Of a DNA stretch of 64,000 nucleotides, positions 1 through 64,000 are shown piece after piece. The position numbers and the translations under genes were made by a program. The number at the start of each line of letters is the position of its first letter. Position 1 is the first letter of the stretch. The DNA comes from a virus, in the IMG/VR virus record IMGVR_UViG_3300024348_000004; one strand, given 5' to 3'. The notes beneath the pieces were generated by a model. That model did not search any database, had not been told where the DNA came from, and was given only the letters and a program-made list of their open reading frames with translations.

Positions 1-1
1 T

Positions 2-73
2 TCAGATGCTGAACCTGCTATATGTACAGTAGAGTTTAGGTTTACACATTTCGATATAGAAACCACTAGTTAA
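2..73 (+). CDS. 3' end of probable tail completion/terminator protein (gp3-like), partial
   Basis: Frame reads ...SDAEPAICTVEFRFTHFDIETTS*; lies just upstream of uvsY, as gp3 does in marine T4-like phages. Confidence 0.55.
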   Translation, partial: SDAEPAICTVEFRFTHFDIETTS

Positions 74-104
74 TATCACCTTTTCGTGATATAATATATA
101 CATT

Positions 105-548
105 ATGACTTTAGATGAATTAAAGGCCCAATGGGCATTAGATTGTGAAATTGATGATATTGAATTGGACAATGCATCTCTCGAAGTTCCAAAACTTCAT
201 GCTAAGTACCAAGACCAACTCACTAATAAATTACTAACACTCAAAAATTGGGAGTTCAAATATGATGAACTTCTCAAAGATAAGTGGTTGTGGTATAATG
301 GTAAGATGGATTCAGATAGAATCAAAGAACTGGGATGGGCAGATGACCCATTCGATGGTCTTAAGATTATGAAAAGTGACATGCAATTCTTTTACAATTC
401 AGACTCAGACCTCAGAGAAATTAAAGCTAAAATTGAATACTTAAAAATAACCATCAACTTCCTAAAAGATTGTATGCAAAATATCACTTGGAGACACCAA
501 ACGATTAAGAATACAATTGATTGGAGAAAATTTATGGCAGGTCAATAA
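105..548 (+). CDS. uvsY: UvsY recombination mediator
   Basis: Helical 147 aa; LHAKY, C-terminal IKNTIDWRKFMAG typical of UvsY; next to uvsW. Confidence 0.92.
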   Translation: MTLDELKAQWALDCEIDDIELDNASLEVPKLHAKYQDQLTNKLLTLKNWEFKYDELLKDKWLWYNGKMDSDRIKELGWADDPFDGLKIMKSDMQFFYNSDSDLREIKAKIEYLKITINFLKDCMQNITWRHQTIKNTIDWRKFMAGQ

Positions 549-549
549 G

Positions 550-1218
550 ATGATATTACGAAACAATATGTGCATTATCGAAAATGCATTTACAGACGAT
601 GAAGTCGAACAGATAAAACGAGTTGCAAAAGGTCAAGAAGAAGTTACAGCAATGATTGGAGACCCTGGCTCTGGTGGTGCAGATGATGCTCAAGTACGTT
701 CGGGGAAAGTTAAATGGTTTGTGAATCAAAATATGCAGAACTCAATTCCCGATGTGTATGATAAATTATTTAAACTTATAGAAGAAGCGAATGCAAGTTC
801 TGAATGGAATCATAACATTGAATTTGTCGAGAATCTTCAATACACCATATACAATGCTCCCGCTAAGACCAAAAAGAAGAAAGGAGACTTTTACACTTGG
901 CACACTGATAGCGGGCCAGAACCTTTACCAAATGGTAAGATACGTAAATTAAGTTTATCAGTTCAATTGTCAGACCCCGAAGAATATGAAGGTGGTAATT
1001 TCCAATGGTTAGAACCTACTGAACTATTAAACGGTATGGGGAAAGGTCTTGGGATGAGGTTGGATATGAATCATGCTGTTCGAACAGTACCATTCAGTGG
1101 TAAAGCAAAAGGGACATGTATCATATTCCCATCCTTTACATATCACCAAGTAACACCAGTAACACATGGAACACGTGAAGCTCTAGTGGGATGGTTTGCT
1201 GGCGACACATATGTCTAA
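550..1218 (+). CDS. 2OG-Fe(II) oxygenase (prolyl-hydroxylase-like)
   Basis: FYTWHTD...RKLSLSVQLS...YEGG...HQVTPVTHGTREALVGW; ATG 550 preferred to the 517 start. Confidence 0.9.
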   Translation: MILRNNMCIIENAFTDDEVEQIKRVAKGQEEVTAMIGDPGSGGADDAQVRSGKVKWFVNQNMQNSIPDVYDKLFKLIEEANASSEWNHNIEFVENLQYTIYNAPAKTKKKKGDFYTWHTDSGPEPLPNGKIRKLSLSVQLSDPEEYEGGNFQWLEPTELLNGMGKGLGMRLDMNHAVRTVPFSGKAKGTCIIFPSFTYHQVTPVTHGTREALVGWFAGDTYV

Positions 1219-2668
1219 CATTGTAAGAGTAGAGAAATGTGATGAAGTATTTCTAAGAGTCCATTGTGATAAAGGACTTTCTAGAGACTTGTTTGAATTT
1301 TTCTCATTTACTGTACCCAATGCCAAATTTATGCCGTCATATAAGAATCGTATGTGGGACGGTAAGGTACGACTCTTCTCAATCAAAACAAACAAAATTT
1401 ATATAGGATTACTTCCATACATCGATGAGTTCTGTAGAGAACGAGGATTTGAGTTTGAAGGTGTCCAAGATGTTATAGGTGGGAAAACTAGAATAACAGA
1501 TGAAGATGTGGACTTCTTTATCAATGGAGACGATTTAATTCCAGGCTTGGGACTTCCGTTTGCACCAAGAGATTATCAAATAGATGCATTTAAATCTACA
1601 GTACAGTATGGTAGACAATTATTATTATCCCCTACTGCTAGTGGTAAGTCATTAATCATTTATATGTTATGCAGATGGTTTGAAGGAGAGGTGTCTCTAC
1701 CCAATTGTAAGACTGTAATAATAGTTCCTACTACTTCTTTGGTTGAACAGATGACTAAAGATTTTCAAGAGTATGGATACAAAGAACCTATTTGTAAGAT
1801 ATACAGTGGACAAGAAGTATTTGATTCCTCTATAACAGTTACAACATGGCAGTCCTTTGCAAAAGCACCTAAAGAAGTATTACAATCATTTGATGTTGTG
1901 GTGGGGGATGAAGCACATTTATTTAAAGCACAAACACTCAAAGGTATCTTAGAGAAAATGAAAACTACTGCAATTCGTATCGGAACTACTGGTACACTTG
2001 ATGGTAGTGAAGTTCATAGACTACAACTAGAAGGTTTGTTTGGGCCTGTCAAAAAGGTCATAACCACAAAAGATTTAATGGACGAAGGGACGATTGCAAA
2101 TTTAAGTATAGAATGTGTCATACTTCGTCATACTAAACAGAAGAAAATGTCATACCAAGATGAGATGGATTATCTCGTAGGAAATGATAGTAGGAACGAA
2201 TTTATATGCAATCTTGTCTATTCCCTTAAGGGAAACACCCTAGTACTGTTTCAATACGTAGAGAAACATGGGGTTGTCTTACACAATAAAATGATGAAAC
2301 GCTTAGATGGTAAATTACATTATGTCTATGGCGGAACCGATACCAAGGATAGGGAGAACGTAAGAGAAATCGTTGAGAAAGCAAATGATAACGTCATACT
2401 GGCGTCATACGGTACCTTCTCAACTGGTGTCAATATTAAGAAGATTGATAATGTAGTCTTCGCATCTCCTTCCAAATCACGAATAAGAAACTTACAATCT
2501 ATTGGTAGGGGTCTTAGAAAGGCTGATGGTAAAACTGAAATGCGATTGTTTGATATATCGGATGATTTACAATGTGAAAATCATACTCTCAATCACCTTA
2601 AGGAACGTATAAATATATACAACGAAGAGGGATTTGTATATCAAATGAGACAATTTAACATTACATGA
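1211..2668 (+). CDS. uvsW: UvsW SF2 DNA helicase
   Basis: PRDYQ, SPTASGKS, DEAH, GTTGT, QSIGRGLR motifs. Confidence 0.95.
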   Translation: MSNIVRVEKCDEVFLRVHCDKGLSRDLFEFFSFTVPNAKFMPSYKNRMWDGKVRLFSIKTNKIYIGLLPYIDEFCRERGFEFEGVQDVIGGKTRITDEDVDFFINGDDLIPGLGLPFAPRDYQIDAFKSTVQYGRQLLLSPTASGKSLIIYMLCRWFEGEVSLPNCKTVIIVPTTSLVEQMTKDFQEYGYKEPICKIYSGQEVFDSSITVTTWQSFAKAPKEVLQSFDVVVGDEAHLFKAQTLKGILEKMKTTAIRIGTTGTLDGSEVHRLQLEGLFGPVKKVITTKDLMDEGTIANLSIECVILRHTKQKKMSYQDEMDYLVGNDSRNEFICNLVYSLKGNTLVLFQYVEKHGVVLHNKMMKRLDGKLHYVYGGTDTKDRENVREIVEKANDNVILASYGTFSTGVNIKKIDNVVFASPSKSRIRNLQSIGRGLRKADGKTEMRLFDISDDLQCENHTLNHLKERINIYNEEGFVYQMRQFNIT

Positions 2669-3126
2669 AGGCAAAAGATTTGCACACACCACAACAATAT
2701 GAAGTAGTTAAACTTAAAATTGGTACTGAACTAGTTGCAATGACTAGAGACCGTGCTGATAAATTGGAGTTAACACTACCTATGTGTTACACTCTCACTC
2801 CAGCAGGAGACGGAACAAGTAACACCACGTTCTATCCCTTTGCACCAACCAGTAAAAACACTAACATAGTTATCGATAAAGAAGATATCATGTACAGGGC
2901 AGAAGTTAGTGAACAATTCATTCCCATTTATGATAAAGCTTCATCGTCTTGGGCAACGATGTTAGAAGCACAATCTATTCCCATTTCTACAGGACAAGTT
3001 ATTAAGTCCCCATCACTTCAGAGAATGCACGAACTACTCGAAGACTACATGGGTGATGGTGAACTTGATGAAGAATGGGACGATGATGTACTTGATTTTA
3101 GTGAAACCCCCAAGACAATTCATTGA
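2665..3126 (+). CDS. Conserved T4-like hypothetical protein (Sm-like fold possible)
   Basis: ATGA-coupled to uvsW; VVKLKIGTELVA start and C-terminal KTIH; TATAAATA at 2608. Confidence 0.6.
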   Translation: MKAKDLHTPQQYEVVKLKIGTELVAMTRDRADKLELTLPMCYTLTPAGDGTSNTTFYPFAPTSKNTNIVIDKEDIMYRAEVSEQFIPIYDKASSSWATMLEAQSIPISTGQVIKSPSLQRMHELLEDYMGDGELDEEWDDDVLDFSETPKTIH

Positions 3127-3214
3127 GCAAAAAATAATACTAAATAGTCTGCGTATAAATCAGAGTTATATTTGATTATACAATATTTTAATATACAACA
3201 ATTAGGAAAATACC

Positions 3215-3382
3215 ATGACAACAGCAACATTGATTGCAAAGAGCATGGTGCGAAAAGCTAGAGAAGTCAAAGAGGACAAACGTGTTTGTGCAATCTGTGA
3301 CACTATCGAATTTCTAGCATTCATGACTCTACCCTTTATAGTACCATTTATGATAATGTATTTTACATTATTGAATTTCTAA
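3215..3382 (+). CDS. Small membrane protein with CxxC (55 aa), not in ORF track
   Basis: AGGA SD; MTTATLIAKSMVRKAREVKEDKRVCAICDTIEFLAFMTLPFIVPFMIMYFTLLNF. Confidence 0.7.
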   Translation: MTTATLIAKSMVRKAREVKEDKRVCAICDTIEFLAFMTLPFIVPFMIMYFTLLNF

Positions 3383-3504
3383 TGCGAGTACTTATACTTC
3401 TTACCGTTTTAGGTTCATGGGCAATTCTATATGACCGAGACCCAGGCTCGTTGCGGTCTTTAAGAAATGCCACAGAGTTTAATAACATGTTCCCAAACAC
3501 ATGA
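3382..3504 (+). CDS. Micro-protein (40 aa) with hydrophobic N-terminus
   Basis: TAATG coupling; MRVLILLTVLGSWAILYDRDPG... Confidence 0.55.
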   Translation: MRVLILLTVLGSWAILYDRDPGSLRSLRNATEFNNMFPNT

Positions 3505-3593
3505 AGAAGTCATCCAACCTCAAAGACCTCATGGAGATAGGCACGTTAGTATCTATCTTCATGATAACAATTCTATCTTTGATGGAGGTGTAA
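3501..3593 (+). CDS. Micro-protein (30 aa), single TM
   Basis: ATGA coupling; MKKSSNLKDLMEIGTLVSIFMITILSLMEV. Confidence 0.55.
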   Translation: MKKSSNLKDLMEIGTLVSIFMITILSLMEV

Positions 3594-3594
3594 T

Positions 3595-3795
3595 ATGTAC
3601 GTCCCTTGGTTTACCACACCCGAGACTGAAAAGAAAGTACTTCAGATAGTCAACCTCTCACCCAACGAATCAGTTATAGAAAAACTAACAGATGTACATC
3701 CCATGAAACAAATCTTTTGGGCAAGTATAGTACAGGTTTGTGTATTCGGTTTTATGATGCTTTCGTTCGCCATCATCAATATATTCGTCCAATGA
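3595..3795 (+). CDS. Small membrane protein (66 aa)
   Basis: GGAGG SD; C-terminal TM helix. Confidence 0.65.
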   Translation: MYVPWFTTPETEKKVLQIVNLSPNESVIEKLTDVHPMKQIFWASIVQVCVFGFMMLSFAIINIFVQ

Positions 3796-3941
3796 ACACA
3801 CTATATAATATAGTAAAACGTAAATTTACAATGTCTTATGAACCGTCTTATATGGAGATATTATTTCACTTCATAGTAACGATGTTTTTGGGAATGATTC
3901 CGCTACTTGTATTATTTCTAATCGTTAATCTCTTTATATAA
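3792..3941 (+). CDS. Small membrane protein (49 aa)
   Basis: ATGA coupling; C-terminal hydrophobic helix. Confidence 0.55.
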   Translation: MNTLYNIVKRKFTMSYEPSYMEILFHFIVTMFLGMIPLLVLFLIVNLFI

Positions 3942-4081
3942 GCTTCCCTGTGGGGACATAAGCTACTTTATCACAGATTTTCTAATCCACAAGTGGCTTT
4001 TTAAAAAAACTTATCTTTTTTATTATCAAATAATTTCAAAAAGCCACTAGGAATCCTATAACTAAGGAGTATAATGTATAC

Positions 4082-4645
4082 ATGACTAAGAAAAAAGACC
4101 CTAAAACCCAGGCGCATTACGTCAACAACAAGGACTTCACAGCGGCAGTTTCTGAGTATGCAATTGCAATCAAAGAAGCGAAAGAGTCGGAAGGAACTCC
4201 ACCTCAAATGTCAGAGTACATAGGAGAAAGCATCTATAAGATTGCAACAAGACTATCTACTAGACCCAACTTTATCAACTACACATATAGAGATGAAATG
4301 ATATGTGATGCAATCGAGAATTGTATTCAGTATCTTGGCAACTTCAATGTAGAAAAATCAAACAATGCATTTGCATATGTTACACAGATTTGTTACTATG
4401 CTTTCTTGAGAAGAATACAGAAAGAAAAGAAACAAGTGTACATCAAACAACAAGCAATTGATGCTACTTCACTCACACTCGATGCATTTGATACAATCGA
4501 TGGAATACACGACCCTACCTTGACCAACACTAACGTGGAATGGATGCAAGAGAATATGAACAGGGTTGCATACGAACCAAGGAAATCAAAAAGAACAAGG
4601 AAATCTACAAAACAAAACTCACTAGAGAAATTCGAAGATAAATGA
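4082..4645 (+). CDS. 55: gp55 late-transcription sigma factor
   Basis: HYVNNKDF, PNFINYTYRDEMICDAIENC, NAFAYVTQICYYAFLRRIQKEK. Confidence 0.96.
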   Translation: MTKKKDPKTQAHYVNNKDFTAAVSEYAIAIKEAKESEGTPPQMSEYIGESIYKIATRLSTRPNFINYTYRDEMICDAIENCIQYLGNFNVEKSNNAFAYVTQICYYAFLRRIQKEKKQVYIKQQAIDATSLTLDAFDTIDGIHDPTLTNTNVEWMQENMNRVAYEPRKSKRTRKSTKQNSLEKFEDK

Positions 4646-4866
4646 CGAGCTTTAACGACAATCCATCATTGTATAAACCGTACATACAATTAATTTGTAA
4701 CCCTTATGAACATAGTTCTTCTGTTAATACTCGTATCACTATTGATGTGATGCAGAAGGATTTGAAACGTGATGATATAGTTGAAGTACTTGAAGGATTT
4801 ATGAAAGCAATGGGATATGGTTTTAGTGATGGAGAATCTCTTTGTATCAGCGAGGCAGTTAAATGA
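4642..4866 (+). CDS. Hypothetical protein
   Basis: ATGA-coupled on both sides. Confidence 0.65.
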   Translation: MTSFNDNPSLYKPYIQLICNPYEHSSSVNTRITIDVMQKDLKRDDIVEVLEGFMKAMGYGFSDGESLCISEAVK

Positions 4867-5930
4867 AAATAGCGATACTGAATGACACTCACTGTGGAGT
4901 GAGAGGTGATATGATTGAGATGTCTAATTATCAAGGACGTTTCTATAATGAAGTGTTCTTCCCATACTTAGATGAACATGATATCAAACACATCATTCAC
5001 ATGGGTGACTACTTCGATAGAAGGAAGTATATCAACTTCGCTTCCATGAAAGCAAATATCAAACACTTCATTGAACCTATGACTGAACGTGGTATAACCA
5101 TGGACTTAGTAATTGGTAATCATGACACATATTATAAGAACACCAATGATGTCAATGCTCCCGAATTACTTCTTTACAATCAACCAAACGTATCTGTTTA
5201 TTCTGAGTGTGAAGTTAGAGAGTATGATGGATTTCCTATTGCACTTGTGCCATGGATTAATAATGATAACTATGCTGACTCAGTAGAATTTTTACGTTCA
5301 GCACCAGCATCTATTGCTATGGGTCACTTTGAAATAGAAGGTGCATTGATGATGCCAGGCATGACATGTCAACATGGACTAGACCATTCATATTTAAAAC
5401 GTTTTGATAAAGTGTATAGCGGACACTTCCACCAAAAGTCGGAAGTCAAGAACATTCATTACGTTGGTTCACAGATGGAATTTACTTGGTCAGATTATAA
5501 CGATAAGAAGTACTTCCATATTTTTGATACTGAAGACCAATCCTTAACTCCAATACACAATCCTATTACTATGTTTGAAAAAGGTTTCTATGATGACGCT
5601 AAAGAAACTTTTGAAACTATAAGTGAAAAGGATTATTCAAATTACACTGGTAAGTTTGTGAAAATTATTGTCGTCAATAAAGACAATCCGTATTGGTTTG
5701 ATACATTCTTAGACAAGGTACATGCTGCTTCACCTTTACATGTATCGGTTGTGGACGATAATAAACATATGGATTTTTATGGAGATGATGATATAGAAGA
5801 TGTAGAAGACACTCTAACTATCCTATCCAATTACATCGATGGATTAGAAATCCAAGGTAAGAAAAAGCCACTTAACGAATTGATGACAACGTTGTATAAT
5901 GAAGCATTGGATGAACACTCTTATTTATGA
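4863..5930 (+). CDS. 47: gp47 recombination nuclease (Mre11/SbcD-like)
   Basis: DTHCG, GDYFD, GNHD, SGHFH metallophosphoesterase motifs. Confidence 0.95.
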   Translation: MKIAILNDTHCGVRGDMIEMSNYQGRFYNEVFFPYLDEHDIKHIIHMGDYFDRRKYINFASMKANIKHFIEPMTERGITMDLVIGNHDTYYKNTNDVNAPELLLYNQPNVSVYSECEVREYDGFPIALVPWINNDNYADSVEFLRSAPASIAMGHFEIEGALMMPGMTCQHGLDHSYLKRFDKVYSGHFHQKSEVKNIHYVGSQMEFTWSDYNDKKYFHIFDTEDQSLTPIHNPITMFEKGFYDDAKETFETISEKDYSNYTGKFVKIIVVNKDNPYWFDTFLDKVHAASPLHVSVVDDNKHMDFYGDDDIEDVEDTLTILSNYIDGLEIQGKKKPLNELMTTLYNEALDEHSYL

Positions 5931-7642
5931 TAAACTTCAAAACTGTGAGGTGGAAGAACCTTCTTTCATCAGGCAACAAATATACTGAGATACAATTAGA
6001 CAGAAATCAGACAACCCTAGTATTGGGTGAGAACGGTGCTGGTAAATCCACACTATTAGATGCATTGTGTTTCGGATTGTACGGACGTGGATTTCGAAAT
6101 CTAAAAAAAGACTTATTGATAAACTCAATCAATCAAAAAGAAATGATAGTGGAGGTTGAATTTTCAATTGGTCGAAGAGAATACAAAGTAATACGTGGTG
6201 CAAAACCTAATAAATTTGAATTATATGTAAATGATATGTTGGTAGACCAAGACGCTACGGTTAAAGACTATCAAGAACATTTAGAAAAGAACGTACTCAA
6301 AATGAGTTACCGTTCATTCACACAGGTTGCTATCTTGGGGTCAGCAAACTTCACCCCATTCATGCAATTGAAATCGGCAGAGAGACGTAAATTAGTTGAA
6401 GACTTGTTAGACATTTCAATCTTTAGTACCATGAAAGACATTCTAAGAAAGAAAGTATCCGCACATAAGATAGAGTTGAAAGAAACTAACCATGAAGTTG
6501 AACTCATAGAAGAACGTGTGAGTGGTCTCAACGAACAGTTGCAAGCACTGAGAGAAACAAGAGAACTTAAGATTAAAAAGTACGAAGGTACTGTACAAGA
6601 AACGCAAGATAATATTGATACACTACTAGAAAAGGTAGGTGTTAAAGAAGAAGATGTGGTAAATAAGCTTGAGACCATATCAGACAGAGACCCACAGGGG
6701 GATAGACTTAAACAAGCAGAAGCAGTAGAACAACAACTTATAACTGCACGTAAGAAAGCACTGAAAGAAATAGAGTTTTATGAAAACCACGATGATTGTC
6801 CAACATGTAAACAGGGGTTAGACCATGAACACAAGACGAAACACATTGAAGAGAAGAAACTTAAGTCAGATGAAATCAAGGAAGCGCTGCTTCAACTTGA
6901 CACCACCCTCGAAAATACCCGAAATCGATTGGCGGAAATCACCGAAGTCCAACGAGAAATAGAATCCATTCAAAAACAGAAAGGTCTTTTACAAACTGAG
7001 ATACTTTCAAATCAGAAGTTCATTACAAAGATTCAAAAGGAAATTGAAGAACTCAAAATAGAACAAAATGTAAGTTCAAATGTCCATGAACGAATCGAAG
7101 AATCAGAAGATACACTAGAGATTCTACACCAAAAACATAAGACACTAGTAGACCAAGGACACTACTTTGATATTGCTTCTACTCTATTGAGAGACCAAGG
7201 AGTAAAGGAAAAGATTATTAAACAGTATGTTCCTGTTATGAATAAGATGATTAACAAGTATCTTGCCCAATTAGAATTCTATGTTGGGTTCGAACTCAAC
7301 GAAAGTTTTGAAGAGACTATCAAGTCAAGATTTAGAGACGTGTTTAAGTACGACAACTTCTCACAAGGTGAAAAGATGAGAATCGACTTATCACTTTTGT
7401 TTACTTGGAGAGCAGTTGCACGTATGAAGAACAGTGTGAACACTAACTTGCTTATACTTGACGAAGTGTTTGATTCATCACTAGACGTTAATGGAACAGA
7501 TGACTTCATGAAACTATTAAACACCTTGACGGAAAAGACTAATGCATTTATAATTAGTCACAAGGGAGATGCACTGTACGACAGGTTCGAGAATGTAATT
7601 CGATTCGAGAAACATAAAAACTTCTCACGACTGGCGGAATAG
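5927..7642 (+). CDS. 46: gp46 recombination ATPase (Rad50/SbcC-like)
   Basis: GENGAGKS, CPTC zinc hook, FSQGE signature, LILDEVFD. Confidence 0.96.
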   Translation: MINFKTVRWKNLLSSGNKYTEIQLDRNQTTLVLGENGAGKSTLLDALCFGLYGRGFRNLKKDLLINSINQKEMIVEVEFSIGRREYKVIRGAKPNKFELYVNDMLVDQDATVKDYQEHLEKNVLKMSYRSFTQVAILGSANFTPFMQLKSAERRKLVEDLLDISIFSTMKDILRKKVSAHKIELKETNHEVELIEERVSGLNEQLQALRETRELKIKKYEGTVQETQDNIDTLLEKVGVKEEDVVNKLETISDRDPQGDRLKQAEAVEQQLITARKKALKEIEFYENHDDCPTCKQGLDHEHKTKHIEEKKLKSDEIKEALLQLDTTLENTRNRLAEITEVQREIESIQKQKGLLQTEILSNQKFITKIQKEIEELKIEQNVSSNVHERIEESEDTLEILHQKHKTLVDQGHYFDIASTLLRDQGVKEKIIKQYVPVMNKMINKYLAQLEFYVGFELNESFEETIKSRFRDVFKYDNFSQGEKMRIDLSLLFTWRAVARMKNSVNTNLLILDEVFDSSLDVNGTDDFMKLLNTLTEKTNAFIISHKGDALYDRFENVIRFEKHKNFSRLAE

Positions 7643-7655
7643 GATAAATAGTAAT

Positions 7656-9059
7656 ATGAAAAGTTTTTCCGAATTTAAATCACCAAAAATAGAAGATATA
7701 AAGTTAGACTTACCTACAATAAGTGAGTTGACTGTATCCCCATACTACACACAGAGAGGTGTAGCAAATCCATATTATGATTTGGATATCAGTATGGATG
7801 CCATCACAGCACAAGTTGGTGAGGGTGATATTAAATTTAAGAATGTTGAGAGTGCAAGTGGACAAGAAATATTTTCTGTAGGGAATGGTAAGTTTTTTTT
7901 CCAAGTAGAAAAGAATGGAAGTGACACTCCATACTATGTAAGGACTACTAAGAGTGTTGTTAAATCGCACTTAGGTATGGGTAAACGAAAGGATTCGACA
8001 GCTTCATCTAATGTCAATGAGTTATTATCTGTATATTTTTTAGATAAACCCAGTGAGATGAAAATGGACTCCGTGGAATGGGAGATGGTAGTAGGTAAGA
8101 AGTCAGGCACGACTGGTGTGTTACTTGGAGACGGAAGTTCACTTACCTATGAGACCATGATTCAGTTGATAGATAAAGATGAAACTGCACAAAGAGACAT
8201 CAAGATTGGTCAACACAATGCTAGAGCAATTCTCCAAGACTTAAGTGGTCAATCAATTAAGGATGTATACTGGACACCACGTGGAAAGCCAGGCGGTATC
8301 TCAGATAAGAACCCTTCAGATGTTATGGTTGAACTTTCGAGTGGAACATTCATAGGATACTCTAACAAAATTGCTGCTGGTAAAGATATGACACCAAAGA
8401 TGAATGCATCTGCTGTCGCACAGTATGGTAAACTTAAGGATTCAAAACAATTAAAATCAGTCATGAATCACATTGATGTTGCATGGGATGAAGCAGTCAA
8501 TAGTGTTAAAAACAAAGAAGTGCAAAAAGAGTTGAAAGTTAAATGGACTTCTAAAGTTAAGAGAGAGAAGTACACAGAAGGTGGTTCAAAATCTTCATTC
8601 TATCAGATAGGTCAACTATTTACTAAACATGGGTTGAGTTTTTATGCAGAAGATTTCTATTATCCATTTAGAAATTCTGTTATCCAACAGATGTCAAAAC
8701 ACTTGTCTAAACCAAACAACCTATTATACATGTTGAACACTATGGGGTATTACACTTATCCCGATGCTAACTCTACACCATGCCCATACAAGTTATTGAT
8801 TGGTTCAGAGAGTGGGTCGAAGATGAAAGACGTAGGTGCTAATGAAGAATTAAAAGCAGTATGTCTCGATGAAAATCCTAAAAATTATGGGAACATCAAA
8901 GTCAATTACGTGAAGGGACAACAAAGTTTTACTTTGTCGTTTGTATATAAACCATTGAAGAAGTATTGTGAACTTCCCATTACCATGAGGACAAGGGCGT
9001 CCGGCGGATGGGCAGGTAAAGCATTATACATGAGTTCTTCAGGCATTAGGATTAAATAA
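7656..9059 (+). CDS. Late protein, putative PD-(D/E)XK-type nuclease with capsid-targeting-like N-terminus
   Basis: NELLS...NPSDVMVELSSGTFIGYSNK resembles an E..PD..xSxK core; N-terminus MKSFSEFK; late promoter GATAAATA at 7643. Confidence 0.5.
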   Translation: MKSFSEFKSPKIEDIKLDLPTISELTVSPYYTQRGVANPYYDLDISMDAITAQVGEGDIKFKNVESASGQEIFSVGNGKFFFQVEKNGSDTPYYVRTTKSVVKSHLGMGKRKDSTASSNVNELLSVYFLDKPSEMKMDSVEWEMVVGKKSGTTGVLLGDGSSLTYETMIQLIDKDETAQRDIKIGQHNARAILQDLSGQSIKDVYWTPRGKPGGISDKNPSDVMVELSSGTFIGYSNKIAAGKDMTPKMNASAVAQYGKLKDSKQLKSVMNHIDVAWDEAVNSVKNKEVQKELKVKWTSKVKREKYTEGGSKSSFYQIGQLFTKHGLSFYAEDFYYPFRNSVIQQMSKHLSKPNNLLYMLNTMGYYTYPDANSTPCPYKLLIGSESGSKMKDVGANEELKAVCLDENPKNYGNIKVNYVKGQQSFTLSFVYKPLKKYCELPITMRTRASGGWAGKALYMSSSGIRIK

Positions 9060-9670
9060 TGTATCAATTAGTAGAAGAAGCGAGTAAAGTATTAAGGACA
9101 CGTCCAAGTGATTTTGATTTTGAGACAAGGGAAGACGCTGAAGAGATAGAGAGTAAATTGTCGGAGACCATGGAACAATATGGTGGTCTTGGTCTGAGTG
9201 CAAATCAAGTGGGACTAGATGCTAGAGTTTTTGTCATGAGAACACAGGACGGTATTCAAGCATTCTTTAACCCCGAGTTAACTAAAGTGTCTCAAGAAAC
9301 AGACTTAATGAAAGAAGGGTGTTTATCGTTCCCCGATATATACCTTATGATTAAGAGACCCAAAGTGTGTGAACTCAGATGGAATAACGCTAAGGGAGAA
9401 GAACACACACAACTATTTGATGGTATCGGTGCAAGATGTATTCAACATGAACTAGACCATCTCAACGGTATCTTGTTCCTACAAAGAGCAAGTAAATTGA
9501 AATTAGAACGTGCTTTAAAAGCACGTCCTAAAGAAAAACGAAAAAGACTAGATTATGAAAAACGACAAGCATATGCAAGATTCATCCAAGAACAACAGGA
9601 AGCTCAATCTAATAACTCAGAACGAGATGACATCTCCACAAGAGAACCAGCATCTAATTCAGTGGTTTAG
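9059..9670 (+). CDS. def: Peptide deformylase
   Basis: GLGLSANQVG, EGCLSFP, QHELDHLNG. Confidence 0.95.
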   Translation: MYQLVEEASKVLRTRPSDFDFETREDAEEIESKLSETMEQYGGLGLSANQVGLDARVFVMRTQDGIQAFFNPELTKVSQETDLMKEGCLSFPDIYLMIKRPKVCELRWNNAKGEEHTQLFDGIGARCIQHELDHLNGILFLQRASKLKLERALKARPKEKRKRLDYEKRQAYARFIQEQQEAQSNNSERDDISTREPASNSVV

Positions 9671-10232
9671 AGAAAACTTCCAAAACCTTCAAAGTGTTGG
9701 TGACGGTTCTGATTACTTTGGAATCAATATCATACACATACACGACCATTATATAAGGACACTCCTTAGACGAATCCAATTTGATTCAATCTCTGCCATC
9801 TACAAAGATACTGGTCAGAGAATGTATCCCGAAATGTGTATTATGACAGAGTGGCCAATCGGTGGTTTTCAAGACCCACATAAAGATACCTACTCTTCAG
9901 CACAACTTCAATATGGTTTAGATGACGCTAATGCACCACCTAGAAGAGAGTGGACTCTTATACTAAATCTCAATAGCAACTTTGGTGATGGTAAGACATA
10001 CTTCCCCGATGATGACTATACACACGACCCTGTATCGGGACAAGGAGTTCTGTTCCAAGGACTTTATCACGAACATGGTGTACAGAAGGTTCGAAGATGT
10101 CCTCGTTACACTATCGCCATGTGGTTCTCAGGCGACACAAACAACATGATGACCGACATGGTCACAGATGACCTTAGAGAAGACCAATTTTCTTTACTAG
10201 GAATGCAATTACCCACTAGACAAAGCCAGTAA
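9627..10232 (+). CDS. 2OG-Fe(II) oxygenase
   Basis: PHKD...LNSNFGDGKT...HGVQKV...RYTIAMWF; start uncertain (ORF open from 9555). Confidence 0.8.
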   Translation: MTSPQENQHLIQWFRENFQNLQSVGDGSDYFGINIIHIHDHYIRTLLRRIQFDSISAIYKDTGQRMYPEMCIMTEWPIGGFQDPHKDTYSSAQLQYGLDDANAPPRREWTLILNLNSNFGDGKTYFPDDDYTHDPVSGQGVLFQGLYHEHGVQKVRRCPRYTIAMWFSGDTNNMMTDMVTDDLREDQFSLLGMQLPTRQSQ

Positions 10233-10267
10233 CTTTTTGATACTATAGTATCTGTTGGATTGATTAA

Positions 10268-10344
10268 GTCCTCGTAGCTCAACTGGATAGAGCAACAGCC
10301 TTCTAAGCTGTAGGTTATAGGTTCGACTCCTATCGGGGACGCCA
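10268..10344 (+). tRNA. tRNA-Arg(UCU)
   Basis: Cloverleaf GTCCTCG...anticodon loop CTTCTAA...GGTTCGACTCC...CGGGGAC G CCA. Confidence 0.95.
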
Positions 10345-10367
10345 ATCCAAAACCCCCAAAATTAAAT

Positions 10368-10397
10368 TTGACAATGCCCCTCACTTTTTTGTATACT
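10368..10397 (+). promoter_or_regulatory. Early sigma70-type promoter, conserved-spacer copy 1
   Basis: TTGACA-atgcccctcacttttttg-TATACT. Confidence 0.85.
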
Positions 10398-10424
10398 ATG
10401 TATATAATGAAAAAAGGAGATAAT

Positions 10425-10733
10425 ATGTTAGATACGAATTACATTGAAACTGGGTTAGATACCTGTCAATATACCATAGATGGTATAACAACCACTGCTA
10501 TAATCAAAGAGGTTACCCCTCATCATTTATCAGTAAAACCTATCAGTAGAATGGGTAAGAATGTCTATGAGACTAATTTAGACACTACGTTTATAGGACA
10601 GACATTTTCTTCAGAATGTTACCCATATATCAACCTAGAGATATGGAGTGATGGAAGAGGATGTGATAATAGTGCAATCGGATGTAGTGGTTACTACGAA
10701 TCATACACTCACTTTCTTGCAGAGGCATCGTAA
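10425..10733 (+). CDS. Early hypothetical protein
   Basis: AGGAG SD before ATG 10425, downstream of early promoter. Confidence 0.65.
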   Translation: MLDTNYIETGLDTCQYTIDGITTTAIIKEVTPHHLSVKPISRMGKNVYETNLDTTFIGQTFSSECYPYINLEIWSDGRGCDNSAIGCSGYYESYTHFLAEAS

Positions 10734-10921
10734 TGAAAATTCTTATATTACTTATTATAATATCAATATCTATATTGTTTGCAGTGAATACAACTCTATC
10801 AATGCCTGATGTATACGTATCAAATTCAACAGGTGAATGTATGGAAGTCATTAATTATGAAGGTTCATTATGGTCATGTGAAAACCTACCTTCCAAATAC
10901 AACCACATATGGGTGAAGTAA
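10733..10921 (+). CDS. Small membrane-anchored hypothetical protein
   Basis: N-terminal hydrophobic helix, two Cys, TAATG coupling. Confidence 0.65.
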   Translation: MKILILLIIISISILFAVNTTLSMPDVYVSNSTGECMEVINYEGSLWSCENLPSKYNHIWVK

Positions 10922-11106
10922 TGAAGTACTTAAAAGAGATTACAGACTGGGGCGACTATCCAGTCCCCAACCACACTTACATAGTTAACGATGCTAATCA
11001 ACTGGTTGGTTACATCAAGACTGGGACTAAAGAAGAGATAATTTACAAGTCCCCAATGAAACAGTTCTCCAAGTCTAGGAGAAAATTTATTCAATTAAAA
11101 AGATAA
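10921..11106 (+). CDS. Hypothetical protein
   Basis: YLKEITDW...PNHTY...FSKSRRKF; TAATG coupling. Confidence 0.7.
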   Translation: MKYLKEITDWGDYPVPNHTYIVNDANQLVGYIKTGTKEEIIYKSPMKQFSKSRRKFIQLKR

Positions 11107-11109
11107 AAG

Positions 11110-11139
11110 TTGACAATGCCCTTCACTTTTTTATATAAT
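11110..11139 (+). promoter_or_regulatory. Early sigma70-type promoter, conserved-spacer copy 2
   Basis: TTGACA-atgcccttcactttttta-TATAAT. Confidence 0.85.
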
Positions 11140-11164
11140 GGCTACATCAACTGAGGAAACAAAT

Positions 11165-13495
11165 ATGACAACAAGAAACCAAAAAGACCAACTCGCAAAA
11201 CTAATGGCCACAGAGGACATTACTGTTGTTCATAGGAAGATTCCTACTGCTTACTTCGACATCAAGAACAGGATTCTTGCATGTCCTATTTTCAAAGAAG
11301 ATATGTCAAACGAACTCTATGACTTGTTCATGGGTCACGAAGTTGGACATGCTTTATACACACCATACGAAGGTGTACACTCTGCTCTTGTTGAGAACAA
11401 GACACTTAAAGGTTACTTGAACGTTGTAGAAGACGTTAGGATTGAGAGAAAAATCAGAGACAAATTTGCTGGTCTTAGAAAGTCATTCTACAAGGCATAC
11501 AATGAGTTGATGGAGAATGACTTCTTTGGTATCAAAGGTAAAGACCTTCAGACACTTTCATTGATTGACAAAATCAACCTTATTACTAAGGTCGGTTCAA
11601 GAGTTAATATTTCTCTTACTGATGAAGAACAAGTTATACTAGACAAGTGTTACGCTTGTGAGACTTGGGAAGAAGTTGAGGCAGTTGCAAAAGAAATTTA
11701 CGAATGGTCTAAGGAAAATGAGACTAGGGATGAGACCGATGAGTCAATCGTTCCACAAACTCTTGAACTCGGTGATGAAGAAGAAGATGAAGATGGAATG
11801 GAAGAAGAGTCATGGGGTGATGGTGACGATGTAGAAGACGAAGAAGAACAGTCAGAGTCATCTAAAGGTGGTTCAGACACTGAAGACACTATGCCTGACC
11901 TAGAAGAGTCAGAAGGACAAGATACCGCTGGTAACTTGGAACAGGAAGATGAAGTAGAAGAACCTACTCAAAAGAAAACTGGAAGTGGAAAAGAAGGTTC
12001 ATACGGAATCCATGACGATGAGGACGGTGCTAGAGAGTCAATCACTGAACACTTTGCACACAATAACGAAGACCAATTTCTTTCAGATACAAACAGAATT
12101 ATTACTCAAATCGACCTTCCTTCAAAGTTCAAAACAAATAAAGAAGTTATCGATGCTACTGAGATTTCTTTCAAGACAGTTCTAAAAGACTGGAACAATT
12201 ACTATGTTCAGAACACTGATATGGATGTTGAGAAGAGACAGGGTTGGAACAAAATCATGGCAAAAACATTGGTCGACAAGAATAAGAAACTTGTCAATCA
12301 TATGGCAAAAGAATTTGAGATGAAACAAACTGCTCAAAGAAGTAAACATGCTTTTACTGGTAAGACTGGTAAGTTGGACATGAATAGACTTGCTAAATAT
12401 CAAATCGTTGAAGACGTGTTCAAAAGAAGTGTTTACTTGCCAGAAGGTGAGAACCACGGTTTGACAGTTCTTCTAGATTGGAGTGGTTCAATTCAAAACG
12501 AGTGTGCTGACTTAATAGAACAGTCAATCATTCTCGCAATGTTCTGCAGAAAAGTTAATATCGCTCACAGAATTTACTTGTTCTCAGATTCATACAAGAG
12601 AGGTGAACACAATGGGTCTTACTATGATAATGTAAATCTAGTAACTATCGCTTCGGATGAAATGAACAACAGACAGTGGAATGAGATGATGCAGAACCTT
12701 GCTTCACTTTACTTAAACCACTACATCGATGGATTCTCATGGAAGGCAAGAAACAAATTACACGCTTGGTTGGATGAGAATTTCAATACAAACTACACTG
12801 AAACTGGATACTCATGGATTGCCACTAGGGTTCACCCAACTGGATACTCTCTAGGTGGAACACCACTCAATCAGTCTCTTGCAGTTCTCAGAAAACTTCT
12901 GCCTGAATTCCAAAGACAGTACGGTATTGAGAAATCAATTCTTACAGTAATCACAGATGGTTACTCTCACGGTGGTGCTTTGTTTGAAAAGGATGATGCT
13001 GAGAATGCTCAAATGAAAGAACAAAGTGGTGGAGATGACTACGGTTACATGACACAAGTGGATAGAGAGATAATTGACCCATACTCTAAAAAAGTTTACC
13101 CTTACGGTAGTGGTAGTCATTACAGAAATGCTTTTTCAATTACACAGAACTTACTGGACTGGATATCAAAAGAATGTAACGTTACAGTGACTGGGTACTT
13201 TGTTCTTGGTAGAAAACAAGACGTGTATGGTATCCTTTCTGAAACCGCTCCACACAAAGACTATGATGATTCTTGGAAAGAAATCAAGAAGACTGGTATG
13301 GTAGTGAAGTGTCACGGATACAACAAATTATTCTTGACTAGTGCATCACTTCTTGGTGCTGCTGGTGATGATGAACTTTCAGATGACCTAGTTGATGCGA
13401 AAAAGGTCAGAGTTATGGCTGCTTTCAAAAGAAATCAGAAATCCAAAACTACATCAAGATTTTTAACTAACGAATTTATAAAGGAGATTGCATAA
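11165..13495 (+). CDS. CobT-like protein: N-terminal HExxH domain, acidic linker, vWA domain
   Basis: GHEVGHALYT, NVVEDVRIE, D/E-rich linker, LLDWSGS MIDAS, GGTPL, ITDG. Confidence 0.85.
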   Translation: MTTRNQKDQLAKLMATEDITVVHRKIPTAYFDIKNRILACPIFKEDMSNELYDLFMGHEVGHALYTPYEGVHSALVENKTLKGYLNVVEDVRIERKIRDKFAGLRKSFYKAYNELMENDFFGIKGKDLQTLSLIDKINLITKVGSRVNISLTDEEQVILDKCYACETWEEVEAVAKEIYEWSKENETRDETDESIVPQTLELGDEEEDEDGMEEESWGDGDDVEDEEEQSESSKGGSDTEDTMPDLEESEGQDTAGNLEQEDEVEEPTQKKTGSGKEGSYGIHDDEDGARESITEHFAHNNEDQFLSDTNRIITQIDLPSKFKTNKEVIDATEISFKTVLKDWNNYYVQNTDMDVEKRQGWNKIMAKTLVDKNKKLVNHMAKEFEMKQTAQRSKHAFTGKTGKLDMNRLAKYQIVEDVFKRSVYLPEGENHGLTVLLDWSGSIQNECADLIEQSIILAMFCRKVNIAHRIYLFSDSYKRGEHNGSYYDNVNLVTIASDEMNNRQWNEMMQNLASLYLNHYIDGFSWKARNKLHAWLDENFNTNYTETGYSWIATRVHPTGYSLGGTPLNQSLAVLRKLLPEFQRQYGIEKSILTVITDGYSHGGALFEKDDAENAQMKEQSGGDDYGYMTQVDREIIDPYSKKVYPYGSGSHYRNAFSITQNLLDWISKECNVTVTGYFVLGRKQDVYGILSETAPHKDYDDSWKEIKKTGMVVKCHGYNKLFLTSASLLGAAGDDELSDDLVDAKKVRVMAAFKRNQKSKTTSRFLTNEFIKEIA

Positions 13496-13674
13496 TGGAT
13501 AAAGTTATTTTAGAAAGGAATGAGTATAAGGCGTTTGTCAACAAGGTTGACAGCATGGCTGCTCAAGGAATCATGGTTCCACATATGGTTAACCACGATA
13601 AGGAATTGGATGTATTTGAAATCACACTATTGGATTCAGATATGGACACTACATTTTTACAGGAGCAAGTATAA
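13495..13674 (+). CDS. Hypothetical protein (59 aa), not in ORF track
   Basis: AGGAG SD, TAATG coupling on both sides; MDKVILERNEYKAF... Confidence 0.65.
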   Translation: MDKVILERNEYKAFVNKVDSMAAQGIMVPHMVNHDKELDVFEITLLDSDMDTTFLQEQV

Positions 13675-13940
13675 TGAATGCATTACAAGTTGACGAGAGT
13701 TACTACATTTCACACACTACCGATTACAGTTCATTTGCAGATGCAATTCAGAACGTGGGCCCTGGGCCATGCACAGTCTTTGATTGTCCAAATCAAGTGA
13801 AGTGTAAAGAAGAAAAGGTTGAGTGTAAAGCATTCAGATATTGGGTGAACAATGGGTCATTTGAAACCTATTCAAAAAAAGATGGTGGTATGATATCTAT
13901 AGAAAAAGGTGTAGGAAAGTTACTTCAACCAATAAAATAA
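13674..13940 (+). CDS. Hypothetical Cys-containing protein
   Basis: PC..FDC...KC......C pattern; AGGAG SD. Confidence 0.65.
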   Translation: MNALQVDESYYISHTTDYSSFADAIQNVGPGPCTVFDCPNQVKCKEEKVECKAFRYWVNNGSFETYSKKDGGMISIEKGVGKLLQPIK

Positions 13941-13942
13941 AC

Positions 13943-13972
13943 TTGACAAAGCCCCTCACTTTTTTATATACT
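13943..13972 (+). promoter_or_regulatory. Early sigma70-type promoter, conserved-spacer copy 3
   Basis: TTGACA-aagcccctcactttttta-TATACT. Confidence 0.85.
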
Positions 13973-14013
13973 ACTAATGATGAGAAAAAAAGTTAAATAA
14001 CGGAGACTATATT

Positions 14014-15240
14014 ATGACTGATACAAAAAGAACTTACGACAGAAGCGAGTCGATAACAGTGGCGGGAAAACCGTTTCACTATACGCCTGATAGGAAAGAA
14101 TTCCTAGAAACGTTGACCAAGACGTACCCTAATAAAACTTCCTTTACGAAGGAAGAGATTAATAACACTGGTCACTTCCCATATTGGATTAAATCTGCAA
14201 GGTATAATTTCAAACAGGGTGTTGGTATCTTCAATCTTGAGGCTGCTATCAGTGGTTACAATGGTGGGTATGAACCCGAAGTTGTTACACCAAAAGTTAT
14301 TCCGATTCCTGCTCAACCTGTTGCAAGTAACATGCCTGTTGCTGCTCAAACTGAGAGTGTGAATCTTATGTCGGATGCAAAAATAATTCCCGAGAAGATG
14401 GACAATTATGTTCCATTCGGACACTTCAGAGATGTTAAGAACATCATCAAATCTAAAATCTTCTTTCCAGTATTTGTTACTGGTCTGAGTGGTAACGGTA
14501 AAACACTTATGATTGAACAAGTGTGTGCCCAACTGAATAGAGAACTCTACAGGGTTAACGTTACAATCGAAACCGATGAAGATGATTTAATGGGTGGTCA
14601 CACTCTAGTCAATGGTAACATTGTCTACAGGGAAGGGCCAGTTATCAAAGCAATGAGAAAAGGTGCTGTCCTTCTTCTTGATGAAGTTGACTTGGGTTCA
14701 AACAAGTTGATGTGTCTACAATCAGTTCTTGAAGGTAAAGGATACCTAATCAAGAAAACTGGTGAGTGGGTTGCACCTAAAAAAGGTTTCACTATTCTTG
14801 CTACTGCAAACACGAAAGGTCAAGGGTCAGACGATGGTAAATTCATCGGGACTCAAATCATGAATGAGGCGATGCTTGAAAGATTTGCAATTACCATGCA
14901 ACAAGAATATCCGCCAGTGGTTACTGAAAGAAAAATTCTTGAAATGGAAATGGCATTGACTGGTGAAGTTGATTCAGAGTTCACAACCAAACTGGTTGAC
15001 TGGGCAGACATTATCAGAAAGACCTACTATGAAGGTGCTATTGATGATGTTATCACAACAAGAAGACTTGTTCACATCGTCAATGCATTCAGAATGTTCA
15101 ATGACAAACTGAAGTGTATCACAATGTGTATCTCAAGGTTTGATGAAGAGACTAGGAATAGTATTCTCGACCTCTACTCCAAGATTGATGCTGGAGTGGA
15201 CTTGAATGCAGAAAACTCTATTGACGAAATGGAAGACTAG
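14014..15240 (+). CDS. cobS: CobS-like / MoxR-type AAA+ ATPase
   Basis: GLSGNGKT, LLLDEVD, ATANTKGQG, NEAMLERF, TRRLV. Confidence 0.9.
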   Translation: MTDTKRTYDRSESITVAGKPFHYTPDRKEFLETLTKTYPNKTSFTKEEINNTGHFPYWIKSARYNFKQGVGIFNLEAAISGYNGGYEPEVVTPKVIPIPAQPVASNMPVAAQTESVNLMSDAKIIPEKMDNYVPFGHFRDVKNIIKSKIFFPVFVTGLSGNGKTLMIEQVCAQLNRELYRVNVTIETDEDDLMGGHTLVNGNIVYREGPVIKAMRKGAVLLLDEVDLGSNKLMCLQSVLEGKGYLIKKTGEWVAPKKGFTILATANTKGQGSDDGKFIGTQIMNEAMLERFAITMQQEYPPVVTERKILEMEMALTGEVDSEFTTKLVDWADIIRKTYYEGAIDDVITTRRLVHIVNAFRMFNDKLKCITMCISRFDEETRNSILDLYSKIDAGVDLNAENSIDEMED

Positions 15241-15255
15241 GAGTATACTAGTATC

Positions 15256-15540
15256 ATGTCAAACAAAATAGAATACAAATACAATGAGAAGAAACTCCTT
15301 TCGGAGTTCTCTTCTTATGTAGATGCCACATATGGTGCTCACTACTCTAAAGATAAGTTTCAGGCGACTGAGTTTATTATGGACGGTGGTCACGGTGAGG
15401 GATTTTGTATCGGTAACGTGATGAAATATGCACAACGATACGGTAAGAAGGATGGTTATAATCGTGCTGACCTTCTCAAGGTAATCCATTATGGATTCCT
15501 TGCATTGTACAACCACGATGTTTATAAGGAGACTAAGTAG
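15256..15540 (+). CDS. DUF3310-like conserved phage protein
   Basis: HY...GFCIGNVMKYAQRYGKK...DLLKVIHY. Confidence 0.75.
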   Translation: MSNKIEYKYNEKKLLSEFSSYVDATYGAHYSKDKFQATEFIMDGGHGEGFCIGNVMKYAQRYGKKDGYNRADLLKVIHYGFLALYNHDVYKETK

Positions 15541-16208
15541 TGATGAAAATTAGTGATGACACGAGGAATGTCTTAAAAAATTTCTCAACAATAAACCAAG
15601 GTATTAAAGTCAGTGAGGGCAACCAACTGAAAACAATATCGAATATGAAAAACATTCTTGCAGTTGCAACTGTATCTGAGGAATTTCCTCAAGATTTCAG
15701 TATCTACAATCTGCCAGAGTTCTTAGGTGCAACCAGTTTACTGGAAGACCCCGACTTTCAGTTCAATGATTCTTCTTTGAGTATTGCAGATAGCAATTCT
15801 TCAATGAATTATTTCTTTGCAAGTGAAGGTATGGTGGTAACGCCAGATAAAATGATTACAATGCCTGAGTCAGAAGTATCATTTGATGTGTCTTCAACAC
15901 TGTTGAATGACCTTAACAAGGCTGCAAGTGTTCTAGGTGTAGGTGATTTGATTTTAAAATCAGATGGTACTACTATGACCTTAGAAGTTACAGACAAAAA
16001 GAATGACACTTCAAACACATTCAGCAGAGTTGTTGGAACTGGAAACGGTGTGTCTTTCGTAATGAACTTTAAGATTGAAAACTTGAAAGTGCTAGAGGGA
16101 AACTATTCAGTTTCAGTATCTTCAAAAGGTATCTCTAACTTCAAGAATAAAGATATTGATTTGGAGTACTTTATCGCATTAGAACCCGATTCAAAATATG
16201 ATATTTAA
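15540..16208 (+). CDS. 45: gp45 sliding clamp
   Basis: LKNFSTINQGI, IYNLPEFL, YFIALEPDS. Confidence 0.95.
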   Translation: MMKISDDTRNVLKNFSTINQGIKVSEGNQLKTISNMKNILAVATVSEEFPQDFSIYNLPEFLGATSLLEDPDFQFNDSSLSIADSNSSMNYFFASEGMVVTPDKMITMPESEVSFDVSSTLLNDLNKAASVLGVGDLILKSDGTTMTLEVTDKKNDTSNTFSRVVGTGNGVSFVMNFKIENLKVLEGNYSVSVSSKGISNFKNKDIDLEYFIALEPDSKYDI

Positions 16209-16229
16209 CCTATATATTAGTGTGAGTAT

Positions 16230-16318
16230 TGTACTAGTCTCTACAATTATCACGGGAGTAATTCAATCTCATCAATCTTCAAGGGTGAATTACACTGTGG
16301 ACTCGGCGGGGAGTTCAT
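16230..16318 (+). promoter_or_regulatory. Structured intergenic leader upstream of gp44
   Basis: Stems CACGG/CTGTG, GTAATTCA/TGAATTAC and TGGACTC/GAGTTCA. Confidence 0.5.
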
Positions 16319-16325
16319 CTCTATT

Positions 16326-17267
16326 ATGAAAGAAGAATTTTTATACGTGGAAAAGTATCGACCTCAAACAATTGAGGATACGATACTTCCCAAGCATCTA
16401 AAAGATACATTCAAAAAATTCGTTCAAGAAGGCGAGATACCTAACTTATTACTTTGTGGTTCTGCTGGTGTTGGTAAAACAACAGTTGCAAAAGCACTGT
16501 GTAATGAGATGGGTGCCGACTTCATTGTAATCAATGGTTCGGACGAGGGTAGATTGATTGATACCCTAAGAACTAAGATTAAAAACTTTGCATCTACAAT
16601 GTCACTTAGTGGTGGTTCAAAGGTGGTGATACTAGACGAGGCAGATTATATTTCTGCTGACTCAGTTCAACCTGCTTTGAGAAACTTTATAGAAGAGTTC
16701 TCTTCTAATTGTAGATTCATCTTTACTTGTAACTACAAGAACAGAATTATTGCACCACTACATTCTAGAACAACAGTGATTGATTTTTCAATCAAACCTT
16801 CAGAGAAACCTCAACTTGCTCAAGACTTTATGAAAAGGTTGATGGGTATATGTACAACCGAGGGAATCGAATACGAACCAAAAGTTCTTGCTGAACTGGT
16901 TATGAAGTTCTTCCCCGACTTCAGAAGGTGTCTGAATGAAGTGCAACGATATGGTATTGGTGGTGTCATTGACACTGGACTTCTATCTACACTTAGTGAA
17001 GAGAAGTTAACACCTCTTATTGATATGATTAAAGAAAAGAACTGGAGCAGTATGCGAAAGTGGGTTGGTCAAAACTCAGACAATGACTTCAACACATTGT
17101 ATAGAAAAGTGTTTGATTCATTAGAGAATCGACTCGCACCATCTTCAATCCCAGCATGTGTTCTTATTATTGCGGACTATCAATACAAGTCTGCTTTTGC
17201 TATGGACAATGAGATTAACTTTGTTGCATGTCTAACAGAGATTATGACAGAGTGTAAATTTAAATAA
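16326..17267 (+). CDS. 44: gp44 clamp loader large subunit
   Basis: VEKYRP, GSAGVGKTT, ILDEAD, FPDFRR. Confidence 0.96.
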   Translation: MKEEFLYVEKYRPQTIEDTILPKHLKDTFKKFVQEGEIPNLLLCGSAGVGKTTVAKALCNEMGADFIVINGSDEGRLIDTLRTKIKNFASTMSLSGGSKVVILDEADYISADSVQPALRNFIEEFSSNCRFIFTCNYKNRIIAPLHSRTTVIDFSIKPSEKPQLAQDFMKRLMGICTTEGIEYEPKVLAELVMKFFPDFRRCLNEVQRYGIGGVIDTGLLSTLSEEKLTPLIDMIKEKNWSSMRKWVGQNSDNDFNTLYRKVFDSLENRLAPSSIPACVLIIADYQYKSAFAMDNEINFVACLTEIMTECKFK

Positions 17268-17449
17268 TGGCAATATCAGATGAAATGAGAGAACAACTTG
17301 AAATGGTTATCCAATACGGTGACCAAGTAAAGGCAATGTTCAAAGAACAAGATGACGTTGACTATGAGATTAGTGACTACGATGAACCTATCACACAACT
17401 GTTAGGTCATATGAATGAAGTAATGGAAACCATTGACGGTGGTTGGTAG
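17267..17449 (+). CDS. Hypothetical acidic protein
   Basis: TAATG coupling to gp44. Confidence 0.6.
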   Translation: MAISDEMREQLEMVIQYGDQVKAMFKEQDDVDYEISDYDEPITQLLGHMNEVMETIDGGW

Positions 17450-17553
17450 TGGGTAAGTTAAGACAATGGTTTAGAAACTGGTTTGATAATCAAGTTGAAA
17501 AATCATGGCAAAGAAAAGCAAACAGAATGTTTGAAAAAGGGAGAAAAAAATGA
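17449..17553 (+). CDS. Small basic hypothetical protein (34 aa)
   Basis: GTG start overlapping previous stop; MGKLRQWFRNWFDNQVEKSWQRKANRMFEKGRKK. Confidence 0.5.
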   Translation: MGKLRQWFRNWFDNQVEKSWQRKANRMFEKGRKK

Positions 17554-17819
17554 CACAATATGATGAATCAGTCCAACGACAAAGAGATATGATTGATGCT
17601 GAAGAGTGGTCATCCAAAATCAAATCTATCCATGCACACTCATTCGATTCAATGCACTATGACACTAGACCCGAAGACACTGCAGATGGTAAGTCTGTGA
17701 CAGACCATGAGTTCAATTCAGGCATTGTTAAACGATATCAGAATGGAAAACTAATCCATACCTTCGGGAAAGAACTCAAAGGTGAAGAACTTCTTCGTGC
17801 CTTTGTAAGAAACCAATAA
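17550..17819 (+). CDS. Hypothetical protein
   Basis: GGAG SD, coupled ORF. Confidence 0.65.
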   Translation: MTQYDESVQRQRDMIDAEEWSSKIKSIHAHSFDSMHYDTRPEDTADGKSVTDHEFNSGIVKRYQNGKLIHTFGKELKGEELLRAFVRNQ

Positions 17820-18212
17820 GTGTCAAAACAAAATCCATTTGACTTCGTAAAGTCCGTATCTCATGATAAGAAAGATATCATGCCAGATGATGTGTCCGAG
17901 AAATCATATGCACCCTTTTTAACCAACAAAGCATTATCTTATCACCAAGATTCGCTTTTTTTCGCTAATGAGATGAACACTAGACACGGTACAGAAAACC
18001 GTCTTCAATATGTGTTTTTACTAAATACTCTTAGGAAACGACAAAGATTCTCACAATGGCAGAAACCATCTGTAAGTGTCAAAATCGATACTGTTAAGGA
18101 GTATTACGGAGTAAGTACAAAAGTAGCTAAAGATTACATAAATGTACTAACCGAATCTCAATATAGACAATTGAAAAAAAGAATGAAAACTGGTGGTAAA
18201 CATGATGACTGA
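17820..18212 (+). CDS. 62: gp62 clamp loader small subunit
   Basis: PFDFVKS, YAPFLTNKALS, ANEMN, LRKRQRFSQW, VKEYYG. Confidence 0.92.
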   Translation: MSKQNPFDFVKSVSHDKKDIMPDDVSEKSYAPFLTNKALSYHQDSLFFANEMNTRHGTENRLQYVFLLNTLRKRQRFSQWQKPSVSVKIDTVKEYYGVSTKVAKDYINVLTESQYRQLKKRMKTGGKHDD

Positions 18213-18615
18213 AAAAGATTATTTAATAATCTCATCTCTCGTTGAAATAACATTTGAAGAAAAGGACGACTTCCTAAAGATTAGGGAAACGTTGTCACGT
18301 ATAGGTATTGCATCACGAAGAGAGAAAGAACTATTCCAGTCGTGCCACATCCTACACAAAAGAGGAAAGTACTACATAGTACACTTCAAAGAATTGTTTC
18401 AGTTAGATGGGAAACAAACATCCATATCAGAGAGTGATATCTCACGTAGAAACACTATCTGTAAACTATTGGAACAATGGAAGTTGATAACGGTCTTAGA
18501 CCAATCTAAGATTACACTACAAGCTCCACTATCACAAATTAAAATCATCCCATATAAAGAGAAAACTGAGTGGAAATTGACCACTAAATACACTATTGGG
18601 ACGACAAATACCTAA
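18202..18615 (+). CDS. regA: RegA translational repressor
   Basis: DDFLKIRETLSRIG, QSCHILHKRGKYYIVHFKELF. Confidence 0.96.
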   Translation: MMTEKDYLIISSLVEITFEEKDDFLKIRETLSRIGIASRREKELFQSCHILHKRGKYYIVHFKELFQLDGKQTSISESDISRRNTICKLLEQWKLITVLDQSKITLQAPLSQIKIIPYKEKTEWKLTTKYTIGTTNT

Positions 18616-18648
18616 ATACCTCCTGTAATAACTTAATAGGAGAATTTT

Positions 18649-18822
18649 ATGTTAGAATTTCTACAATGGGTTATAGCATGGGTACAAGTGATTCCTTGGT
18701 TAGTAATGGGCGCATCCCTAATTGCAGCTCTTACACCAACACCAGTCGATGATGGATTGGTAAAAAAAGTATATAAATTGTTAGACTGGTGTGCTTTAAA
18801 CATCGGCAAAGCAAAAGACTAA
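18649..18822 (+). CDS. Small membrane protein, holin-like (57 aa), not in ORF track
   Basis: AGGAG SD; MLEFLQWVIAWVQVIPWLVMGASLIAALTPTPVDDG...; late promoter CCTAAATA at 18611. Confidence 0.6.
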   Translation: MLEFLQWVIAWVQVIPWLVMGASLIAALTPTPVDDGLVKKVYKLLDWCALNIGKAKD

Positions 18823-18851
18823 ATAAAAAAACGTAACAGTAGGAGTATATT

Positions 18852-19061
18852 ATGTTTATTTTAGAATGGTTGAAATCATTATTCAACACATCAAAAGCAG
18901 TAGAACCAAAAAAGGTAGTAGAAAAGTCTAAGACCTCAGTTGCAGAGTTAAAAAAACTTACAAAGCAACAACTATTTGACCTTGCCGATAAGAAAGGCAT
19001 TAAGGTTAAGAAGAGTGGTACTAAAGCAGAAGTGGTAAAGCAGATTAGTTCTGCTAAATAA
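18852..19061 (+). CDS. Small basic protein with Rho-N/SAP-like helical domain
   Basis: LKKLTKQQLFDLADKKGIKV...TKAEVVKQI; AGGAG SD. Confidence 0.65.
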   Translation: MFILEWLKSLFNTSKAVEPKKVVEKSKTSVAELKKLTKQQLFDLADKKGIKVKKSGTKAEVVKQISSAK

Positions 19062-19085
19062 CCTATTTGTCTTTCGTCAAATTTG

Positions 19086-19110
19086 AAGGGAGCTTATGCT
19101 CCCTTTTTTT
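19086..19110 (+). terminator. Rho-independent terminator
   Basis: AAGGGAGC-ttat-GCTCCCTT followed by a T run. Confidence 0.9.
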
Positions 19111-19130
19111 GTACGCTAAGAAGGTATTTG

Positions 19131-19138
19131 TATAAATA
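19131..19138 (+). promoter_or_regulatory. T4-type late promoter for the curli island
   Basis: Exact TATAAATA, 5 nt before ATG 19144. Confidence 0.8.
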
Positions 19139-19143
19139 AAGGC

Positions 19144-19440
19144 ATGGAAGAGATATTTAATCTTATTGCGGACGTGGGAGCGCCTATAGCAGGTTCAATT
19201 GTTATGGGGTTCTTCATCTTTATAGTTATCAAACAGATACTTGAAGGTATCGTGGAAAACATAAAGACGTTAACAATCTTCTGTAAGAGTTTAGAAAATC
19301 GTGCTAGAACCATGTCAAATGAGATGGTTAAAATAGATTTGTTAGTGTCGGCAGCTTTAGATTTAAGACCCGACATAGACAGAGTTGCACGTGCAGAGAA
19401 CTTTATAGAGGACGGAAAGTTAGATGTCCGAAGAGATTAA
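19144..19440 (+). CDS. Small membrane protein (TM + coiled coil)
   Basis: LIADVGAPIAGSIVMGFFIFIVIK; resembles next gene. Confidence 0.75.
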   Translation: MEEIFNLIADVGAPIAGSIVMGFFIFIVIKQILEGIVENIKTLTIFCKSLENRARTMSNEMVKIDLLVSAALDLRPDIDRVARAENFIEDGKLDVRRD

Positions 19441-19441
19441 T

Positions 19442-19738
19442 ATGGATGTAGCACAACTGATTAATGATTTCGGGTTTCCCGTTGTCATGGCAGTAGGACT
19501 AGGTTACTTCATATATTATGTGTGGTGGTTCATCGGTGAAAAGATTGACCCACAAATTGAAGAAATGCATATGGCACTCATTAGAGTCATAGACCAAACT
19601 AGAATGCTTGACCAAGATATGATTAGGTTACAGCAAAAAGTTGATGTAGTGTTAGAGTATCGTGCTAGACAAGAGGTACTTGAAGATGCAGAAAAAGAGA
19701 AGGCCTTTGAAAAACAAAAGAAAACTACTAAAGGGTAG
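19442..19738 (+). CDS. Small membrane protein (TM + coiled coil)
   Basis: LINDFGFPVVMAVGLGYFIYYVW; LIRVIDQTRMLDQD. Confidence 0.75.
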   Translation: MDVAQLINDFGFPVVMAVGLGYFIYYVWWFIGEKIDPQIEEMHMALIRVIDQTRMLDQDMIRLQQKVDVVLEYRARQEVLEDAEKEKAFEKQKKTTKG

Positions 19739-20576
19739 TTACGACTTATACATTATTAACGCTTGTAATTTACACTGCAAAGGATGTAGTGTATTAGATT
19801 ATAAAGGTAGGGTTACAATAGGGCATATGACCACTGAGGACATAAGTCAATTGATAACCAAGTTGGACAGTTTGGGTATTATACTTGAAGAACTCAAGAT
19901 TTTAGGTGGAGAACCTACACTTCATAAAGAGTTCAGTAGCATAATTGGTATGTTACTTGCATATAAAGGTGTGGTGTTCAAAAAGTTGACGGTGGTAACA
20001 AATGGATTACTGTTAAAACCTAAAGTGGTAGAGACACTTAAGTTAGTAGACCATGTTATCGTTTCGGTGTATCCGAACATGCCAGTAGACCAAGAGATGA
20101 GGAAATCGGGAATTGCAAATGAAATTTCCGAAGAGACACTCTTAGAGTTTTGGCCACAAAGTTTGTTTGAACAATACGGTGTGGCAGAAACTAGAAGTGG
20201 GTTGGCACCCTCGGGAACTACTGCAGAGGAGAACTGGAATAACTGTTGGCAAAAAGATAACTGTTTGACATTGACTACCAAGGGTCTATATCATTGTACA
20301 ATATCAATGAATGAAGACTCAGATATGCAAGAGTATACTACGGCAAAAGAGTTAGTAGAGTTTGTGGAACGTGGGAAACCTTTGGATATGTGTTCGAAGT
20401 GTCCATGGCCACCGAAGATGGGAAAATGGTCTTCGTTAAAACCTGAAATAGACTCTAAGAATTATATTAAAGGCGTGGAACTGATACACGCAATTGAGGT
20501 GGACAATGAGAAAGATATTAGCGGTAATGATAATGTGCTTCACGGTAAGCGCATACGGTACGGAGATAGTACATAA
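19686..20576 (+). CDS. Radical SAM protein with C-terminal Cys cluster (Twitch/SPASM-like)
   Basis: CNLHCKGC, GGEPTLH, VTNG, C-terminal CW..NC...YHC...CSKC; start uncertain. Confidence 0.88.
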   Translation: MQKKRRPLKNKRKLLKGSYDLYIINACNLHCKGCSVLDYKGRVTIGHMTTEDISQLITKLDSLGIILEELKILGGEPTLHKEFSSIIGMLLAYKGVVFKKLTVVTNGLLLKPKVVETLKLVDHVIVSVYPNMPVDQEMRKSGIANEISEETLLEFWPQSLFEQYGVAETRSGLAPSGTTAEENWNNCWQKDNCLTLTTKGLYHCTISMNEDSDMQEYTTAKELVEFVERGKPLDMCSKCPWPPKMGKWSSLKPEIDSKNYIKGVELIHAIEVDNEKDISGNDNVLHGKRIRYGDST

Positions 20577-20994
20577 GTTTAAAAATCCGTCATTTAGTGG
20601 GCAGGGAACTGGTTCACACTATTTGACAATTGAAAACCAAGAGTCAAGTCGTAAAAAAGCGATAAAGGACTCTCTTGAGGCTGCTGCTAAAGCGGCAGAA
20701 AGGGCGGAAGAGAATACTACGCTAGCTAAATTTATAAGAAATTTAGAAAGCAGAATTTATGCTGAGATGTCAAAACAGTTAGTTGAAAATATGTTCAACA
20801 ATGACAATCCAGTAAGATACGGTTCCTTTGTATTAGAAGGGTCAACTGTAACGTATGAAGTTATAACGAATGGAGATGGTACAGAGTTTATTAAAATGAC
20901 CATCATAGATTCGAATGGAACAACAACAGTTATCGAAATACCAATTGGTAGTGGTAATTTCGGGAGTGATGGCGATGCGAATTCTGGCGGTTAG
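20506..20994 (+). CDS. csgF: Curli assembly protein CsgF-like
   Basis: Signal peptide then EIVHKFKNPSFSG (CsgF F-x-NP-x-F motif); upstream of csgG. Confidence 0.85.
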   Translation: MRKILAVMIMCFTVSAYGTEIVHKFKNPSFSGQGTGSHYLTIENQESSRKKAIKDSLEAAAKAAERAEENTTLAKFIRNLESRIYAEMSKQLVENMFNNDNPVRYGSFVLEGSTVTYEVITNGDGTEFIKMTIIDSNGTTTVIEIPIGSGNFGSDGDANSGG

Positions 20995-21859
20995 TTTTTT
21001 ACTAATACTTACAGGTTGTGCATCCATACCACAATGGTCAGATGTACCACAAGATTGTAATGATAAAGCAGGAAAATATGCTGAGGGTCTAGATAGACAC
21101 TTGACTATGGGAATCCAAAAACAATTAGCACGAAAATATATTTGTGTTGATGAACCCGAAAATGTAAGACTACCATCTTACATTCAGTTGTTGGAATTAC
21201 CTGCTGCTGAAAGTCGACCAGTAGTTGCAGTATACGGATTTATAGACAAGACAGGACAAAGAAAAGCAAGAGAAGGAATAGCAGACTTCTCTACTGCAGT
21301 TACACAAGGTGGAACTGAAATGCTAATTGATGCACTTAAGACTGCTGGTGGTGGAACATGGTTCCGTGTAGTCGAGAGACAAGGATTAGATAACCTAGTA
21401 AGAGAGCGTCAAATTATTAGGTCTGCTAGAGAAGAGATTGGTAAAGAAGGTGTTGCACCACTTCTATTTGCTGGAATGCTTCTCGAAGGTGGTGTAATTG
21501 GTTATGATACAAATTTAGAATCAGGTGGACGAGGCGCACGTACACTTGGCATAGGTTTTAGTAAGCAGTATAGAAAGGATGCAATCACAGTTTCATTACG
21601 TGCAGTATCAGTTCTTACTGGTGAGGTTTTGTTAAACGTCCAAACAAGAAAGACTATCCTTTCTTATGGTTCTGGCGGAGACTTGTTTAGGTTTTATGAA
21701 CAAGGAACTCAACTAGTAGAGTACGAGGACGGTGTGGGTAATAATGAGTCAGTGACATACGCTACACGTACTGCTGTTGAAGCAGCCGTGTATGAGTTAA
21801 TTATCCAAGGACACGATAGGGGTTTTTGGAGTATAGAAGGAAGAGAAAAATATGAATAA
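20975..21859 (+). CDS. csgG: Curli secretion channel CsgG (lipoprotein)
   Basis: Lipobox LILTGC; VAVYGFIDKTGQRK, FSTAVTQG, WFRVVERQGLDNLVRERQIIR, EGGVIGYDTN. Confidence 0.95.
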   Translation: MRILAVSFLLILTGCASIPQWSDVPQDCNDKAGKYAEGLDRHLTMGIQKQLARKYICVDEPENVRLPSYIQLLELPAAESRPVVAVYGFIDKTGQRKAREGIADFSTAVTQGGTEMLIDALKTAGGGTWFRVVERQGLDNLVRERQIIRSAREEIGKEGVAPLLFAGMLLEGGVIGYDTNLESGGRGARTLGIGFSKQYRKDAITVSLRAVSVLTGEVLLNVQTRKTILSYGSGGDLFRFYEQGTQLVEYEDGVGNNESVTYATRTAVEAAVYELIIQGHDRGFWSIEGREKYE

Positions 21860-22589
21860 ACTAAGAAGTTTAAGTATATTATGTATTTTGTGTGGATTCA
21901 CAAACATGCTCTCAGCAGCAGCCTCTGACGATAACGAAATCAACATAAATCAAACTGGTGACACTTTGACGTTGTACATCGACCAAATAGGTTATGGTAA
22001 CAAAATAGGACTTGATAACTTTGACAGTAGTTCAAGTGCTATGCCAATTACTGGTGTGTCATTATCGTTCAATATAGACCAAATAGGTAATAGTAACCTT
22101 CTTTTTGGTAAGGTAACAGCTGACAGTTCAACATATGTTTTAGAGTGGAATGGTAGCTCTAATGTTTGGGATTGGATGATTGGAGAAACAGGTTCATCTG
22201 ATAGTTCTAACTATCTAGTTGATATCACTGGAGATTCAAACACTATGGATTTAGACCAAGGTTCATTGGTTAGTGCGGACAGGTTAGATTTTGATTTAAC
22301 AGTTTTGGGTAGTTCAAACGTATTTGATGTGGATATAGAAACAAATGATGTCACATGGAATATGGATATTACAGGTGCTTCTAATAATATTAATACATTG
22401 CAAAAGGATGCTAACTATCATTCTCTCACCATGGAGTTAAATGGTGACGGCGCAGATGTTGACATAAACCAACTAAGTGGTACATGTCCTACAGGTATTA
22501 ACACTTGTAAGGGTATAATCACATTAGATATTACTAGTGACAACTCAACCATACAGATTAATCAGAAAGACACAACTACTGATTCTTAA
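21852..22589 (+). CDS. Curlin-like secreted beta-repeat protein
   Basis: Signal peptide; repeated (Q/x)-x-G-x-x-N units (DQIGYGN, DQIGNSN, ITGDSN, VLGSSN, ITGASN). Confidence 0.75.
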   Translation: MNKLRSLSILCILCGFTNMLSAAASDDNEININQTGDTLTLYIDQIGYGNKIGLDNFDSSSSAMPITGVSLSFNIDQIGNSNLLFGKVTADSSTYVLEWNGSSNVWDWMIGETGSSDSSNYLVDITGDSNTMDLDQGSLVSADRLDFDLTVLGSSNVFDVDIETNDVTWNMDITGASNNINTLQKDANYHSLTMELNGDGADVDINQLSGTCPTGINTCKGIITLDITSDNSTIQINQKDTTTDS

Positions 22590-23691
22590 TCTGATGCTCA
22601 TTAGTGGGGTCGCATCTGCAGACCCCATTGGTGGTATTGTTGAGTCATTAGGTGTAGGGTCTATACTGAGAAACAATCAACCATTGGGTCATAATGTTGG
22701 GACAGATATAGTCCTGTACGATGAAGCGGTGACTGCTAAAGGTAGAATGTTAATTGAGTTTTTGGATAATGAGGAATTATCATTAACTGAAAATTCTAAA
22801 GTGTACATAGATGAAGTTTACTATGACCCAAACCCATCGCTGTCTAAGATGTCATTACGTATGGCACAGGGTACAGCAAGATTCGCTTCGGGTGCTGGTA
22901 CTAAGATAAAGAAAAAAAATATCTCGGTACAAACACCTACTGCACAAATTTCAATCAATGGTACAGATTTCACGACAACCGTGGATGAGCTCGGAAGGAG
23001 TCTCATAGTACTTTTGCCAGATGACGATGGCATTTCTTCAGGTGAGATTATAGTTACAAATCAAGGCGGTTCTGTTACAATTAACCAAGCATATGAAGCG
23101 ACAATGGTTAGTAGTATATCGACTGCACCATCACCATCAATCATAATACAAAACATCACTCCAGCAATTATTGACAATATGTTTATTGTTAGTCCGCCAA
23201 GAGAAATACAAGACCAAATTAATCAACAAGTTGAAGACGACCTAGATAAAGACAAAGGGGCTCTTGACCAAGATTTCTTAGCATTCGATGAATTGGAACA
23301 AGATGCACTAGAGAACACTCTTGCAGATTTAGATTACAATGCATTAGACATAGATTTTCTAGATGTTGATTTCTTGGTGGATTTACTAGATGTTGTTGAA
23401 GAACTTGTTAGGACAACAGCAAAACTTGCTGATGCACAAAAACCTACAGGTGTAGCAAAGGGTGAGTTCACACTTGATGGTGGAACCTTTGGTAGGAACC
23501 CCGACAGTCAATACAATATCTTTCTAGAAGACGGTGGAATTGTTTTCTATAGAGATGTTGATGGAGTTATCAGTTTACGGTTCGCTGGTGGCTCTTCTGT
23601 GACATTAGAAACCTTCGTAGACGGTTATGAAGGAATCATTACCACCAATGGTGGTAGCGATAGTGTAGTTGTTATTAAACAAACGAACTAA
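22537..23691 (+). CDS. FecR-domain periplasmic protein
   Basis: Signal/TM; IEFLDNEELSLTENS, GTARFASG, VQTPTAQISINGTDF, GEIIV; start uncertain. Confidence 0.85.
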   Translation: MTTQPYRLIRKTQLLILNLMLISGVASADPIGGIVESLGVGSILRNNQPLGHNVGTDIVLYDEAVTAKGRMLIEFLDNEELSLTENSKVYIDEVYYDPNPSLSKMSLRMAQGTARFASGAGTKIKKKNISVQTPTAQISINGTDFTTTVDELGRSLIVLLPDDDGISSGEIIVTNQGGSVTINQAYEATMVSSISTAPSPSIIIQNITPAIIDNMFIVSPPREIQDQINQQVEDDLDKDKGALDQDFLAFDELEQDALENTLADLDYNALDIDFLDVDFLVDLLDVVEELVRTTAKLADAQKPTGVAKGEFTLDGGTFGRNPDSQYNIFLEDGGIVFYRDVDGVISLRFAGGSSVTLETFVDGYEGIITTNGGSDSVVVIKQTN

Positions 23692-23708
23692 ATAGTAAGA
23701 GGAAACAT

Positions 23709-23855
23709 ATGAACGTATTTAAAAAAGTTGTAAAATGGCATAAGACATGGACGTATCGCATACAAGACGCTTACGATATCGATGATTATGACCTAATATG
23801 GTTTTATTATTTTCAAGGAGTTGCTACGGTAATTATTTTACAATGGATTATATAA
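23709..23855 (+). CDS. Small membrane protein (48 aa), not in ORF track
   Basis: GAGG SD, ACTAAATA upstream; C-terminal TM. Confidence 0.6.
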   Translation: MNVFKKVVKWHKTWTYRIQDAYDIDDYDLIWFYYFQGVATVIILQWII

Positions 23856-24562
23856 AGCAAACATTCATAGTGCTAGTCTTAGGACTAGCACCCTTAGTCT
23901 TAGCAGACAACGAATTGACCATAGAACAGAGTGGTGATACTTTTCAATTAGGTGTAGAGCAAATTGGACACAGTAATGAAATCCAAATGTTAGATAGTAA
24001 TTCATATATTACAGCAACAAGTTTAGACATGTATTTAGTACAAGTGAACACGAGTCATACCGCTCTTCCTAATAGAATTACCTTTGATGAAATAAGTGGC
24101 ACAGGTAATCAAATGAAATTAGGTCAAGGTATTGATTGGACTGATATTACATCAGACACCGACTTATCTTGGAATTATGATGGATGGGAAGGTGGTGGAC
24201 ACGAAATGGATATCACAATGTACGGTGATTATAATCAATTAGCAGTACAACAAACAAACCAATCAAACGCATCGGATGGTCATAACTTTGATTTACATTT
24301 AGCTGGTGATAATAACGAAGTTAAAATAAAGCAACAAAGTAATGGTGTAAAGAGTACAAACCTTACGATTTACAATGACTACAACGATGTATTTGTTAGA
24401 CAGAAAGGGAATGGTGCTACACACAATGCCAATATTACTCTTGACGGACTATATGGAACTGATTTAATTTTAAAGCAGATGAGTGCAACAAACCAATTGT
24501 ATAATGTATCCGTAAACTGCTTAACAGTAGGTGGTTGTAGTGTATCGGTTACACAGGAGTAG
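23843..24562 (+). CDS. Second curlin-like secreted repeat protein
   Basis: Signal peptide; EQSGD, EQIGHSN, YGDYNQLAVQQ, AGDNNEVKIKQ, NDYNDVFVRQKG repeats. Confidence 0.75.
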   Translation: MDYIKQTFIVLVLGLAPLVLADNELTIEQSGDTFQLGVEQIGHSNEIQMLDSNSYITATSLDMYLVQVNTSHTALPNRITFDEISGTGNQMKLGQGIDWTDITSDTDLSWNYDGWEGGGHEMDITMYGDYNQLAVQQTNQSNASDGHNFDLHLAGDNNEVKIKQQSNGVKSTNLTIYNDYNDVFVRQKGNGATHNANITLDGLYGTDLILKQMSATNQLYNVSVNCLTVGGCSVSVTQE

Positions 24563-24646
24563 TTTCGAAAAGTACATACGTAGAAGGTATGGATATCCTT
24601 TAATGCATATTGGAAATTTTGTTGATGTGTATGTCTAAATAGATGT

Positions 24647-25099
24647 ATGGCATATTCAGAAGAAGTAGTAAAAAGATTCGAAGCAGTTCTTGCAAATCCC
24701 AAGAAACATTCAGTTGGTAGATTAGACAAAGACGACCCCAAAGTTGCAACTGGACTTGCAGGCGCCCCTGCTTGTGGAGATGTCATGCAACTTCAACTAT
24801 TACTAGATGATGATGAAAGAATCATCGATGTAAAATTTAAAACATATGGTTGCGGAAGTGCAATCGCAAGTTCATCTATGTTTGTAGATATGATGATGGG
24901 TAAAACCGTTGAAGAAGCAAAACTCATCAAAGATAAAGATATCGCAGATGCATTAGACTTACCACCAATCAAACTACACTGTAGTGTCTTAGCTGAAGAT
25001 GCAATCAGAAAGGCAATGATTAATTACGAAAGTAAGAAAAATTCTAAAATCGGACACAACAATCCACCACCACTTTCGAGAGAGGACTTTATAGAATGA
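24647..25099 (+). CDS. iscU: Fe-S cluster scaffold IscU
   Basis: GAPACGDVM, FKTYGCGSAIASSS, LPPIKLHCSVLAEDAI. Confidence 0.96.
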   Translation: MAYSEEVVKRFEAVLANPKKHSVGRLDKDDPKVATGLAGAPACGDVMQLQLLLDDDERIIDVKFKTYGCGSAIASSSMFVDMMMGKTVEEAKLIKDKDIADALDLPPIKLHCSVLAEDAIRKAMINYESKKNSKIGHNNPPPLSREDFIE

Positions 25100-25311
25100 G
25101 TGAATGTCCTCAACCTATCGAGTGGGACGATGAACTCGAATCATCAGAACTTGAATTAGGAGATGTAGAAGCTGCATCCGATTTCGTATGGCAGGTTCTC
25201 TTCCTATCACCAATAGAGTTAATTTACATAGGTGTATCAATGTCAGTTCTGGCAACTTATGGATTAAGCATTTACTATATGTTTAAGTGGATACAAAAGA
25301 AATTTAGTTAA
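25096..25311 (+). CDS. Small membrane protein
   Basis: ATGA/TAATG coupling; C-terminal TM. Confidence 0.65.
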   Translation: MSECPQPIEWDDELESSELELGDVEAASDFVWQVLFLSPIELIYIGVSMSVLATYGLSIYYMFKWIQKKFS

Positions 25312-27152
25312 TGTATAATTGGAAGACAGTCTTAGTGACTATCGGGTTACTAGTAGGACTTAAAATTTGGTCACCATACATTGTAGAAAATATACAATGG
25401 TCATGGTTTGATTTTCTACATCAACAACAACCTGTACTTCAAGTTGACGATATCATACTTGTTGATATTGATGAGAAGACATTAGAAACATATGGACAGT
25501 ATCCATTACCAAGAAACATCTATGCTGAAATTATGTTGGAAACACATTGGAGTAACACTCATGTGTTCACCCAACTGTTTAAAGAAGTCGATAGATTCGG
25601 TGGTGACGAGATATTTGCTGAAGGTCTAGTAAATAGACTTTCTATTCTATCTTCAGCTCCAACAATACAAAAAGATACAGGAACTGCACCTTTCGTCAAT
25701 ACTTCAGTGTTTGGTGGGGGTGTTATAGAAGATAACATCTGGCAGTTTTCAGGAATTGCATCTCCAATCAGGATACTTCAGGACAATACTTACGGTGTTG
25801 GAGTAAGTGTAACCACACCTAGTGTATCGGGAACACCAAATTTTGATGGTACAACTCGCTCTGCACCCCTATTAGTTCTTGCAAATAATCAAATCTATCC
25901 AAGTGTTGCACTAGAAACACTACGTGCTATACAAGACCAACCTTCGTATCAGACCCGTGTAACTGAATCAGGGATAGAATGGATTAGGATGGGACGTGCT
26001 AAACCAATAACCACCACACCAACTGGTGATGTGATGATATCATATTGGAACCAATTCAAAAGAGTTAGTGCTAGTGAACTCTCTAATTCAGATTATGAGA
26101 ATAAGATTCTAATATGGGGTTTGACTGCTGAAGGTCTGAATAATCCAGTGTCAACTCCAGTGGGTGTATTATATCCCCACGAAGTGCAAGCGAACCTAAT
26201 CCAAACCGTTTCGCAAGAAGTTCAAATACAACAATCTTACTATCTCGAATTGCTTGAGATTGCTCTTTTGGTGATAGCACTTCTAAGTATTCTACTCGTG
26301 GTCTACAATGTTCCCACAATTTTTGCGGGTCTAGTGAGTCTAGGTATTGTTGGATTTCAGGTGGGTGGGGGGTTCTATTTGTGGACTTCGTCTTTCGTTC
26401 TTTTCGATACTTTCTACTCATCGATAGCCTCCTTGATGATTTTCGGTCATGCTTCCTTCAACAAATACTATACGACCTACCAACTCAAAGAAGAAATTAA
26501 GAAGCAGTTCCAAAAGTATTTATCGCCTGACATGGTTGACCAACTCGCTGAGAACCCCGAATTATTGAAACTTGGTGGAGATAGAAAGGAACTTACCTTC
26601 ATGTTTATGGACATATGTGGATTCACCCCCATAAGCGAACACTACATGAAACAAGATGACCCCGAAGGATTAGTAGAACTTGTCAATAAATTTCTTGACA
26701 TGCAGACAAAGATAATCCTAAATAATAATGGAACAATCGACAAGTATATGGGAGATTGTATTATGAGTTTTTGGAATGCACCGTTAGATTGCCCCGACCA
26801 TGCCGAGATGGCAGTCAAGTCTGCAGAAGAAATACTAATCGCAACCAAGGAACTTAATGAAGAACTCAAACCACTCGGTCTTCCCCCTATCAATGTTGGT
26901 ATTGGTATTAACACTGGTGAGTGTATCGTTGGAAACATGGGGTCAGAACTTAGATTTGACTATTCCGTCATTGGAGATGCCGTCAACCTTGGTGCTAGAC
27001 TCGAAGGACAAACACGAAATTATGATGGGGTGGACGTGTTGCTGGGCGAAGAAACATATAGACAGTGTCCATCTAGAGCATTCACTAAAGTCGATAGAAT
27101 CCTTGTCAAAGGTAAATCTGAAAAAGTTACCATTTATACCCCCACCAACTGA
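25311..27152 (+). CDS. CHASE2-domain class III adenylate cyclase
   Basis: IILVDIDEKTLETYGQYPLPR (CHASE2), TM bundle, FMDICGFT, TIDKYMGD, FDYSVIGDAVNLGARLE. Confidence 0.93.
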   Translation: MYNWKTVLVTIGLLVGLKIWSPYIVENIQWSWFDFLHQQQPVLQVDDIILVDIDEKTLETYGQYPLPRNIYAEIMLETHWSNTHVFTQLFKEVDRFGGDEIFAEGLVNRLSILSSAPTIQKDTGTAPFVNTSVFGGGVIEDNIWQFSGIASPIRILQDNTYGVGVSVTTPSVSGTPNFDGTTRSAPLLVLANNQIYPSVALETLRAIQDQPSYQTRVTESGIEWIRMGRAKPITTTPTGDVMISYWNQFKRVSASELSNSDYENKILIWGLTAEGLNNPVSTPVGVLYPHEVQANLIQTVSQEVQIQQSYYLELLEIALLVIALLSILLVVYNVPTIFAGLVSLGIVGFQVGGGFYLWTSSFVLFDTFYSSIASLMIFGHASFNKYYTTYQLKEEIKKQFQKYLSPDMVDQLAENPELLKLGGDRKELTFMFMDICGFTPISEHYMKQDDPEGLVELVNKFLDMQTKIILNNNGTIDKYMGDCIMSFWNAPLDCPDHAEMAVKSAEEILIATKELNEELKPLGLPPINVGIGINTGECIVGNMGSELRFDYSVIGDAVNLGARLEGQTRNYDGVDVLLGEETYRQCPSRAFTKVDRILVKGKSEKVTIYTPTN

Positions 27153-27456
27153 ACCACCAACTAATCTCGATTGGGTCTTATTTGTAGGACTACAAGCAGC
27201 AGATATCTATACCACATACCGTGGACTAAAATATGATTGTGTAAAGGAGGCAAACCCAATATTCGGAGAACGTCCCGATTTAAACGATTTGTTTGAGAAA
27301 AAGTTTATCATACTTGCACCAGCATTATTATATGACTATGATACTCAACAACTTACAAGTAAGTCAATGATGGGTTTGAATACTTTTATGACAATAATAA
27401 TAGTGAATAATCTCCACGTCCTCGATAGAGCTAAAACCTCTTGTAAAAAAAGATAA
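26857..27456 (+). CDS. Hypothetical membrane protein (real start probably near 27030-27150)
   Basis: LQAADIYTT...EANPIFG motif with hydrophobic segments; 5' part overlaps the cyclase. Confidence 0.55.
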   Translation: MKNSNHSVFPLSMLVLVLTLVSVSLETWGQNLDLTIPSLEMPSTLVLDSKDKHEIMMGWTCCWAKKHIDSVHLEHSLKSIESLSKVNLKKLPFIPPPTEPPTNLDWVLFVGLQAADIYTTYRGLKYDCVKEANPIFGERPDLNDLFEKKFIILAPALLYDYDTQQLTSKSMMGLNTFMTIIIVNNLHVLDRAKTSCKKR

Positions 27457-27572
27457 AAACCCCTTGAAATTTTAGAAAAAACCCATATAATAGTAGTATG
27501 GTGTTATAAATACCATTGTAATGCCCATTAGGGGTTACATAACATTAACTTGCTTAATAAAGGAGAAAAACT

Positions 27573-27998
27573 ATGACACATTTCAATGATGTCTTCGGGA
27601 AATTTTCAACAGAATTCCCATTCGCAATCGGGTTCGACAGAACTCTTCAACTATTAGAACGTGCAGATGTGCAATCTAATTCTAACTATCCACCTTACAA
27701 TATTGTAAAACATGATGCAGAGAACTTCTCTATCGAACTTGCAGTAGCTGGATTTACCAAGAAAGATATTACTATCTCAAAAGAGAAAGAAGTTCTTTCA
27801 ATCGAAGGTAAACAAGAGGAAGGAGACGAACTTGAGTATGTCCATAAAGGACTCGCATCACGTTCATTCAAAAGAACATTCACACTTGCAGACGACATTG
27901 TCGTTAAAGGTGCAGACATGAAGAATGGTATTTTGAGTGTTAGTTTAGAGAGAATTGTGCCTGAGGAAGACAAACCTCAAGAAATCAAAATTTCTTAA
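27573..27998 (+). CDS. Small heat shock protein (Hsp20/IbpA)
   Basis: IGFD, NYPPYNI, IELAVAGF, HKGLASRSF, NGILSVSL. Confidence 0.95.
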   Translation: MTHFNDVFGKFSTEFPFAIGFDRTLQLLERADVQSNSNYPPYNIVKHDAENFSIELAVAGFTKKDITISKEKEVLSIEGKQEEGDELEYVHKGLASRSFKRTFTLADDIVVKGADMKNGILSVSLERIVPEEDKPQEIKIS

Positions 27999-28081
27999 AA
28001 ACCCTCTTTACGATACACCCTTTATATTGTATACTGGGTGTATCTTCTATATTATGTAGAAGCGATATAAAGGAGAAAACT

Positions 28082-28579
28082 ATGTTAAATGTAGGTGATA
28101 AAATCCCTCAAGTGAATCTTCCGATTCAAGTCGATGGTGAATTCAGAACTTTGGATACACTTAAACAACTAGAGGGCAAAAGAGTAATTCTTTTTGCATT
28201 GCCAGGCGCATTTACTCCAACATGTTCCAACCAACAACTGCCAGGATTTGATTCCATGTTTGAACAGTTTGATGAGAAGGGCATTGAAGAGATTTATTGT
28301 TTGTCTGTTAACGATACTTTTGTTATGAACAGTTGGTTCGAAGCACAAGACGTACAGAGAGTTTATCCACTGCCTGATGGTAATGGTGAATTCACACAAG
28401 CAATGGGTGCCTCAGTGGAAAAAGGTAACGTAGGATTCGGTATCAGAAGTTGGAGATATGCCATGGTTATAAACGATGGTGTTATTGAACAGATGTTTAC
28501 TGAAGAAGGTCAAGATGATAACATCAATAGTGACCCTTACGAAATATCAACTCCCGAGAACGTATTAGAGAATCTTTAA
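28082..28579 (+). CDS. Peroxiredoxin (Prx5-type)
   Basis: LPGAFTPTCS, SVND, DGNGEF, RSWRYAM. Confidence 0.95.
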   Translation: MLNVGDKIPQVNLPIQVDGEFRTLDTLKQLEGKRVILFALPGAFTPTCSNQQLPGFDSMFEQFDEKGIEEIYCLSVNDTFVMNSWFEAQDVQRVYPLPDGNGEFTQAMGASVEKGNVGFGIRSWRYAMVINDGVIEQMFTEEGQDDNINSDPYEISTPENVLENL

Positions 28580-28580
28580 T

Positions 28581-29693
28581 ATGGAACTGAGTAGGGAAGA
28601 TACCATATGGGTAGCGAGCAAGCTCGTTAACTATTTTGCAGACTTCAAAAGAATTGACGATTACTTTCGTGCAAGGAAAATTGAAAGAGTAAAGGACTTA
28701 CCTGCTCCGTTGTTCGGATTCGGTCTTGAGGATGACATGTTTCAAAACTATGACATGCATCCTCAAGACATGAATTTTGAGGTTACAACAATACCAAATG
28801 AAACATTTGATGCGATGTTGGAAAAAACTGCATCATTTTCGCCTGATGAATCGCCAGGCAAAACTATGAAACTCGTAGTTAAGGAGACCAATACAAACAC
28901 TGTAGTGGGATTCATAAGATATGGTTCACCACTAATCAATTCAAAACCAAGAAACGATTACCTTGGTTCTACACCCGACTTAGATATATTCAACAAACGT
29001 GCAATCATGGGATTCAACATTGTCCCTGTACAACCATTTGGATATAATTATCTTGGTGGTAAACTTCTTGCCGCTATCTGTTGTTCACACGAAACACGTA
29101 GAATGTTGAACGCTAAATATAACACAGAGTTCTGTTTATTTGAAACAACATCTTTATATGGTAACATCAAAGGTGCAAGTATGTACGATGGTATGAGACC
29201 ATTCTTAAGATACAAGGGTGATACACAGAGTAAGTTTTTACTTACACTAGGCGAAGAACTATACTTTGAACTAAGAGATTGGTTCACCGATAGAAACGAT
29301 GGAGAAGACTTGATACACAAAGGTGCTTCATCTCGTAAACTAAAAATGCAGACTAAGATGGTTAGTCTAGTAAAACAGAATTTAAAGAAACATGACTCCA
29401 TAGGATATGACCACTTCTGTAAAGCAATTGAAAATGCAAGTGGTGTAACTACACAGAAAAGATTCTACATGTCAGAATGGGGATACAGTAATACAAAAGA
29501 TGTATTGCTTGGTAAGACTGATAAACTAATCAAAGCAGAAAACTTTGATAGATTTGAGATGGATGGTATCCTCGCATGGTGGACAAAACATGCTAGTAAA
29601 AGATTTGATAATGTTATCAAACAAGGAAGAAATCGTACAGAGTTAGAAGTGTGGAATCAAAACACTATGAACAAAATAGATATTATAAGATGA
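28581..29693 (+). CDS. DUF4338/DruA-like protein, Mom-like GNAT fold; putative DNA modification enzyme
   Basis: VVKETNTNTVVGFIRYGSP, IVPVQPFGYNYLGGKLLA, FETTSLYG, SMYDG...YKGDT. Confidence 0.65.
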   Translation: MELSREDTIWVASKLVNYFADFKRIDDYFRARKIERVKDLPAPLFGFGLEDDMFQNYDMHPQDMNFEVTTIPNETFDAMLEKTASFSPDESPGKTMKLVVKETNTNTVVGFIRYGSPLINSKPRNDYLGSTPDLDIFNKRAIMGFNIVPVQPFGYNYLGGKLLAAICCSHETRRMLNAKYNTEFCLFETTSLYGNIKGASMYDGMRPFLRYKGDTQSKFLLTLGEELYFELRDWFTDRNDGEDLIHKGASSRKLKMQTKMVSLVKQNLKKHDSIGYDHFCKAIENASGVTTQKRFYMSEWGYSNTKDVLLGKTDKLIKAENFDRFEMDGILAWWTKHASKRFDNVIKQGRNRTELEVWNQNTMNKIDIIR

Positions 29694-30082
29694 AAATAGG
29701 ATTCACATGTGGTGCATTTGACCTTCTTCATGCTGGTCATATTGTAATGTTAAAAGAAGCATCTGAGAACTGTGACTACCTAATTGTGGGATTACAAACA
29801 GACCCTTCAATCGACAGACAAGAAAAGAATCAACCATGCCAATCAGTATATGAAAGGTACATACAACTAAGAGCAGTCAAATACGTAGATGAAATTCTAC
29901 CATATGACACTGAACAGAGTCTGTTAGACTTGATACAGTCTACAGAGATTCATATGAGGTTCGTAGGAGAAGACTACATAGGTGGAGATTTCACTGGAAA
30001 AGGAATGCATGAAATATATTATACAGATAGACAACATTCATTTTCCACAACCAATTTAAGGAACAAAGCGGGACTAGTATAA
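29690..30082 (+). CDS. Cytidylyltransferase (TagD/RfaE-like, HIGH family)
   Basis: GAFDLLHAGH, YLIVGLQTD, VKYVDE, GEDY, FSTTNLR. Confidence 0.92.
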   Translation: MKIGFTCGAFDLLHAGHIVMLKEASENCDYLIVGLQTDPSIDRQEKNQPCQSVYERYIQLRAVKYVDEILPYDTEQSLLDLIQSTEIHMRFVGEDYIGGDFTGKGMHEIYYTDRQHSFSTTNLRNKAGLV

Positions 30083-30142
30083 CGGTCATTACGAGGGGTT
30101 ACCAACTCTTAGATAACAGTTCGATTCTGTTGTCCCGCTCCA
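30068..30142 (+). tRNA. tRNA-Gly with atypical ACC anticodon
   Basis: GCGGGAC TA GTA-TAACGGTCAT-TAC G AGGGG-TTACCAA-CTCTT AGAT AACAG-TTCGATT-CTGTT GTCCCGC T CCA; Gly identity elements G1-C72, C2-G71, U73, C35C36. Confidence 0.88.
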
Positions 30143-30149
30143 ATATATT

Positions 30150-31478
30150 ATGCTAGATAATTTTTATACAGAAAAGACATATCAAAAGACAATTAGGATA
30201 TTAGTCTATCCTAATATCACATGGCAGAAGAACTTAGAACAAGATTCTTATGTACAAGTGTTAAAGAATATGATTCGTGAAACACAGAACGAACCGTTCT
30301 ACTGGCATATCATATCACCAACCCATATAGATGGCTTGACATTCGATAATACGGAACAGTATTTACTACCAGTTCCCACATATCCACCAGTAATGAGAGC
30401 ACACTTTGATGTAGAATCAGTGAGGAGACTAGTGGGTCATGATAAAGATTTTGATATCATCATGTCACACTTGCCAGAACATACTCACCAGTTAGTAAAT
30501 ACAATTTACAACATGACACACCACACACCAAAGGTTATTGGTTACTCGCATTGGTTTGACTTTGACCATATAGTTGCCTGGCACAAAGGTACATTCAATC
30601 AGAATGCTACAGGTCTGTTAGAGTACGATAGATGTTATATCAATACACAATGTCAGAAAGATATGGTATTGAATCAAGCAAGAGATACGTTCAATGAGAA
30701 TACTGTATCTAAACTAGACAACATTCTAAAAGTTCAACACTTGGGTGTACACTTAGATGATATTGTCAGTGTGAATAACACCCCAACAAGAACTATAGTA
30801 TTCAATCATAGATGTGAAAAGTACAAACACTTTGATGAGTTTATTGCTTTGATGGATGCATTGTGGGAACAGAGACAAGACTTTAATGTTTGGGCACCAT
30901 TGTTTGATGGTAGTTTCAGTAAACCATATCTATCAAATGAAAAGTTTGATAAGAAAGGATATTACAAAAAACTAAATGAGTGTTACATGGGATTTGCACC
31001 TAAACAAAAGTATGGTGGTTGGAGTGTTGCTGCTACAGATGGAATGATGAATGGATGTCCATACATATTCTATGAGGGTGCCTACTATCACGAATTACAA
31101 GATGACGCTGACTTCTTTACTACAGATGATGAATCACTCAAACTAATCAATGAGTATCTAGACGATATCGATTTAAGAAATGATAAAGCAACTCAAGCAC
31201 AAGATTGGTTGAGAACGCATCTACTATACAGTACAGAGATGGATAAGATGTGTGATGAAATTAAATCACTTCTATCAAAAGCAGTATGTTCACCTAAAGT
31301 AGATGAACTTGTGGAGTATGTAAAGGAACATAAATCAGTAACTAAGAAGGAATTGTTTGATACCATGGGATGGGGAAGAGGAATTAAATGGACACCTTAC
31401 AGACGTGCCTTGATGACACACCCAAACATATATGACACTACCAGTAGTGAATCCACATACAATTGGAGAGAGGAATGA
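30150..31478 (+). CDS. GT-B fold glycosyltransferase (candidate DNA glycosyltransferase)
   Basis: DFDIIMSHLPE, TIVFNHR, YGGWSVAATDGMMNGCP (GT4-like donor-binding region). Confidence 0.75.
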   Translation: MLDNFYTEKTYQKTIRILVYPNITWQKNLEQDSYVQVLKNMIRETQNEPFYWHIISPTHIDGLTFDNTEQYLLPVPTYPPVMRAHFDVESVRRLVGHDKDFDIIMSHLPEHTHQLVNTIYNMTHHTPKVIGYSHWFDFDHIVAWHKGTFNQNATGLLEYDRCYINTQCQKDMVLNQARDTFNENTVSKLDNILKVQHLGVHLDDIVSVNNTPTRTIVFNHRCEKYKHFDEFIALMDALWEQRQDFNVWAPLFDGSFSKPYLSNEKFDKKGYYKKLNECYMGFAPKQKYGGWSVAATDGMMNGCPYIFYEGAYYHELQDDADFFTTDDESLKLINEYLDDIDLRNDKATQAQDWLRTHLLYSTEMDKMCDEIKSLLSKAVCSPKVDELVEYVKEHKSVTKKELFDTMGWGRGIKWTPYRRALMTHPNIYDTTSSESTYNWREE

Positions 31479-31792
31479 GTCAACCATTATTTGACAATGA
31501 TGTTTACTGTGTAGTAGACAATGAAAAGGCAGAATTAGCAGGTATCAAAATTCTACATGGAGAATATGAAGGCGCCATATATTCGTATGGTAAGGTTGAA
31601 TTCGAAGATGGTAAACCTAACATAAATTTCGAAAGAACATTTCACGTAGTCCCCGAAGGTAAAACTTTAGATGAACTAAATACCAACGAAGAATTAAATA
31701 AATTGATAGGTGATATCCTTGTGGAACTCATCTCTCATCAAATCGCAAAGGAAGAGAATAATGAACAAAGAAGTATTGAAGGAGCAGATTAA
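31475..31792 (+). CDS. Conserved T4-like hypothetical protein
   Basis: GIKILHGEYEGAIYSYGKV...IGDILVELI. Confidence 0.7.
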   Translation: MSQPLFDNDVYCVVDNEKAELAGIKILHGEYEGAIYSYGKVEFEDGKPNINFERTFHVVPEGKTLDELNTNEELNKLIGDILVELISHQIAKEENNEQRSIEGAD

Positions 31793-32219
31793 GAGACACG
31801 AAGGAGAAGTCCTCGAAGTGTACGCTGATTCACTAGGATATTTAACACTAGGTGTTGGACATCTAATCAAAGAAGGTGATGCAGAACATGGACAACCTGC
31901 TGGAACTCCAGTAAGTCAAGAAACTGTTGACATATACTATGAAATGGATTTCGACAAACACGTTGAAGAAACCATTCATGTATTTGAATCAAAAGGTGGA
32001 GAAGATTTCTATGCACTACCCGAAGACATTCAACACGTTTTAGTTAACATGACATTCAACTTAGGTGGAACAAGATTCAGTAAGTTCAATAACATGTGGA
32101 AAGGTGTTGTTGCTTGTGACTGGGAAAAGGTTGCAGTTGAAATGGAAGATTCTAAATGGTTCGGACAAGTTGGAAGAAGGTCAGTAGAACTCCAACAAAT
32201 GGTTCGAAACTGTGACTAG
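31761..32219 (+). CDS. Endolysin (T4 lysozyme-like, GH24)
   Basis: HEG...VYADSLGYLTLGVGHL, NMTFNLG, SKWFGQVGRRS. Confidence 0.92.
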   Translation: MNKEVLKEQIKRHEGEVLEVYADSLGYLTLGVGHLIKEGDAEHGQPAGTPVSQETVDIYYEMDFDKHVEETIHVFESKGGEDFYALPEDIQHVLVNMTFNLGGTRFSKFNNMWKGVVACDWEKVAVEMEDSKWFGQVGRRSVELQQMVRNCD

Positions 32220-32493
32220 AGAAATCCTTGCAGTAAAATTAATCGGTGGTGAGGTTGTCATTGGATATGTCACTAAGAACCGATGGAAAAAGGAAATAGT
32301 TATACAAGAGGCACAAGAGTGTCTCATTACGTATGCTGAAGGTAGAGCAGAGGTAGAACTCGCACCTTGGAATCCATATGCTATGGACTATACGTTTAAG
32401 GTACCATTACATGCTGTAGTTACTACATTCAAAGTGAGACCAAATTTAGAAATTAACTACAAGAAAAGTACAGGTAATATTAAGGAAAAATAA
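32212..32493 (+). CDS. Hypothetical protein (Sm-like, often precedes gp43)
   Basis: VKLIGGEVVIG...LAPWNPYA. Confidence 0.65.
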   Translation: MTREILAVKLIGGEVVIGYVTKNRWKKEIVIQEAQECLITYAEGRAEVELAPWNPYAMDYTFKVPLHAVVTTFKVRPNLEINYKKSTGNIKEK

Positions 32494-32714
32494 TGGCAGA
32501 TTTATTAAGAGCATTAGAAAAGAAACTAGAGGGTGATGTTGCAGTTCACACTGCAAACGCTATGGTATACCAAACAAACCCAACAGGGATTGGCGAACAC
32601 CCCGACATCGTTCAAGCATTGGAAATGGAAGTTGAAAAACTTGCTGATGCACAGGACAAACTCAAATCGGTAAAAGAACTTCTACACCCATCTAAAAAGA
32701 CCCTTGTAGAATAG
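32493..32714 (+). CDS. Conserved hypothetical protein
   Basis: NPTGIGEHPDIV motif, helical. Confidence 0.75.
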   Translation: MADLLRALEKKLEGDVAVHTANAMVYQTNPTGIGEHPDIVQALEMEVEKLADAQDKLKSVKELLHPSKKTLVE

Positions 32715-32738
32715 ACACCTTTCTGTTATAATAACCAT

Positions 32739-35246
32739 ATGGATTATTATACAAACGTATGTCGTACACGTGACAAGATTCTCGTTCGAGGATATCAAGG
32801 TAACAAACAAGTCAAGCACAAGATTGACTACAGACCCAAACACTACATTCCATCTAAGAAAGGCGAGACACCGTTTCGTTCACTAGATGACAGACCACTT
32901 GAAGTTGTAGAACTCAACTCAATGGGTGGTGCAAGAAAGTTCCGTGAGAAATATGATGGGACTGCTGGATTTGAAATCCATGGATATGACAGATATATCT
33001 ATACATATATCGCAGAGAAATTCCATGGAGACATAGAGTTCGATTCAAAGAACATCAAAGCAGCGGTACTTGATATTGAGTGTGAGTGTGAAGATGGATT
33101 CCCCGACCCAAGATATGCCCAAGAAAAGATAAACGCAATTACAATCAAACCGATTGGTAAACCAGCACATGTATTCGGAATAGGTGACTGGAATCACGGT
33201 AAAGATTATGTGTATTATCCTTGTAGAGATGAAGCACATCTCATGACTGAGTTCATGAAGTATTGGAGAACGGAAAACTTTGATATCATCACAGGTTGGA
33301 ATGTAAACTCATTCGATATTACATACATTTGCAACAGAGTTGATAGACTCTTCGGCGAAGGAGAACACAAGAAGTTATCTCCATGGGGTATGAGTGATGT
33401 GAGAGAGTTCACCACCATGGGTTATCAAAAACAAATGATTTTTACACTCTATGGTGTTAATGTTCTTGACTATCTCGAACTATATCGTAAACACACATTC
33501 GTCAATCAAGCATCATACAAACTAGACCACATTGCTGAGGTAGAACTAGGTAAGAAGAAACTAGACTATTCAGAACATGGGTCATTACATACACTATACA
33601 AACAGGACTATCCAAAGTTCTTGGAGTATAATGTGATGGACGTTCTTCTCGTTGAAGAACTGGATGACAAACTTGGATTCATCGAACTTACAGAGACGAT
33701 GGCATACAATGCTAAGTGTAATTATGCAGATGTATTTGGTATGGTTAAGTATTGGGAAACAATCATATACAACTTCTTAAAAGAACAGAAGATACAAACA
33801 CCACCACAACAATTAAGAAGAACTGGTGACAAAATCAAACCTATCGCTGGTGCATATGTAAAAGAACCACAGGTTGGTGGTCACAATTGGGTCATGTCTT
33901 TTGATTTAAATTCACTATATCCTCACTTGATTATGCAGTTTAACATCTCACCCGAAAAGATGGTGAATGGTATGAGACAGGATGTCAACGTGGATAAAAT
34001 GTTAAACAAAGAGTGTAACCTAAATGAAGTGTATAGATTGGGACACACTGTTACGCCAAACGGAGTAATGTTTAAGAGAGACAAACAAGGATTCCTTCCC
34101 GAACTTATGGAAAAGTTCTATGATGAACGTAAGGCATGGAAGAAGAAGATGATTGGGTATCAGAAAGAACTTGAAACTGTTTCTGATAATGTACAACGTA
34201 AAGAATTAGAAACAAAAATCAAACATGCATACAACAATCAACAGGTCAGAAAGATTGCACTCAACTCTGCTTATGGTGCTCTTGCTAATCAATATTTTGC
34301 ATTCTTTTCTATCGACCTCGCAGAGGCGATTACTATGTCGGGTCAGTTGGTCATCAAGTGGGCAGAGAAAACCATCAATGATTATCTAAACGAAGTCTTA
34401 AAGACTAAAAAAGATTATGTTATCGCAATGGATACAGACTCAGTCTATATCACAATGGATGCATTGGTACAACAAGTACTACCCGATGCATCTAAAGAAG
34501 AGGTTGTTGATTTTTTATGTAAAGCGGAAGTTCAACTAGAGAATATCCTAGAAAAAGGATTCATTGACTTTGCAAAATACACGAATGCATTCCAACAGAA
34601 GATGGAGATGGGACGTGAGGCGATTGCAGACAGAGGTATATGGACTGCTAAGAAACGCTACATACTTAACGTACATGACATGGAAGGTGTGAGGTTTGCC
34701 AAACCTAAACTTAAACTCATGGGTATTGAGACTGCAAAGTCCAGTACACCACAATGGGTAAGAACACGTCTTGAAGAGGCGATTAAGATTGTCATGCAAG
34801 GTGATGAGGAACAATTATGGGATTACGTAGAAACTGCACGTAAAGAATTCAGAGAGTTACCACCCGAGAAAGTATCATTCCCTAGAGGTTGTAACAACCT
34901 TGGTCAATATAGTAACATGAACACCATCTACACTAAGGGAACACCAATACATGTCCGTGGTGCTTTACTATTCAATCACCACCTAAAGAACAAGAATTTA
35001 GATAGACGCTACGAGACAATCAAGGAAGGTGACAAGATTCTTTTCTCATATCTTACACTACCAAATGTGTTCAATGAGAATGTGATATCTTATGTTGGTA
35101 CACTTCCAAAAGAGTTTGACTTACACAGATTCATAGACTATGACATGCAGTTCAACAAATCATTCTTAGAACCTCTAAGAAATATTGCAGAACGTATCGG
35201 ATGGCATACAGAACCTGTTGCATCTTTGGATAGTTTCTTTTCATGA
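32739..35246 (+). CDS. 43: gp43 family B DNA polymerase
   Basis: DIECE, GWNVNSFD, SFDLNSLYP, KIALNSAYG, DTDS, KKRY, C-terminal SLDSFF clamp-binding motif. Confidence 0.97.
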   Translation: MDYYTNVCRTRDKILVRGYQGNKQVKHKIDYRPKHYIPSKKGETPFRSLDDRPLEVVELNSMGGARKFREKYDGTAGFEIHGYDRYIYTYIAEKFHGDIEFDSKNIKAAVLDIECECEDGFPDPRYAQEKINAITIKPIGKPAHVFGIGDWNHGKDYVYYPCRDEAHLMTEFMKYWRTENFDIITGWNVNSFDITYICNRVDRLFGEGEHKKLSPWGMSDVREFTTMGYQKQMIFTLYGVNVLDYLELYRKHTFVNQASYKLDHIAEVELGKKKLDYSEHGSLHTLYKQDYPKFLEYNVMDVLLVEELDDKLGFIELTETMAYNAKCNYADVFGMVKYWETIIYNFLKEQKIQTPPQQLRRTGDKIKPIAGAYVKEPQVGGHNWVMSFDLNSLYPHLIMQFNISPEKMVNGMRQDVNVDKMLNKECNLNEVYRLGHTVTPNGVMFKRDKQGFLPELMEKFYDERKAWKKKMIGYQKELETVSDNVQRKELETKIKHAYNNQQVRKIALNSAYGALANQYFAFFSIDLAEAITMSGQLVIKWAEKTINDYLNEVLKTKKDYVIAMDTDSVYITMDALVQQVLPDASKEEVVDFLCKAEVQLENILEKGFIDFAKYTNAFQQKMEMGREAIADRGIWTAKKRYILNVHDMEGVRFAKPKLKLMGIETAKSSTPQWVRTRLEEAIKIVMQGDEEQLWDYVETARKEFRELPPEKVSFPRGCNNLGQYSNMNTIYTKGTPIHVRGALLFNHHLKNKNLDRRYETIKEGDKILFSYLTLPNVFNENVISYVGTLPKEFDLHRFIDYDMQFNKSFLEPLRNIAERIGWHTEPVASLDSFFS

Positions 35247-35920
35247 GAACCCATATCATAACAATAATGGACTTGTACGAGAGTGTGGAGTCTGCTATTA
35301 CGTGTGCAAACACATGTGCATTGCATGGTGTCACTGCACAACTCTTTCCTGCTACAACGCCAGACGATGACCCACATGAAATTATTGAAAGAATACTTGG
35401 AAGAAAGATAAGCACAAATATTTTACAAATGGAACCAAGACCCGAAAGAGTGTTATCATGTCTTGCATCTCAAATGAGATTGTGGAATTCGTGTGTTGAA
35501 GTCGATGATGATTTTCTAATACTAGAACACGATGCAAGAATGATTACACCCTTGCCTGATATAGAAGTGGATGGGGTTATCAGTCTTGGTAAACCATCTT
35601 GGAACAAAGAATTGGGAGACAGTATAGAGTGGGAAGATGGACTGAACGTCATGACAGATACGAACAGACCATTCCTTGGTAACCATGCAATCATGATGAG
35701 TCCTACAGGTGCAAAACAAATACTAGATAGAATGAGAAACCCCGAATTTAGGTGGTTGCATCCAGCAGATATGATGATGACACCTTCTATGATGGGAGAA
35801 GGATTGTTGAAAGAGTATTATCCATTCCCATTTGATGTAGAGGAGACATTTACAACTGTACAGAGTGGTAGAAGTATTAATGTTAAAAATTTCGTGCCAG
35901 TAGATTATAAGGTGTTATGA
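35243..35920 (+). CDS. Glycosyltransferase family 25-like
   Basis: SCLASQMRLWNSC...LILEHDA...GNHAIMMSPTGAKQIL. Confidence 0.8.
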   Translation: MRTHIITIMDLYESVESAITCANTCALHGVTAQLFPATTPDDDPHEIIERILGRKISTNILQMEPRPERVLSCLASQMRLWNSCVEVDDDFLILEHDARMITPLPDIEVDGVISLGKPSWNKELGDSIEWEDGLNVMTDTNRPFLGNHAIMMSPTGAKQILDRMRNPEFRWLHPADMMMTPSMMGEGLLKEYYPFPFDVEETFTTVQSGRSINVKNFVPVDYKVL

Positions 35921-36660
35921 AAAACTTTTTAAAGACATTTGTAATCACACTCAAGAACAATATACGTTCTATCGAATCTTCTAATAGAACTATATACAGT
36001 GCATTGGAACATGGAATGGTAGATGTACAAAAGTTTACTGCAACGGAACCATCCGATTGGAAAATAGTATTGAGTAATGGAAACAATAACACATTCAATG
36101 AGTATCCAAATCCCGATGCTGTTGGTGCTTGTTTTGCATCCCACTATAGATTATGGAAACATTGTGTTTGTCTCAACGAACCTATTCTTGTTTTAGAACA
36201 CGATGCTTTATTTGTGGATGCACTTCCTTCATTATCTCAAGAAGAATGGGAGTGTATTACTTTCGGTAGACCATCATATATTAAGATGTCAGAAGTCGAC
36301 CATACTAGTATACCACAGAACGGGCTGAGTGAACTGAAAACTCCACATATGCTCGGACACCATGCATATGCATTAACACCCAAGTCTGCTAAAGAATTTA
36401 TAAGAGATGTAAAGAGTGGGGAGAGACCACTAGAACCAAATGATTTGTGGATGACTAAAGAACACTACCCACACTTACTAGAGTATTATCCATTCCCTAT
36501 CGTAGCAGACACAGAGTTCAGTACAGTACAGGGTGTCCCAATAAATGAAAGATTAATCTCAGAGTATAACAAACAACCGACCATGGAACAATTTAGATTT
36601 ATAAAGAAATATTATCCACAGTGTCTTGACCGTCAATCTTTAGAATTTATAAAACCATAA
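35917..36660 (+). CDS. Glycosyltransferase family 25-like (tandem paralog)
   Basis: GACFASHYRLWKHC...ILVLEHDA...GHHAYALTPKSAK. Confidence 0.85.
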   Translation: MKNFLKTFVITLKNNIRSIESSNRTIYSALEHGMVDVQKFTATEPSDWKIVLSNGNNNTFNEYPNPDAVGACFASHYRLWKHCVCLNEPILVLEHDALFVDALPSLSQEEWECITFGRPSYIKMSEVDHTSIPQNGLSELKTPHMLGHHAYALTPKSAKEFIRDVKSGERPLEPNDLWMTKEHYPHLLEYYPFPIVADTEFSTVQGVPINERLISEYNKQPTMEQFRFIKKYYPQCLDRQSLEFIKP

Positions 36661-36662
36661 AT

Positions 36663-37082
36663 ATGAACATGTATCAATATAATGTAAAAATTTCTAAAGT
36701 GGTGGACGGAGATACGGTAGACGTGGACATCGATTTAGGGTTCAGTACTGTTCTAAAAAAACAGAGGGTTCGCTTGATGGGTATAGACACCCCCGAGTCT
36801 AGAACAAGAGATTTAGTAGAAAAAAAATTCGGAAAAGCTGCAAAGGCACATCTGAAGAGTATATTAGATGCAAAACAAATTACCTTAGTGTCACACGACA
36901 AAGGTAAGTTTGGAAGAATCCTTGGGGAATTATTTGTTGATGGCGAAACAGTATCTGCAAATCAAAGAATGATTAACGACCACCATGCAGTTCCATATAC
37001 AGGGGATAATAAAGACCTAGTAGAAGAGATGCATCTCAATAATCGAAAGGTTTTATTGGAGAACGGCACTGTTGAATTATGA
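36663..37082 (+). CDS. Thermonuclease (SNase) family nuclease
   Basis: VVDGDTVDV, RVRLMGIDTPE, KGKFGRILG. Confidence 0.9.
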   Translation: MNMYQYNVKISKVVDGDTVDVDIDLGFSTVLKKQRVRLMGIDTPESRTRDLVEKKFGKAAKAHLKSILDAKQITLVSHDKGKFGRILGELFVDGETVSANQRMINDHHAVPYTGDNKDLVEEMHLNNRKVLLENGTVEL

Positions 37083-37270
37083 CAATATTAATAATGGACA
37101 TAATATACATAGTCGCAATTAGTGGAATAGTTGGCACTCTGTATATGATTGAGGCACAAATCAAATCAATCAAAGTCATGATGGAAGAACACATCAAGTT
37201 CGATGAAAGAAAAGCCATGCAATGCGAACTCGAAAAAAAGAATTCCAAAAACTCAAAAAAAACCACTTGA
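37079..37270 (+). CDS. Small membrane protein
   Basis: N-terminal TM, ATGA coupling. Confidence 0.55.
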   Translation: MTILIMDIIYIVAISGIVGTLYMIEAQIKSIKVMMEEHIKFDERKAMQCELEKKNSKNSKKTT

Positions 37271-37324
37271 CCTAAACTCACTTCCGTTCTATAATGGTTA
37301 TACATTATGAGAGGTGTATAAATT

Positions 37325-38380
37325 ATGAGTTTTTTAAAAGATTTAGTAAAAGCATCGGGTAACGAATATGCAAATATCGTTGCAGACGGTGTTGCAGCTG
37401 GAGATGTAGATTCCTTTGTTGACACAGGGAGTTATATCTTCAATGCACTATTAAGTGGTTCACTATACGGTGGACTTCCTTCAAACAAGATTACGGCAAT
37501 CGCTGGTGAATCCGCAACTGGTAAAACATTCTTTGCATTAGGAATGGTCAAACAGTTTTTGGAAGATAACAAAGATGCCGCTGTAATCTACTTCGAATCT
37601 GAATCCGCAATATCAAGAGATATGATTGAGGACAGAGGTATCGACTCTAACAGAGTTGTTATCGTACCTGTTGTCACAGTGCAAGAATTCAGAAACCAAG
37701 CAATCAGTATACTTGATAAGTATGCAGAGACCCCCGCCGACAAACGTCCACCAATGATGTTTTGTTTAGATTCACTTGGTATGTTATCAACAACCAAAGA
37801 AATCGAAGACACTGCAGATGGTAAAGAGACTAAAGACATGACTCGTGCCCAAATTACTAAGGGTGCATTTAGAGTCTTGACACTTAAACTTGGACGTGTA
37901 GGAGTTCCTATGATTGTTACTAATCACACATATGATGTGATTGGTTCTATGTTCCCACAGAAAGAAATGGGTGGTGGTAGTGGTCTTAAATATGCCGCTT
38001 CATCAATCATCTATCTTTCAAAACGTAAAGAAAAAGAAGGTACCGAAATCATTGGTAATATCATTCACTGTAAGAACGCTAAGTCAAGATTGACTGTAGA
38101 GAACAAAGTGGTGGATGTGAGATTATCATATGACAAGGGACTGGACAGGTACTATGGTCTTTTAGACATGGCACTTGCAAGTGGTGTTTTTGAGAAATCA
38201 TCTACTAGAGTTAAGTTACCAAATGGTAAGACTGAGTTCGGTAAGACAATAAACAATAACCCCGAAAAATACTTCACACCCGATGTGATGGAACGATTAG
38301 AACAGGTAGCAAATGGACTCTTTAAATATGGACAAAACGAGATTAGAAACAACGATTCTGAAGAATCTGATACTCAGTGA
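37325..38380 (+). CDS. uvsX: UvsX RecA-like recombinase
   Basis: [30 protein letters not shown]; promoter TTGACC-17-TATAAT at 37267. Confidence 0.96.
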
Positions 38381-39716
38381 TGAATATTCACGGAAGGTGC
38401 TTCCTTTTGTAAAGGACGAGTACTTCTCGGAACCCGATGAACAAGTTGTATATAAAGAAGTAGTTTCCTACTTTGAAAAATACAACAAATCTCCAACGGT
38501 TGAAGCACTTCTCATCAATCTAGACAACAACACATCTCTATCAGATGGTGTGTTGAAACAGTCTAAATCAATCGTAAAAGATTTTACATCTTCAGACACA
38601 TCCGCCATTGAGTGGTTAGTAGACGAAACGGAGAAATGGTGCAAGGATAGAGCAATCTATATTGCAGTCATGAACTCTATTGATGTATTGGATGAAAAGA
38701 ATCAACGGTCACGAGGAGAAATACCCGAGTTACTTAAGGATGCACTTTCCGTGTCTTTTGACACAAATATTGGTCACGACCAAATTGAAGATTCAGATGC
38801 TCGTTTTGAATTCTACCATACGGAAGAAGAGAAGATTCCGTTTGACTTAGAATACTTCAACAAGATTACCAAAGGTGGTCTTCCCAACAAGACACTTAAC
38901 ATTTGTCTTGCTGGTACTGGTGTCGGTAAGTCATTGTTCATGTGTCATATGGCCGCTGCTGGTCTTATGATGAACAAGAATGTATTATACATTACACTTG
39001 AGATGTCGGAAGAAAGGATTGCAGAAAGAATCGATGCAAATGTCATGAACATACCCATGAAAGATTTGCCCGATTTATCTAAGAAAATGTTTGATAAGAA
39101 GGTGGACAAAGTAAGAAGTAAAACTCAAGGGAAATTAATCATCAAAGAATATCCTACTGCATCAGCACACGTAGGACACTTCAGACACCTATTACAGGAA
39201 CTAGAACTGAAGAAAGATTTCACACCCGATATGATTTTTATCGATTACCTTAACATCTGTGCCAGTGCAAGGGTAAAACCTGGCGCTGGTGCAAACTCTT
39301 ATACACTAGTAAAGAGTATTGCAGAAGAACTTAGAGGACTTGCAGTGGAGTTTGATGTGCCGATTATGAGTGCAACCCAAACAACACGTAGTGGATACGG
39401 TAACAGTGACATTGAGTTGACTGATACATCTGAATCCTTTGGTCTTCCTGCTACTGCAGACTTTATGTTTGCATTGATTACATCCGATGAACTAGAAGAA
39501 CTAGACCAGTTGGTTGTAAAACAATTGAAGAATAGATACAATGACCCAACCGTATTCAAAAGGTTTGTGATTGGTATCGATAGAAGTCGTATGAAACTCT
39601 ATGATTGTGAACAAGAAGCACAAGAAGACTTGCACGATGGTACTCAATTAATAGACGACAGTATTCCTGTTGCAGACAGAGGAAGGAGTGAAAAATTTAA
39701 CGACTTTAAGTTTTAA
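38328..39716 (+). CDS. 41: gp41 replicative helicase
   Basis: [47 protein letters not shown]. Confidence 0.96.
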
Positions 39717-39737
39717 ATGCATAAATAGATATATATT

Positions 39738-39911
39738 ATGAATAAGTCCTTAGACCCCAATGAAGTAATCACAACGTTACAAAAGCGGATTGAGATTAAA
39801 AAGCAACTCAGAAAATCGGGTGAGTTACCCCCATCTGAGGTAAAGAAGTTGACTAAAAAGAAAAATGATTTAGATGAAAAACTAAAATCAAAACCCCTTG
39901 CTAAGATTTAA
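39738..39911 (+). CDS. Small basic late protein (57 aa), not in ORF track
   Basis: CATAAATA upstream; MNKSLDPNEVITTLQKRIEIKKQLRK... Confidence 0.55.
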   Translation: MNKSLDPNEVITTLQKRIEIKKQLRKSGELPPSEVKKLTKKKNDLDEKLKSKPLAKI

Positions 39912-39946
39912 AATGCTATAAATAACACTATAGTTTAGGAGAAACC

Positions 39947-40372
39947 ATGCCGTACACAACAGAACAAATCGCTATTCAAGAGAAAGTAGTATTAGATTTA
40001 GACGAAAAAATTAAATGGATTAATGACACAAGTCATCATTTTACTGGTGGACGTGTATGTCCAAAGACCGATAGTGCAATGACAAGAACCCAATTTTGGG
40101 CTGCTTGGAGAACTGCGAATCCAAATGCTGTTACAGCAAATCCAACTTACGGAACTGTGCCTGAAGGTCAGGATGGTGCAGGGACATGGACAATCCTAAG
40201 TACCGATACTAGTGCCGCCAACTCAACACTCATGTGGGATTATTGGCAACATGATATGGTCTATGATGTCGGTTACGAACAAGCAGATTGGTCATCAACA
40301 GTCACAAGTTTACAAAGTGATTTGACTGATGCCAATACTTTGCTAACCACAATGCAAAACGACCCAGCATAA
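39947..40372 (+). CDS. Late hypothetical protein (possible virion component)
   Basis: TATAAATA at 39917, AGGAG SD; T/A/D-rich. Confidence 0.65.
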   Translation: MPYTTEQIAIQEKVVLDLDEKIKWINDTSHHFTGGRVCPKTDSAMTRTQFWAAWRTANPNAVTANPTYGTVPEGQDGAGTWTILSTDTSAANSTLMWDYWQHDMVYDVGYEQADWSSTVTSLQSDLTDANTLLTTMQNDPA

Positions 40373-40424
40373 AAAACACCTAAATAGTAGACGAACACAC
40401 ATTAAAGGTGTATAATCTACTATT

Positions 40425-41624
40425 ATGACAGCGAAAAACTTACATTTAGAACACTTAGAAGACGAAATCATCAATCAAGGTATTGATGGTGGTCGTGGTG
40501 CGATTTTCTTTCTTCAAGGTCTTAGAGACATGATGAAAGGTAACCAAAATTCTAGAGTGAACATGACTGTGAAATGGGATGGTGCTCCAGCAATCTTTGT
40601 TGGGAAACATCCCGAAGACGGCAGATTCTTTGTCGCAAAGAAATCACTATTCAATAAAGAACCTCTCTTTTATACTTCAGAACAAGAAATTAAAGACGCT
40701 AAAGAACTATCTTCTAATCTGAAGGAAAAGTTCTTGACATCATTTCAGTGCTTATCTAAACTATCCTTTACTGATATCTTACAGGGTGACTTGATGTACA
40801 CTAACGATAAGAAGATGACAAATATGGATGGTAAAACATTCATCACATTCCAACCAAACACAATCATGTATGCAGTAGATGTAGAATCAAAACTTGGTAA
40901 AGAGATTGCCAGTTCTAAGATGGGTATAGTGTTTCACACTACTTACACTGGTTCTACAATTGACGGATTATCTGCCTCCTTTGGTGCAAAACTACCAAGT
41001 GGAAGTAGTAGTGATGTGTGGATGGATGATGCAACATATAAGGATGTGAGTGGTAACAGTAGTATGACTGCAAAAGAAACACTTGCATTAACTAGGGAGT
41101 TGACTGCAGTGGGTAAAGCATTCCACGGTATCAATAAGAAAGATTTGCAGAAGTTTAAACAGATACAGGAAACTATCGCAATGAAAGGTGCAGGTGCAAC
41201 TTACAAAACATATTGTAACGCACAAATTAGGGCGGGTTCATACAAACCAACATACAACGGATACATGAAACACTTCGAAAACTACTGGAGAGATATGGTA
41301 GTTGGTAAAGTGAAGATGGAAAAGACTAAACAAATTAAAACAGAAATTGGTGAACAACTTTACGCTGAGTTACGGTCACTAAATAAATTCATAACAAACT
41401 TGACTAAATTCATGGAACACTTGGTCATTGCAAAACAAATCATAATTGTTGCACTAAATAGAGTAAAGAGTATAGGAACATTCAAAAGAACCGATAAGGG
41501 GTTCGAGGCGGTCAACCCCGAGGGTTATGTTGCAATTGATAGAACTGGAAGTGCAGTAAAACTTGTTGACAGAATGGAGTTTGCATACAATAACTTCACT
41601 GCAATGAAAGCGTGGGACAAGTAA
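40425..41624 (+). CDS. Ligase-fold nucleotidyltransferase (DUF6267-like)
   Basis: Motif I TVKWDG, III ILQGDL, IV PEGYVA, V AVKLV. Confidence 0.7.
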   Translation: MTAKNLHLEHLEDEIINQGIDGGRGAIFFLQGLRDMMKGNQNSRVNMTVKWDGAPAIFVGKHPEDGRFFVAKKSLFNKEPLFYTSEQEIKDAKELSSNLKEKFLTSFQCLSKLSFTDILQGDLMYTNDKKMTNMDGKTFITFQPNTIMYAVDVESKLGKEIASSKMGIVFHTTYTGSTIDGLSASFGAKLPSGSSSDVWMDDATYKDVSGNSSMTAKETLALTRELTAVGKAFHGINKKDLQKFKQIQETIAMKGAGATYKTYCNAQIRAGSYKPTYNGYMKHFENYWRDMVVGKVKMEKTKQIKTEIGEQLYAELRSLNKFITNLTKFMEHLVIAKQIIIVALNRVKSIGTFKRTDKGFEAVNPEGYVAIDRTGSAVKLVDRMEFAYNNFTAMKAWDK

Positions 41625-41824
41625 TGAAATCATTTAAAGAATTTTTAAAAGAAGAGTTTGCACTACCTAAGTATCCTGCTCAAACAGACATCAAGTTTAA
41701 AGATGATGACTGGGTTGTGGGTGACCCCGAAAAAGCATATGAGTATGACGGTAGTAAAACTGGTGACCAAAATATGGAAATCATGAATGACTTAGTAGAT
41801 AAAGACAGAGAGAAGATGTCGTGA
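41624..41824 (+). CDS. Small internal-head-protein-like protein
   Basis: N-terminus MKSFKEFLKEE resembles the T4 IP capsid-targeting sequence. Confidence 0.65.
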   Translation: MKSFKEFLKEEFALPKYPAQTDIKFKDDDWVVGDPEKAYEYDGSKTGDQNMEIMNDLVDKDREKMS

Positions 41825-43176
41825 AAAAATTCGGAAAATTTCTAACAGAAGCAAAAGATAAAGGTGCAGTATTCACCTTCGGTAGATTCAATCCACCAAC
41901 AACTGGTCACGAGAAACTAGTAAAGAAACTCGCAAGTCAAAAATCATTTGGTGATGTACTTTTATTCTCATCACACTCAAATGACAAAGTAAAGAATCCG
42001 CTGTCACACAAAGATAAAGTTAAGTATCTAAAAGCATTCTTCGGTAAAGACGTGAATGTAATTGACGCTGATGTCAAACAGATTTTCCAAATCCTAACAT
42101 ACCTATATGATAAGAACTACCGAAAAATTCGGATGATAGTGGGGTCAGATAGAGTTAGAGAGTTTGAGACTATTATCAATAAGTATAATAGTGTAAAGGG
42201 AAGACACGGTTTCTACAAGTTTGATGAAATACAGATTGTATCTGCTGGAGAAAGAGACCCCGATTCAGATGACGTAAGTGGAATGAGTGCAAGTAAAATG
42301 AGAGCATTTGCAGAGAAGGGAGACTTTGAATCATTTAAGGAAGGTGTCCCCACAAAAGGCAAACGACTTGCAGACAAATTGTACAAAGACATTCGTAAAG
42401 GAATGGGTATTGCAGAAGGTACACTACCACACTACATGATGGAAGACTTAATTACAGAGGGTGTATATGACCCAGGCGTATTCAAAGCAGTTTTCTTTTC
42501 AGGTGGGCCAGGCAGTGGTAAGTCAACAGTAGTTGATGCACTTTCATTAAAAGCACTTGGTTTAAAGTTAGTCAACACTGATAAAGCATTTGAGAATGGA
42601 TTACAGAAAGCAGGATTATCTCTAGACCTTAGAGGTGCAGACTTTGATAAAATAGACCCCATTCGTGCAAAGGCGAAAAGGATTACTGGAAGGAATATGG
42701 ATGCATATATAGAAGGTAGACTAGGGATGATATTTGACACTACTAGTGCAAACCTATCCAAGGTTAATTCATACAAGAAGATGTTAGACTCGATTGGATA
42801 TGAATCGAAAATGATATTTGTAAATGCAACATTAAATAATGCTCAAAAACGAAATGATATGAGACCTAGAAAGTTGCCGCAAGAAATTGTAAAACAAGAC
42901 TGGGATAAGGCGCAGAAAAATGCAAGAGACCTTAAAAAGATATTCGGTAGAGACTACGTAGAAATTTCCAACGATGATGATTTAAACGCACTACAGAGAA
43001 AGTCTAATAGTCTCTTTGGTAAACTAATGAGTTGGTCTACTTCATTCCCTAAAAATAAAATTGCACTTAATTGGAAATCTTACGAACTGCTGAAGAAGGA
43101 TACTACTGGGTATTCATCTATGAGAAGTAAAGATTCTGTGAAAAAATCACCAACAGATAAACCAAGTCCGTTTTAA
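41821..43176 (+). CDS. HIGH-family nucleotidyltransferase fused to P-loop kinase (Pnk/zeta-like)
   Basis: FGRFNPPTTGH, VGSDR, GMSASKMR; then GGPGSGKST, VNTD, IFDTT, KRNDMR. Confidence 0.85.
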   Translation: MKKFGKFLTEAKDKGAVFTFGRFNPPTTGHEKLVKKLASQKSFGDVLLFSSHSNDKVKNPLSHKDKVKYLKAFFGKDVNVIDADVKQIFQILTYLYDKNYRKIRMIVGSDRVREFETIINKYNSVKGRHGFYKFDEIQIVSAGERDPDSDDVSGMSASKMRAFAEKGDFESFKEGVPTKGKRLADKLYKDIRKGMGIAEGTLPHYMMEDLITEGVYDPGVFKAVFFSGGPGSGKSTVVDALSLKALGLKLVNTDKAFENGLQKAGLSLDLRGADFDKIDPIRAKAKRITGRNMDAYIEGRLGMIFDTTSANLSKVNSYKKMLDSIGYESKMIFVNATLNNAQKRNDMRPRKLPQEIVKQDWDKAQKNARDLKKIFGRDYVEISNDDDLNALQRKSNSLFGKLMSWSTSFPKNKIALNWKSYELLKKDTTGYSSMRSKDSVKKSPTDKPSPF

Positions 43177-43194
43177 AAAGATATAAATAGTATT

Positions 43195-44316
43195 ATGACT
43201 AAAAGATTAGAAACATTACTTCAACAATTTACATCCTTGAAAGAGGATGCAGTCGCAGCAGCGGAACTAAAAGCAAAACAAGCAGAAGAATTGGAACGTC
43301 TTAAAACAAAACACGAGACCGAATTAGAAGCACTTACTGATAGACACGAAAGAGAGAGTGAGAGACAGAAAGGTCAAGATGAGAAAGAAGTAAAAGATGA
43401 CCAAATCAAAACAAAACGAGACGCTGATAGAAAGGCGAACGAAGAGCGGGATTACAAAAAAGAGTATGCGAATTATCACTCAAAACCCGACCAAATTAAA
43501 AGACGTGCAAAAAGAAATGAAGCACGAAGAAGTCTAAAGGACAGAAAAGATATAAAAGGAAAGGACGTTCACCATAAGGACAATAATCCTATGAACAACG
43601 ATAAGTCTAATCTTAGTATCGTTTCTCAAAATTATAACAGAAAAGAACCAAGACTTAGAGAAGAAGACTCCGTAGAAGAAGGTAAGTTAGTAACTTCAGC
43701 TGTAGATATCATTAAATTGATTACTAAAAAGGTTGCAGACAGATTAGAAAAAGAGTATAGAAGAAATCCCGAGAAAGGTCTTGGTATGATTAACACTATC
43801 GGTGCAATGGTTGGACATAAAGTTACAGACCAAAAACAAGAGAAAGGTAAACTGTTTCTTAAGTTTGGTGATGTACAGGAAGTTAAACAGGACAAAGATA
43901 TCAAAGACCGTGAAGGTACACAACCATCCAAGTATTATGCAAAGGATGCTGATGGTGATGAGATGTCCAAATCCACCAAACAAAAACGTGCCGCTCATTT
44001 TGCACAGAAGAAAGATGGCCCAGCGCCAGGCGATTCAAGTGCAGAAACAAAACCATCAAAACACACCAAGAAATTCCAAAAGATGTTTGGTGAAGATGCT
44101 GGTAAATCCCTTGCAAATAAAGCAGACAAGTCAGGAATCGCTAAGGGTATTCTACAACAAGTTTATAACAGAGGAGTCGCCGCTTGGAAAACTGGTCACA
44201 GACCAGGCACAACGCCAGAACAGTGGGGACATGCTCGTGTTAATTCTTTTATCACAAAAGGTAAAGGAACTTGGGGTGGTGCTGATAAAGACCTTGCTAA
44301 GAAAGCAGGTGGTTAA
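43195..44316 (+). CDS. Multidomain late protein with internal HNH module
   Basis: TATAAATA at 43182; coiled coil; DVHHKDNNPMNN...NL...N HNH; C-terminal VYNRGVAAWKTGHRPG...RVNSF domain. Confidence 0.75.
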   Translation: MTKRLETLLQQFTSLKEDAVAAAELKAKQAEELERLKTKHETELEALTDRHERESERQKGQDEKEVKDDQIKTKRDADRKANEERDYKKEYANYHSKPDQIKRRAKRNEARRSLKDRKDIKGKDVHHKDNNPMNNDKSNLSIVSQNYNRKEPRLREEDSVEEGKLVTSAVDIIKLITKKVADRLEKEYRRNPEKGLGMINTIGAMVGHKVTDQKQEKGKLFLKFGDVQEVKQDKDIKDREGTQPSKYYAKDADGDEMSKSTKQKRAAHFAQKKDGPAPGDSSAETKPSKHTKKFQKMFGEDAGKSLANKADKSGIAKGILQQVYNRGVAAWKTGHRPGTTPEQWGHARVNSFITKGKGTWGGADKDLAKKAGG

Positions 44317-44380
44317 GTGACATTTTGGTTTGTAGTATTAATAACTATATGTATTTTATACATGGAATTGGAGAGTAGAC

Positions 44381-44743
44381 ATGACAGGAAATAAACATGA
44401 TAATGGTGTTCACGAAATAGGAACAGACGAAATCCGTAAAGCATACCAAGAAGACACGCCTGGGCAAACTGTAGAAGAATACTTGTCACAGATTGCACTC
44501 GTCAATGAAGAACAAACAGAAAATACAAAGAAACACTTCAGTCAAGTGTTCCAAAATCCATTAAAGGGATATCCTTATCAGAAAGAAGAAACAGAAGAAG
44601 GGATAGAAGAAAGACATTCAGATGTAATGAAAAAGAGAACACAGTCTCAACAAAAGGCACATCAAAAAGCAATGATGAAGTCTGCAAAAAAGTCTATCAA
44701 AGACTATGATGCAAAGAATAAGAACAAGAATGAAGACTTTTAA
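44381..44743 (+). CDS. Late hypothetical protein (internal-protein-like)
   Basis: HEIGTDE...YQEDTPGQ; E-rich linker; GGAG SD. Confidence 0.65.
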   Translation: MTGNKHDNGVHEIGTDEIRKAYQEDTPGQTVEEYLSQIALVNEEQTENTKKHFSQVFQNPLKGYPYQKEETEEGIEERHSDVMKKRTQSQQKAHQKAMMKSAKKSIKDYDAKNKNKNEDF

Positions 44744-45266
44744 AGACCAAGCTCTTATCGAGACACTCGATACACTACAAGAGACTAATACCAACATCCT
44801 CGACAACCCATTCAGGTTGGGTTCCTTAATGTTCTTTGAGACCATCAAAGAAGCACGAAAGTTAGTCAGTGAAGGACGATATAGACTCACAGAAGTCGAT
44901 AAACATATACTAGAGACAGATATTGGAGATTTTGAAGTATATGAGGGTAATCTAGTACCCCTCGATTGTCCGATGATAGTAGAGGCGGAAGAAAAGAAAC
45001 AACCCGAATTAAATAAACCAAAAGCAGGTGGCCCAAAAAAATACTATGTCTATGTTAAAGACGGAGACAAAATTAAGAAAGTAACATGGGGTGACACTAC
45101 AGGTTTAAAGGTGAAACTTGGTAACGAAAAAGCACGTAAATCATTCGCTGCTAGACACAAGTGTTCACAACAAAAAGATAAAACTTCTGCTGCTTATTGG
45201 GCATGTAGATTACCATATTATGCAAAACAGTTAGGACTATCCGATGGAGGTAGTTTTTACTGGTAG
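44730..45266 (+). CDS. Conserved phage protein (DUF6321-like C-terminal domain)
   Basis: MKTFKD start; LNKPK...KKYYVYVK...ARKSFAARHKC...AAYWAC. Confidence 0.75.
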   Translation: MKTFKDQALIETLDTLQETNTNILDNPFRLGSLMFFETIKEARKLVSEGRYRLTEVDKHILETDIGDFEVYEGNLVPLDCPMIVEAEEKKQPELNKPKAGGPKKYYVYVKDGDKIKKVTWGDTTGLKVKLGNEKARKSFAARHKCSQQKDKTSAAYWACRLPYYAKQLGLSDGGSFYW

Positions 45267-45275
45267 GAATACATT

Positions 45276-45566
45276 ATGACCAGTGACAACCCATATACAG
45301 AAAAACTTTACGAACAACATGGTACTGGGTTACCATATATAATAAGGACATTCTCAGAAACAGTCGATGAAAATGACCTCATTTGGCATAGAGATAAAAC
45401 AAATAGAACACTTCGAATCCTTTCAGGTATGGATTGGAAGTTACAATTAGATGATAAACTACCTGAAACACTTGCTACTGGAGGCGAATACTTTATTCTC
45501 AAAGAGACATACCACCGATTAATTAAGGGTCATGGCGACTTGGTGGTAAGGATAGAGAATATATAA
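45276..45566 (+). CDS. Cupin-like conserved phage protein
   Basis: LIWHRD...WKLQLDDKLP...YHRLIKG. Confidence 0.7.
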   Translation: MTSDNPYTEKLYEQHGTGLPYIIRTFSETVDENDLIWHRDKTNRTLRILSGMDWKLQLDDKLPETLATGGEYFILKETYHRLIKGHGDLVVRIENI

Positions 45567-45577
45567 ATAATAGTACT

Positions 45578-46156
45578 ATGAGTTATAATAAAGACAACTG
45601 GAAAGACAAACTAGACGAAGTCCGTAACTTTGGTCGAGAACCTGCTGTAGTAGTGGAAGAAGTTCTTGATAATGATACAGTAATCAATAACGAGATTGAG
45701 GAAGAACTTAAAAAGTTTTTCCAAGAGGATGAGACCACCGAAACAATTGAAGAAGAAATTCTCCTAGAAGCATCCGCTGGTGCAATGATTGACCAATTGT
45801 TCAATCTTAAAGGAGATAAGGATTCACAATACGGTGTTGCAAAGATGCTAAGTATGACTGGTGTTAAAGTTGTACAACAAATGCAGAAACAAAATCCACA
45901 AGGATTTGAAAAGTTAGTTTCTCAATTAGGTAAAGAGAAAAAGATTACACTACCTACCAATAGTAAACTAATGAAAATGTTTAAAGATGCAGGTATCAAA
46001 GAAACAGTACAAGAAGAGAATCTTTCAGTAGAAAAAACTGTAGAAAAACTCGTAGAAAGAAACATGTTAGGTAGATTGGCAAAATCTTTACGTTTGGATG
46101 AAGAAGGTAAAGAGAAAATGTTCGACTACTTCGAAAATGGAGAATTAAAACAATAA
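45578..46156 (+). CDS. Late E-rich protein (internal head/core-like)
   Basis: TATAAATA at 45562; many (I/L/V)xE sites. Confidence 0.65.
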   Translation: MSYNKDNWKDKLDEVRNFGREPAVVVEEVLDNDTVINNEIEEELKKFFQEDETTETIEEEILLEASAGAMIDQLFNLKGDKDSQYGVAKMLSMTGVKVVQQMQKQNPQGFEKLVSQLGKEKKITLPTNSKLMKMFKDAGIKETVQEENLSVEKTVEKLVERNMLGRLAKSLRLDEEGKEKMFDYFENGELKQ

Positions 46157-46758
46157 TGAAATTCACATCTATGGGTTTATCAGAAGACCTAATCAACACA
46201 ATGGAAGCAGTACTTGCCATGGAAGGCGATTACGAAGAGTTCTTTCAAAAAGCACTTAAAAAGTTTGGTGTAGACTCACCAGCAGATTTTAAATCAGAAG
46301 AAGAAAAGAAGAAGTTCTTTGACTATGTAGATAAAAACTACAAAGGGAAGGACGAAGAAGTCGAAGAAGGAAAAGCAAAACCTGTAAAAAAGTTCTTAAA
46401 ATTGGGTGACTGCTCTTACGACAAGAAAAAAAAAGTTAAAGAAGACAACAGTCAAGGAATGGAAGACTTTGTAGAGTACAAGTACAAGTCTGCATCACTC
46501 AATAAAATCAAACAAGACCTCAAAAAATTGATGCAAAGAGAATCAGAGTTTAAAGATTCTCAAAAGTATGGTAAGATGTTGATGAAAGCAATGGATAATG
46601 TTACTCTTGTTAACGATGACGGCATTCCACATATGACACCAAAGTTCAATAAAGAAATTATTGCTGCTTATAACGGTGACACATCTTTCAGAGAAGACGT
46701 TGCATCAATCGTAATTAAACATGATGACAATCTCGCATACGCAATATTTGGAGTATAA
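46156..46758 (+). CDS. Late protein (internal head/core-like)
   Basis: FFQKALKKFGVDSPADF..EEKKKFFDYVDKNY module; TAATG coupling. Confidence 0.65.
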   Translation: MKFTSMGLSEDLINTMEAVLAMEGDYEEFFQKALKKFGVDSPADFKSEEEKKKFFDYVDKNYKGKDEEVEEGKAKPVKKFLKLGDCSYDKKKKVKEDNSQGMEDFVEYKYKSASLNKIKQDLKKLMQRESEFKDSQKYGKMLMKAMDNVTLVNDDGIPHMTPKFNKEIIAAYNGDTSFREDVASIVIKHDDNLAYAIFGV

Positions 46759-46760
46759 GT

Positions 46761-48098
46761 ATGAACATATTTCACGAAGCAAAAAAAGTTCTAGACAAAG
46801 ATGGTAAAGTAAATCCACTTGGGCCATACGGTAAACAGAAACTTACTGGTCAAGAAGTCGCTTCTTATTTCAAAAAGAATAAAGTATCAGACTCCAAAGT
46901 CAAAAGAGCAGTAGAAGTTGCACTCGACCTGAGCGGTGCTATGGATATCGCTGCTAAAGAAATTAAAAACTTCTTTGGTGATAAAATACTTAAATCAAAA
47001 GAAGTGCAGTATGCATTAAAATACGCAAACGAAGAAGTTGTATCAGAAGCAAAGATGAAAGACCTCTTCAGAAAACATAAAAGAGAACTTACAAAAGCAT
47101 ACAAAACTGGTGATTTATCATTCATGTCTTCTGCTGGTAAGAAAGCGGAAGATGACCTAACTCAATGGGCATTGAACAACAATGAAATTCATAGTGATGA
47201 CCCCGATGAGTTTTTTGATTGGTTATCTCGTGACCTTGAAGACATAGTCAAAGGTAAAATCAAAGAAGAAACTGTATCAGAGAACTATAGAGTTCTTGCA
47301 AAACATGGTATGGGTGCAGAGACTAAGAACTCAATTAAAGTTGGTACAGAAGTAGATTACTACCAAAAAGATGGTGCCAAGTACATGGGTAAAATCACCA
47401 AGATGACTTCAAAAGGTTACATCGTAAGAGACGACAAGACTAAGAAAGACCATGAGTTCACATACCACGATAGAGTTAAAGCAAAAAAATATCTCAAACA
47501 GGGTGATAACATACAAGAAAAAGTAGAGTATGCAGAATACAAATTCAAAAACAAAAGAGATGCTCAAAAAGCATTAGACTACTTTAAAAGTCAACAGTTA
47601 ATCAAACTAGAAATCAATGATGACGGATTGAGTCATGGTGAACTTGCAATTGATGCTGGTAAGTATGACATGACCAAGTATCACAAAGAAGTGTTAAAGA
47701 AATTTAAACCAAAAGTTCTTACAACAGAAATGGCATCTGCACAACAGGCAGCAATCGCAATCGCAAAGAAACAGAAAAATGAATCTGTTATGGATTCATA
47801 CAGAAACATGTGGGAAGAATCACTAGATGAAGCAGTTGCAGACCTCACTGTGGATATAAGAAACAAAATATCAAAACCTGCTGACCAAAACAAACATGCA
47901 ATGGAAATTGCAAAACAGGCAAAAAGATTTGGTTTAAAAAGTTCATTGATGGGTAAACATGTCAGACTCAAAGGTGGTAAGAAGGCAGTCAATGACTTTC
48001 TAAGAGTAGTCATTGGTAAATCATCATATGGTGACCCAACTGAACAAGACACATCAACACCTCAAATCGATAAGATGTTGACTAAGGGGTTAAAATAA
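46761..48098 (+). CDS. Late multidomain K/E-rich protein (polyprotein-like)
   Basis: Several short modules separated by VVSE, TVSE, NIQE, LTTE, SLDE. Confidence 0.65.
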   Translation: MNIFHEAKKVLDKDGKVNPLGPYGKQKLTGQEVASYFKKNKVSDSKVKRAVEVALDLSGAMDIAAKEIKNFFGDKILKSKEVQYALKYANEEVVSEAKMKDLFRKHKRELTKAYKTGDLSFMSSAGKKAEDDLTQWALNNNEIHSDDPDEFFDWLSRDLEDIVKGKIKEETVSENYRVLAKHGMGAETKNSIKVGTEVDYYQKDGAKYMGKITKMTSKGYIVRDDKTKKDHEFTYHDRVKAKKYLKQGDNIQEKVEYAEYKFKNKRDAQKALDYFKSQQLIKLEINDDGLSHGELAIDAGKYDMTKYHKEVLKKFKPKVLTTEMASAQQAAIAIAKKQKNESVMDSYRNMWEESLDEAVADLTVDIRNKISKPADQNKHAMEIAKQAKRFGLKSSLMGKHVRLKGGKKAVNDFLRVVIGKSSYGDPTEQDTSTPQIDKMLTKGLK

Positions 48099-48099
48099 C

Positions 48100-48321
48100 A
48101 TGAACTTAATGGAAACCTATAGAAGTATCGCAGAAGCGGCACCAAAAATGAAAAAGTTGGGCATATACGGTTCAGAGATTAGTGGATTAAAATACAAGAA
48201 TGGTACTTATAATGCTAAACCAGTAATATATGGTAGTAATAAGTTAGGATTCAGAGTTCAAAATGAGTTTGGAGACTTTGAAACTGTCGACCTTAAAACA
48301 TTCGCCAAAAGGTTTGGATAA
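48100..48321 (+). CDS. Small late protein
   Basis: MNLMETYRSIAEA leader. Confidence 0.6.
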   Translation: MNLMETYRSIAEAAPKMKKLGIYGSEISGLKYKNGTYNAKPVIYGSNKLGFRVQNEFGDFETVDLKTFAKRFG

Positions 48322-48866
48322 TGGATAGAGTAGACGCCAGATATAAACTCTTTAAAGAAAAATTAAAGAAACTGGGATATGCAAAGAAAGAGGCAAAAGA
48401 AACTAACGCTGTTTTAGAAAAGGCGGGTGACTTTGGTATGATGTCTGATGCTGGTAATAAGAAAATTGCACGTGCCGTTAAACAGTCTAAGTCAGAGAAA
48501 GAACTCAAACAAAAGTTAGAGAAAATTTCTACAATGGCCGGCGGAAAGTATTCTGAAGCAACTGAAGATGAAGTACTTGATAGGGCAATTTCTGCCTTCC
48601 AAGATACTGCAATGGGTTCTCAGGCATGGGCAGATAAAAATATCGTTGTCCAACTTGGTCAATTTAGAGACCATATTAAGGATGGAGAAGTCTCCACCAA
48701 CGATAATAAAAAGACGAAAGTAAAGAGAGATGATGCGGTAAAGGTTTATGATACTTTAATGAAGGTTAAGGCCCCTATTCGTGATAAATACTCTAGACTT
48801 TTACAGAAAGACGCAAACACGTTTAAAAAGACTTTTGATGCTATATTGAAAGTCGCAAACAAATAA
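48321..48866 (+). CDS. Late hypothetical protein
   Basis: VDARYKLFKEKLKKLGY; TAATG coupling. Confidence 0.65.
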   Translation: MDRVDARYKLFKEKLKKLGYAKKEAKETNAVLEKAGDFGMMSDAGNKKIARAVKQSKSEKELKQKLEKISTMAGGKYSEATEDEVLDRAISAFQDTAMGSQAWADKNIVVQLGQFRDHIKDGEVSTNDNKKTKVKRDDAVKVYDTLMKVKAPIRDKYSRLLQKDANTFKKTFDAILKVANK

Positions 48867-48879
48867 AGAGGAAATAAAA

Positions 48880-49434
48880 ATGGCATTATGGGGACATACT
48901 TCAGGTTCAGAATCAAAACCAAATTGGTTATCTGATGCTGATAAACAAAAAACTGTAGCAAAACCACACGGTTGGGAATTAGTTCGTAAAGTTGGTTCAA
49001 GAACTTTGACTGAAACATTAGTTGCGATGAAAAATCTAACTACTGCCTTGGGTGCTGCTAACTTAACTGATATCGATTGGAATATCACTGCTTTTGATAA
49101 GTCGGAAGGTGGAACATTATCTGTTACTGCAACTTTTAACGAAGATGTAACAGTAACTGGAACACCTCAACTATCTGTTGCTAACAATGGAAGTGGAAGA
49201 GGCCCACACGTATTATCATACGCAAGTGGTTCAGGTACTAACGAACTAGTATTCACATTAGTAATTGGTGCTGCTAACGCTGCTACAAATGCTGGTGATG
49301 TACTTTCAATTGGTGCTAACGCAATCGCATTAAACAGTGGTACAATTAAAGATAAGGGTACTGCAACAGTAAGTACAATTACTAACATTGCTGGAGTTGG
49401 AACTGCTGCTGGTACAATTACTGTAGTTGCATAA
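48880..49434 (+). CDS. Virion structural protein (MALWG family, Ig-like C-terminus)
   Basis: MALWG...GW...ETLVAM; FNEDVTVTGTPQL, YASGSGTNELVF; GAGG SD. Confidence 0.75.
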   Translation: MALWGHTSGSESKPNWLSDADKQKTVAKPHGWELVRKVGSRTLTETLVAMKNLTTALGAANLTDIDWNITAFDKSEGGTLSVTATFNEDVTVTGTPQLSVANNGSGRGPHVLSYASGSGTNELVFTLVIGAANAATNAGDVLSIGANAIALNSGTIKDKGTATVSTITNIAGVGTAAGTITVVA

Positions 49435-49450
49435 ACAATAGGGAAAAATT

Positions 49451-49870
49451 ATGAAGAAATTTAAAGACTTTTTAGATGAATCATATATGGACGGCGCTGG
49501 TCTATCTTCAGAGAAGGTACCATTTGACGTTGATGATTCGGTTGTTAAACAAAAAGTTAACGCTATCTTAGGACACACTGCAACAGTTGAGTTCATGAAT
49601 CCACTTGCTGCTTTGCAACAGATGGAATCTAAACTTATGCAGTTAGGAATGACTAAACTAAGAAGTGTTGGTGAAATGGGTGTTGTACAGAACGAAGAGT
49701 TTGATGACGCTGGAGAGATGGATTTAGAGTTCACAAGATATGAGTCATTTGGTAAGACTGTAGACACACCAAACGATGAGTTCGAAGAATCATCTAAAGC
49801 ATATACCCTAAAGGTTAGATACGAAAAACTAGAAACTGGTTCATTCAAAGTTTACGGTTCATTAGTATAA
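49451..49870 (+). CDS. Internal-head-protein-like protein
   Basis: N-terminus MKKFKDFLDES. Confidence 0.65.
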   Translation: MKKFKDFLDESYMDGAGLSSEKVPFDVDDSVVKQKVNAILGHTATVEFMNPLAALQQMESKLMQLGMTKLRSVGEMGVVQNEEFDDAGEMDLEFTRYESFGKTVDTPNDEFEESSKAYTLKVRYEKLETGSFKVYGSLV

Positions 49871-49885
49871 AAAAAACTAGACATT

Positions 49886-49911
49886 AAAAGGGACTTTACG
49901 TCCCTTTTTTT
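49886..49911 (+). terminator. Rho-independent terminator
   Basis: AAAAGGGAC-tttac-GTCCC followed by T7. Confidence 0.88.
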
Positions 49912-49942
49912 ATGGCTGAAATCGCCTATATAATTGTATATT

Positions 49943-50314
49943 ATGAAACTCTTTGATACCCTTACAAACAAAAATTTTACTGCATTCGCTCAAAAACACT
50001 ATGACGACCCACAATGTGAGACCATAGAAGACTTTGAGGAAGATTTGCGTAGATTCCGTTACCTTAAACGTCTCTTACACAGATACCATGAAAATGGTGA
50101 GATGAGAGAGCGTCTTATGTTAAACCATATCATTACCATATTCAATGTATTTGGATTTGATGCATCAATGAAAATGTTGGAGTTTAAATTGAAGGATGAG
50201 AAATATTGGATATCTGTTAAGACAATGTTACTCTACTTGGGGTACATTAATGAGTCGTGGTCACCCGAGATGCCTCTTGACGATGCACTTGTACAGAGGT
50301 TACGAGATTTATAA
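49943..50314 (+). CDS. Conserved T4-like hypothetical protein
   Basis: HYDDPQC..EDFEEDLRRFRYLKRL...ERLMLNHII. Confidence 0.8.
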   Translation: MKLFDTLTNKNFTAFAQKHYDDPQCETIEDFEEDLRRFRYLKRLLHRYHENGEMRERLMLNHIITIFNVFGFDASMKMLEFKLKDEKYWISVKTMLLYLGYINESWSPEMPLDDALVQRLRDL

Positions 50315-50316
50315 AC

Positions 50317-50392
50317 GCTCCCATAGCTCAGTTGGTAGAGCAACTGATTTGTAATCAGTAGGTCAACCGTTCGAATCGGTTTGGGAGCTCCA
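50317..50392 (+). tRNA. tRNA-Thr(UGU)
   Basis: GCTCCCA...loop TTTGTAA...GTTCGAATC...TGGGAGC T CCA. Confidence 0.95.
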
Positions 50393-50417
50393 CTATTTTG
50401 AATACATAAATAGAAGT

Positions 50418-50978
50418 ATGGCGAACTTAATAAACACACTTATAGTTTTTAGAATCATTAAAATGTTAACTCAGAAATGGGTGGACACGGATGCATATAA
50501 ACTTGGTTTGATTACCGGCAAGGGTAAACGAACTGAAAAAGAACCGAAAACATCCGAAGAGAAGAGTGCTTATTCCATGCTACACAAACTTGTCTTCAAC
50601 TTAAAACGAATCATAGAAAAGGTACCTTTTGGTAAATCTAGATTTGCATCATACGCTGTTGCAATCGCATTACTGAAAGAAGAGACAGGTATCACTGCAG
50701 AACAAGCAGAAGAATTGTGTGAGAAGGTTTACAGACACATCAAAGATACAGGTGAATTTGATGTAGACGACCTTCATGAAGCGAATCAAGTTATGACACT
50801 TGACGTTGGTAGACACTACCACCTTAGAAGAAACCTAGAAGAACAAAACGGTGTAACCTATCCACAAAAGACCCCTATAACAGTTATCGCAGAACACTCA
50901 ATAGTGTTTGGTGTTAACATCTATATCGCACAATGTGGAGTAGAACGAATATTGGTAACAGAAGATGACGTTTATTGA
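50418..50978 (+). CDS. Conserved T4-like late hypothetical protein
   Basis: DAYKLGLI...AYSMLHKLVFNLKR...SYAVAIALLKE; CATAAATA promoter. Confidence 0.75.
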   Translation: MANLINTLIVFRIIKMLTQKWVDTDAYKLGLITGKGKRTEKEPKTSEEKSAYSMLHKLVFNLKRIIEKVPFGKSRFASYAVAIALLKEETGITAEQAEELCEKVYRHIKDTGEFDVDDLHEANQVMTLDVGRHYHLRRNLEEQNGVTYPQKTPITVIAEHSIVFGVNIYIAQCGVERILVTEDDVY

Positions 50979-51732
50979 GGCAGTAGTAAACGTAGACAGT
51001 CTAAAACATACAGGGAAGACTAAGAAACCCAAGATAGAAGAATTGGGTGAATTGTTCGACACTAAAGTTTTGGAGGAGTTATCTTTAAATCCGAATACTG
51101 CCAATTCTAGTCCACAAACCATCAAAGAACTCAAACAGATGGTTGGTATGATTCAGAAACTTACAGATGAACAGAAGAAACGTTATCTAAACACAGATGA
51201 AGACACTTCATACTACATCAAAGAATACATGTCGAACAATGATTTAGCATATACAGATGATGATATAGAAAAAATCACAGATAGTGCAAGACACATTGGT
51301 AGACAATTCAAGAATAAATACATGAGACCGAGACCTTATGTACTTGCAGAGAAACTAGGTATGGAAATGGACTATTTCAATACAGAAACTGCACAATCCC
51401 CATCATATCCTTCAAACCATGCTTTACAGGCGAGAGTAGTTGCAAACTACTACTCATCAATCTATCCCCAACATAAATCTGAATTGTTGGCAATGGCAGA
51501 AATCTCTGCACTGGGTAGAGTCCATGCTGGTATCCACTATCCTAGTGATAAGATAGCAGGATACCAACTAGCGGATGCATGTATGAAGTATTTTAAATAT
51601 GATATATTAGAAGATGCGCCCTTGAATGCTACAGGTACTGCAGTTGCAACAGATGTACCAGTGGTAAAGAAGAAAAAGAAATACGAACCTGCCCAACTCT
51701 TTGACTTAATCAAAAGAAACTCACAGGTATAA
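50965..51732 (+). CDS. PAP2-family phosphatase
   Basis: K...RPRP, SPSYPSNH, GRVHAGIHYPSD. Confidence 0.85.
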   Translation: MTFIEAVVNVDSLKHTGKTKKPKIEELGELFDTKVLEELSLNPNTANSSPQTIKELKQMVGMIQKLTDEQKKRYLNTDEDTSYYIKEYMSNNDLAYTDDDIEKITDSARHIGRQFKNKYMRPRPYVLAEKLGMEMDYFNTETAQSPSYPSNHALQARVVANYYSSIYPQHKSELLAMAEISALGRVHAGIHYPSDKIAGYQLADACMKYFKYDILEDAPLNATGTAVATDVPVVKKKKKYEPAQLFDLIKRNSQV

Positions 51733-51734
51733 CT

Positions 51735-52598
51735 ATGTTGAAACTATTAAATTACTTAGCTCTAATTACATCTATTGTAATCGCTGGAATTGCTGCATAC
51801 TTCTCAGTCATAGGTATGGCGACAATGTTCGCAGGTGCATATCTAGGAACAGTCGTAATGATGACTGCATTGGAATTTGGTAAACTTGTGACCGCTGCTT
51901 ATCTTCACCTCGCATGGGAGAAGATGAACTATCTAAAATGGTATTTACTATCTTCAGTTGTGGTACTCATGCTCATAACATCACTTGGTATATTTGGTTA
52001 TCTATCTAAGGCGAACATTGAAGTGTCACTAGTGGGTGATGGGAACAGTTTAGAACTATCCATACTGGACACTAGAATAGATGCAGAGAAAGGTAAGATA
52101 GAAAGATATCAAGATAGAGTTGCAAACTTAGACCTAGTGTTATCTACTGGTAGACCACAAGATAGAAACTATATCAACAGACAACAGAAAGACGAAAGAA
52201 ACCAAATTGCAGAAGATATAGATACAGCGATCGGCTTGATTACAGAATACACGGAGGACAAACTCCCGATTCAACGGAAACAACTTGAACAGAACTCAAA
52301 AATAGGGCCAATCAAGTATGTTGCAGAAGTTATATACGGTCAAGAGGAAAGTGTCAAGTATCTTGACAACGCAGTTAGGTGGGTGATTTTTGCACTTATT
52401 TTTGTGTTTGACCCACTTGCAGTGTTACTTTTGGTCACTAGTGTTGCACTTATTGTTGATAAGAAACCTATACCAAAAAGAAAAACCCCATCAGCACAGA
52501 AAAAAAAAGTAACCGCAAAACCACAACCAAAAGTAACAAATAAAATTGTACTACAGGTACCAAAAGACAAGGTTTTAGACTTGTCAAAAGATAAATAA
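51735..52598 (+). CDS. Conserved membrane protein with coiled coil
   Basis: AAYFSVIG, LEFGKLV, ITSLGIFGYLS, GPIKYVA, IFVFDPLAV. Confidence 0.8.
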   Translation: MLKLLNYLALITSIVIAGIAAYFSVIGMATMFAGAYLGTVVMMTALEFGKLVTAAYLHLAWEKMNYLKWYLLSSVVVLMLITSLGIFGYLSKANIEVSLVGDGNSLELSILDTRIDAEKGKIERYQDRVANLDLVLSTGRPQDRNYINRQQKDERNQIAEDIDTAIGLITEYTEDKLPIQRKQLEQNSKIGPIKYVAEVIYGQEESVKYLDNAVRWVIFALIFVFDPLAVLLLVTSVALIVDKKPIPKRKTPSAQKKKVTAKPQPKVTNKIVLQVPKDKVLDLSKDK

Positions 52599-52624
52599 CA
52601 GTGTACACTAATTAGGAGTAACAA

Positions 52625-52876
52625 ATGACAGATTTAAATTTAGGAGAAATGACCAAAGAGGAACGTTTAGAGTTCTATAAAGGTGATGGAAAACCAGTAG
52701 CACCCGAAGGGTTCAATGGAAAGGATGCAACAGAAGAGGCGGTGCAATCATACGAAACTTCACTCGCAACTAACGAAAGACAAATTGCATCTTTAGAGGC
52801 AGAACTTGAAGTACTTGCGGAAATTGCTAGAAAAGAAGCAGAGAAAGAAGGTAAATTTGCAGTCCAAGAAGACTAG
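52625..52876 (+). CDS. Late hypothetical protein
   Basis: AGGAG SD, GATAAATA upstream; similar to next gene (ER..F..GDG.PV.PEG). Confidence 0.65.
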   Translation: MTDLNLGEMTKEERLEFYKGDGKPVAPEGFNGKDATEEAVQSYETSLATNERQIASLEAELEVLAEIARKEAEKEGKFAVQED

Positions 52877-52917
52877 TATTTACTAAATAGATAGTAACAT
52901 TAATTTAGGAGATTAAC

Positions 52918-53124
52918 ATGCCAGAACCATTATCGCCAATCCCAACGATTGACAACCTAGTAGAAAGGAAAGCATGGTTTGAGACAGGAGATGGATTGCC
53001 TGTTCAACCCGAAGGTTATGCAGACTTAGCATCAGACGACCCAAAAAAGGTCGCATACGATGGTTCAGTCACAACAAACGCTGCTCAAGTCGCTGAAATT
53101 CAAGCACTAATAGACGCCGGATAA
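52918..53124 (+). CDS. Late hypothetical protein (paralog of preceding gene)
   Basis: AGGAG SD, ACTAAATA upstream; ERKAWFETGDGLPVQPEGY. Confidence 0.65.
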   Translation: MPEPLSPIPTIDNLVERKAWFETGDGLPVQPEGYADLASDDPKKVAYDGSVTTNAAQVAEIQALIDAG

Positions 53125-53174
53125 TTCCCCAAAATCCACTTGAAATAACATACATTTAGTGATATACTGAGTGT

Positions 53175-54218
53175 ATGTTATGGATAGAGCGAAAGTACCT
53201 CTCTACAGTTACACCTCATCTTGAGGTTTGTAAATGGAAGGGAGACAGTACATTAAATCACAGATGTCTTTATTGTGGTGATTCCCAAAAGAATCGCTAC
53301 AAAGCACGAGCATATCATTTTTTAGTCGACCAATCATTCATATATAAGTGTCATAACTGTGGTAAATCCACATCATCAATGACGTTTTTGAAAGACCATT
53401 TTCCTGTACAATACAAGGAGTATGTTAAAGAACTTCTACAAGAGAAACATGGTAAGAAGAATGTCAATCAAAGAATGCCATCATCGAATGCATTCAAGTT
53501 TAAACCCAAGACTACTGAAAGTCTAAATACAGATACAACAAAAATGACCATTGAGAACTTGAAGTTTATAGCGAAACCAGCGATTGAAAGTAAAGTCGCA
53601 AGGGAGTACCTAGACAACAGAAAAATTCCAGTAGAGTCACAAAAAGAGTTGTGGTTTGTTGAATCTGCACAAAGTCTATCGTTCTTGTCAGATAAATATA
53701 AAACAAGACCTCTAGGAAATAATCCTAGAATTGTATTGCCATTCATCAAGAATGGGAAACTTGTTGGTGTTAGTGGGAGAGCAATCGATGACTCACCGTT
53801 GAGATATCTAACAATGAGATTCCGAGATGATGATTCACTCATCTTCAATATTGATAAAGTGAATATGACTAAAACTATCTATGTTACAGAAGGGCCACTA
53901 GACAGTTTATTCCTACCAAACAGTATTGCTGTCGGTGGTAGTGACTTTAAAAAAATCGACAATGCTATAAAAGACAACGCAATAATAATTTATGACAATG
54001 AACCACGAAACAAAGAAATTCTAAAGAAAATTGATGAGGTAATCGATGAAGGTTACCGTGTGTGTATTTGGAATGATAAGAGAGTAGAAGGATTGAAAGA
54101 TATAAACAATATGATAATGAGTGGAATGACAAGCGAAGACATTGTGTCAATTATAGATAACTGTACAACCGAAGGTCTCACTGCAAAACTGAAACTAAAG
54201 GAGTACAAGAGAATATGA
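53175..54218 (+). CDS. 61: gp61 DNA primase
   Basis: RCLYCGDS...CHNCG zinc finger, TEGPLDSLF, YDNEPRN, KDIN. Confidence 0.95.
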   Translation: MLWIERKYLSTVTPHLEVCKWKGDSTLNHRCLYCGDSQKNRYKARAYHFLVDQSFIYKCHNCGKSTSSMTFLKDHFPVQYKEYVKELLQEKHGKKNVNQRMPSSNAFKFKPKTTESLNTDTTKMTIENLKFIAKPAIESKVAREYLDNRKIPVESQKELWFVESAQSLSFLSDKYKTRPLGNNPRIVLPFIKNGKLVGVSGRAIDDSPLRYLTMRFRDDDSLIFNIDKVNMTKTIYVTEGPLDSLFLPNSIAVGGSDFKKIDNAIKDNAIIIYDNEPRNKEILKKIDEVIDEGYRVCIWNDKRVEGLKDINNMIMSGMTSEDIVSIIDNCTTEGLTAKLKLKEYKRI

Positions 54219-56506
54219 ATGCTATGATAAAAGTATTAAAATCAGATGGTTCGAAATCGGACATCAACCTAGACAAGATTCATCGTATGGTAGAAAAATC
54301 ATGCAGAGGAATTACAGGTGTATCAGAATCATTGGTTGAAATGAATAGTGGACTCCAGTTCTTTGACGGTATCACCACAAAAGAAATTCAAAAGATTCTA
54401 GTGAAAAGTGCAAGTGACTTAATTACACTAGAGAATCCCAATTACCAATTTGTTGCAGCTAGGTTACTACTATTTGCAATTCAAAAACAAGTGTTCAATA
54501 CCAAGTGGAAAGATTCAGAGATATATCCACCACTGGATGAAATCATACATAGAAATATAGACTTTGGTGTGTATGATGATGCTATCATCAACTCATATTC
54601 TACCGAAGAAATCAACAGGATTGATTCTTTCATTAAACATGGAAGAGATACAGACTTTACCTATGCTGGTCTACAACAAATAGTAGACAAGTATTTGGTA
54701 CAAGATAGGTCAGCAAATTTGGTCTATGAAACCCCACAGTTCATGTATATGTTAATATCCATGACACTGTTCCAAAACTATGATAAAGACAAAAGGTTAG
54801 ACTATGTCAAAAAATACTACGATGCAATCTCAACATTCAAAATCAACATCCCCACCCCTATCATGGCAGGAGTTAGAACTCCTTTACGACAATTTGCTTC
54901 GTGTGTGCTTGTCGACACAGACGACACTCTCGACAGTATCTTCTCAAGTGATATGGCCATTGGAAAATACGTTGCTCAACGTGCCGGAATCGGTATTAAC
55001 GCAGGAAGAATTAGAGGAATTGGTTCAAGGATTAGAGGAGGCGAAGTCCAGCATACGGGCGTCATCCCATTCCTTAAAAAATTTGAATCAACTGTTAGAT
55101 GTTGCACCCAAAACGGAGTAAGGGGAGGAAGTGCAACAGTTCATTTCCCTATCTGGCACCAAGAGATACGAGACATTCTTGTACTCAAGAACAACAAGGG
55201 TACAGAAGATAACAGAGTCAGAAAGTTAGATTATTCTATTCAGTTATCAGAGTTATTCTATAAGAGATTTTTAAAGAATGACGACATCACATTGTTCTCA
55301 CCCCATGAAGCTCCTGGGCTCTATGAAGCATTCGGAACACCCGAATTCGATGAACTCTATGAGAAATATGAACGTGCTACATCCGTCAATAAGATTAAGG
55401 TGAGTGCAAGGGAACTAATTACTGATTTGCTAAAAGAAAGAGCAGAGACTGGTAGAATCTATATTATGAATATAGACCACTGTAATACACATAGTAGTTT
55501 TAAAGACAAAGTTAACATGAGTAACTTATGTCAAGAGATTACACTACCGACAGACCCAATCCAACATATTGATGGTAAGGGTGAAATCGCATTGTGTATA
55601 CTGAGTGCTATTAATGTGGGAATTGTAAAATCGGACGAAATGGAGAACTTGTGTGACCTCGCAGTGAGAGGACTTGAAGAACTGATAGACCACCAAGAGT
55701 ATCCAGTAGAAGCAGCTCGAGCATCTACTATCGCCCGTAGGTCATTGGGGATTGGTTATATTGGACTTGCACACTTCCTTGCGAAGAACAAAGTCAAGTA
55801 TGGCGACCCCGATGCACTTAAATTAGTACACGAACTTACAGAGTCATTCCAATACTATTTACTCAAAGCATCCAACACTATTGCAAAAGAGAAAGGTGCT
55901 TGTTTAGGTTTTGGTGGGACAAAGTATTCAGATGGTATTCTACCCATCGACACTTACAAAAAGGAAGTTGATGAATTGACACCAAATGTGTTAAACCATG
56001 ATTGGGAAACATTGAGGGGTGACATCAAAGAATATGGTCTTAGACACTCTACACTAACTGCACAGATGCCAAGTGAATCATCAAGTGTTGTATCAAATGC
56101 AACAAATGGTGTAGAACCACCTAGAGATTATCTGAGTGTTAAGAAGAGTAAAAAGGGTACATTGAAACAAGTGGTACCACAATACACACACTTAAAGAAT
56201 TCTTATACATTACTATGGGATATGCCAGATAACACTGGATATATAAATATCGTAGCAGTGATGCAGAAATTCTTTGACCAAGGTATTAGTGGTAACTGGT
56301 CATACAACCCCGAGAACTACCCTAACAATGAAGTTCCTGTATCAGTAATGGCGAGGGATTTTCTAACCACATACAAGTATGGTTGGAAGACATCCTATTA
56401 CCAAAACACTATGGATGGTAAGACTGAAGACGTTGTCACAGACGAACCATTGCAACAAACAAATTATGAGGGAGATGATGAAGACTGCGAAGCATGTGCG
56501 ATATAG
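54215..56506 (+). CDS. nrdA: Class Ia ribonucleotide reductase alpha subunit
   Basis: ATP cone, PTPIMAG, QFASCVL, SNLCQEI, MPSESSS, C-terminal CEACAI. Confidence 0.97.
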   Translation: MNAMIKVLKSDGSKSDINLDKIHRMVEKSCRGITGVSESLVEMNSGLQFFDGITTKEIQKILVKSASDLITLENPNYQFVAARLLLFAIQKQVFNTKWKDSEIYPPLDEIIHRNIDFGVYDDAIINSYSTEEINRIDSFIKHGRDTDFTYAGLQQIVDKYLVQDRSANLVYETPQFMYMLISMTLFQNYDKDKRLDYVKKYYDAISTFKINIPTPIMAGVRTPLRQFASCVLVDTDDTLDSIFSSDMAIGKYVAQRAGIGINAGRIRGIGSRIRGGEVQHTGVIPFLKKFESTVRCCTQNGVRGGSATVHFPIWHQEIRDILVLKNNKGTEDNRVRKLDYSIQLSELFYKRFLKNDDITLFSPHEAPGLYEAFGTPEFDELYEKYERATSVNKIKVSARELITDLLKERAETGRIYIMNIDHCNTHSSFKDKVNMSNLCQEITLPTDPIQHIDGKGEIALCILSAINVGIVKSDEMENLCDLAVRGLEELIDHQEYPVEAARASTIARRSLGIGYIGLAHFLAKNKVKYGDPDALKLVHELTESFQYYLLKASNTIAKEKGACLGFGGTKYSDGILPIDTYKKEVDELTPNVLNHDWETLRGDIKEYGLRHSTLTAQMPSESSSVVSNATNGVEPPRDYLSVKKSKKGTLKQVVPQYTHLKNSYTLLWDMPDNTGYINIVAVMQKFFDQGISGNWSYNPENYPNNEVPVSVMARDFLTTYKYGWKTSYYQNTMDGKTEDVVTDEPLQQTNYEGDDEDCEACAI

Positions 56507-57467
56507 AAGTAATCGTCAATATGTGTCTGATGAAGATAAGACAGTAAGAATTAGGTCACTTGAACATGAAAGTGATGGAAAATACGTTTTTGGTCACACC
56601 AATGAAGAGACCATGTCATTCATTGAGAATAGATATCTGATTCTTAGAGATTTTATACCACAAGATATCATTGATATGACAATGGACACGTGGAAGACTA
56701 TCGAAGGACAAGAAGACTCAGTACTCAAAAGAGAAGGCGACATCATATTTGAGTCACCTACAACATCACTGGGTAAGTCAGTTGCTGCTTACTCATTTCC
56801 GCCTGCAGTAGCATTGCATAGATGGTTATGGGAGAACCTAAAACCAGTATTAGATTTCGATTTAAAAGAAACTTATGCATACAGTAGAAAGTATGAACGA
56901 GGTGCATATCTAAAATCACACATGGATAGACCATCATGTGAGATTAGTGCTACTCTTTGTTTGGACTATTCATCCGATGATGGGACACCATGGTCAATAT
57001 GGATTCAGAATGATAAGAACTATCTTGGAGAGGAGATGGGTCATGAAGAGATGTTTGAGTTAACACAAGCACCACGTCATAAAGACAGGACTGGTACAAA
57101 GGTTATACTACATCCAGGCGATGTCATGTTATATCAAGGGCCAAATTGTCCTCATTGGAGAGATTATTTTGTAGGAGAATACTCATACCACATGTTTTTA
57201 CATTTTATAAGACATCCAGGCCCAATTGATGAAATACCAAATTCTACAGAAGAGATTGCGCCTCGTCAATATTGTGCTTCACATAACAATCTTCAATGGG
57301 ATGGAAGAGAAGATAGATACGGTGGTGAGGGTGATAATAAAGACAACCTAGCATTCGAAAGAGCAAACAAAGCATGGCACAATGCATCACCCGAAGAAAG
57401 AGTGTTATGGTCGAATCGGTATGATTACGTGAGAGCAGAAGAGAAGGAAAGGAACAGGAAAAAATGA
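56475..57467 (+). CDS. 2OG-Fe(II) oxygenase-like protein between nrdA and nrdB
   Basis: YAYSRKY...HMDRPSCEISATL...PGDVMLYQG...HWR...FLHF. Confidence 0.8.
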   Translation: MMKTAKHVRYRSNRQYVSDEDKTVRIRSLEHESDGKYVFGHTNEETMSFIENRYLILRDFIPQDIIDMTMDTWKTIEGQEDSVLKREGDIIFESPTTSLGKSVAAYSFPPAVALHRWLWENLKPVLDFDLKETYAYSRKYERGAYLKSHMDRPSCEISATLCLDYSSDDGTPWSIWIQNDKNYLGEEMGHEEMFELTQAPRHKDRTGTKVILHPGDVMLYQGPNCPHWRDYFVGEYSYHMFLHFIRHPGPIDEIPNSTEEIAPRQYCASHNNLQWDGREDRYGGEGDNKDNLAFERANKAWHNASPEERVLWSNRYDYVRAEEKERNRKK

Positions 57468-58561
57468 CAGTATTTAACAAGAACAACATAGACTTTACCA
57501 AAGAGAAATTATTCTTTGGTGAACCACTAAACACACAAAGATTTGATGAGTTCAAATATCCCATATTTGATAAACTCACACAGACACAACTAGGATTCTT
57601 TTGGAGACCCGAAGAGGTATCACTACAGAAAGATAGGAGTGATTACAATTCACTGAATGATGCACAGAAGCACATCTTCACATCCAATCTAAGATACCAA
57701 ACACTATTGGATAGTGTACAAGGACGTGCTCCATCAATTGCATTCCTACCATTTGTGTCATTACCCGAGTTAGAGTCTTGTATCATTACATGGGACTTTA
57801 TGGAGACCATACATTCACGTTCCTACACTCATATTATAAAGAATGTTTATAGTAACCCAAGTGATATCTTTGACACTATCTTAGATGAACCTGCTATTGT
57901 TGCACGTGCTGAGTCAGTAACTAAGAAATACGATGAGTTTATTGAATTGGGTAGACGTAGACTACTAGGTCTTAAAGTAGATGATTACGATTTATATAAG
58001 GCACTATACCTTGCACTTATAAGTGTAAACATTCTAGAAGGGATTAGATTCTTTGTATCATTTGCATGTTCATTTGCATTCGGTGAGTTGAAACTCATGG
58101 AAGGAAGTGCAAAGATTATATCTCTAATCGCAAGAGATGAATCACAACATCTTGCAGTGTCGCAACACATACTCAAAGCATATAAGAATCAAGAGAATGA
58201 TAAACTTATGATTCAAGTGATGAAGGATTGTGAATCTGAAGTGTACACTATGTATGAGGATGCAGTCGCACAAGAGAAAGACTGGGCAGATTTCCTATTC
58301 CAACATGGGTCAATGATTGGTTTGAGTACTCAATTGTTAGGAAACTATGTTGAATTTACTGCTAATAAGAGATTACGTGCAATTGGACTGAACCCTATAT
58401 ATGATATCAGTTCAACGAACAATCCACTACCATGGACATCACATTGGTTCAACAGTAGAGGATTGCAGAATGCACCACAAGAGACAGAAATAGAGTCGTA
58501 TGTCATCGGTGGTATTACACAAGATGTAGACGACTCAACTTTTGAGGACTTTAAACTATGA
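57464..58561 (+). CDS. nrdB: Class Ia ribonucleotide reductase beta subunit
   Basis: FFWRPEE, DSVQGR, ETIHSRSY, EGIRFFVSF, RDESQH, APQETE. Confidence 0.97.
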   Translation: MTVFNKNNIDFTKEKLFFGEPLNTQRFDEFKYPIFDKLTQTQLGFFWRPEEVSLQKDRSDYNSLNDAQKHIFTSNLRYQTLLDSVQGRAPSIAFLPFVSLPELESCIITWDFMETIHSRSYTHIIKNVYSNPSDIFDTILDEPAIVARAESVTKKYDEFIELGRRRLLGLKVDDYDLYKALYLALISVNILEGIRFFVSFACSFAFGELKLMEGSAKIISLIARDESQHLAVSQHILKAYKNQENDKLMIQVMKDCESEVYTMYEDAVAQEKDWADFLFQHGSMIGLSTQLLGNYVEFTANKRLRAIGLNPIYDISSTNNPLPWTSHWFNSRGLQNAPQETEIESYVIGGITQDVDDSTFEDFKL

Positions 58562-58797
58562 TTGAAATATTTGGAAAAACACAATGTCCATTTTGTGATA
58601 AAGCAAAGTCTTTATGTGAAAAGGAAGGACTAGAATACACTTACAAACAGTTGGGTACTGATTTCACTAGAGAAGAACTCTTTGAAGAGTTTCCAACTGC
58701 ACGAACATTCCCACAAATCAGAGTGGATGGTGATGCAATAGGTGGGTATGACCAACTTGCAGAATATGTAAAACACGGAAACGTTTGGGAAGACTAA
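58558..58797 (+). CDS. nrdC: Glutaredoxin (NrdC)
   Basis: CPFC, TFPQI, IGGYDQL. Confidence 0.93.
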   Translation: MIEIFGKTQCPFCDKAKSLCEKEGLEYTYKQLGTDFTREELFEEFPTARTFPQIRVDGDAIGGYDQLAEYVKHGNVWED

Positions 58798-59075
58798 TGG
58801 GACAAGCAAACGAGTACTACCTATATCTACCCAAACCAAGTGACCAAGATGTCATATGTGAGAGGTGGAAACACCTCTTTGGGATGATTGATAGGGAGTA
58901 TCAAACTGTACGTGTGTACACTGCTGGACTCGAATTTCATACAGATGAAGCGAAACACAAACTACCATATGCTGTCTATAATGACAAAAAGATGTCATTT
59001 GAGTCTCTTTATGAGAAAATTATGGTGAAAAGTGAGAAAGATAATACAGGATGGAGACCAAATTATGACAATTAA
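58797..59075 (+). CDS. Hypothetical protein
   Basis: TAATG coupling. Confidence 0.6.
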   Translation: MGQANEYYLYLPKPSDQDVICERWKHLFGMIDREYQTVRVYTAGLEFHTDEAKHKLPYAVYNDKKMSFESLYEKIMVKSEKDNTGWRPNYDN

Positions 59076-59244
59076 CCTTGACAATGGCCACAACTTTTTA
59101 GTATCATGTAACAGTTGTAAGAGTGAATTCGAATGCTTTTATGATATGGATGAGAACCACTATACTATAGCACATTGTGTGTTCTGTGGTTCCGAGATAA
59201 GTGAAGATGAGGTTGAAAGAATTGATGACGAAGATATGGTTTGA
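59065..59244 (+). CDS. Small zinc-ribbon protein
   Basis: CNSC...CVFCG. Confidence 0.7.
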   Translation: MTINLDNGHNFLVSCNSCKSEFECFYDMDENHYTIAHCVFCGSEISEDEVERIDDEDMV

Positions 59245-59662
59245 CAATATAGACGTGACCTTTAAAGGTCAAATTGCAGAGAAGAAACGAATCTCTAAAT
59301 TTGCCCGTTCCACAATACATTACTTTATGCCACGTCTCAGACGTGAAGTTGAAATCCAAATATCATTTACTAAATCTATACCCGATGCACTAGGATATTG
59401 TCTTGGTGATAAAAACTTCATTGATATAGAAATCAGTAAAACCAACCCAATGACTGGAAAACCACAATCAATGTCACAGATGATGATGACACTTGCACAT
59501 GAACTAGTCCATGCTAAACAGTTCTTACGTGGTGATTTAACACCATCTTTGGTGAACTACAAAGGTAAGAAATACAAGTTTACACCCTATTCCCGTCAAC
59601 CTTGGGAACGTGAAGCATACAAGAAAGAAGATATGATATATGACCTGTTTTGGTTAAAATAG
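59225..59662 (+). CDS. HExxH metallopeptidase-like protein
   Basis: TLAHELVHAKQ...PWEREAY. Confidence 0.8.
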   Translation: MTKIWFDNIDVTFKGQIAEKKRISKFARSTIHYFMPRLRREVEIQISFTKSIPDALGYCLGDKNFIDIEISKTNPMTGKPQSMSQMMMTLAHELVHAKQFLRGDLTPSLVNYKGKKYKFTPYSRQPWEREAYKKEDMIYDLFWLK

Positions 59663-59664
59663 AC

Positions 59665-59694
59665 TTGACAATGGCCATATAAATCGAGTATACT
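59665..59694 (+). promoter_or_regulatory. sigma70-type promoter
   Basis: TTGACA-18-TATACT, ATG 6 nt downstream. Confidence 0.8.
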
Positions 59695-59700
59695 ATACGT

Positions 59701-60204
59701 ATGGAAAATAGAAAAGTAAAGAGAATCTTCATCGACATGGATGGAGTACTAGCGGATTTCAACACTGGAGTTGAAATATTGACAGGGAGAGAATTCCCTA
59801 ACACCGACCAAGGTCATAACGATTATGACGAAAGGAAGGAAGAGTTAACGAACAAGAGATTGTTCAGAATGTTACCACCTATGCCAGATATGTATGATTT
59901 GATAGGATATGTAAGACACACTGGATTGCCATGGGAAATCCTAACTGCAGCTGGTGTCGTCAACAGAGAGTTGGTAGTGTTCGATAAGAACGAATGGATT
60001 AAGGAACATGTGAGTCCTACAGTGGTAGTCACTTGCACTATGAGTGGTAGTCAGAAAGGTATGTTTGCAATCAAAGGAAGTGTCCTTATTGATGACAGAA
60101 AACAGAACCTTGATGCATGGGAAGCACACGGTGGTATCGGTATTCTACACACGAGTGCAGAAGACACCATCAACCAACTAAAAGAACTTAGAAAAACCGA
60201 CTAG
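59701..60204 (+). CDS. HAD-family 5'(3')-deoxyribonucleotidase
   Basis: IFIDMDGVLADF, EILTA, VLIDDR, GGIGILH. Confidence 0.9.
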   Translation: MENRKVKRIFIDMDGVLADFNTGVEILTGREFPNTDQGHNDYDERKEELTNKRLFRMLPPMPDMYDLIGYVRHTGLPWEILTAAGVVNRELVVFDKNEWIKEHVSPTVVVTCTMSGSQKGMFAIKGSVLIDDRKQNLDAWEAHGGIGILHTSAEDTINQLKELRKTD

Positions 60205-60288
60205 TTTCTAAGTCACTAAATATAAGAACAACCCAGCGGAGATTCCAAAGGGTTGTTTCTTATATCTTATATTATGGAAAGGTCAATT

Positions 60289-60516
60289 ATGTGGGAAAAA
60301 TTTAAACTATGGGTGAAGATGATTCTTTCGCCCCTCTATGAAATCACCGTATATCGACAGTCAGAACAGACTGGTCAGATGTACAAATCACAATACGTTG
60401 CACGTAAAATCTTCGTGCAGAAAGAAAAACATCTTAAGTTTAGAGACTTCGATACTAAAAAGACAGTAGAGATACGGTCAGCGGGCGGACTCGACTATAA
60501 GATAGAGGAGAAATGA
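60289..60516 (+). CDS. Hypothetical protein
   Basis: ORF upstream of spanins; ACTAAATA late promoter upstream. Confidence 0.65.
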   Translation: MWEKFKLWVKMILSPLYEITVYRQSEQTGQMYKSQYVARKIFVQKEKHLKFRDFDTKKTVEIRSAGGLDYKIEEK

Positions 60517-60517
60517 T

Positions 60518-60901
60518 ATGAATCAATTTTTCATTGGTATCATTATCGTACTCAGTCTCGGTGGTTATTATCTATATCAACAGAATGAAGTCTTGGTAAA
60601 GAATAACGCTGCTCTTGAGGTTGCGGTAAAGGAACAACAAGATGCGATTGCATCAATTAAGGAGAACTTCGAAAGACAATCACAAGCACTATCGAATCTC
60701 ACTAGACAAAACGCACAGATTGAGGCGGATAAGGCACAATACCTTTCAATCTTAAGTAAACATAACTTCGAAAAACTATCCGTTGCAAAGCCAGGGTTGA
60801 TGGAACTAAGATTCAACAAAGGTACCGAAGAAGTAATTAGGGGGATAGAAGATGATTCACAAGCAATTAGTAATCTTGAGTCTACTAGTTCTAACGACTA
60901 G
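60518..60901 (+). CDS. Inner-membrane spanin (Rz-like)
   Basis: N-terminal TM + coiled coil; AKPGL motif; overlaps a lipoprotein gene. Confidence 0.75.
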   Translation: MNQFFIGIIIVLSLGGYYLYQQNEVLVKNNAALEVAVKEQQDAIASIKENFERQSQALSNLTRQNAQIEADKAQYLSILSKHNFEKLSVAKPGLMELRFNKGTEEVIRGIEDDSQAISNLESTSSND

Positions 60902-61379
60902 TTGTTCATTACTTCCACAGAGGGAAGTGCAAATAGTATCTAAACCTGTAGAGATAGATATTATACAACCAACACTACCAAGACCACTTGAACTTGGAGT
61001 TCCTAAATGGTACGTAGTGTCAGAAGCACGTATAACAAATCCATGTAAAGGAACATTATCATTTGAACCTAAGAGATTCAATGACGAAGGTGTAGAACAA
61101 CTTAAAAGACCAAAGACATGTGATTTACTCGAAAGAGAGAATCCCGATTGGCCAGTAGGATACACATACTTAGATAGGTTCTTGGATGAGATGAAAGCAC
61201 AGAACAGTGGTGATGTGGTTTTTGTTGCATCTACAGTAGGTGATTACAAAGTCATGATACAGAACAATCAAGAGATTAAGAGATACATCAAACAACTCGG
61301 TGAAGTGATTGTAGTGTATCGTAATGTAACCATGAAAGATGGTTCACAGGGAGTAGTAGCAGAGGTGCAATCTAAGTGA
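60852..61379 (+). CDS. Outer-membrane spanin lipoprotein (Rz1-like)
   Basis: Lipobox LTTSC, Pro-rich linker, C-terminal EIKRYIKQL. Confidence 0.75.
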   Translation: MIHKQLVILSLLVLTTSCSLLPQREVQIVSKPVEIDIIQPTLPRPLELGVPKWYVVSEARITNPCKGTLSFEPKRFNDEGVEQLKRPKTCDLLERENPDWPVGYTYLDRFLDEMKAQNSGDVVFVASTVGDYKVMIQNNQEIKRYIKQLGEVIVVYRNVTMKDGSQGVVAEVQSK

Positions 61380-62155
61380 CCCATCAACCCCAAAAGGCAT
61401 CAATCTTCCCAGTCTTTCCAGTTTACATGTTGCATGGAGAATTGGAAGCAAATCATCACGAGGTAGCAGAATCGTGTAGAAGAGCAGTCGCTAAGGTCAA
61501 GAGAAGACGTAAGGGGAATACTGCAATGGATTACACCACATACTTTGATGGTGATATCCGTGAAGAAATGCAAAAAGAGTCGTGGTTTATAGACATGACA
61601 AACAAACTTAAAGACACCTACATTGATTATATAAATGCCACATACGGATGTAGAGTGGCACATTTGACAAGACATGATATACATTTCTTCTGTTGGGTCA
61701 ACGTCTACAATAAAGCACATCACCATGAAATGCATAACCATGTCAATTCATATGTGAGTGGTACTTACTATGTTAAGACGGATAGTGACTCACAACCAAT
61801 CAAATTTGTATCACCAAATGCAATGATGGATTTTGGGTTACAAACAGTTGCTAATCCACATCCACCAAAAAATTACATGCCACAAAACACGTGTATTCTT
61901 GGGAGTGGGATGCATGAATCTGAACTTATGTTTCACCCACAATGTGGTGAGTTTTTGATGTGGCCCTCAGCAATGTTCCACTCAGTACCACCCATCACAG
62001 ATTTAAATGAATTACCCGATAACTATGAGAGAATTTCTATCTCATTTAATTTAGACCACGCTAGAGAGAATTTGGAATGCAAGGAACTTGGTGACCAATT
62101 TCACTATGGCACAGTACATAAGGAGGAAGACCCATGGGACAACCGTTCTCAATAG
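61376..62155 (+). CDS. 2OG-Fe(II) oxygenase (TIGR02466-like)
   Basis: WVNVY...HNH...SGTYYV...WPSAMFHSV...ERISISFN. Confidence 0.85.
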   Translation: MTHQPQKASIFPVFPVYMLHGELEANHHEVAESCRRAVAKVKRRRKGNTAMDYTTYFDGDIREEMQKESWFIDMTNKLKDTYIDYINATYGCRVAHLTRHDIHFFCWVNVYNKAHHHEMHNHVNSYVSGTYYVKTDSDSQPIKFVSPNAMMDFGLQTVANPHPPKNYMPQNTCILGSGMHESELMFHPQCGEFLMWPSAMFHSVPPITDLNELPDNYERISISFNLDHARENLECKELGDQFHYGTVHKEEDPWDNRSQ

Positions 62156-62832
62156 ACAAGATGTTTCGTCCATCACCACAATGGAACGTTCAATACGATA
62201 AACAAAACCAAGTCATCACGATTGATGATTTTTACGAAGACCCCGATACAATCTATGATTGGTTGACAAATGCGGACTATCCTCTATGGAAATACAGTGA
62301 AGAGATAGAAACACTTAATGGTAAAGTGTACAATGATTGTAGAAACACACTAGCAATCTCACATCCAACAAGAATGTGGGAGATGAACATAGAAAGACTC
62401 AGTCAAATATGTGGTAATGTATGGTGGAAAAAAGGATACGAAACTGCACAAGCATTCGAATGGAATATATTTCAAACCATTGAGTGTTTTGATAATAAGA
62501 TGCAACACTATCCACACGTTGATTCGCCATTGACTCAATCAGATGAATCATCTACCATCAATGTGTTATGGTATATGGACAAAGAAGAAAGTGGTGGGAC
62601 TGCAATATACAATGGTGAGTGGATTACTAACGATGAGAGACACAGTCTCCTATTCCCAGTAGAAGACCAATTTGAGGTATCACACTTGATTCCTGCTAAG
62701 TTCAATAGATGTGTCATGTTCCCTGGCAATAGATTGCATGGAGCATGGATTGATGACTACACTAAATACAGTGGAGATAAATGGAGAATGAGTCAAGTAC
62801 AATTTCTTCTACCACGTAATAGTAACAGATAA
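62134..62832 (+). CDS. 2OG-Fe(II) oxygenase-like (DUF6445-like)
   Basis: IDDFYEDPD, PHVD, GGTAIY, KFNRCVMFPGNRLHG, R..QVQF. Confidence 0.8.
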   Translation: MGQPFSIDKMFRPSPQWNVQYDKQNQVITIDDFYEDPDTIYDWLTNADYPLWKYSEEIETLNGKVYNDCRNTLAISHPTRMWEMNIERLSQICGNVWWKKGYETAQAFEWNIFQTIECFDNKMQHYPHVDSPLTQSDESSTINVLWYMDKEESGGTAIYNGEWITNDERHSLLFPVEDQFEVSHLIPAKFNRCVMFPGNRLHGAWIDDYTKYSGDKWRMSQVQFLLPRNSNR

Positions 62833-62848
62833 TTTAAAGGTAAAGAAA

Positions 62849-63595
62849 ATGTCAAAAGAATTTGTAGAAGCACAAAATTTAAACTCTTCATTCCTATACA
62901 TAGGACATGGAGTTATCGACCCCGATATATGTGAGGAGTTCATCAAGATGTGGGAACTTGCAGAGTACACAGAAATCACACATCCAAATGAAAAGAACCC
63001 TAACGTAGTCGAATGTGTTAATGAGGAAGAGAACGATAGACTGAAGTATGTTGACCATATGAACAGGGATATCTATTCTATCGGTGAGAGCAATCCACAC
63101 TTCGAAATGATTGAGGAAGTGATTAGACCATTACTACCACTTACACATGATTTAGATGAAATCACATATATGAGTATTATTGGTTACCCTGCTAATACTG
63201 CTATGCCGATGCATCAAGACGATGCAGATAGTGCTGATACAGCAACACTCGTAGTACCATTGAATGACAATTTTAGAGGTGGTGATTTCGTAATTGATGA
63301 CCACCAAATCAAACCATATACTGGTAGTATGATTGTGTTCAATAATTGTGTGAATAGATTCCATGGTGTTAACCCTGTAATCATGGGTGAGAGATTCTCA
63401 TTATGTGTATGGTTCACCAATCCCGAACAAGAAGCAGAACACGGTGGAACAGAAATGCCAACAGGATATGTCAGTATGGATGAAGATTCCGATAGACTGC
63501 CTGAGACAAATGCAGACCGTATTGCTCGATTAGAGGAAGAATCTACAGAACAAGAGGGTAGAAAGAAGTTTAATAGCGTCATTATAAATGACTAA
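62849..63595 (+). CDS. 2OG-Fe(II) oxygenase
   Basis: HQD...LNDNFRGG...HGVNPVIMGERFSLCVWF. Confidence 0.88.
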   Translation: MSKEFVEAQNLNSSFLYIGHGVIDPDICEEFIKMWELAEYTEITHPNEKNPNVVECVNEEENDRLKYVDHMNRDIYSIGESNPHFEMIEEVIRPLLPLTHDLDEITYMSIIGYPANTAMPMHQDDADSADTATLVVPLNDNFRGGDFVIDDHQIKPYTGSMIVFNNCVNRFHGVNPVIMGERFSLCVWFTNPEQEAEHGGTEMPTGYVSMDEDSDRLPETNADRIARLEEESTEQEGRKKFNSVIIND

Positions 63596-63734
63596 CACGT
63601 ATCCATGTAGTGTGTGCGGAGTATCCATCAATCATGAGGATATAAAGTATCACACTATGGACACTAGACATGTGTTTTGCGGTGCAGAATGCAGTCTAAA
63701 ATATCATGAGGAGAAAAGGAATGCCACCAGTTAA
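63588..63734 (+). CDS. Small zinc-finger protein (TRASH/YHS-like, 48 aa), not in ORF track
   Basis: CSVCG...FCGAECS. Confidence 0.6.
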   Translation: MTNTYPCSVCGVSINHEDIKYHTMDTRHVFCGAECSLKYHEEKRNATS

Positions 63735-63951
63735 ATTCGGCAAATCACAAACCATCAAAGATAGGAATACAGGTAAATCTACCATCAAACACGAGTACAT
63801 GAAAAATCAGAGTACTTCAGACTTGATTGAGAAATACAACAATTCCAACACAACAGGAAGACTCAAAAATAAGATAAAGAATGAGTTAGTCCGTAGAATG
63901 GGAAGGGGCGGTAAGAAGATTGAATTCGTCCCCAAACCTGTTGCACTTTGA
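63721..63951 (+). CDS. Small basic hypothetical protein
   Basis: GAGGAG SD; K/R-rich. Confidence 0.6.
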   Translation: MPPVKFGKSQTIKDRNTGKSTIKHEYMKNQSTSDLIEKYNNSNTTGRLKNKIKNELVRRMGRGGKKIEFVPKPVAL

Positions 63952-64000
63952 TATCAAAGGAACAACTCAAACATTATAACAAATGGGGGTGGGTACATCT

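Follow-up and report, generated by a model that had tools for sequence, protein, structure and literature searches.

What is a glycine tRNA doing in the midst of a tight block of enzyme genes in a marine phage? The question is raised by a 64,000-nucleotide stretch of DNA (the window; IMG/VR record IMGVR_UViG_3300024348_000004) from an uncultured marine T4-like phage. An earlier note on this DNA had described four coupled genes at 28581–31478, about 1.3 kb upstream of gp43: a DUF4338-like ORF with a GNAT character, a HIGH-family cytidylyltransferase, a tRNA-Gly(ACC) and a GT-B glycosyltransferase. All four elements were found at these coordinates on the + strand, and each assignment was upheld by the searches described below. 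They are ORF1 (28581..29693, 370 aa), ORF2 (29690..30082, 130 aa), the tRNA gene (30068..30142) and ORF3 (30150-31478, 442 aa). The ATG of ORF2 at 29690 overlaps the stop codon of ORF1 as ATGA and is taken as the true start; a GTG at 29651 was rejected. The first 15 nt of the tRNA gene overlap the 3' end of ORF2, and 7 nt separate the tRNA from the start of ORF3. The gp43 gene starts at 32739, 1.26 kb downstream of the block. A candidate sigma-70-like promoter (27464..27491, + strand; TTGAAA, 16 nt, TATAAT; 11/12 consensus matches) upstream of hsp20 may mark the start of a co-directional array hsp20–prx–ORF1–cytidylyltransferase (CTase)–tRNA–glycosyltransferase (GT); it is a consensus match only, and such sites are not more numerous in the region than in shuffled sequences. 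Our leading answer, to which we give slightly less than an even chance, is a hypermodification cassette with a DruA-family GNAT at its centre, acting on nucleic acid and most likely on DNA.

ORF1 scores just above the gathering score of the Pfam family DruA/DUF4338 (PF14236; 27.1 bits, cut-off 27) and matches PHROG 19197 over its full length (E 5e-150). Two of its orthologues reach 38.5 and 47.1 bits against PF14236 and a paralogue reaches 76.5 bits (range 38–77), and comparison of the ORF1 family with the canonical DruA-like paralogue by hhalign gave a probability of 100% (E 3e-63). Thousands of metagenomic homologues exist; in the cyanophages S-SSM7, S-SM2 and S-CAM9 the homologue of ORF1 is the sole part of the block. 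DruA of the type I Druantia system belongs to the same Pfam family, with ORF1 at its threshold; unlike DruA, ORF1 stands alone in a phage replication module, with no DruB-E. The family name gives ORF1 no function. In PMC10853773, DUF4338 is also reported as a GNAT domain that occurs in fusion with DndF.

In the AF2 model of ORF1 (pLDDT 90.9), helices at the N-terminus precede a GNAT core that spans roughly residues 60–300, and a basic helix lies at the C-terminus. The core has a helical insertion between its last two strands, with helices 225–238, 252–271 and 273–287 placed between strands 210–214 and 294–298. A Foldseek search with this model, the fold check that the note had proposed for 28581–29693, returned GNATs, among them RimI, Naa60 and Mom with probabilities of 0.99–1.00, and VIA-align gave Z-scores of 8–9.9 to many GNATs over residues 59–325. 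ORF1 is therefore a GNAT-fold DruA/DUF4338 protein. A phmmer search of ORF1 against PDB sequences yielded only noise (E 0.4 or worse), and a Pfam search of its two ends had no match.

Residues G110, G160, K161, L162, L192, G194, Y202 and W334 are invariant in an alignment of the ORF1 family. The invariant L-G159-G160-K161 opens the helix that follows strand 141–149, at the strand-4/helix-3 junction, which binds the CoA pyrophosphate in classical GNATs. It is a partial match to the acyl-CoA pyrophosphate loop Q/R-x-x-G-x-G/A, and such a Gly-rich loop would suit CoA. This position of the loop favours an alternative in which ORF1 is an acyl-CoA-dependent GNAT acting on DNA or another target, while the tRNA-Gly is an ordinary codon-supplementing tRNA that lies in a variable region by inherited synteny. 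We consider this explanation rather unlikely on the whole. It draws further support from the structural neighbours of ORF1, most of the top ones being acetyl-CoA enzymes.

The nearest solved structure to ORF1, tied with them, is a DNA-modifying enzyme, Mom of phage Mu (PF25680; 8bv8). Mom came first when the Foldseek matches were re-ranked (Z 9.9, 179 residues aligned) and again, with Z 9.5 and 169 residues, in an unbiased VIA search that covered 48,161 chains. It is aligned over 169–179 residues as opposed to 130–168 for other GNATs, but its lead over the acetyl-CoA GNATs is below 1 Z unit, a statistical tie. Mom, an N6-adenine modifier, transfers glycine from Gly-tRNAGly to an adenine of double-stranded DNA, accepts all tRNAGly isoacceptors and requires a helical insertion in its GNAT core (PMC13219725), which confirms the tRNA donor named in the note. 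Both phage enzymes have a GNAT fold, and the helices placed late in the core of the ORF1 model may be equivalent to the insertion of Mom; the donor of Mom is Gly-tRNAGly of any isoacceptor, and ORF1 is genetically linked to a glycine tRNA.

By sequence, ORF1 falls outside the Mom family (PF25680). Its family showed no similarity in hhalign to a 22-member Mom alignment (probability 0.1) or to Mu Mom, and a Mom HMM had no match in a six-frame translation of the window. Mu Mom itself scores 253 bits against PF25680. The description of ORF1 as Mom-like thus stands for the fold, where Mom is the top structural match, and falls for sequence membership. Much the same applies to the sequence elements that had been read as Mom-like. 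All of them are present (VVGFIRYG at 106–113, GYNYLGGKLL at 154–163, TTSLYG at 189–194, SMYDG at 200–204 and YKGDT at 211–215), but their likeness to Mom is insignificant: a local hhalign restricted to the cores gave one stretch, ORF1 210–236 against Mom 165–190, with E 0.24. Other differences are that Mom has 231–241 aa and ORF1 370 aa with extra N- and C-terminal parts, that no counterparts in ORF1 could be assigned to the catalytic or essential Mom residues R111, S124 and R151, and that the Gly-rich loop kept in ORF1 is absent from Mom. Mom acts alone on host tRNA, whereas ORF1 is accompanied by a phage tRNA, a nucleotidyltransferase and a glycosyltransferase.

The tRNA gene of the window was called by ARAGORN as tRNA-Gly with anticodon ACC and an encoded CCA, and it scores 55.2 bits against Rfam RF00005. 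It has the full bacterial GlyRS identity set (G1-C72, C2-G71, G3-C70, U73, C35, C36), the elements being those listed in PMC7826273. Its loops are canonical (a D loop with GG, a T loop reading TTCGATT), and the divergent loops of the non-proteogenic type are absent from this copy. The ACC anticodon is the Watson-Crick match to GGU, the top Gly codon of the phage (56%), and the Arg(UCU) and Thr(UGU) tRNAs of the window likewise match top codons. Judged by its sequence, the window tRNA looks like a normal decoder, as the acyl-CoA explanation would have it. The only hit of the window tRNA in a blastn search of cultured phages was a tRNA-Arg of a Cellulophaga phage. The term 'dedicated', which the note had applied to this tRNA, is not borne out by the canonical window copy; it gains its footing solely from degenerate orthologues in sister phages.

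We surveyed 161 loci (1.18 Mb) anchored on ORF1 homologues. A tRNA or tRNA-like gene occurs in 62 of them, and it is tRNA-Gly in 62/62 cases and of another type in none, so that the enrichment of tRNA-Gly predicted by the note is indeed seen. The gene occupies at least six arrangements: following the CTase, in the interval between gp43 and ORF1, right behind ORF1, between hsp20 and prx, flanked by two DruA paralogues, and next to a 328-aa GT. Both the exclusive presence of glycine tRNAs and the variety of their positions speak against an acyl-CoA-dependent ORF1 with an incidental tRNA. In favour of that explanation, no tRNA is nearby in the other 99/161 loci. A search of 100 loci without a tRNA for additional, smaller tRNA-Gly-like elements gave one more with the covariance model R1 (L248), and a loose acceptor-stem pattern gave only spurious matches within coding sequence in these 100 loci. 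Against the cassette reading, one 96%-complete relative has ORF1 and lacks tRNA-Gly, and in Pelagibacter phage HTVC008M the two are 8 kb apart. Kinship among the loci also means that some of the linkage could reflect inherited synteny, and other marine phages have tRNA-Gly(ACC) too, in ordinary clusters of tRNA genes. Scanning in reverse, with a pattern for the tRNA family, proved unspecific: most of the 119 loci were unrelated prophage or tRNA-array contexts.

Codon usage was compared between the groups of loci. The use of GGA is slightly higher in loci with a tRNA (0.28–0.31 versus 0.22), which would suit a codon-supplementing tRNA. On the other hand, the switch between ACC and UCC anticodons does not track codon usage, with GGT at 0.53 and GGA at 0.28–0.31 in both groups; this idea was rejected, and the result argues against the acyl-CoA explanation.

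The evolution of the tRNA also bears on a role beyond decoding. G1-G4/C69-C72, U73, the CCA, C35 and C36 are invariant in the tRNA-Gly family, as counted over 25 members. The stems are maintained as well, with 94% of stem cells paired and compensatory changes in 14/21 pairs. A role solely as RNase P punctuation or as a recombination site was rejected on account of the invariant C35, C36 and U73 and the compensatory changes in the stems. Yet G18G19 and T54-C56 are both gone from 11/27 distinct sequences, which keep 20–21 of 21 stem pairs. One such degenerate copy, in locus L008, lies at the same position and in the same clade as the window, and one phage that carries a degenerate tRNA-Gly has canonical tRNAs for Arg and Thr. 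Loss of the elbow with retention of identity elements, CCA and cloverleaf, alongside canonical Arg and Thr tRNAs in that phage, suits a tRNA that carries glycine better than one that decodes. Repeated and concerted loss of this kind speaks against a tRNA that supplements codons beside an acyl-CoA-dependent ORF1. A precedent is provided by the non-proteogenic tRNAGly of Staphylococcus aureus (NP1-3), which serve FmhB, FemA and FemB and have divergent D and T loops with retained identity elements. The 11/27 phage sequences share this pattern; the window copy differs in its canonical D and T loops. The phage case also differs in that the tRNA is phage-encoded, that its partner is of the DruA family and not Fem, and that the likely acceptor would be DNA and not a peptidoglycan precursor.

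ORF2 matches the Pfam family CTP_transf_like (PF01467) with 56.2 bits (cut-off 21) as well as PHROG 7878, and it has a HAGH version of the HIGH motif near its N-terminus. It is a small cytidylyltransferase-like nucleotidyltransferase. Its NCBIfam scores are far below the equivalog cut-offs of both rfaE_dom_II (TIGR02199; 69.2 versus 181.5) and TagD (TIGR01518; 66.3 versus 165.4), which places it in neither group. ORF2 is a putative sugar-activating enzyme.

For ORF3 the Pfam matches to glycosyltransferases (Glycos_transf_1, Glyco_trans_1_2) are sub-threshold only, and the assignment comes from structure. The AF2 model (pLDDT 85) matched 7qsg (E 1.6e-12) and T4 alpha-glucosyltransferase 1xv5 (E 4e-9) in Foldseek. 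VIA gave Z 28.8 to 7qsg with 341 residues aligned over residues 12–378, and Z 25–27 to BshA, MshA, PimB' and PglA. The core of ORF3 (residues 1–378; 30150..31284, + strand) is thus, according to the model, a GT-B/GT4-like glycosyltransferase. A C-terminal extension (residues 379–442; 31285..31478, + strand) is covered by none of the GT4 templates in VIA. DSSP of the model gives it the order helix-strand-helix-helix-strand-strand, which resembles a winged helix and may serve in nucleic acid binding. Pfam had no match for the C-terminal 72 aa, and ESM Atlas gave only weak leads to winged-helix families (scores <0.8). Neither a tblastn search with ORF3 among cultured phages nor a PDB sequence search with a profile built from ORF3 and the 328-aa GT gave a match. 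The T4 DNA glucosyltransferases (alpha-gt, 1xv5; beta-gt, PF09198) are, like ORF3, GT-B enzymes encoded beside replication genes in a T4-like phage, but the best matches of ORF3 are cellular GT4 enzymes. In sister lineages the 328-aa protein replaces ORF3; its nearest named ESM clusters include PF09198, as a lead only. None of four related contigs contains a hydroxymethylase (PF00303), so that the acceptor handle would have to differ from that of the T4 gene 42 system.

CTase and GT co-travel with ORF1. Among 104 loci with enough flank, a GT lies downstream of ORF1 in 75 and 54 contain a CTase, and tRNA-Gly is present in 41/54 loci with a CTase versus 7/50 without. A CTase with a GT4-like GT is a pair typical of glycoconjugate synthesis. 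ORF1 might use Gly-tRNAGly on an acceptor other than DNA, as Fem, PacB or L/F-transferase do. This acceptor could be a sugar nucleotide or other small molecule, a protein N-terminus, or a lipid or cell-envelope precursor, with CTase and GT building a glycylated glycoconjugate. Known aminoacyl-tRNA-dependent GNAT-fold enzymes mostly target peptidoglycan precursors, lipids, proteins and natural products (PMC13219725). FemA, which uses Gly-tRNA, ranks sixth in the wide fold search with ORF1, and ORF3 has its best matches among small-molecule or lipid glycosyltransferases (MshA, BshA, PimA). We nonetheless hold a non-DNA acceptor to be improbable: ORF1 homologues are embedded in the replication module, where they adjoin gp43 or lie between gp44 and gp62, ORF1 is related to Druantia DruA and to the DndF fusions, Mom is its top structural match with the widest coverage, and the GT carries the winged-helix-like extension.

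The conserved company of CTase and GT also bears on the proposal that the tRNA itself is the target. GNAT toxins such as TacT act on Gly-tRNAGly, and TmcA acetylates a wobble base (PMC13219725); ORF1 could acetylate Gly-tRNAGly in the same way or otherwise modify the tRNA. Alternatively, as a relative of the defence protein DruA, it could be a decoy or counter-measure against host Druantia. Taken together, these possibilities appear very improbable. A toxin-like activity would leave unexplained both the co-travelling genes and the conservation of the ORF1 family, which exceeds that of DNA polymerase (75–79% versus 43–49% identity), and the ORFs scanned around the cassette include no other Druantia gene.

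We therefore return to the hypermodification cassette. As ORF1 is kept beside glycine tRNAs that in related phages often look unfit for the ribosome, the block probably serves to decorate phage DNA with glycine taken from a tRNA. The phage tRNA-Gly would be charged by host GlyRS, in keeping with the identity elements and encoded CCA that never vary in the family. ORF1 would pass the glycine from Gly-tRNAGly to a base in duplex phage DNA, like Mu Mom. ORF2 would make an NDP-activated sugar or polyol, which ORF3, possibly guided by its C-terminal domain, would add to the modified base or nearby. With a tRNA-Gly of its own, the phage would have a supply of donor that spares the pool used for translation. 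In sister lineages this tRNA would have turned into a carrier, minus the elbow contacts needed by the ribosome, and the window copy still looks able to do both jobs.

A more far-reaching version is possible but doubtful. In it, private glycine tRNAs, charged by host GlyRS and in many lineages off the ribosome, feed a DNA-glycylating DruA-family GNAT; nucleotidyltransferase and GT extend the adduct into an undescribed glycine-linked sugar or polyol base; and Druantia DruA is itself an aminoacyl-tRNA-dependent DNA marker. We found no published description of a DruA/tRNA-Gly cassette, and it is probably a new variant of tRNA-dependent modification. To our knowledge, no enzyme other than Mom (reported 2023–2026) has so far been found to modify DNA with a charged tRNA, and the tRNA that Mom uses is borrowed from the host. 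If our reading is right, a much more widespread family would extend this chemistry and carry it into abundant ocean viruses. The tRNA would then be the first virus-encoded one evolving from translation towards a metabolic carrier role, a new hypermodified base would be predicted, and DruA, an uncharacterised component of type I Druantia defence, would have a testable biochemical hypothesis.

A cultured phage makes the idea directly accessible to experiment. Pelagibacter phage HTVC008M encodes an ORF1 homologue, a homologue of the 328-aa GT and an unannotated degenerate tRNA-Gly.

The four genes belong to a co-directional, closely packed array upstream of gp43, in a window of 37% GC that derives from an uncultured marine T4-like phage. 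The array comprises hsp20 (27573–27998), preceded by a good match to a sigma-70-like promoter consensus, a peroxiredoxin gene (prx, 28082–28579), ORF1 (28581–29693), ORF2 (29690–30082), tRNA-Gly(ACC) (30068–30142) and ORF3 (30150–31478), after which come small ORFs and a gene for lysozyme. ORF1 and ORF2 are joined by an ATGA overlap, the 5′ end of the tRNA gene shares 15 nt with the 3′ end of ORF2, and a gap of 7 nt precedes the start of ORF3. The earlier note had described four coupled elements (a DUF4338-like ORF, a cytidylyltransferase, a tRNA-Gly and a glycosyltransferase) and was right in all particulars, the sole correction being the start of ORF2 at 29690. ORF2 ends inside the tRNA gene: its final four codons and its stop codon (30068–30082) are part of the tRNA's 5′ acceptor and D arm, so that RNase P processing of the tRNA would strip the stop codon from the ORF2 mRNA. 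This overlap is kept in most, not all, of the window clade; in one related locus (L016) the two genes only abut.

ORF1 (370 aa) matches the Pfam profile DruA/DUF4338 at threshold (27.1 bits, cut-off 27), while its orthologues and one paralogue score clearly (38–77 bits). Profile comparison of the ORF1 family with the DruA paralogue gave a probability of 100%, and a match to PHROG 19197 spans the full length. DUF4338 has been named a GNAT domain (PMC10853773). The AF2 model, computed from a 37-sequence alignment, is confident (pLDDT 90.9) and its Foldseek matches are GNAT enzymes; the predicted GNAT fold is solid. Among Foldseek's 1000 best matches, VIA-align ranked the DNA-modifying enzyme Mom of phage Mu (8bv8) first (Z 9.9, 179 residues aligned), and did so again when 48,161 representative chains were searched independently of Foldseek (Z 9.5, 169 aligned). 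Ordinary acetyl-CoA GNATs trail by less than 1 Z unit, but are aligned over just 130–168 residues, and FemA appears at rank 6 of the fold search. Judged by the model, closest similarity to Mom is nominal, not decisive. Neither profile–profile alignment nor a Mom HMM run over the window revealed a sequence-level link between ORF1 and Mom. Alignment and model place an invariant L-G-G-K of ORF1 at the site that binds the pyrophosphate of CoA in GNATs; Mom has nothing similar there. For a DruA-family protein, an enzyme acting on the tRNA itself or a role against Druantia, the defence system that contains DruA, might also be considered; we hold either to be very improbable. More than 6,000 metagenomic homologues of ORF1 exist, and one GenBank record already names a homologue ‘methylcarbamoylase mom’. 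A published description of the phage ORF1 family or of its link to tRNA-Gly was not found in the literature.

Mom moves glycine from Gly-tRNAGly onto adenine N6 in dsDNA (Silva et al., bioRxiv 2023; Nat Commun 2026, PMC13219725), just as the earlier note had stated. It takes all three E. coli tRNA-Gly isoacceptors, has a GNAT fold in which a helical insertion is essential, and requires R111, S124 and R151 (PMC13219725).

The gp43 DNA polymerase of the window (32739–35246) shares no more than 48.6% identity with its counterpart in any cultured phage. ORF1, by comparison, is conserved to an unusual degree. In lineages whose gp43 is only 43–49% identical to the window's (loci L022–L080), ORF1 is 75–79% and the nucleotidyltransferase 71–75% identical, which points to either extreme constraint or recent horizontal exchange of the pair. 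ORF1 homologues lie directly after gp43 in most relatives, between clamp-loader genes in cultured cyanophages, and between gp43 and uvsX in Pelagibacter phage HTVC008M, neighbours that make ORF1 part of the replication module. At one related locus (L088:2027–4567, minus strand) a tRNA-Gly(UCC) is flanked by two DruA-family paralogues, one of ORF1 type (53% identity) and one more canonical (Pfam DruA, 76.5 bits); the block that contains the pair also includes MazG, peptide deformylase and gp45.

The earlier note had tied its proposal to an enrichment of tRNA-Gly beside ORF1 homologues, and tRNA-Gly proved to be the sole tRNA type around them. In 161 ORF1-anchored loci (1.18 Mb, from two queries 53% identical to each other) ARAGORN found 47 tRNAs, all Gly (24 UCC, 23 ACC). 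Another 15 tRNA-Gly-like genes, overlooked by ARAGORN, came from a pattern-based search and from a covariance model, and tRNAs of other types are absent from these loci. The position of the gene is variable. The order ORF1-CTase-tRNA-GT (CTase, ORF2 or its counterpart) occurs in the window clade; others are gp43-tRNA-ORF1, ORF1-tRNA, hsp20-tRNA-prx-ORF1-CTase-328-aa GT (an alternative protein at the GT position), hsp20-tRNA-ORF1, ORF1-tRNA-second DruA paralogue, and gp43-tRNA-328-aa GT with ORF1 3.6 kb further on. Reverse anchoring by the tRNA pattern was not specific, yet recovered several ORF1/tRNA arrangements independently.

Such a linkage might also arise if ORF1 were a CoA-dependent GNAT and the tRNA a translational one, merely syntenic with it. 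We regard this as unlikely, though several observations fit it: a tRNA is missing from 99 of the 161 loci, not one of the six tRNAs in a 96%-complete relative that carries ORF1 is a tRNA-Gly, and tRNA-Gly(ACC) is also found in other marine phages within ordinary tRNA clusters. In HTVC008M, a tRNA-Gly(ACC)-like gene that the annotation lacks sits between cobS and the S21 gene (NC_020484.1 91140–91213; L293:1501–1574). It is degenerate (D loop without GG, T loop non-canonical; 75.5 bits to R1, the covariance model of the family), and 8.3 kb separate it from the ORF1 homologue. The ORF1 loci also share ancestry, so that the counts inflate the number of independent events. The window tRNA-Gly itself has canonical loops, and its anticodon ACC exactly fits GGU (56% of Gly codons), as the two other tRNAs fit AGA (60%) and ACA (45%), the commonest codons of the phage for Arg and Thr. 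These two, tRNA-Arg(UCU) (10268–10344) and tRNA-Thr(UGU) (50317–50392), are solitary, 20 kb to either side of tRNA-Gly. A34 tRNA-Gly (anticodon ACC) recurs in marine phage contigs (L159, L167, L170 and many ORF1 loci), and also forms pairs with tRNA-Thr(UGU) at sites not close to a DruA gene; in cellular genomes it is very rare.

Across the family, the tRNA evolves in a carrier-like manner. When 25 members are aligned, the acceptor end proves invariant (G1, C2, G3 and G4 with partners C69–C72; U73; encoded CCA), as are U33, C35, C36 and A37 in the anticodon loop and U8, A14 and A21 elsewhere. All elements of the bacterial GlyRS identity set, G1-C72, C2-G71, U73, C35 and C36 (PMC7826273), are among these positions. 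The cloverleaf is strongly supported, with 94.4% of cells paired, compensatory changes in 14 of 21 pairs and a score reached by no shuffle. Position 34 flipped several times between A and U while Gly codon usage stayed unchanged. At the elbow, where D and T loops meet, G18G19 and T54-T55-C56 are both present in 14 of 27 distinct sequences and both lost in 11; the remaining two have lost one of them. The degenerate copies retain 20–21 of 21 stem pairs and are thus not pseudogenes; one (L008), from the clade to which the window itself belongs, occupies precisely the same place as the window tRNA. An internal control is provided by a 114-kb contig in which tRNA-Gly is degenerate while tRNA-Arg(UCU) and tRNA-Thr(UGU) are fully canonical. 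Selection appears to act on glycylation and CCA-end presentation and to be relaxed on the elbow used by the ribosome. The same pattern, glycylation features kept and elbow relaxed, has been reported from S. aureus, where non-proteogenic tRNAGly supply the Fem transferases (PMC7826273). A tRNA-dependent transferase with an acceptor other than DNA is a further explanation, in our view an improbable one.

ORF2 is a 130-aa HIGH-motif nucleotidyltransferase, equally far from TagD and RfaE domain II and well under both equivalog cut-offs. Structure comparison of its model identifies ORF3 (442 aa) as a GT-B/GT4-like glycosyltransferase (Z 28.8). The model has an additional C-terminal domain of 64 residues with a winged-helix-like order of secondary structure, a likeness that Pfam and ESM Atlas searches did not confirm. 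Among 104 ORF1 loci with a downstream flank of at least 2.5 kb, 75 contain a glycosyltransferase within 4.5 kb of ORF1 (39 of the 442-aa GT4-like and 36 of the 328-aa type). A nucleotidyltransferase is present in 54, and tRNA-Gly accompanies it in 41 of these, compared with 7 of the 50 loci without it.

Our tentative reading, which we consider quite possible, is a DNA-hypermodification cassette: ORF1 would move glycine onto a DNA base, with the Gly-tRNAGly of the phage as donor, and ORF2 together with ORF3 would add an activated sugar or polyol. The protein folds, the coupling of the genes, the exclusive linkage to tRNA-Gly in variable positions and the carrier-like evolution of the tRNA family can be taken as shown; donor, acceptor, order of steps and chemistry are inferred. 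No PF00303 gene (thymidylate synthase/dCMP hydroxymethylase) was found in four related contigs, so a DNA glycosyltransferase there would need another acceptor handle, which ORF1 could provide.

The 328-aa protein replaces the 442-aa glycosyltransferase after ORF1 in sister lineages (L036:2739–3731; L080:1415–2395; NC_020484.1 84548–85540); it directly adjoins tRNA-Gly in L080, and the HTVC008M homologue shows 40% identity. Neither Pfam nor PDB sequences yielded a match to it. The named ESM clusters closest to it include families of T4 beta-glucosyltransferase, a lead only to a possible relationship. An unusual phage gene lies at 25311–27152 (plus strand) of the window: it encodes a 613-aa membrane-sensor cyclase with CHASE2 sensor and adenylate/guanylate cyclase domains (Pfam E 4e-26 and 1e-15; PHROG 35576), 62–100% identical across sister contigs.

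Follow-up and report, generated by a model that had tools for sequence, protein, structure and literature searches.

A conserved and horizontally mobile tRNA-Gly with an ACC anticodon in a marine T4-like phage

The tRNA-Gly(ACC) gene and its genomic setting

The viral DNA analysed here is a stretch of 64 kb (the window) with a G+C content of about 37%, in which all 62 long open reading frames (ORFs) lie on the + strand. Genes for Hsp20, a peroxiredoxin, a DruA/DUF4338-like protein and a cytidylyltransferase-like protein are followed by a tRNA-Gly gene, an ORF of 442 amino acids, a lysozyme-like gene and the gene for a T4-type DNA polymerase, gp43 (Table 1). The gene content of the window is that of replication and auxiliary functions, not of structural ones. 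Its gp43 shares only 47-49% identity with the gp43 of cyanomyoviruses, and a tblastn search with the ORF downstream of the tRNA against 50,697 cultured phage records gave no match. The window phage is therefore a marine T4-like myovirus of a poorly cultured lineage. Searches of the 50,697 phage records by megablast and blastn with the locus and with three ACC tRNA types returned nothing useful, and none of the three types had a match. Comparison of the Arg and Thr tRNAs of the window pointed to no host, and the pelagimyophage and Melnitz papers mention no Gly tRNA.

Table 1. Features of the tRNA-Gly(ACC) locus and companion tRNA genes in the window
Feature	Position	Strand	Evidence and remarks
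tRNA-Gly(ACC), 75 nt with encoded CCA	30068..30142	+	ARAGORN; Rfam RF00005 55.2 bits (E 3.8e-9, gathering score 29); covariation in 16 ACC homologues
Anticodon A34-C35-C36 in loop UUACCAA (30099-30105)	30101..30103	+	Sequence; ACC shared by 8 IMG/VR contigs with this sequence type and by 15 further types
Cytidylyltransferase-like ORF	29651..30082	+	PF01467 56 bits; the first 15 nt of the tRNA gene lie within the end of this ORF (stop codon included), an arrangement also found in relatives
DruA-like (DUF4338) ORF, probably GNAT-fold	28581..29693	+	PF14236 27.1 bits; PADLOC DruA 22.9 bits; phrog_19197 E 5e-150
Downstream 442-aa ORF, weak glycosyltransferase-like match, synteny marker	30150..31478	+	PF13524 17 bits, below cut-off; 25 homologous loci
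Companion tRNA-Arg(UCU)	10268..10344	+	ARAGORN, Rfam; Watson-Crick to AGA (61% of Arg codons)
Companion tRNA-Thr(UGU)	50317..50392	+	ARAGORN, Rfam; Watson-Crick to ACA (45% of Thr codons)

Three tRNA genes, for Arg(UCU), Gly(ACC) and Thr(UGU), are called in the window by ARAGORN as well as by the Rfam tRNA model. A first-pass annotation, made from the letters of the DNA, had described the Gly tRNA and called for a tRNA finder to be run on it; the ARAGORN call agrees with it in position and anticodon, and every structural detail that it listed proved right on direct reading of the sequence. The acceptor stem GCGGGAC/GUCCCGC supplies G1-C72, C2-G71 and G3-C70 and is followed by U73 and the encoded CCA. 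The D-loop, AACGGUCA, includes G18G19. The anticodon stem AGGGG/CUCUU consists of A27-U43, G28-U42, G29-C41, G30-U40 and G31-C39, two of which are G-U pairs, and carries the loop U32-U33-A34-C35-C36-A37-A38 with A34 at window position 30101. The variable loop has 4 nt, the T-stem AACAG/CUGUU is built of A49-U65, A50-U64, C51-G63, A52-U62 and G53-C61, and the T-loop reads UUCGAUU. Thereby the complete identity set of bacterial GlyRS (G1-C72, C2-G71, G3-C70, U73, C35 and C36) is present, and both motifs of the tertiary fold, G18G19 and U54-U55-C56, are kept. In its cloverleaf, identity set, tertiary motifs and T-stem the RNA agrees with an elongator tRNA-Gly. It has the same body, the same GlyRS identity elements and, except for position 34, the same loop as the bacterial and phage elongators tRNA-Gly(UCC) and tRNA-Gly(GCC), from which it differs by A at position 34. 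The anticodon is ACC instead of GCC, UCC or CCC.

The gene is tightly embedded between its neighbours, the downstream ORF beginning 8 nt past the CCA. A consensus scan for a promoter or terminator belonging to the tRNA gene did no better than shuffled sequences. Given flanking ORFs that overlap or abut it and no such signals of its own, the tRNA would have to be excised from a polycistronic transcript.

Conservation, rarity and origin of the ACC anticodon

The nearest IMG/VR record (57 kb) is identical to the window across 401 nt around the gene, and the same ACC sequence recurs in independent assemblies, namely 8 IMG/VR contigs from 8 samples and further metagenome contigs. A sequencing or assembly error from GCC or UCC, which the first-pass annotation had wished to see ruled out by inspection of relatives, is hereby excluded. 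Altogether, some 44 phage or metagenome contigs yielded 16 different sequences of tRNA-Gly with ACC. A metagenome scan contributed 28 of the contigs and 10 of the sequence types; since ACC was fixed in its search pattern, conservation of ACC inside the cluster that it yielded reflects ascertainment. Among the 16 sequences, 99.7% of 320 stem cells are paired (35-58% in slid controls), changes occur on both sides in 15 of the 20 pairs, and all five anticodon-stem pairs covary. G1, C2, the C71-equivalent, U73, C35 and C36 are invariant. The subset of six sequences that came from a search with position 34 left free shows 100% pairing, with compensatory changes in 14 of 20 pairs. Because the stems pair and covary in this way, the comparison indicates that the ACC sequences are working RNAs and not decaying copies. 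The probability that the window gene is an artefact or a decaying pseudogene is practically nil, as nothing except the rarity of ACC speaks for it, and against it stand the same sequence in many independent assemblies and the compensatory stem changes around an invariant loop in 16 types.

Among cells ACC is rare. In bacteria A34 is nearly confined to tRNA-Arg, and tRNA-Gly(ACC) is missing even in eukaryotes (PMC4928997, PMC11066159); among A34 tRNAs it is the one said to be lacking in every one of the three domains, and why eukaryotes never evolved it has been asked explicitly (PMC4928997). A pattern search with position 34 free defined a phage tRNA-Gly subfamily with the D-arm GUAUAAYGGUYAUUAC, comprising 63 loci after de-duplication. 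ACC is the anticodon at 9 of these 63 loci (6 distinct sequences), alongside about 36 sequences with GCC, about 20 with UCC and a single one with CCC. When the same D-arm and loop pattern was applied to one genome per prokaryotic species it matched at least 120 stretches; among the matches listed, CCC occurs 84 times, GCC 28 times, UCC 8 times and ACC not at all. Both this count and the published picture bear out the statement of the first-pass annotation that a tRNA-Gly with A34 is essentially absent from bacteria.

Homologues of the downstream ORF mark the syntenic site in 25 IMG/VR contigs, of which 15 carry ACC and 7 carry UCC. The first-pass annotation had held that GCC or TCC in relatives would speak against its reading. 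UCC relatives do exist, and ACC is nevertheless the anticodon in the larger share of the contigs. In a maximum likelihood tree of the downstream protein, ACC appears in the clade of the window and in a second clade (L130/131 plus L127-132), the latter nested among UCC lineages (L124-126, L133); the outgroups carry UCC. The window type and the L130/131 type of tRNA differ only by the compensatory change C7-G66 to U7-A66, the flanking proteins being 67-87% identical. A third case is L369, whose tRNA agrees with the one in L134/L153, a UCC tRNA, in its acceptor, D and T arms and yet has the anticodon ACC. Only U and A are found at position 34 in this tRNA-Gly slot, and the tree and the tRNA bodies together point to at least three U34/A34 switches at the syntenic site.

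The gene is also mobile. A tRNA that is 100% identical over 79 nt occurs in an unrelated phage of 43% G+C, which shares nothing else with the window, has no DruA-like gene and possesses a Thr tRNA differing from that of the window at 21 positions. As the identical tRNA stands alone in this phage, the gene has moved on its own, and as it is there without a DruA-like gene, it appears to be useful on its own. A host-derived tRNA or attP site was considered as the source of this copy and rejected, since no integrase or host genes are adjacent and ACC is absent from the cellular matches listed above. The tRNA-Gly(ACC) is hence a conserved, horizontally mobile gene that has repeatedly been made by a one-base shift from UCC. 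Each time, a single U34-to-A34 change in a phage tRNA-Gly(UCC) would have moved its target from GGA and GGG to GGU.

Probable role in decoding glycine codons

On balance, the window tRNA is probably an elongator with an unmodified A34 that reads GGU and, to a minor extent, GGC and GGG. We infer that it is expressed, charged and used in this way as follows. The tRNA would be transcribed together with its neighbours and cut from the polycistronic RNA. It would then be charged by the GlyRS of the host, whose identity set is complete here and does not include position 34, and be delivered to the ribosome by EF-Tu. A34 would stay unmodified and form a Watson-Crick A-U pair with GGU, and it would read GGC and GGG less well, in the two-out-of-three mode. 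The effect would be a boosted decoding of GGU, the dominant Gly codon of the phage.

Published laboratory work on the anticodon fits this reading. GlyRS is indifferent to position 34 (PMC4928997, PMC11066159), and a tRNA-Gly(ACC) can be charged by GlyRS and is active in elongation (PMC4928997), the Escherichia coli one being strong in reading GGU. In vivo in E. coli the ACC anticodon carries no inosine and reads GGU better than GGC and GGG, and it does not read GGA (PMC11066159). Both PMC11066159 and PMC4928997 credit an engineered E. coli tRNA-Gly(ACC) to Boren 1993. In nature, the unmodified A34 of Mycoplasma tRNA-Thr(AGU) and of yeast mitochondrial tRNA-Arg(ACG) likewise serves a four-codon box, and the expected order of codon reading is U > C, G > A. 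Such A34 decoders are either mutants made in the laboratory or parts of reduced systems, cellular or organellar, whereas the window tRNA is a phage gene added to the tRNA set of a host.

The codon usage of the phage fits this reading. Gly codons of the window are GGT in 56%, GGC in 5%, GGA in 30% and GGG in 9% of cases, and each of its three tRNAs, Arg-UCU, Thr-UGU and Gly-ACC, is the Watson-Crick match of the commonest codon of its own family. In each of the six phage groups with ACC, GGT is the most frequent Gly codon (42-66%), and in five of the six GGC makes up no more than 7%. The genomic context argues most strongly for a ribosomal role in a 162-kb phage contig (G005), whose 22 tRNAs form a near-complete decoding set. 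Its Thr, Val, Leu, Pro and Ser boxes are served by one U34 tRNA each, and its sole tRNA-Gly is ACC, while its Gly codons are GGT in 66% and GGC in 0%. As in the natural A34 decoders, ACC is here the single tRNA for its box. Among the three functions put forward in the first-pass annotation, a GGU decoder matching the GGT-rich codons of the phage is the best fit to these data.

Codon usage permits A34 but does not show that it is required. With GGC hardly ever used in these genomes, a G34 wobble reader is dispensable and A34 would be tolerable. Close relatives with UCC use Gly codons alike (GGC 2-6%, GGT 51-61%), and therefore usage alone does not explain which lineage has ACC. Other phages low in GGC carry GCC plus UCC, so A34 is not a necessity. 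Furthermore, T:C ratios are 7 for TGY, 15 for CGY, 15 for AGY and 10 for GGY, compared to 1.1-4.8 elsewhere; avoidance of GGC is part of a general avoidance of NGC and not a Gly-specific translational signal. A further point against a decoder is that non-canonical tRNA-Gly bodies at the same slot, for which weak EF-Tu binding is predicted, toggle between UCC and ACC too (L551, L556), which fits a neutral position 34 in an RNA that does not decode.

Alternative readings: non-ribosomal use, inosine and defence evasion

The principal alternative, which we take seriously and nevertheless consider unlikely, is that the tRNA-Gly slot has a task outside the ribosome, linked to the neighbouring DruA-like (GNAT-like) and cytidylyltransferase genes. 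Position 34 would then have no part in decoding and would drift between U and A under AT mutation bias, and the RNA could donate glycyl groups, act as a decoy or serve as a signal for RNA processing. The first-pass annotation had argued for a non-ribosomal Gly donor from the AU-rich T-stem. We estimated EF-Tu affinity by the additive T-stem model of Schrader and Uhlenbeck (Table 2 of PMC3239215), in which A49-U65 is tight (-0.5), A50-U64 neutral and C51-G63 mildly weak (+0.5). Predicted binding of the window tRNA is -10.1 kcal/mol. This is 0.7-0.9 kcal/mol weaker than the bacterial Gly means, within the outlier criterion of 1.3, and equals the mean of its phage relatives (ACC -10.1, GCC -10.3, UCC -10.0; range -11.0 to -9.1 kcal/mol).

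With an ordinary predicted affinity and with G18G19 and the T-loop motif retained, the argument from the T-stem fails. The staphylococcal non-proteinogenic tRNA-Gly, the substrates of Fem enzymes, share with the window tRNA the Gly identity and an AU-rich T-stem, and a GNAT-like gene lies near the window tRNA. They differ in their UCC anticodon, in the loss of G18G19 and U55C56 (PMC4574755) and in a predicted EF-Tu binding of -9.5 kcal/mol. The window tRNA has retained both motifs and so does not resemble a non-proteinogenic one; neither the loss of G18G19 and U55C56 nor an EF-Tu binding of about -9.5 kcal/mol or weaker is found in it.

The idea itself stays alive through two other observations, a non-canonical tRNA-Gly in a sister lineage and the persistent linkage to a GNAT-like gene. 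At the exact site, the sister lineage (L123 = L458) has an RNA with a perfect acceptor stem, U73, CCA and anticodon UCC, without G18G19 and with the T-loop UGCAUUA, which is missed by ARAGORN. It belongs to a non-canonical tRNA-Gly family of 37 distinct sequences in 105 IMG/VR contigs, with 99.1% pairing, compensatory changes in 13 of 20 pairs and Rfam tRNA scores of 42-51 bits. L556 combines the non-canonical body with ACC. Predicted EF-Tu binding in the family is -8.1 kcal/mol for 16 and -9.5 kcal/mol for 15 of the 37 sequences, i.e. as weak as or weaker than that of the staphylococcal cell-wall tRNA-Gly, to which this family is far closer than the window tRNA is. Standard annotation hides such unusual phage tRNAs, this related family being missed altogether by ARAGORN.

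The linkage is seen in three gene orders (DruA-like, cytidylyltransferase, tRNA; DruA-like, tRNA, cytidylyltransferase; gp43, DruA-like, tRNA), in each of which the tRNA lies at most 0.5 kb from the DruA-like gene. Within 6 kb of 80 DruA-like genes, all 11 tRNAs are tRNA-Gly or tRNA-Gly-like, and the restriction of position 34 to U or A in the slot would suit an RNA that does not decode. The structure prediction points in the same direction: the AF2 model of the DruA-like protein, of low confidence (pLDDT 61), has GNAT acetyltransferases as all of its top Foldseek matches (E about 0.02). The GNAT fold is also used by aminoacyl-tRNA transferases. A profile search with the protein, which has at least 592 homologues, gave no match among PDB sequences.

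Several findings weigh against this, however. The window tRNA is canonical, and the structural matches, weak as they are, lead to acetyl-CoA enzymes and to neither Fem nor L/F transferases. T4-like genomes are syntenic, which makes linkage weak evidence, and about 70 of the 80 DruA-like loci have no tRNA nearby, which rules out an obligate coupling of DruA and tRNA. Moreover, five other phage records with ACC tRNA-Gly, the one with the full decoding array among them, have no DruA-like gene at all. A non-ribosomal role is clearly more plausible for the non-canonical family than for the canonical tRNA of the window. Stated in full, the proposal would be that in uncultured marine T4-like phages a slot next to the GNAT-like DruA/DUF4338 gene is reserved for a tRNA-Gly, that its occupants range from a canonical tRNA-Gly to a widespread non-canonical form predicted to evade EF-Tu, that it feeds a non-ribosomal reaction with glycine or a tRNA-shaped ligand, and that the toggling between U34 and A34, with it the ACC of the window, is drift at a position which has lost its part in decoding. 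We regard this as unlikely; if true, phages would for the first time be seen to have a counterpart of the staphylococcal cell-wall tRNA-Gly system.

It is quite improbable that the same elongator carries inosine, formed from A34 by the TadA of the host or by a phage deaminase, and so would read GGU, GGC and GGA. In cells A34 tRNAs almost always carry I34. The window tRNA resembles tRNA-Arg(ACG) in its encoded A34 between U33 and C35, U33-A34-C35 being the first three bases of the UACG target of TadA; GGA makes up a considerable part of the Gly codons (30%), and some bacteria modify additional A34 tRNAs (discussed in PMC11066159). On the other hand, an ACC anticodon was not modified by E. coli TadA even when it stood in a loop of the Arg2 type, and other A34 tRNAs were no longer edited once position 32, 37 or 38 had been changed (PMC11066159). 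The eukaryotic ADAT is very poor on tRNA-Gly(ACC), owing to the Gly anticodon loop (PMC4928997). In contrast to tRNA-Arg(ACG), the window tRNA has C36 and not G36 and U32 and not C32, so that U33-A34-C35-G36 in an Arg2-like loop is not what it presents. No zinc motif of the CDA fold was detected by regular expression in the 64-kb window, and no deaminase in four related contigs (G001-G004), i.e. there is no TadA-like gene in the phage fragments searched. The sole deaminase in the related records, that of G005, was considered as a TadA and discarded, as it matches dCMP deaminase/ComEB instead. In view of the deaminase motif missing from the window and of the published specificity, A34-to-I34 editing of the window tRNA is unlikely.

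We judge it highly improbable that the decoder is kept because A34 escapes a host defence targeting tRNAs, or an enzyme modifying U34, to which tRNA-Gly(UCC) is subject. Changes in the anticodon loop are a known means by which phage tRNAs evade anticodon nucleases, the switch has always started from UCC, with loss of the xm5U34 modification site, and the window encodes a P-loop kinase with weak similarity to polynucleotide kinase as well as a DUF6267 protein. We know of no Gly-specific anticodon nuclease, though, and the rest of the loop is unchanged compared to the UCC and GCC relatives. In addition, a tRNA with A34 reads other codons and is thus no simple substitute for one with UCC.

A decoder of GGU with an unmodified A34 thus remains the reading that we favour. 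A natural, conserved and repeatedly evolved lineage of tRNA-Gly(ACC) in phages offers a native system for authentic A34 decoding. It allows one to ask whether the absence of ACC from cells reflects a functional defect or a historical or enzymatic constraint. Furthermore, it bears on how phages may retune single tRNAs, by one-base shifts of the anticodon, to a skewed codon usage in which GGU is high and GGC near zero.

Horizontal movement of tRNA-Gly(ACC)

The tRNA-Gly(ACC) of the window, which comes from a marine T4-like phage, was also found in an unrelated phage with 43% GC and small ORFs, where the gene is 100% identical over 79 nt. No sequence apart from tRNA-Gly(ACC) is shared between this phage and the window, and their tRNA-Thr genes differ. 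Since the 79-nt identity stands with nothing else in common, sequence comparison indicates horizontal transfer of the tRNA gene by itself, without its neighbours.

Features and their locations (window; L, other phage loci)
Feature	Location	Remark
tRNA-Gly(ACC) copy	L009:4564-4642; also L354, L357, L359, L363, L373	43%-GC phage
Non-canonical tRNA-Gly(UCC)-like	L123:2919-2993 (= L458:3329-3401)	sister lineage of the window clade
Non-canonical tRNA-Gly-like	L412:7523-7598	
manA RNA motif	L412:7285-7470	RF01745, 186.7 bits
DruA/DUF4338-like gene	window 28581-29693	
DUF6267 protein, then cytidylyltransferase-like domain fused to P-loop kinase	window 40425-43176	
tRNA-Ser-ACU	L191, L200	
tRNA-Leu-AAG	L163, L206, L208	
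tRNA-Ser-AGA	L190	
tRNA-Thr-AGU	L208	
tRNA-Cys-ACA		one case among the phage tRNA arrays covered
tRNA with anticodon CUA	L590:758-829 (G005)	ARAGORN label Pyl

A non-canonical tRNA-Gly(UCC)-like family

A non-canonical tRNA-Gly(UCC)-like family is widespread in uncultured marine T4-like phages. Beyond L123/L458 and L412, it is present at 103 further IMG/VR loci (L376-L480); cultured phages gave 0 matches. The 37 distinct sequences covary and score 42-51 bits with the Rfam tRNA model, and are not detected by ARAGORN. They have a D-loop AAAAGUA without G18G19, and their T-loop reads UGCAAUA, UGCAUUA or GGCAGUA. The T-stem, in most cases G50-U64/U51-A63, gives a predicted EF-Tu affinity of -8.1 to -9.5 kcal/mol. 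In L412, the manA motif lies between Hsp20 and gp43, 52 nt upstream of the tRNA-like gene.

Gene context and codon usage of the window

The last five codons and the stop codon of the cytidylyltransferase ORF (window 29651-30082) lie within the tRNA (30068-30142), an overlap likewise present in relatives. If RNase P cuts at the 5' end of the tRNA, the cytidylyltransferase mRNA would thus lose its stop codon.

The DruA/DUF4338 family is known from the Druantia defence system. Such genes are common in marine T4-like phages (at least 592 IMG/VR stretches), and the predicted core of the window's gene gives weak GNAT-fold matches. The DUF6267 match reaches 320 bits; the P-loop kinase downstream is of the AAA_33/Zeta-toxin type, with a weak polynucleotide-kinase PHROG match.

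NGC codons are shunned in all four NGY boxes across the 62 long ORFs, with T:C ratios of 7.2 (TGY), 15.3 (CGY), 14.6 (AGY) and 10.3 (GGY); the remaining boxes range from 1.1 to 4.8. Dinucleotide or restriction-site avoidance are possible causes.

Other unusual phage tRNAs

A CUA tRNA, of the amber-suppressor type, is encoded by G005, a 162-kb phage contig of 29% GC with ACC as its only tRNA-Gly, and hints at TAG recoding. Among the phage tRNA arrays covered, further A34 tRNAs besides tRNA-Arg occur (see table). A34 tRNAs may generally be commoner in phages than in cells.
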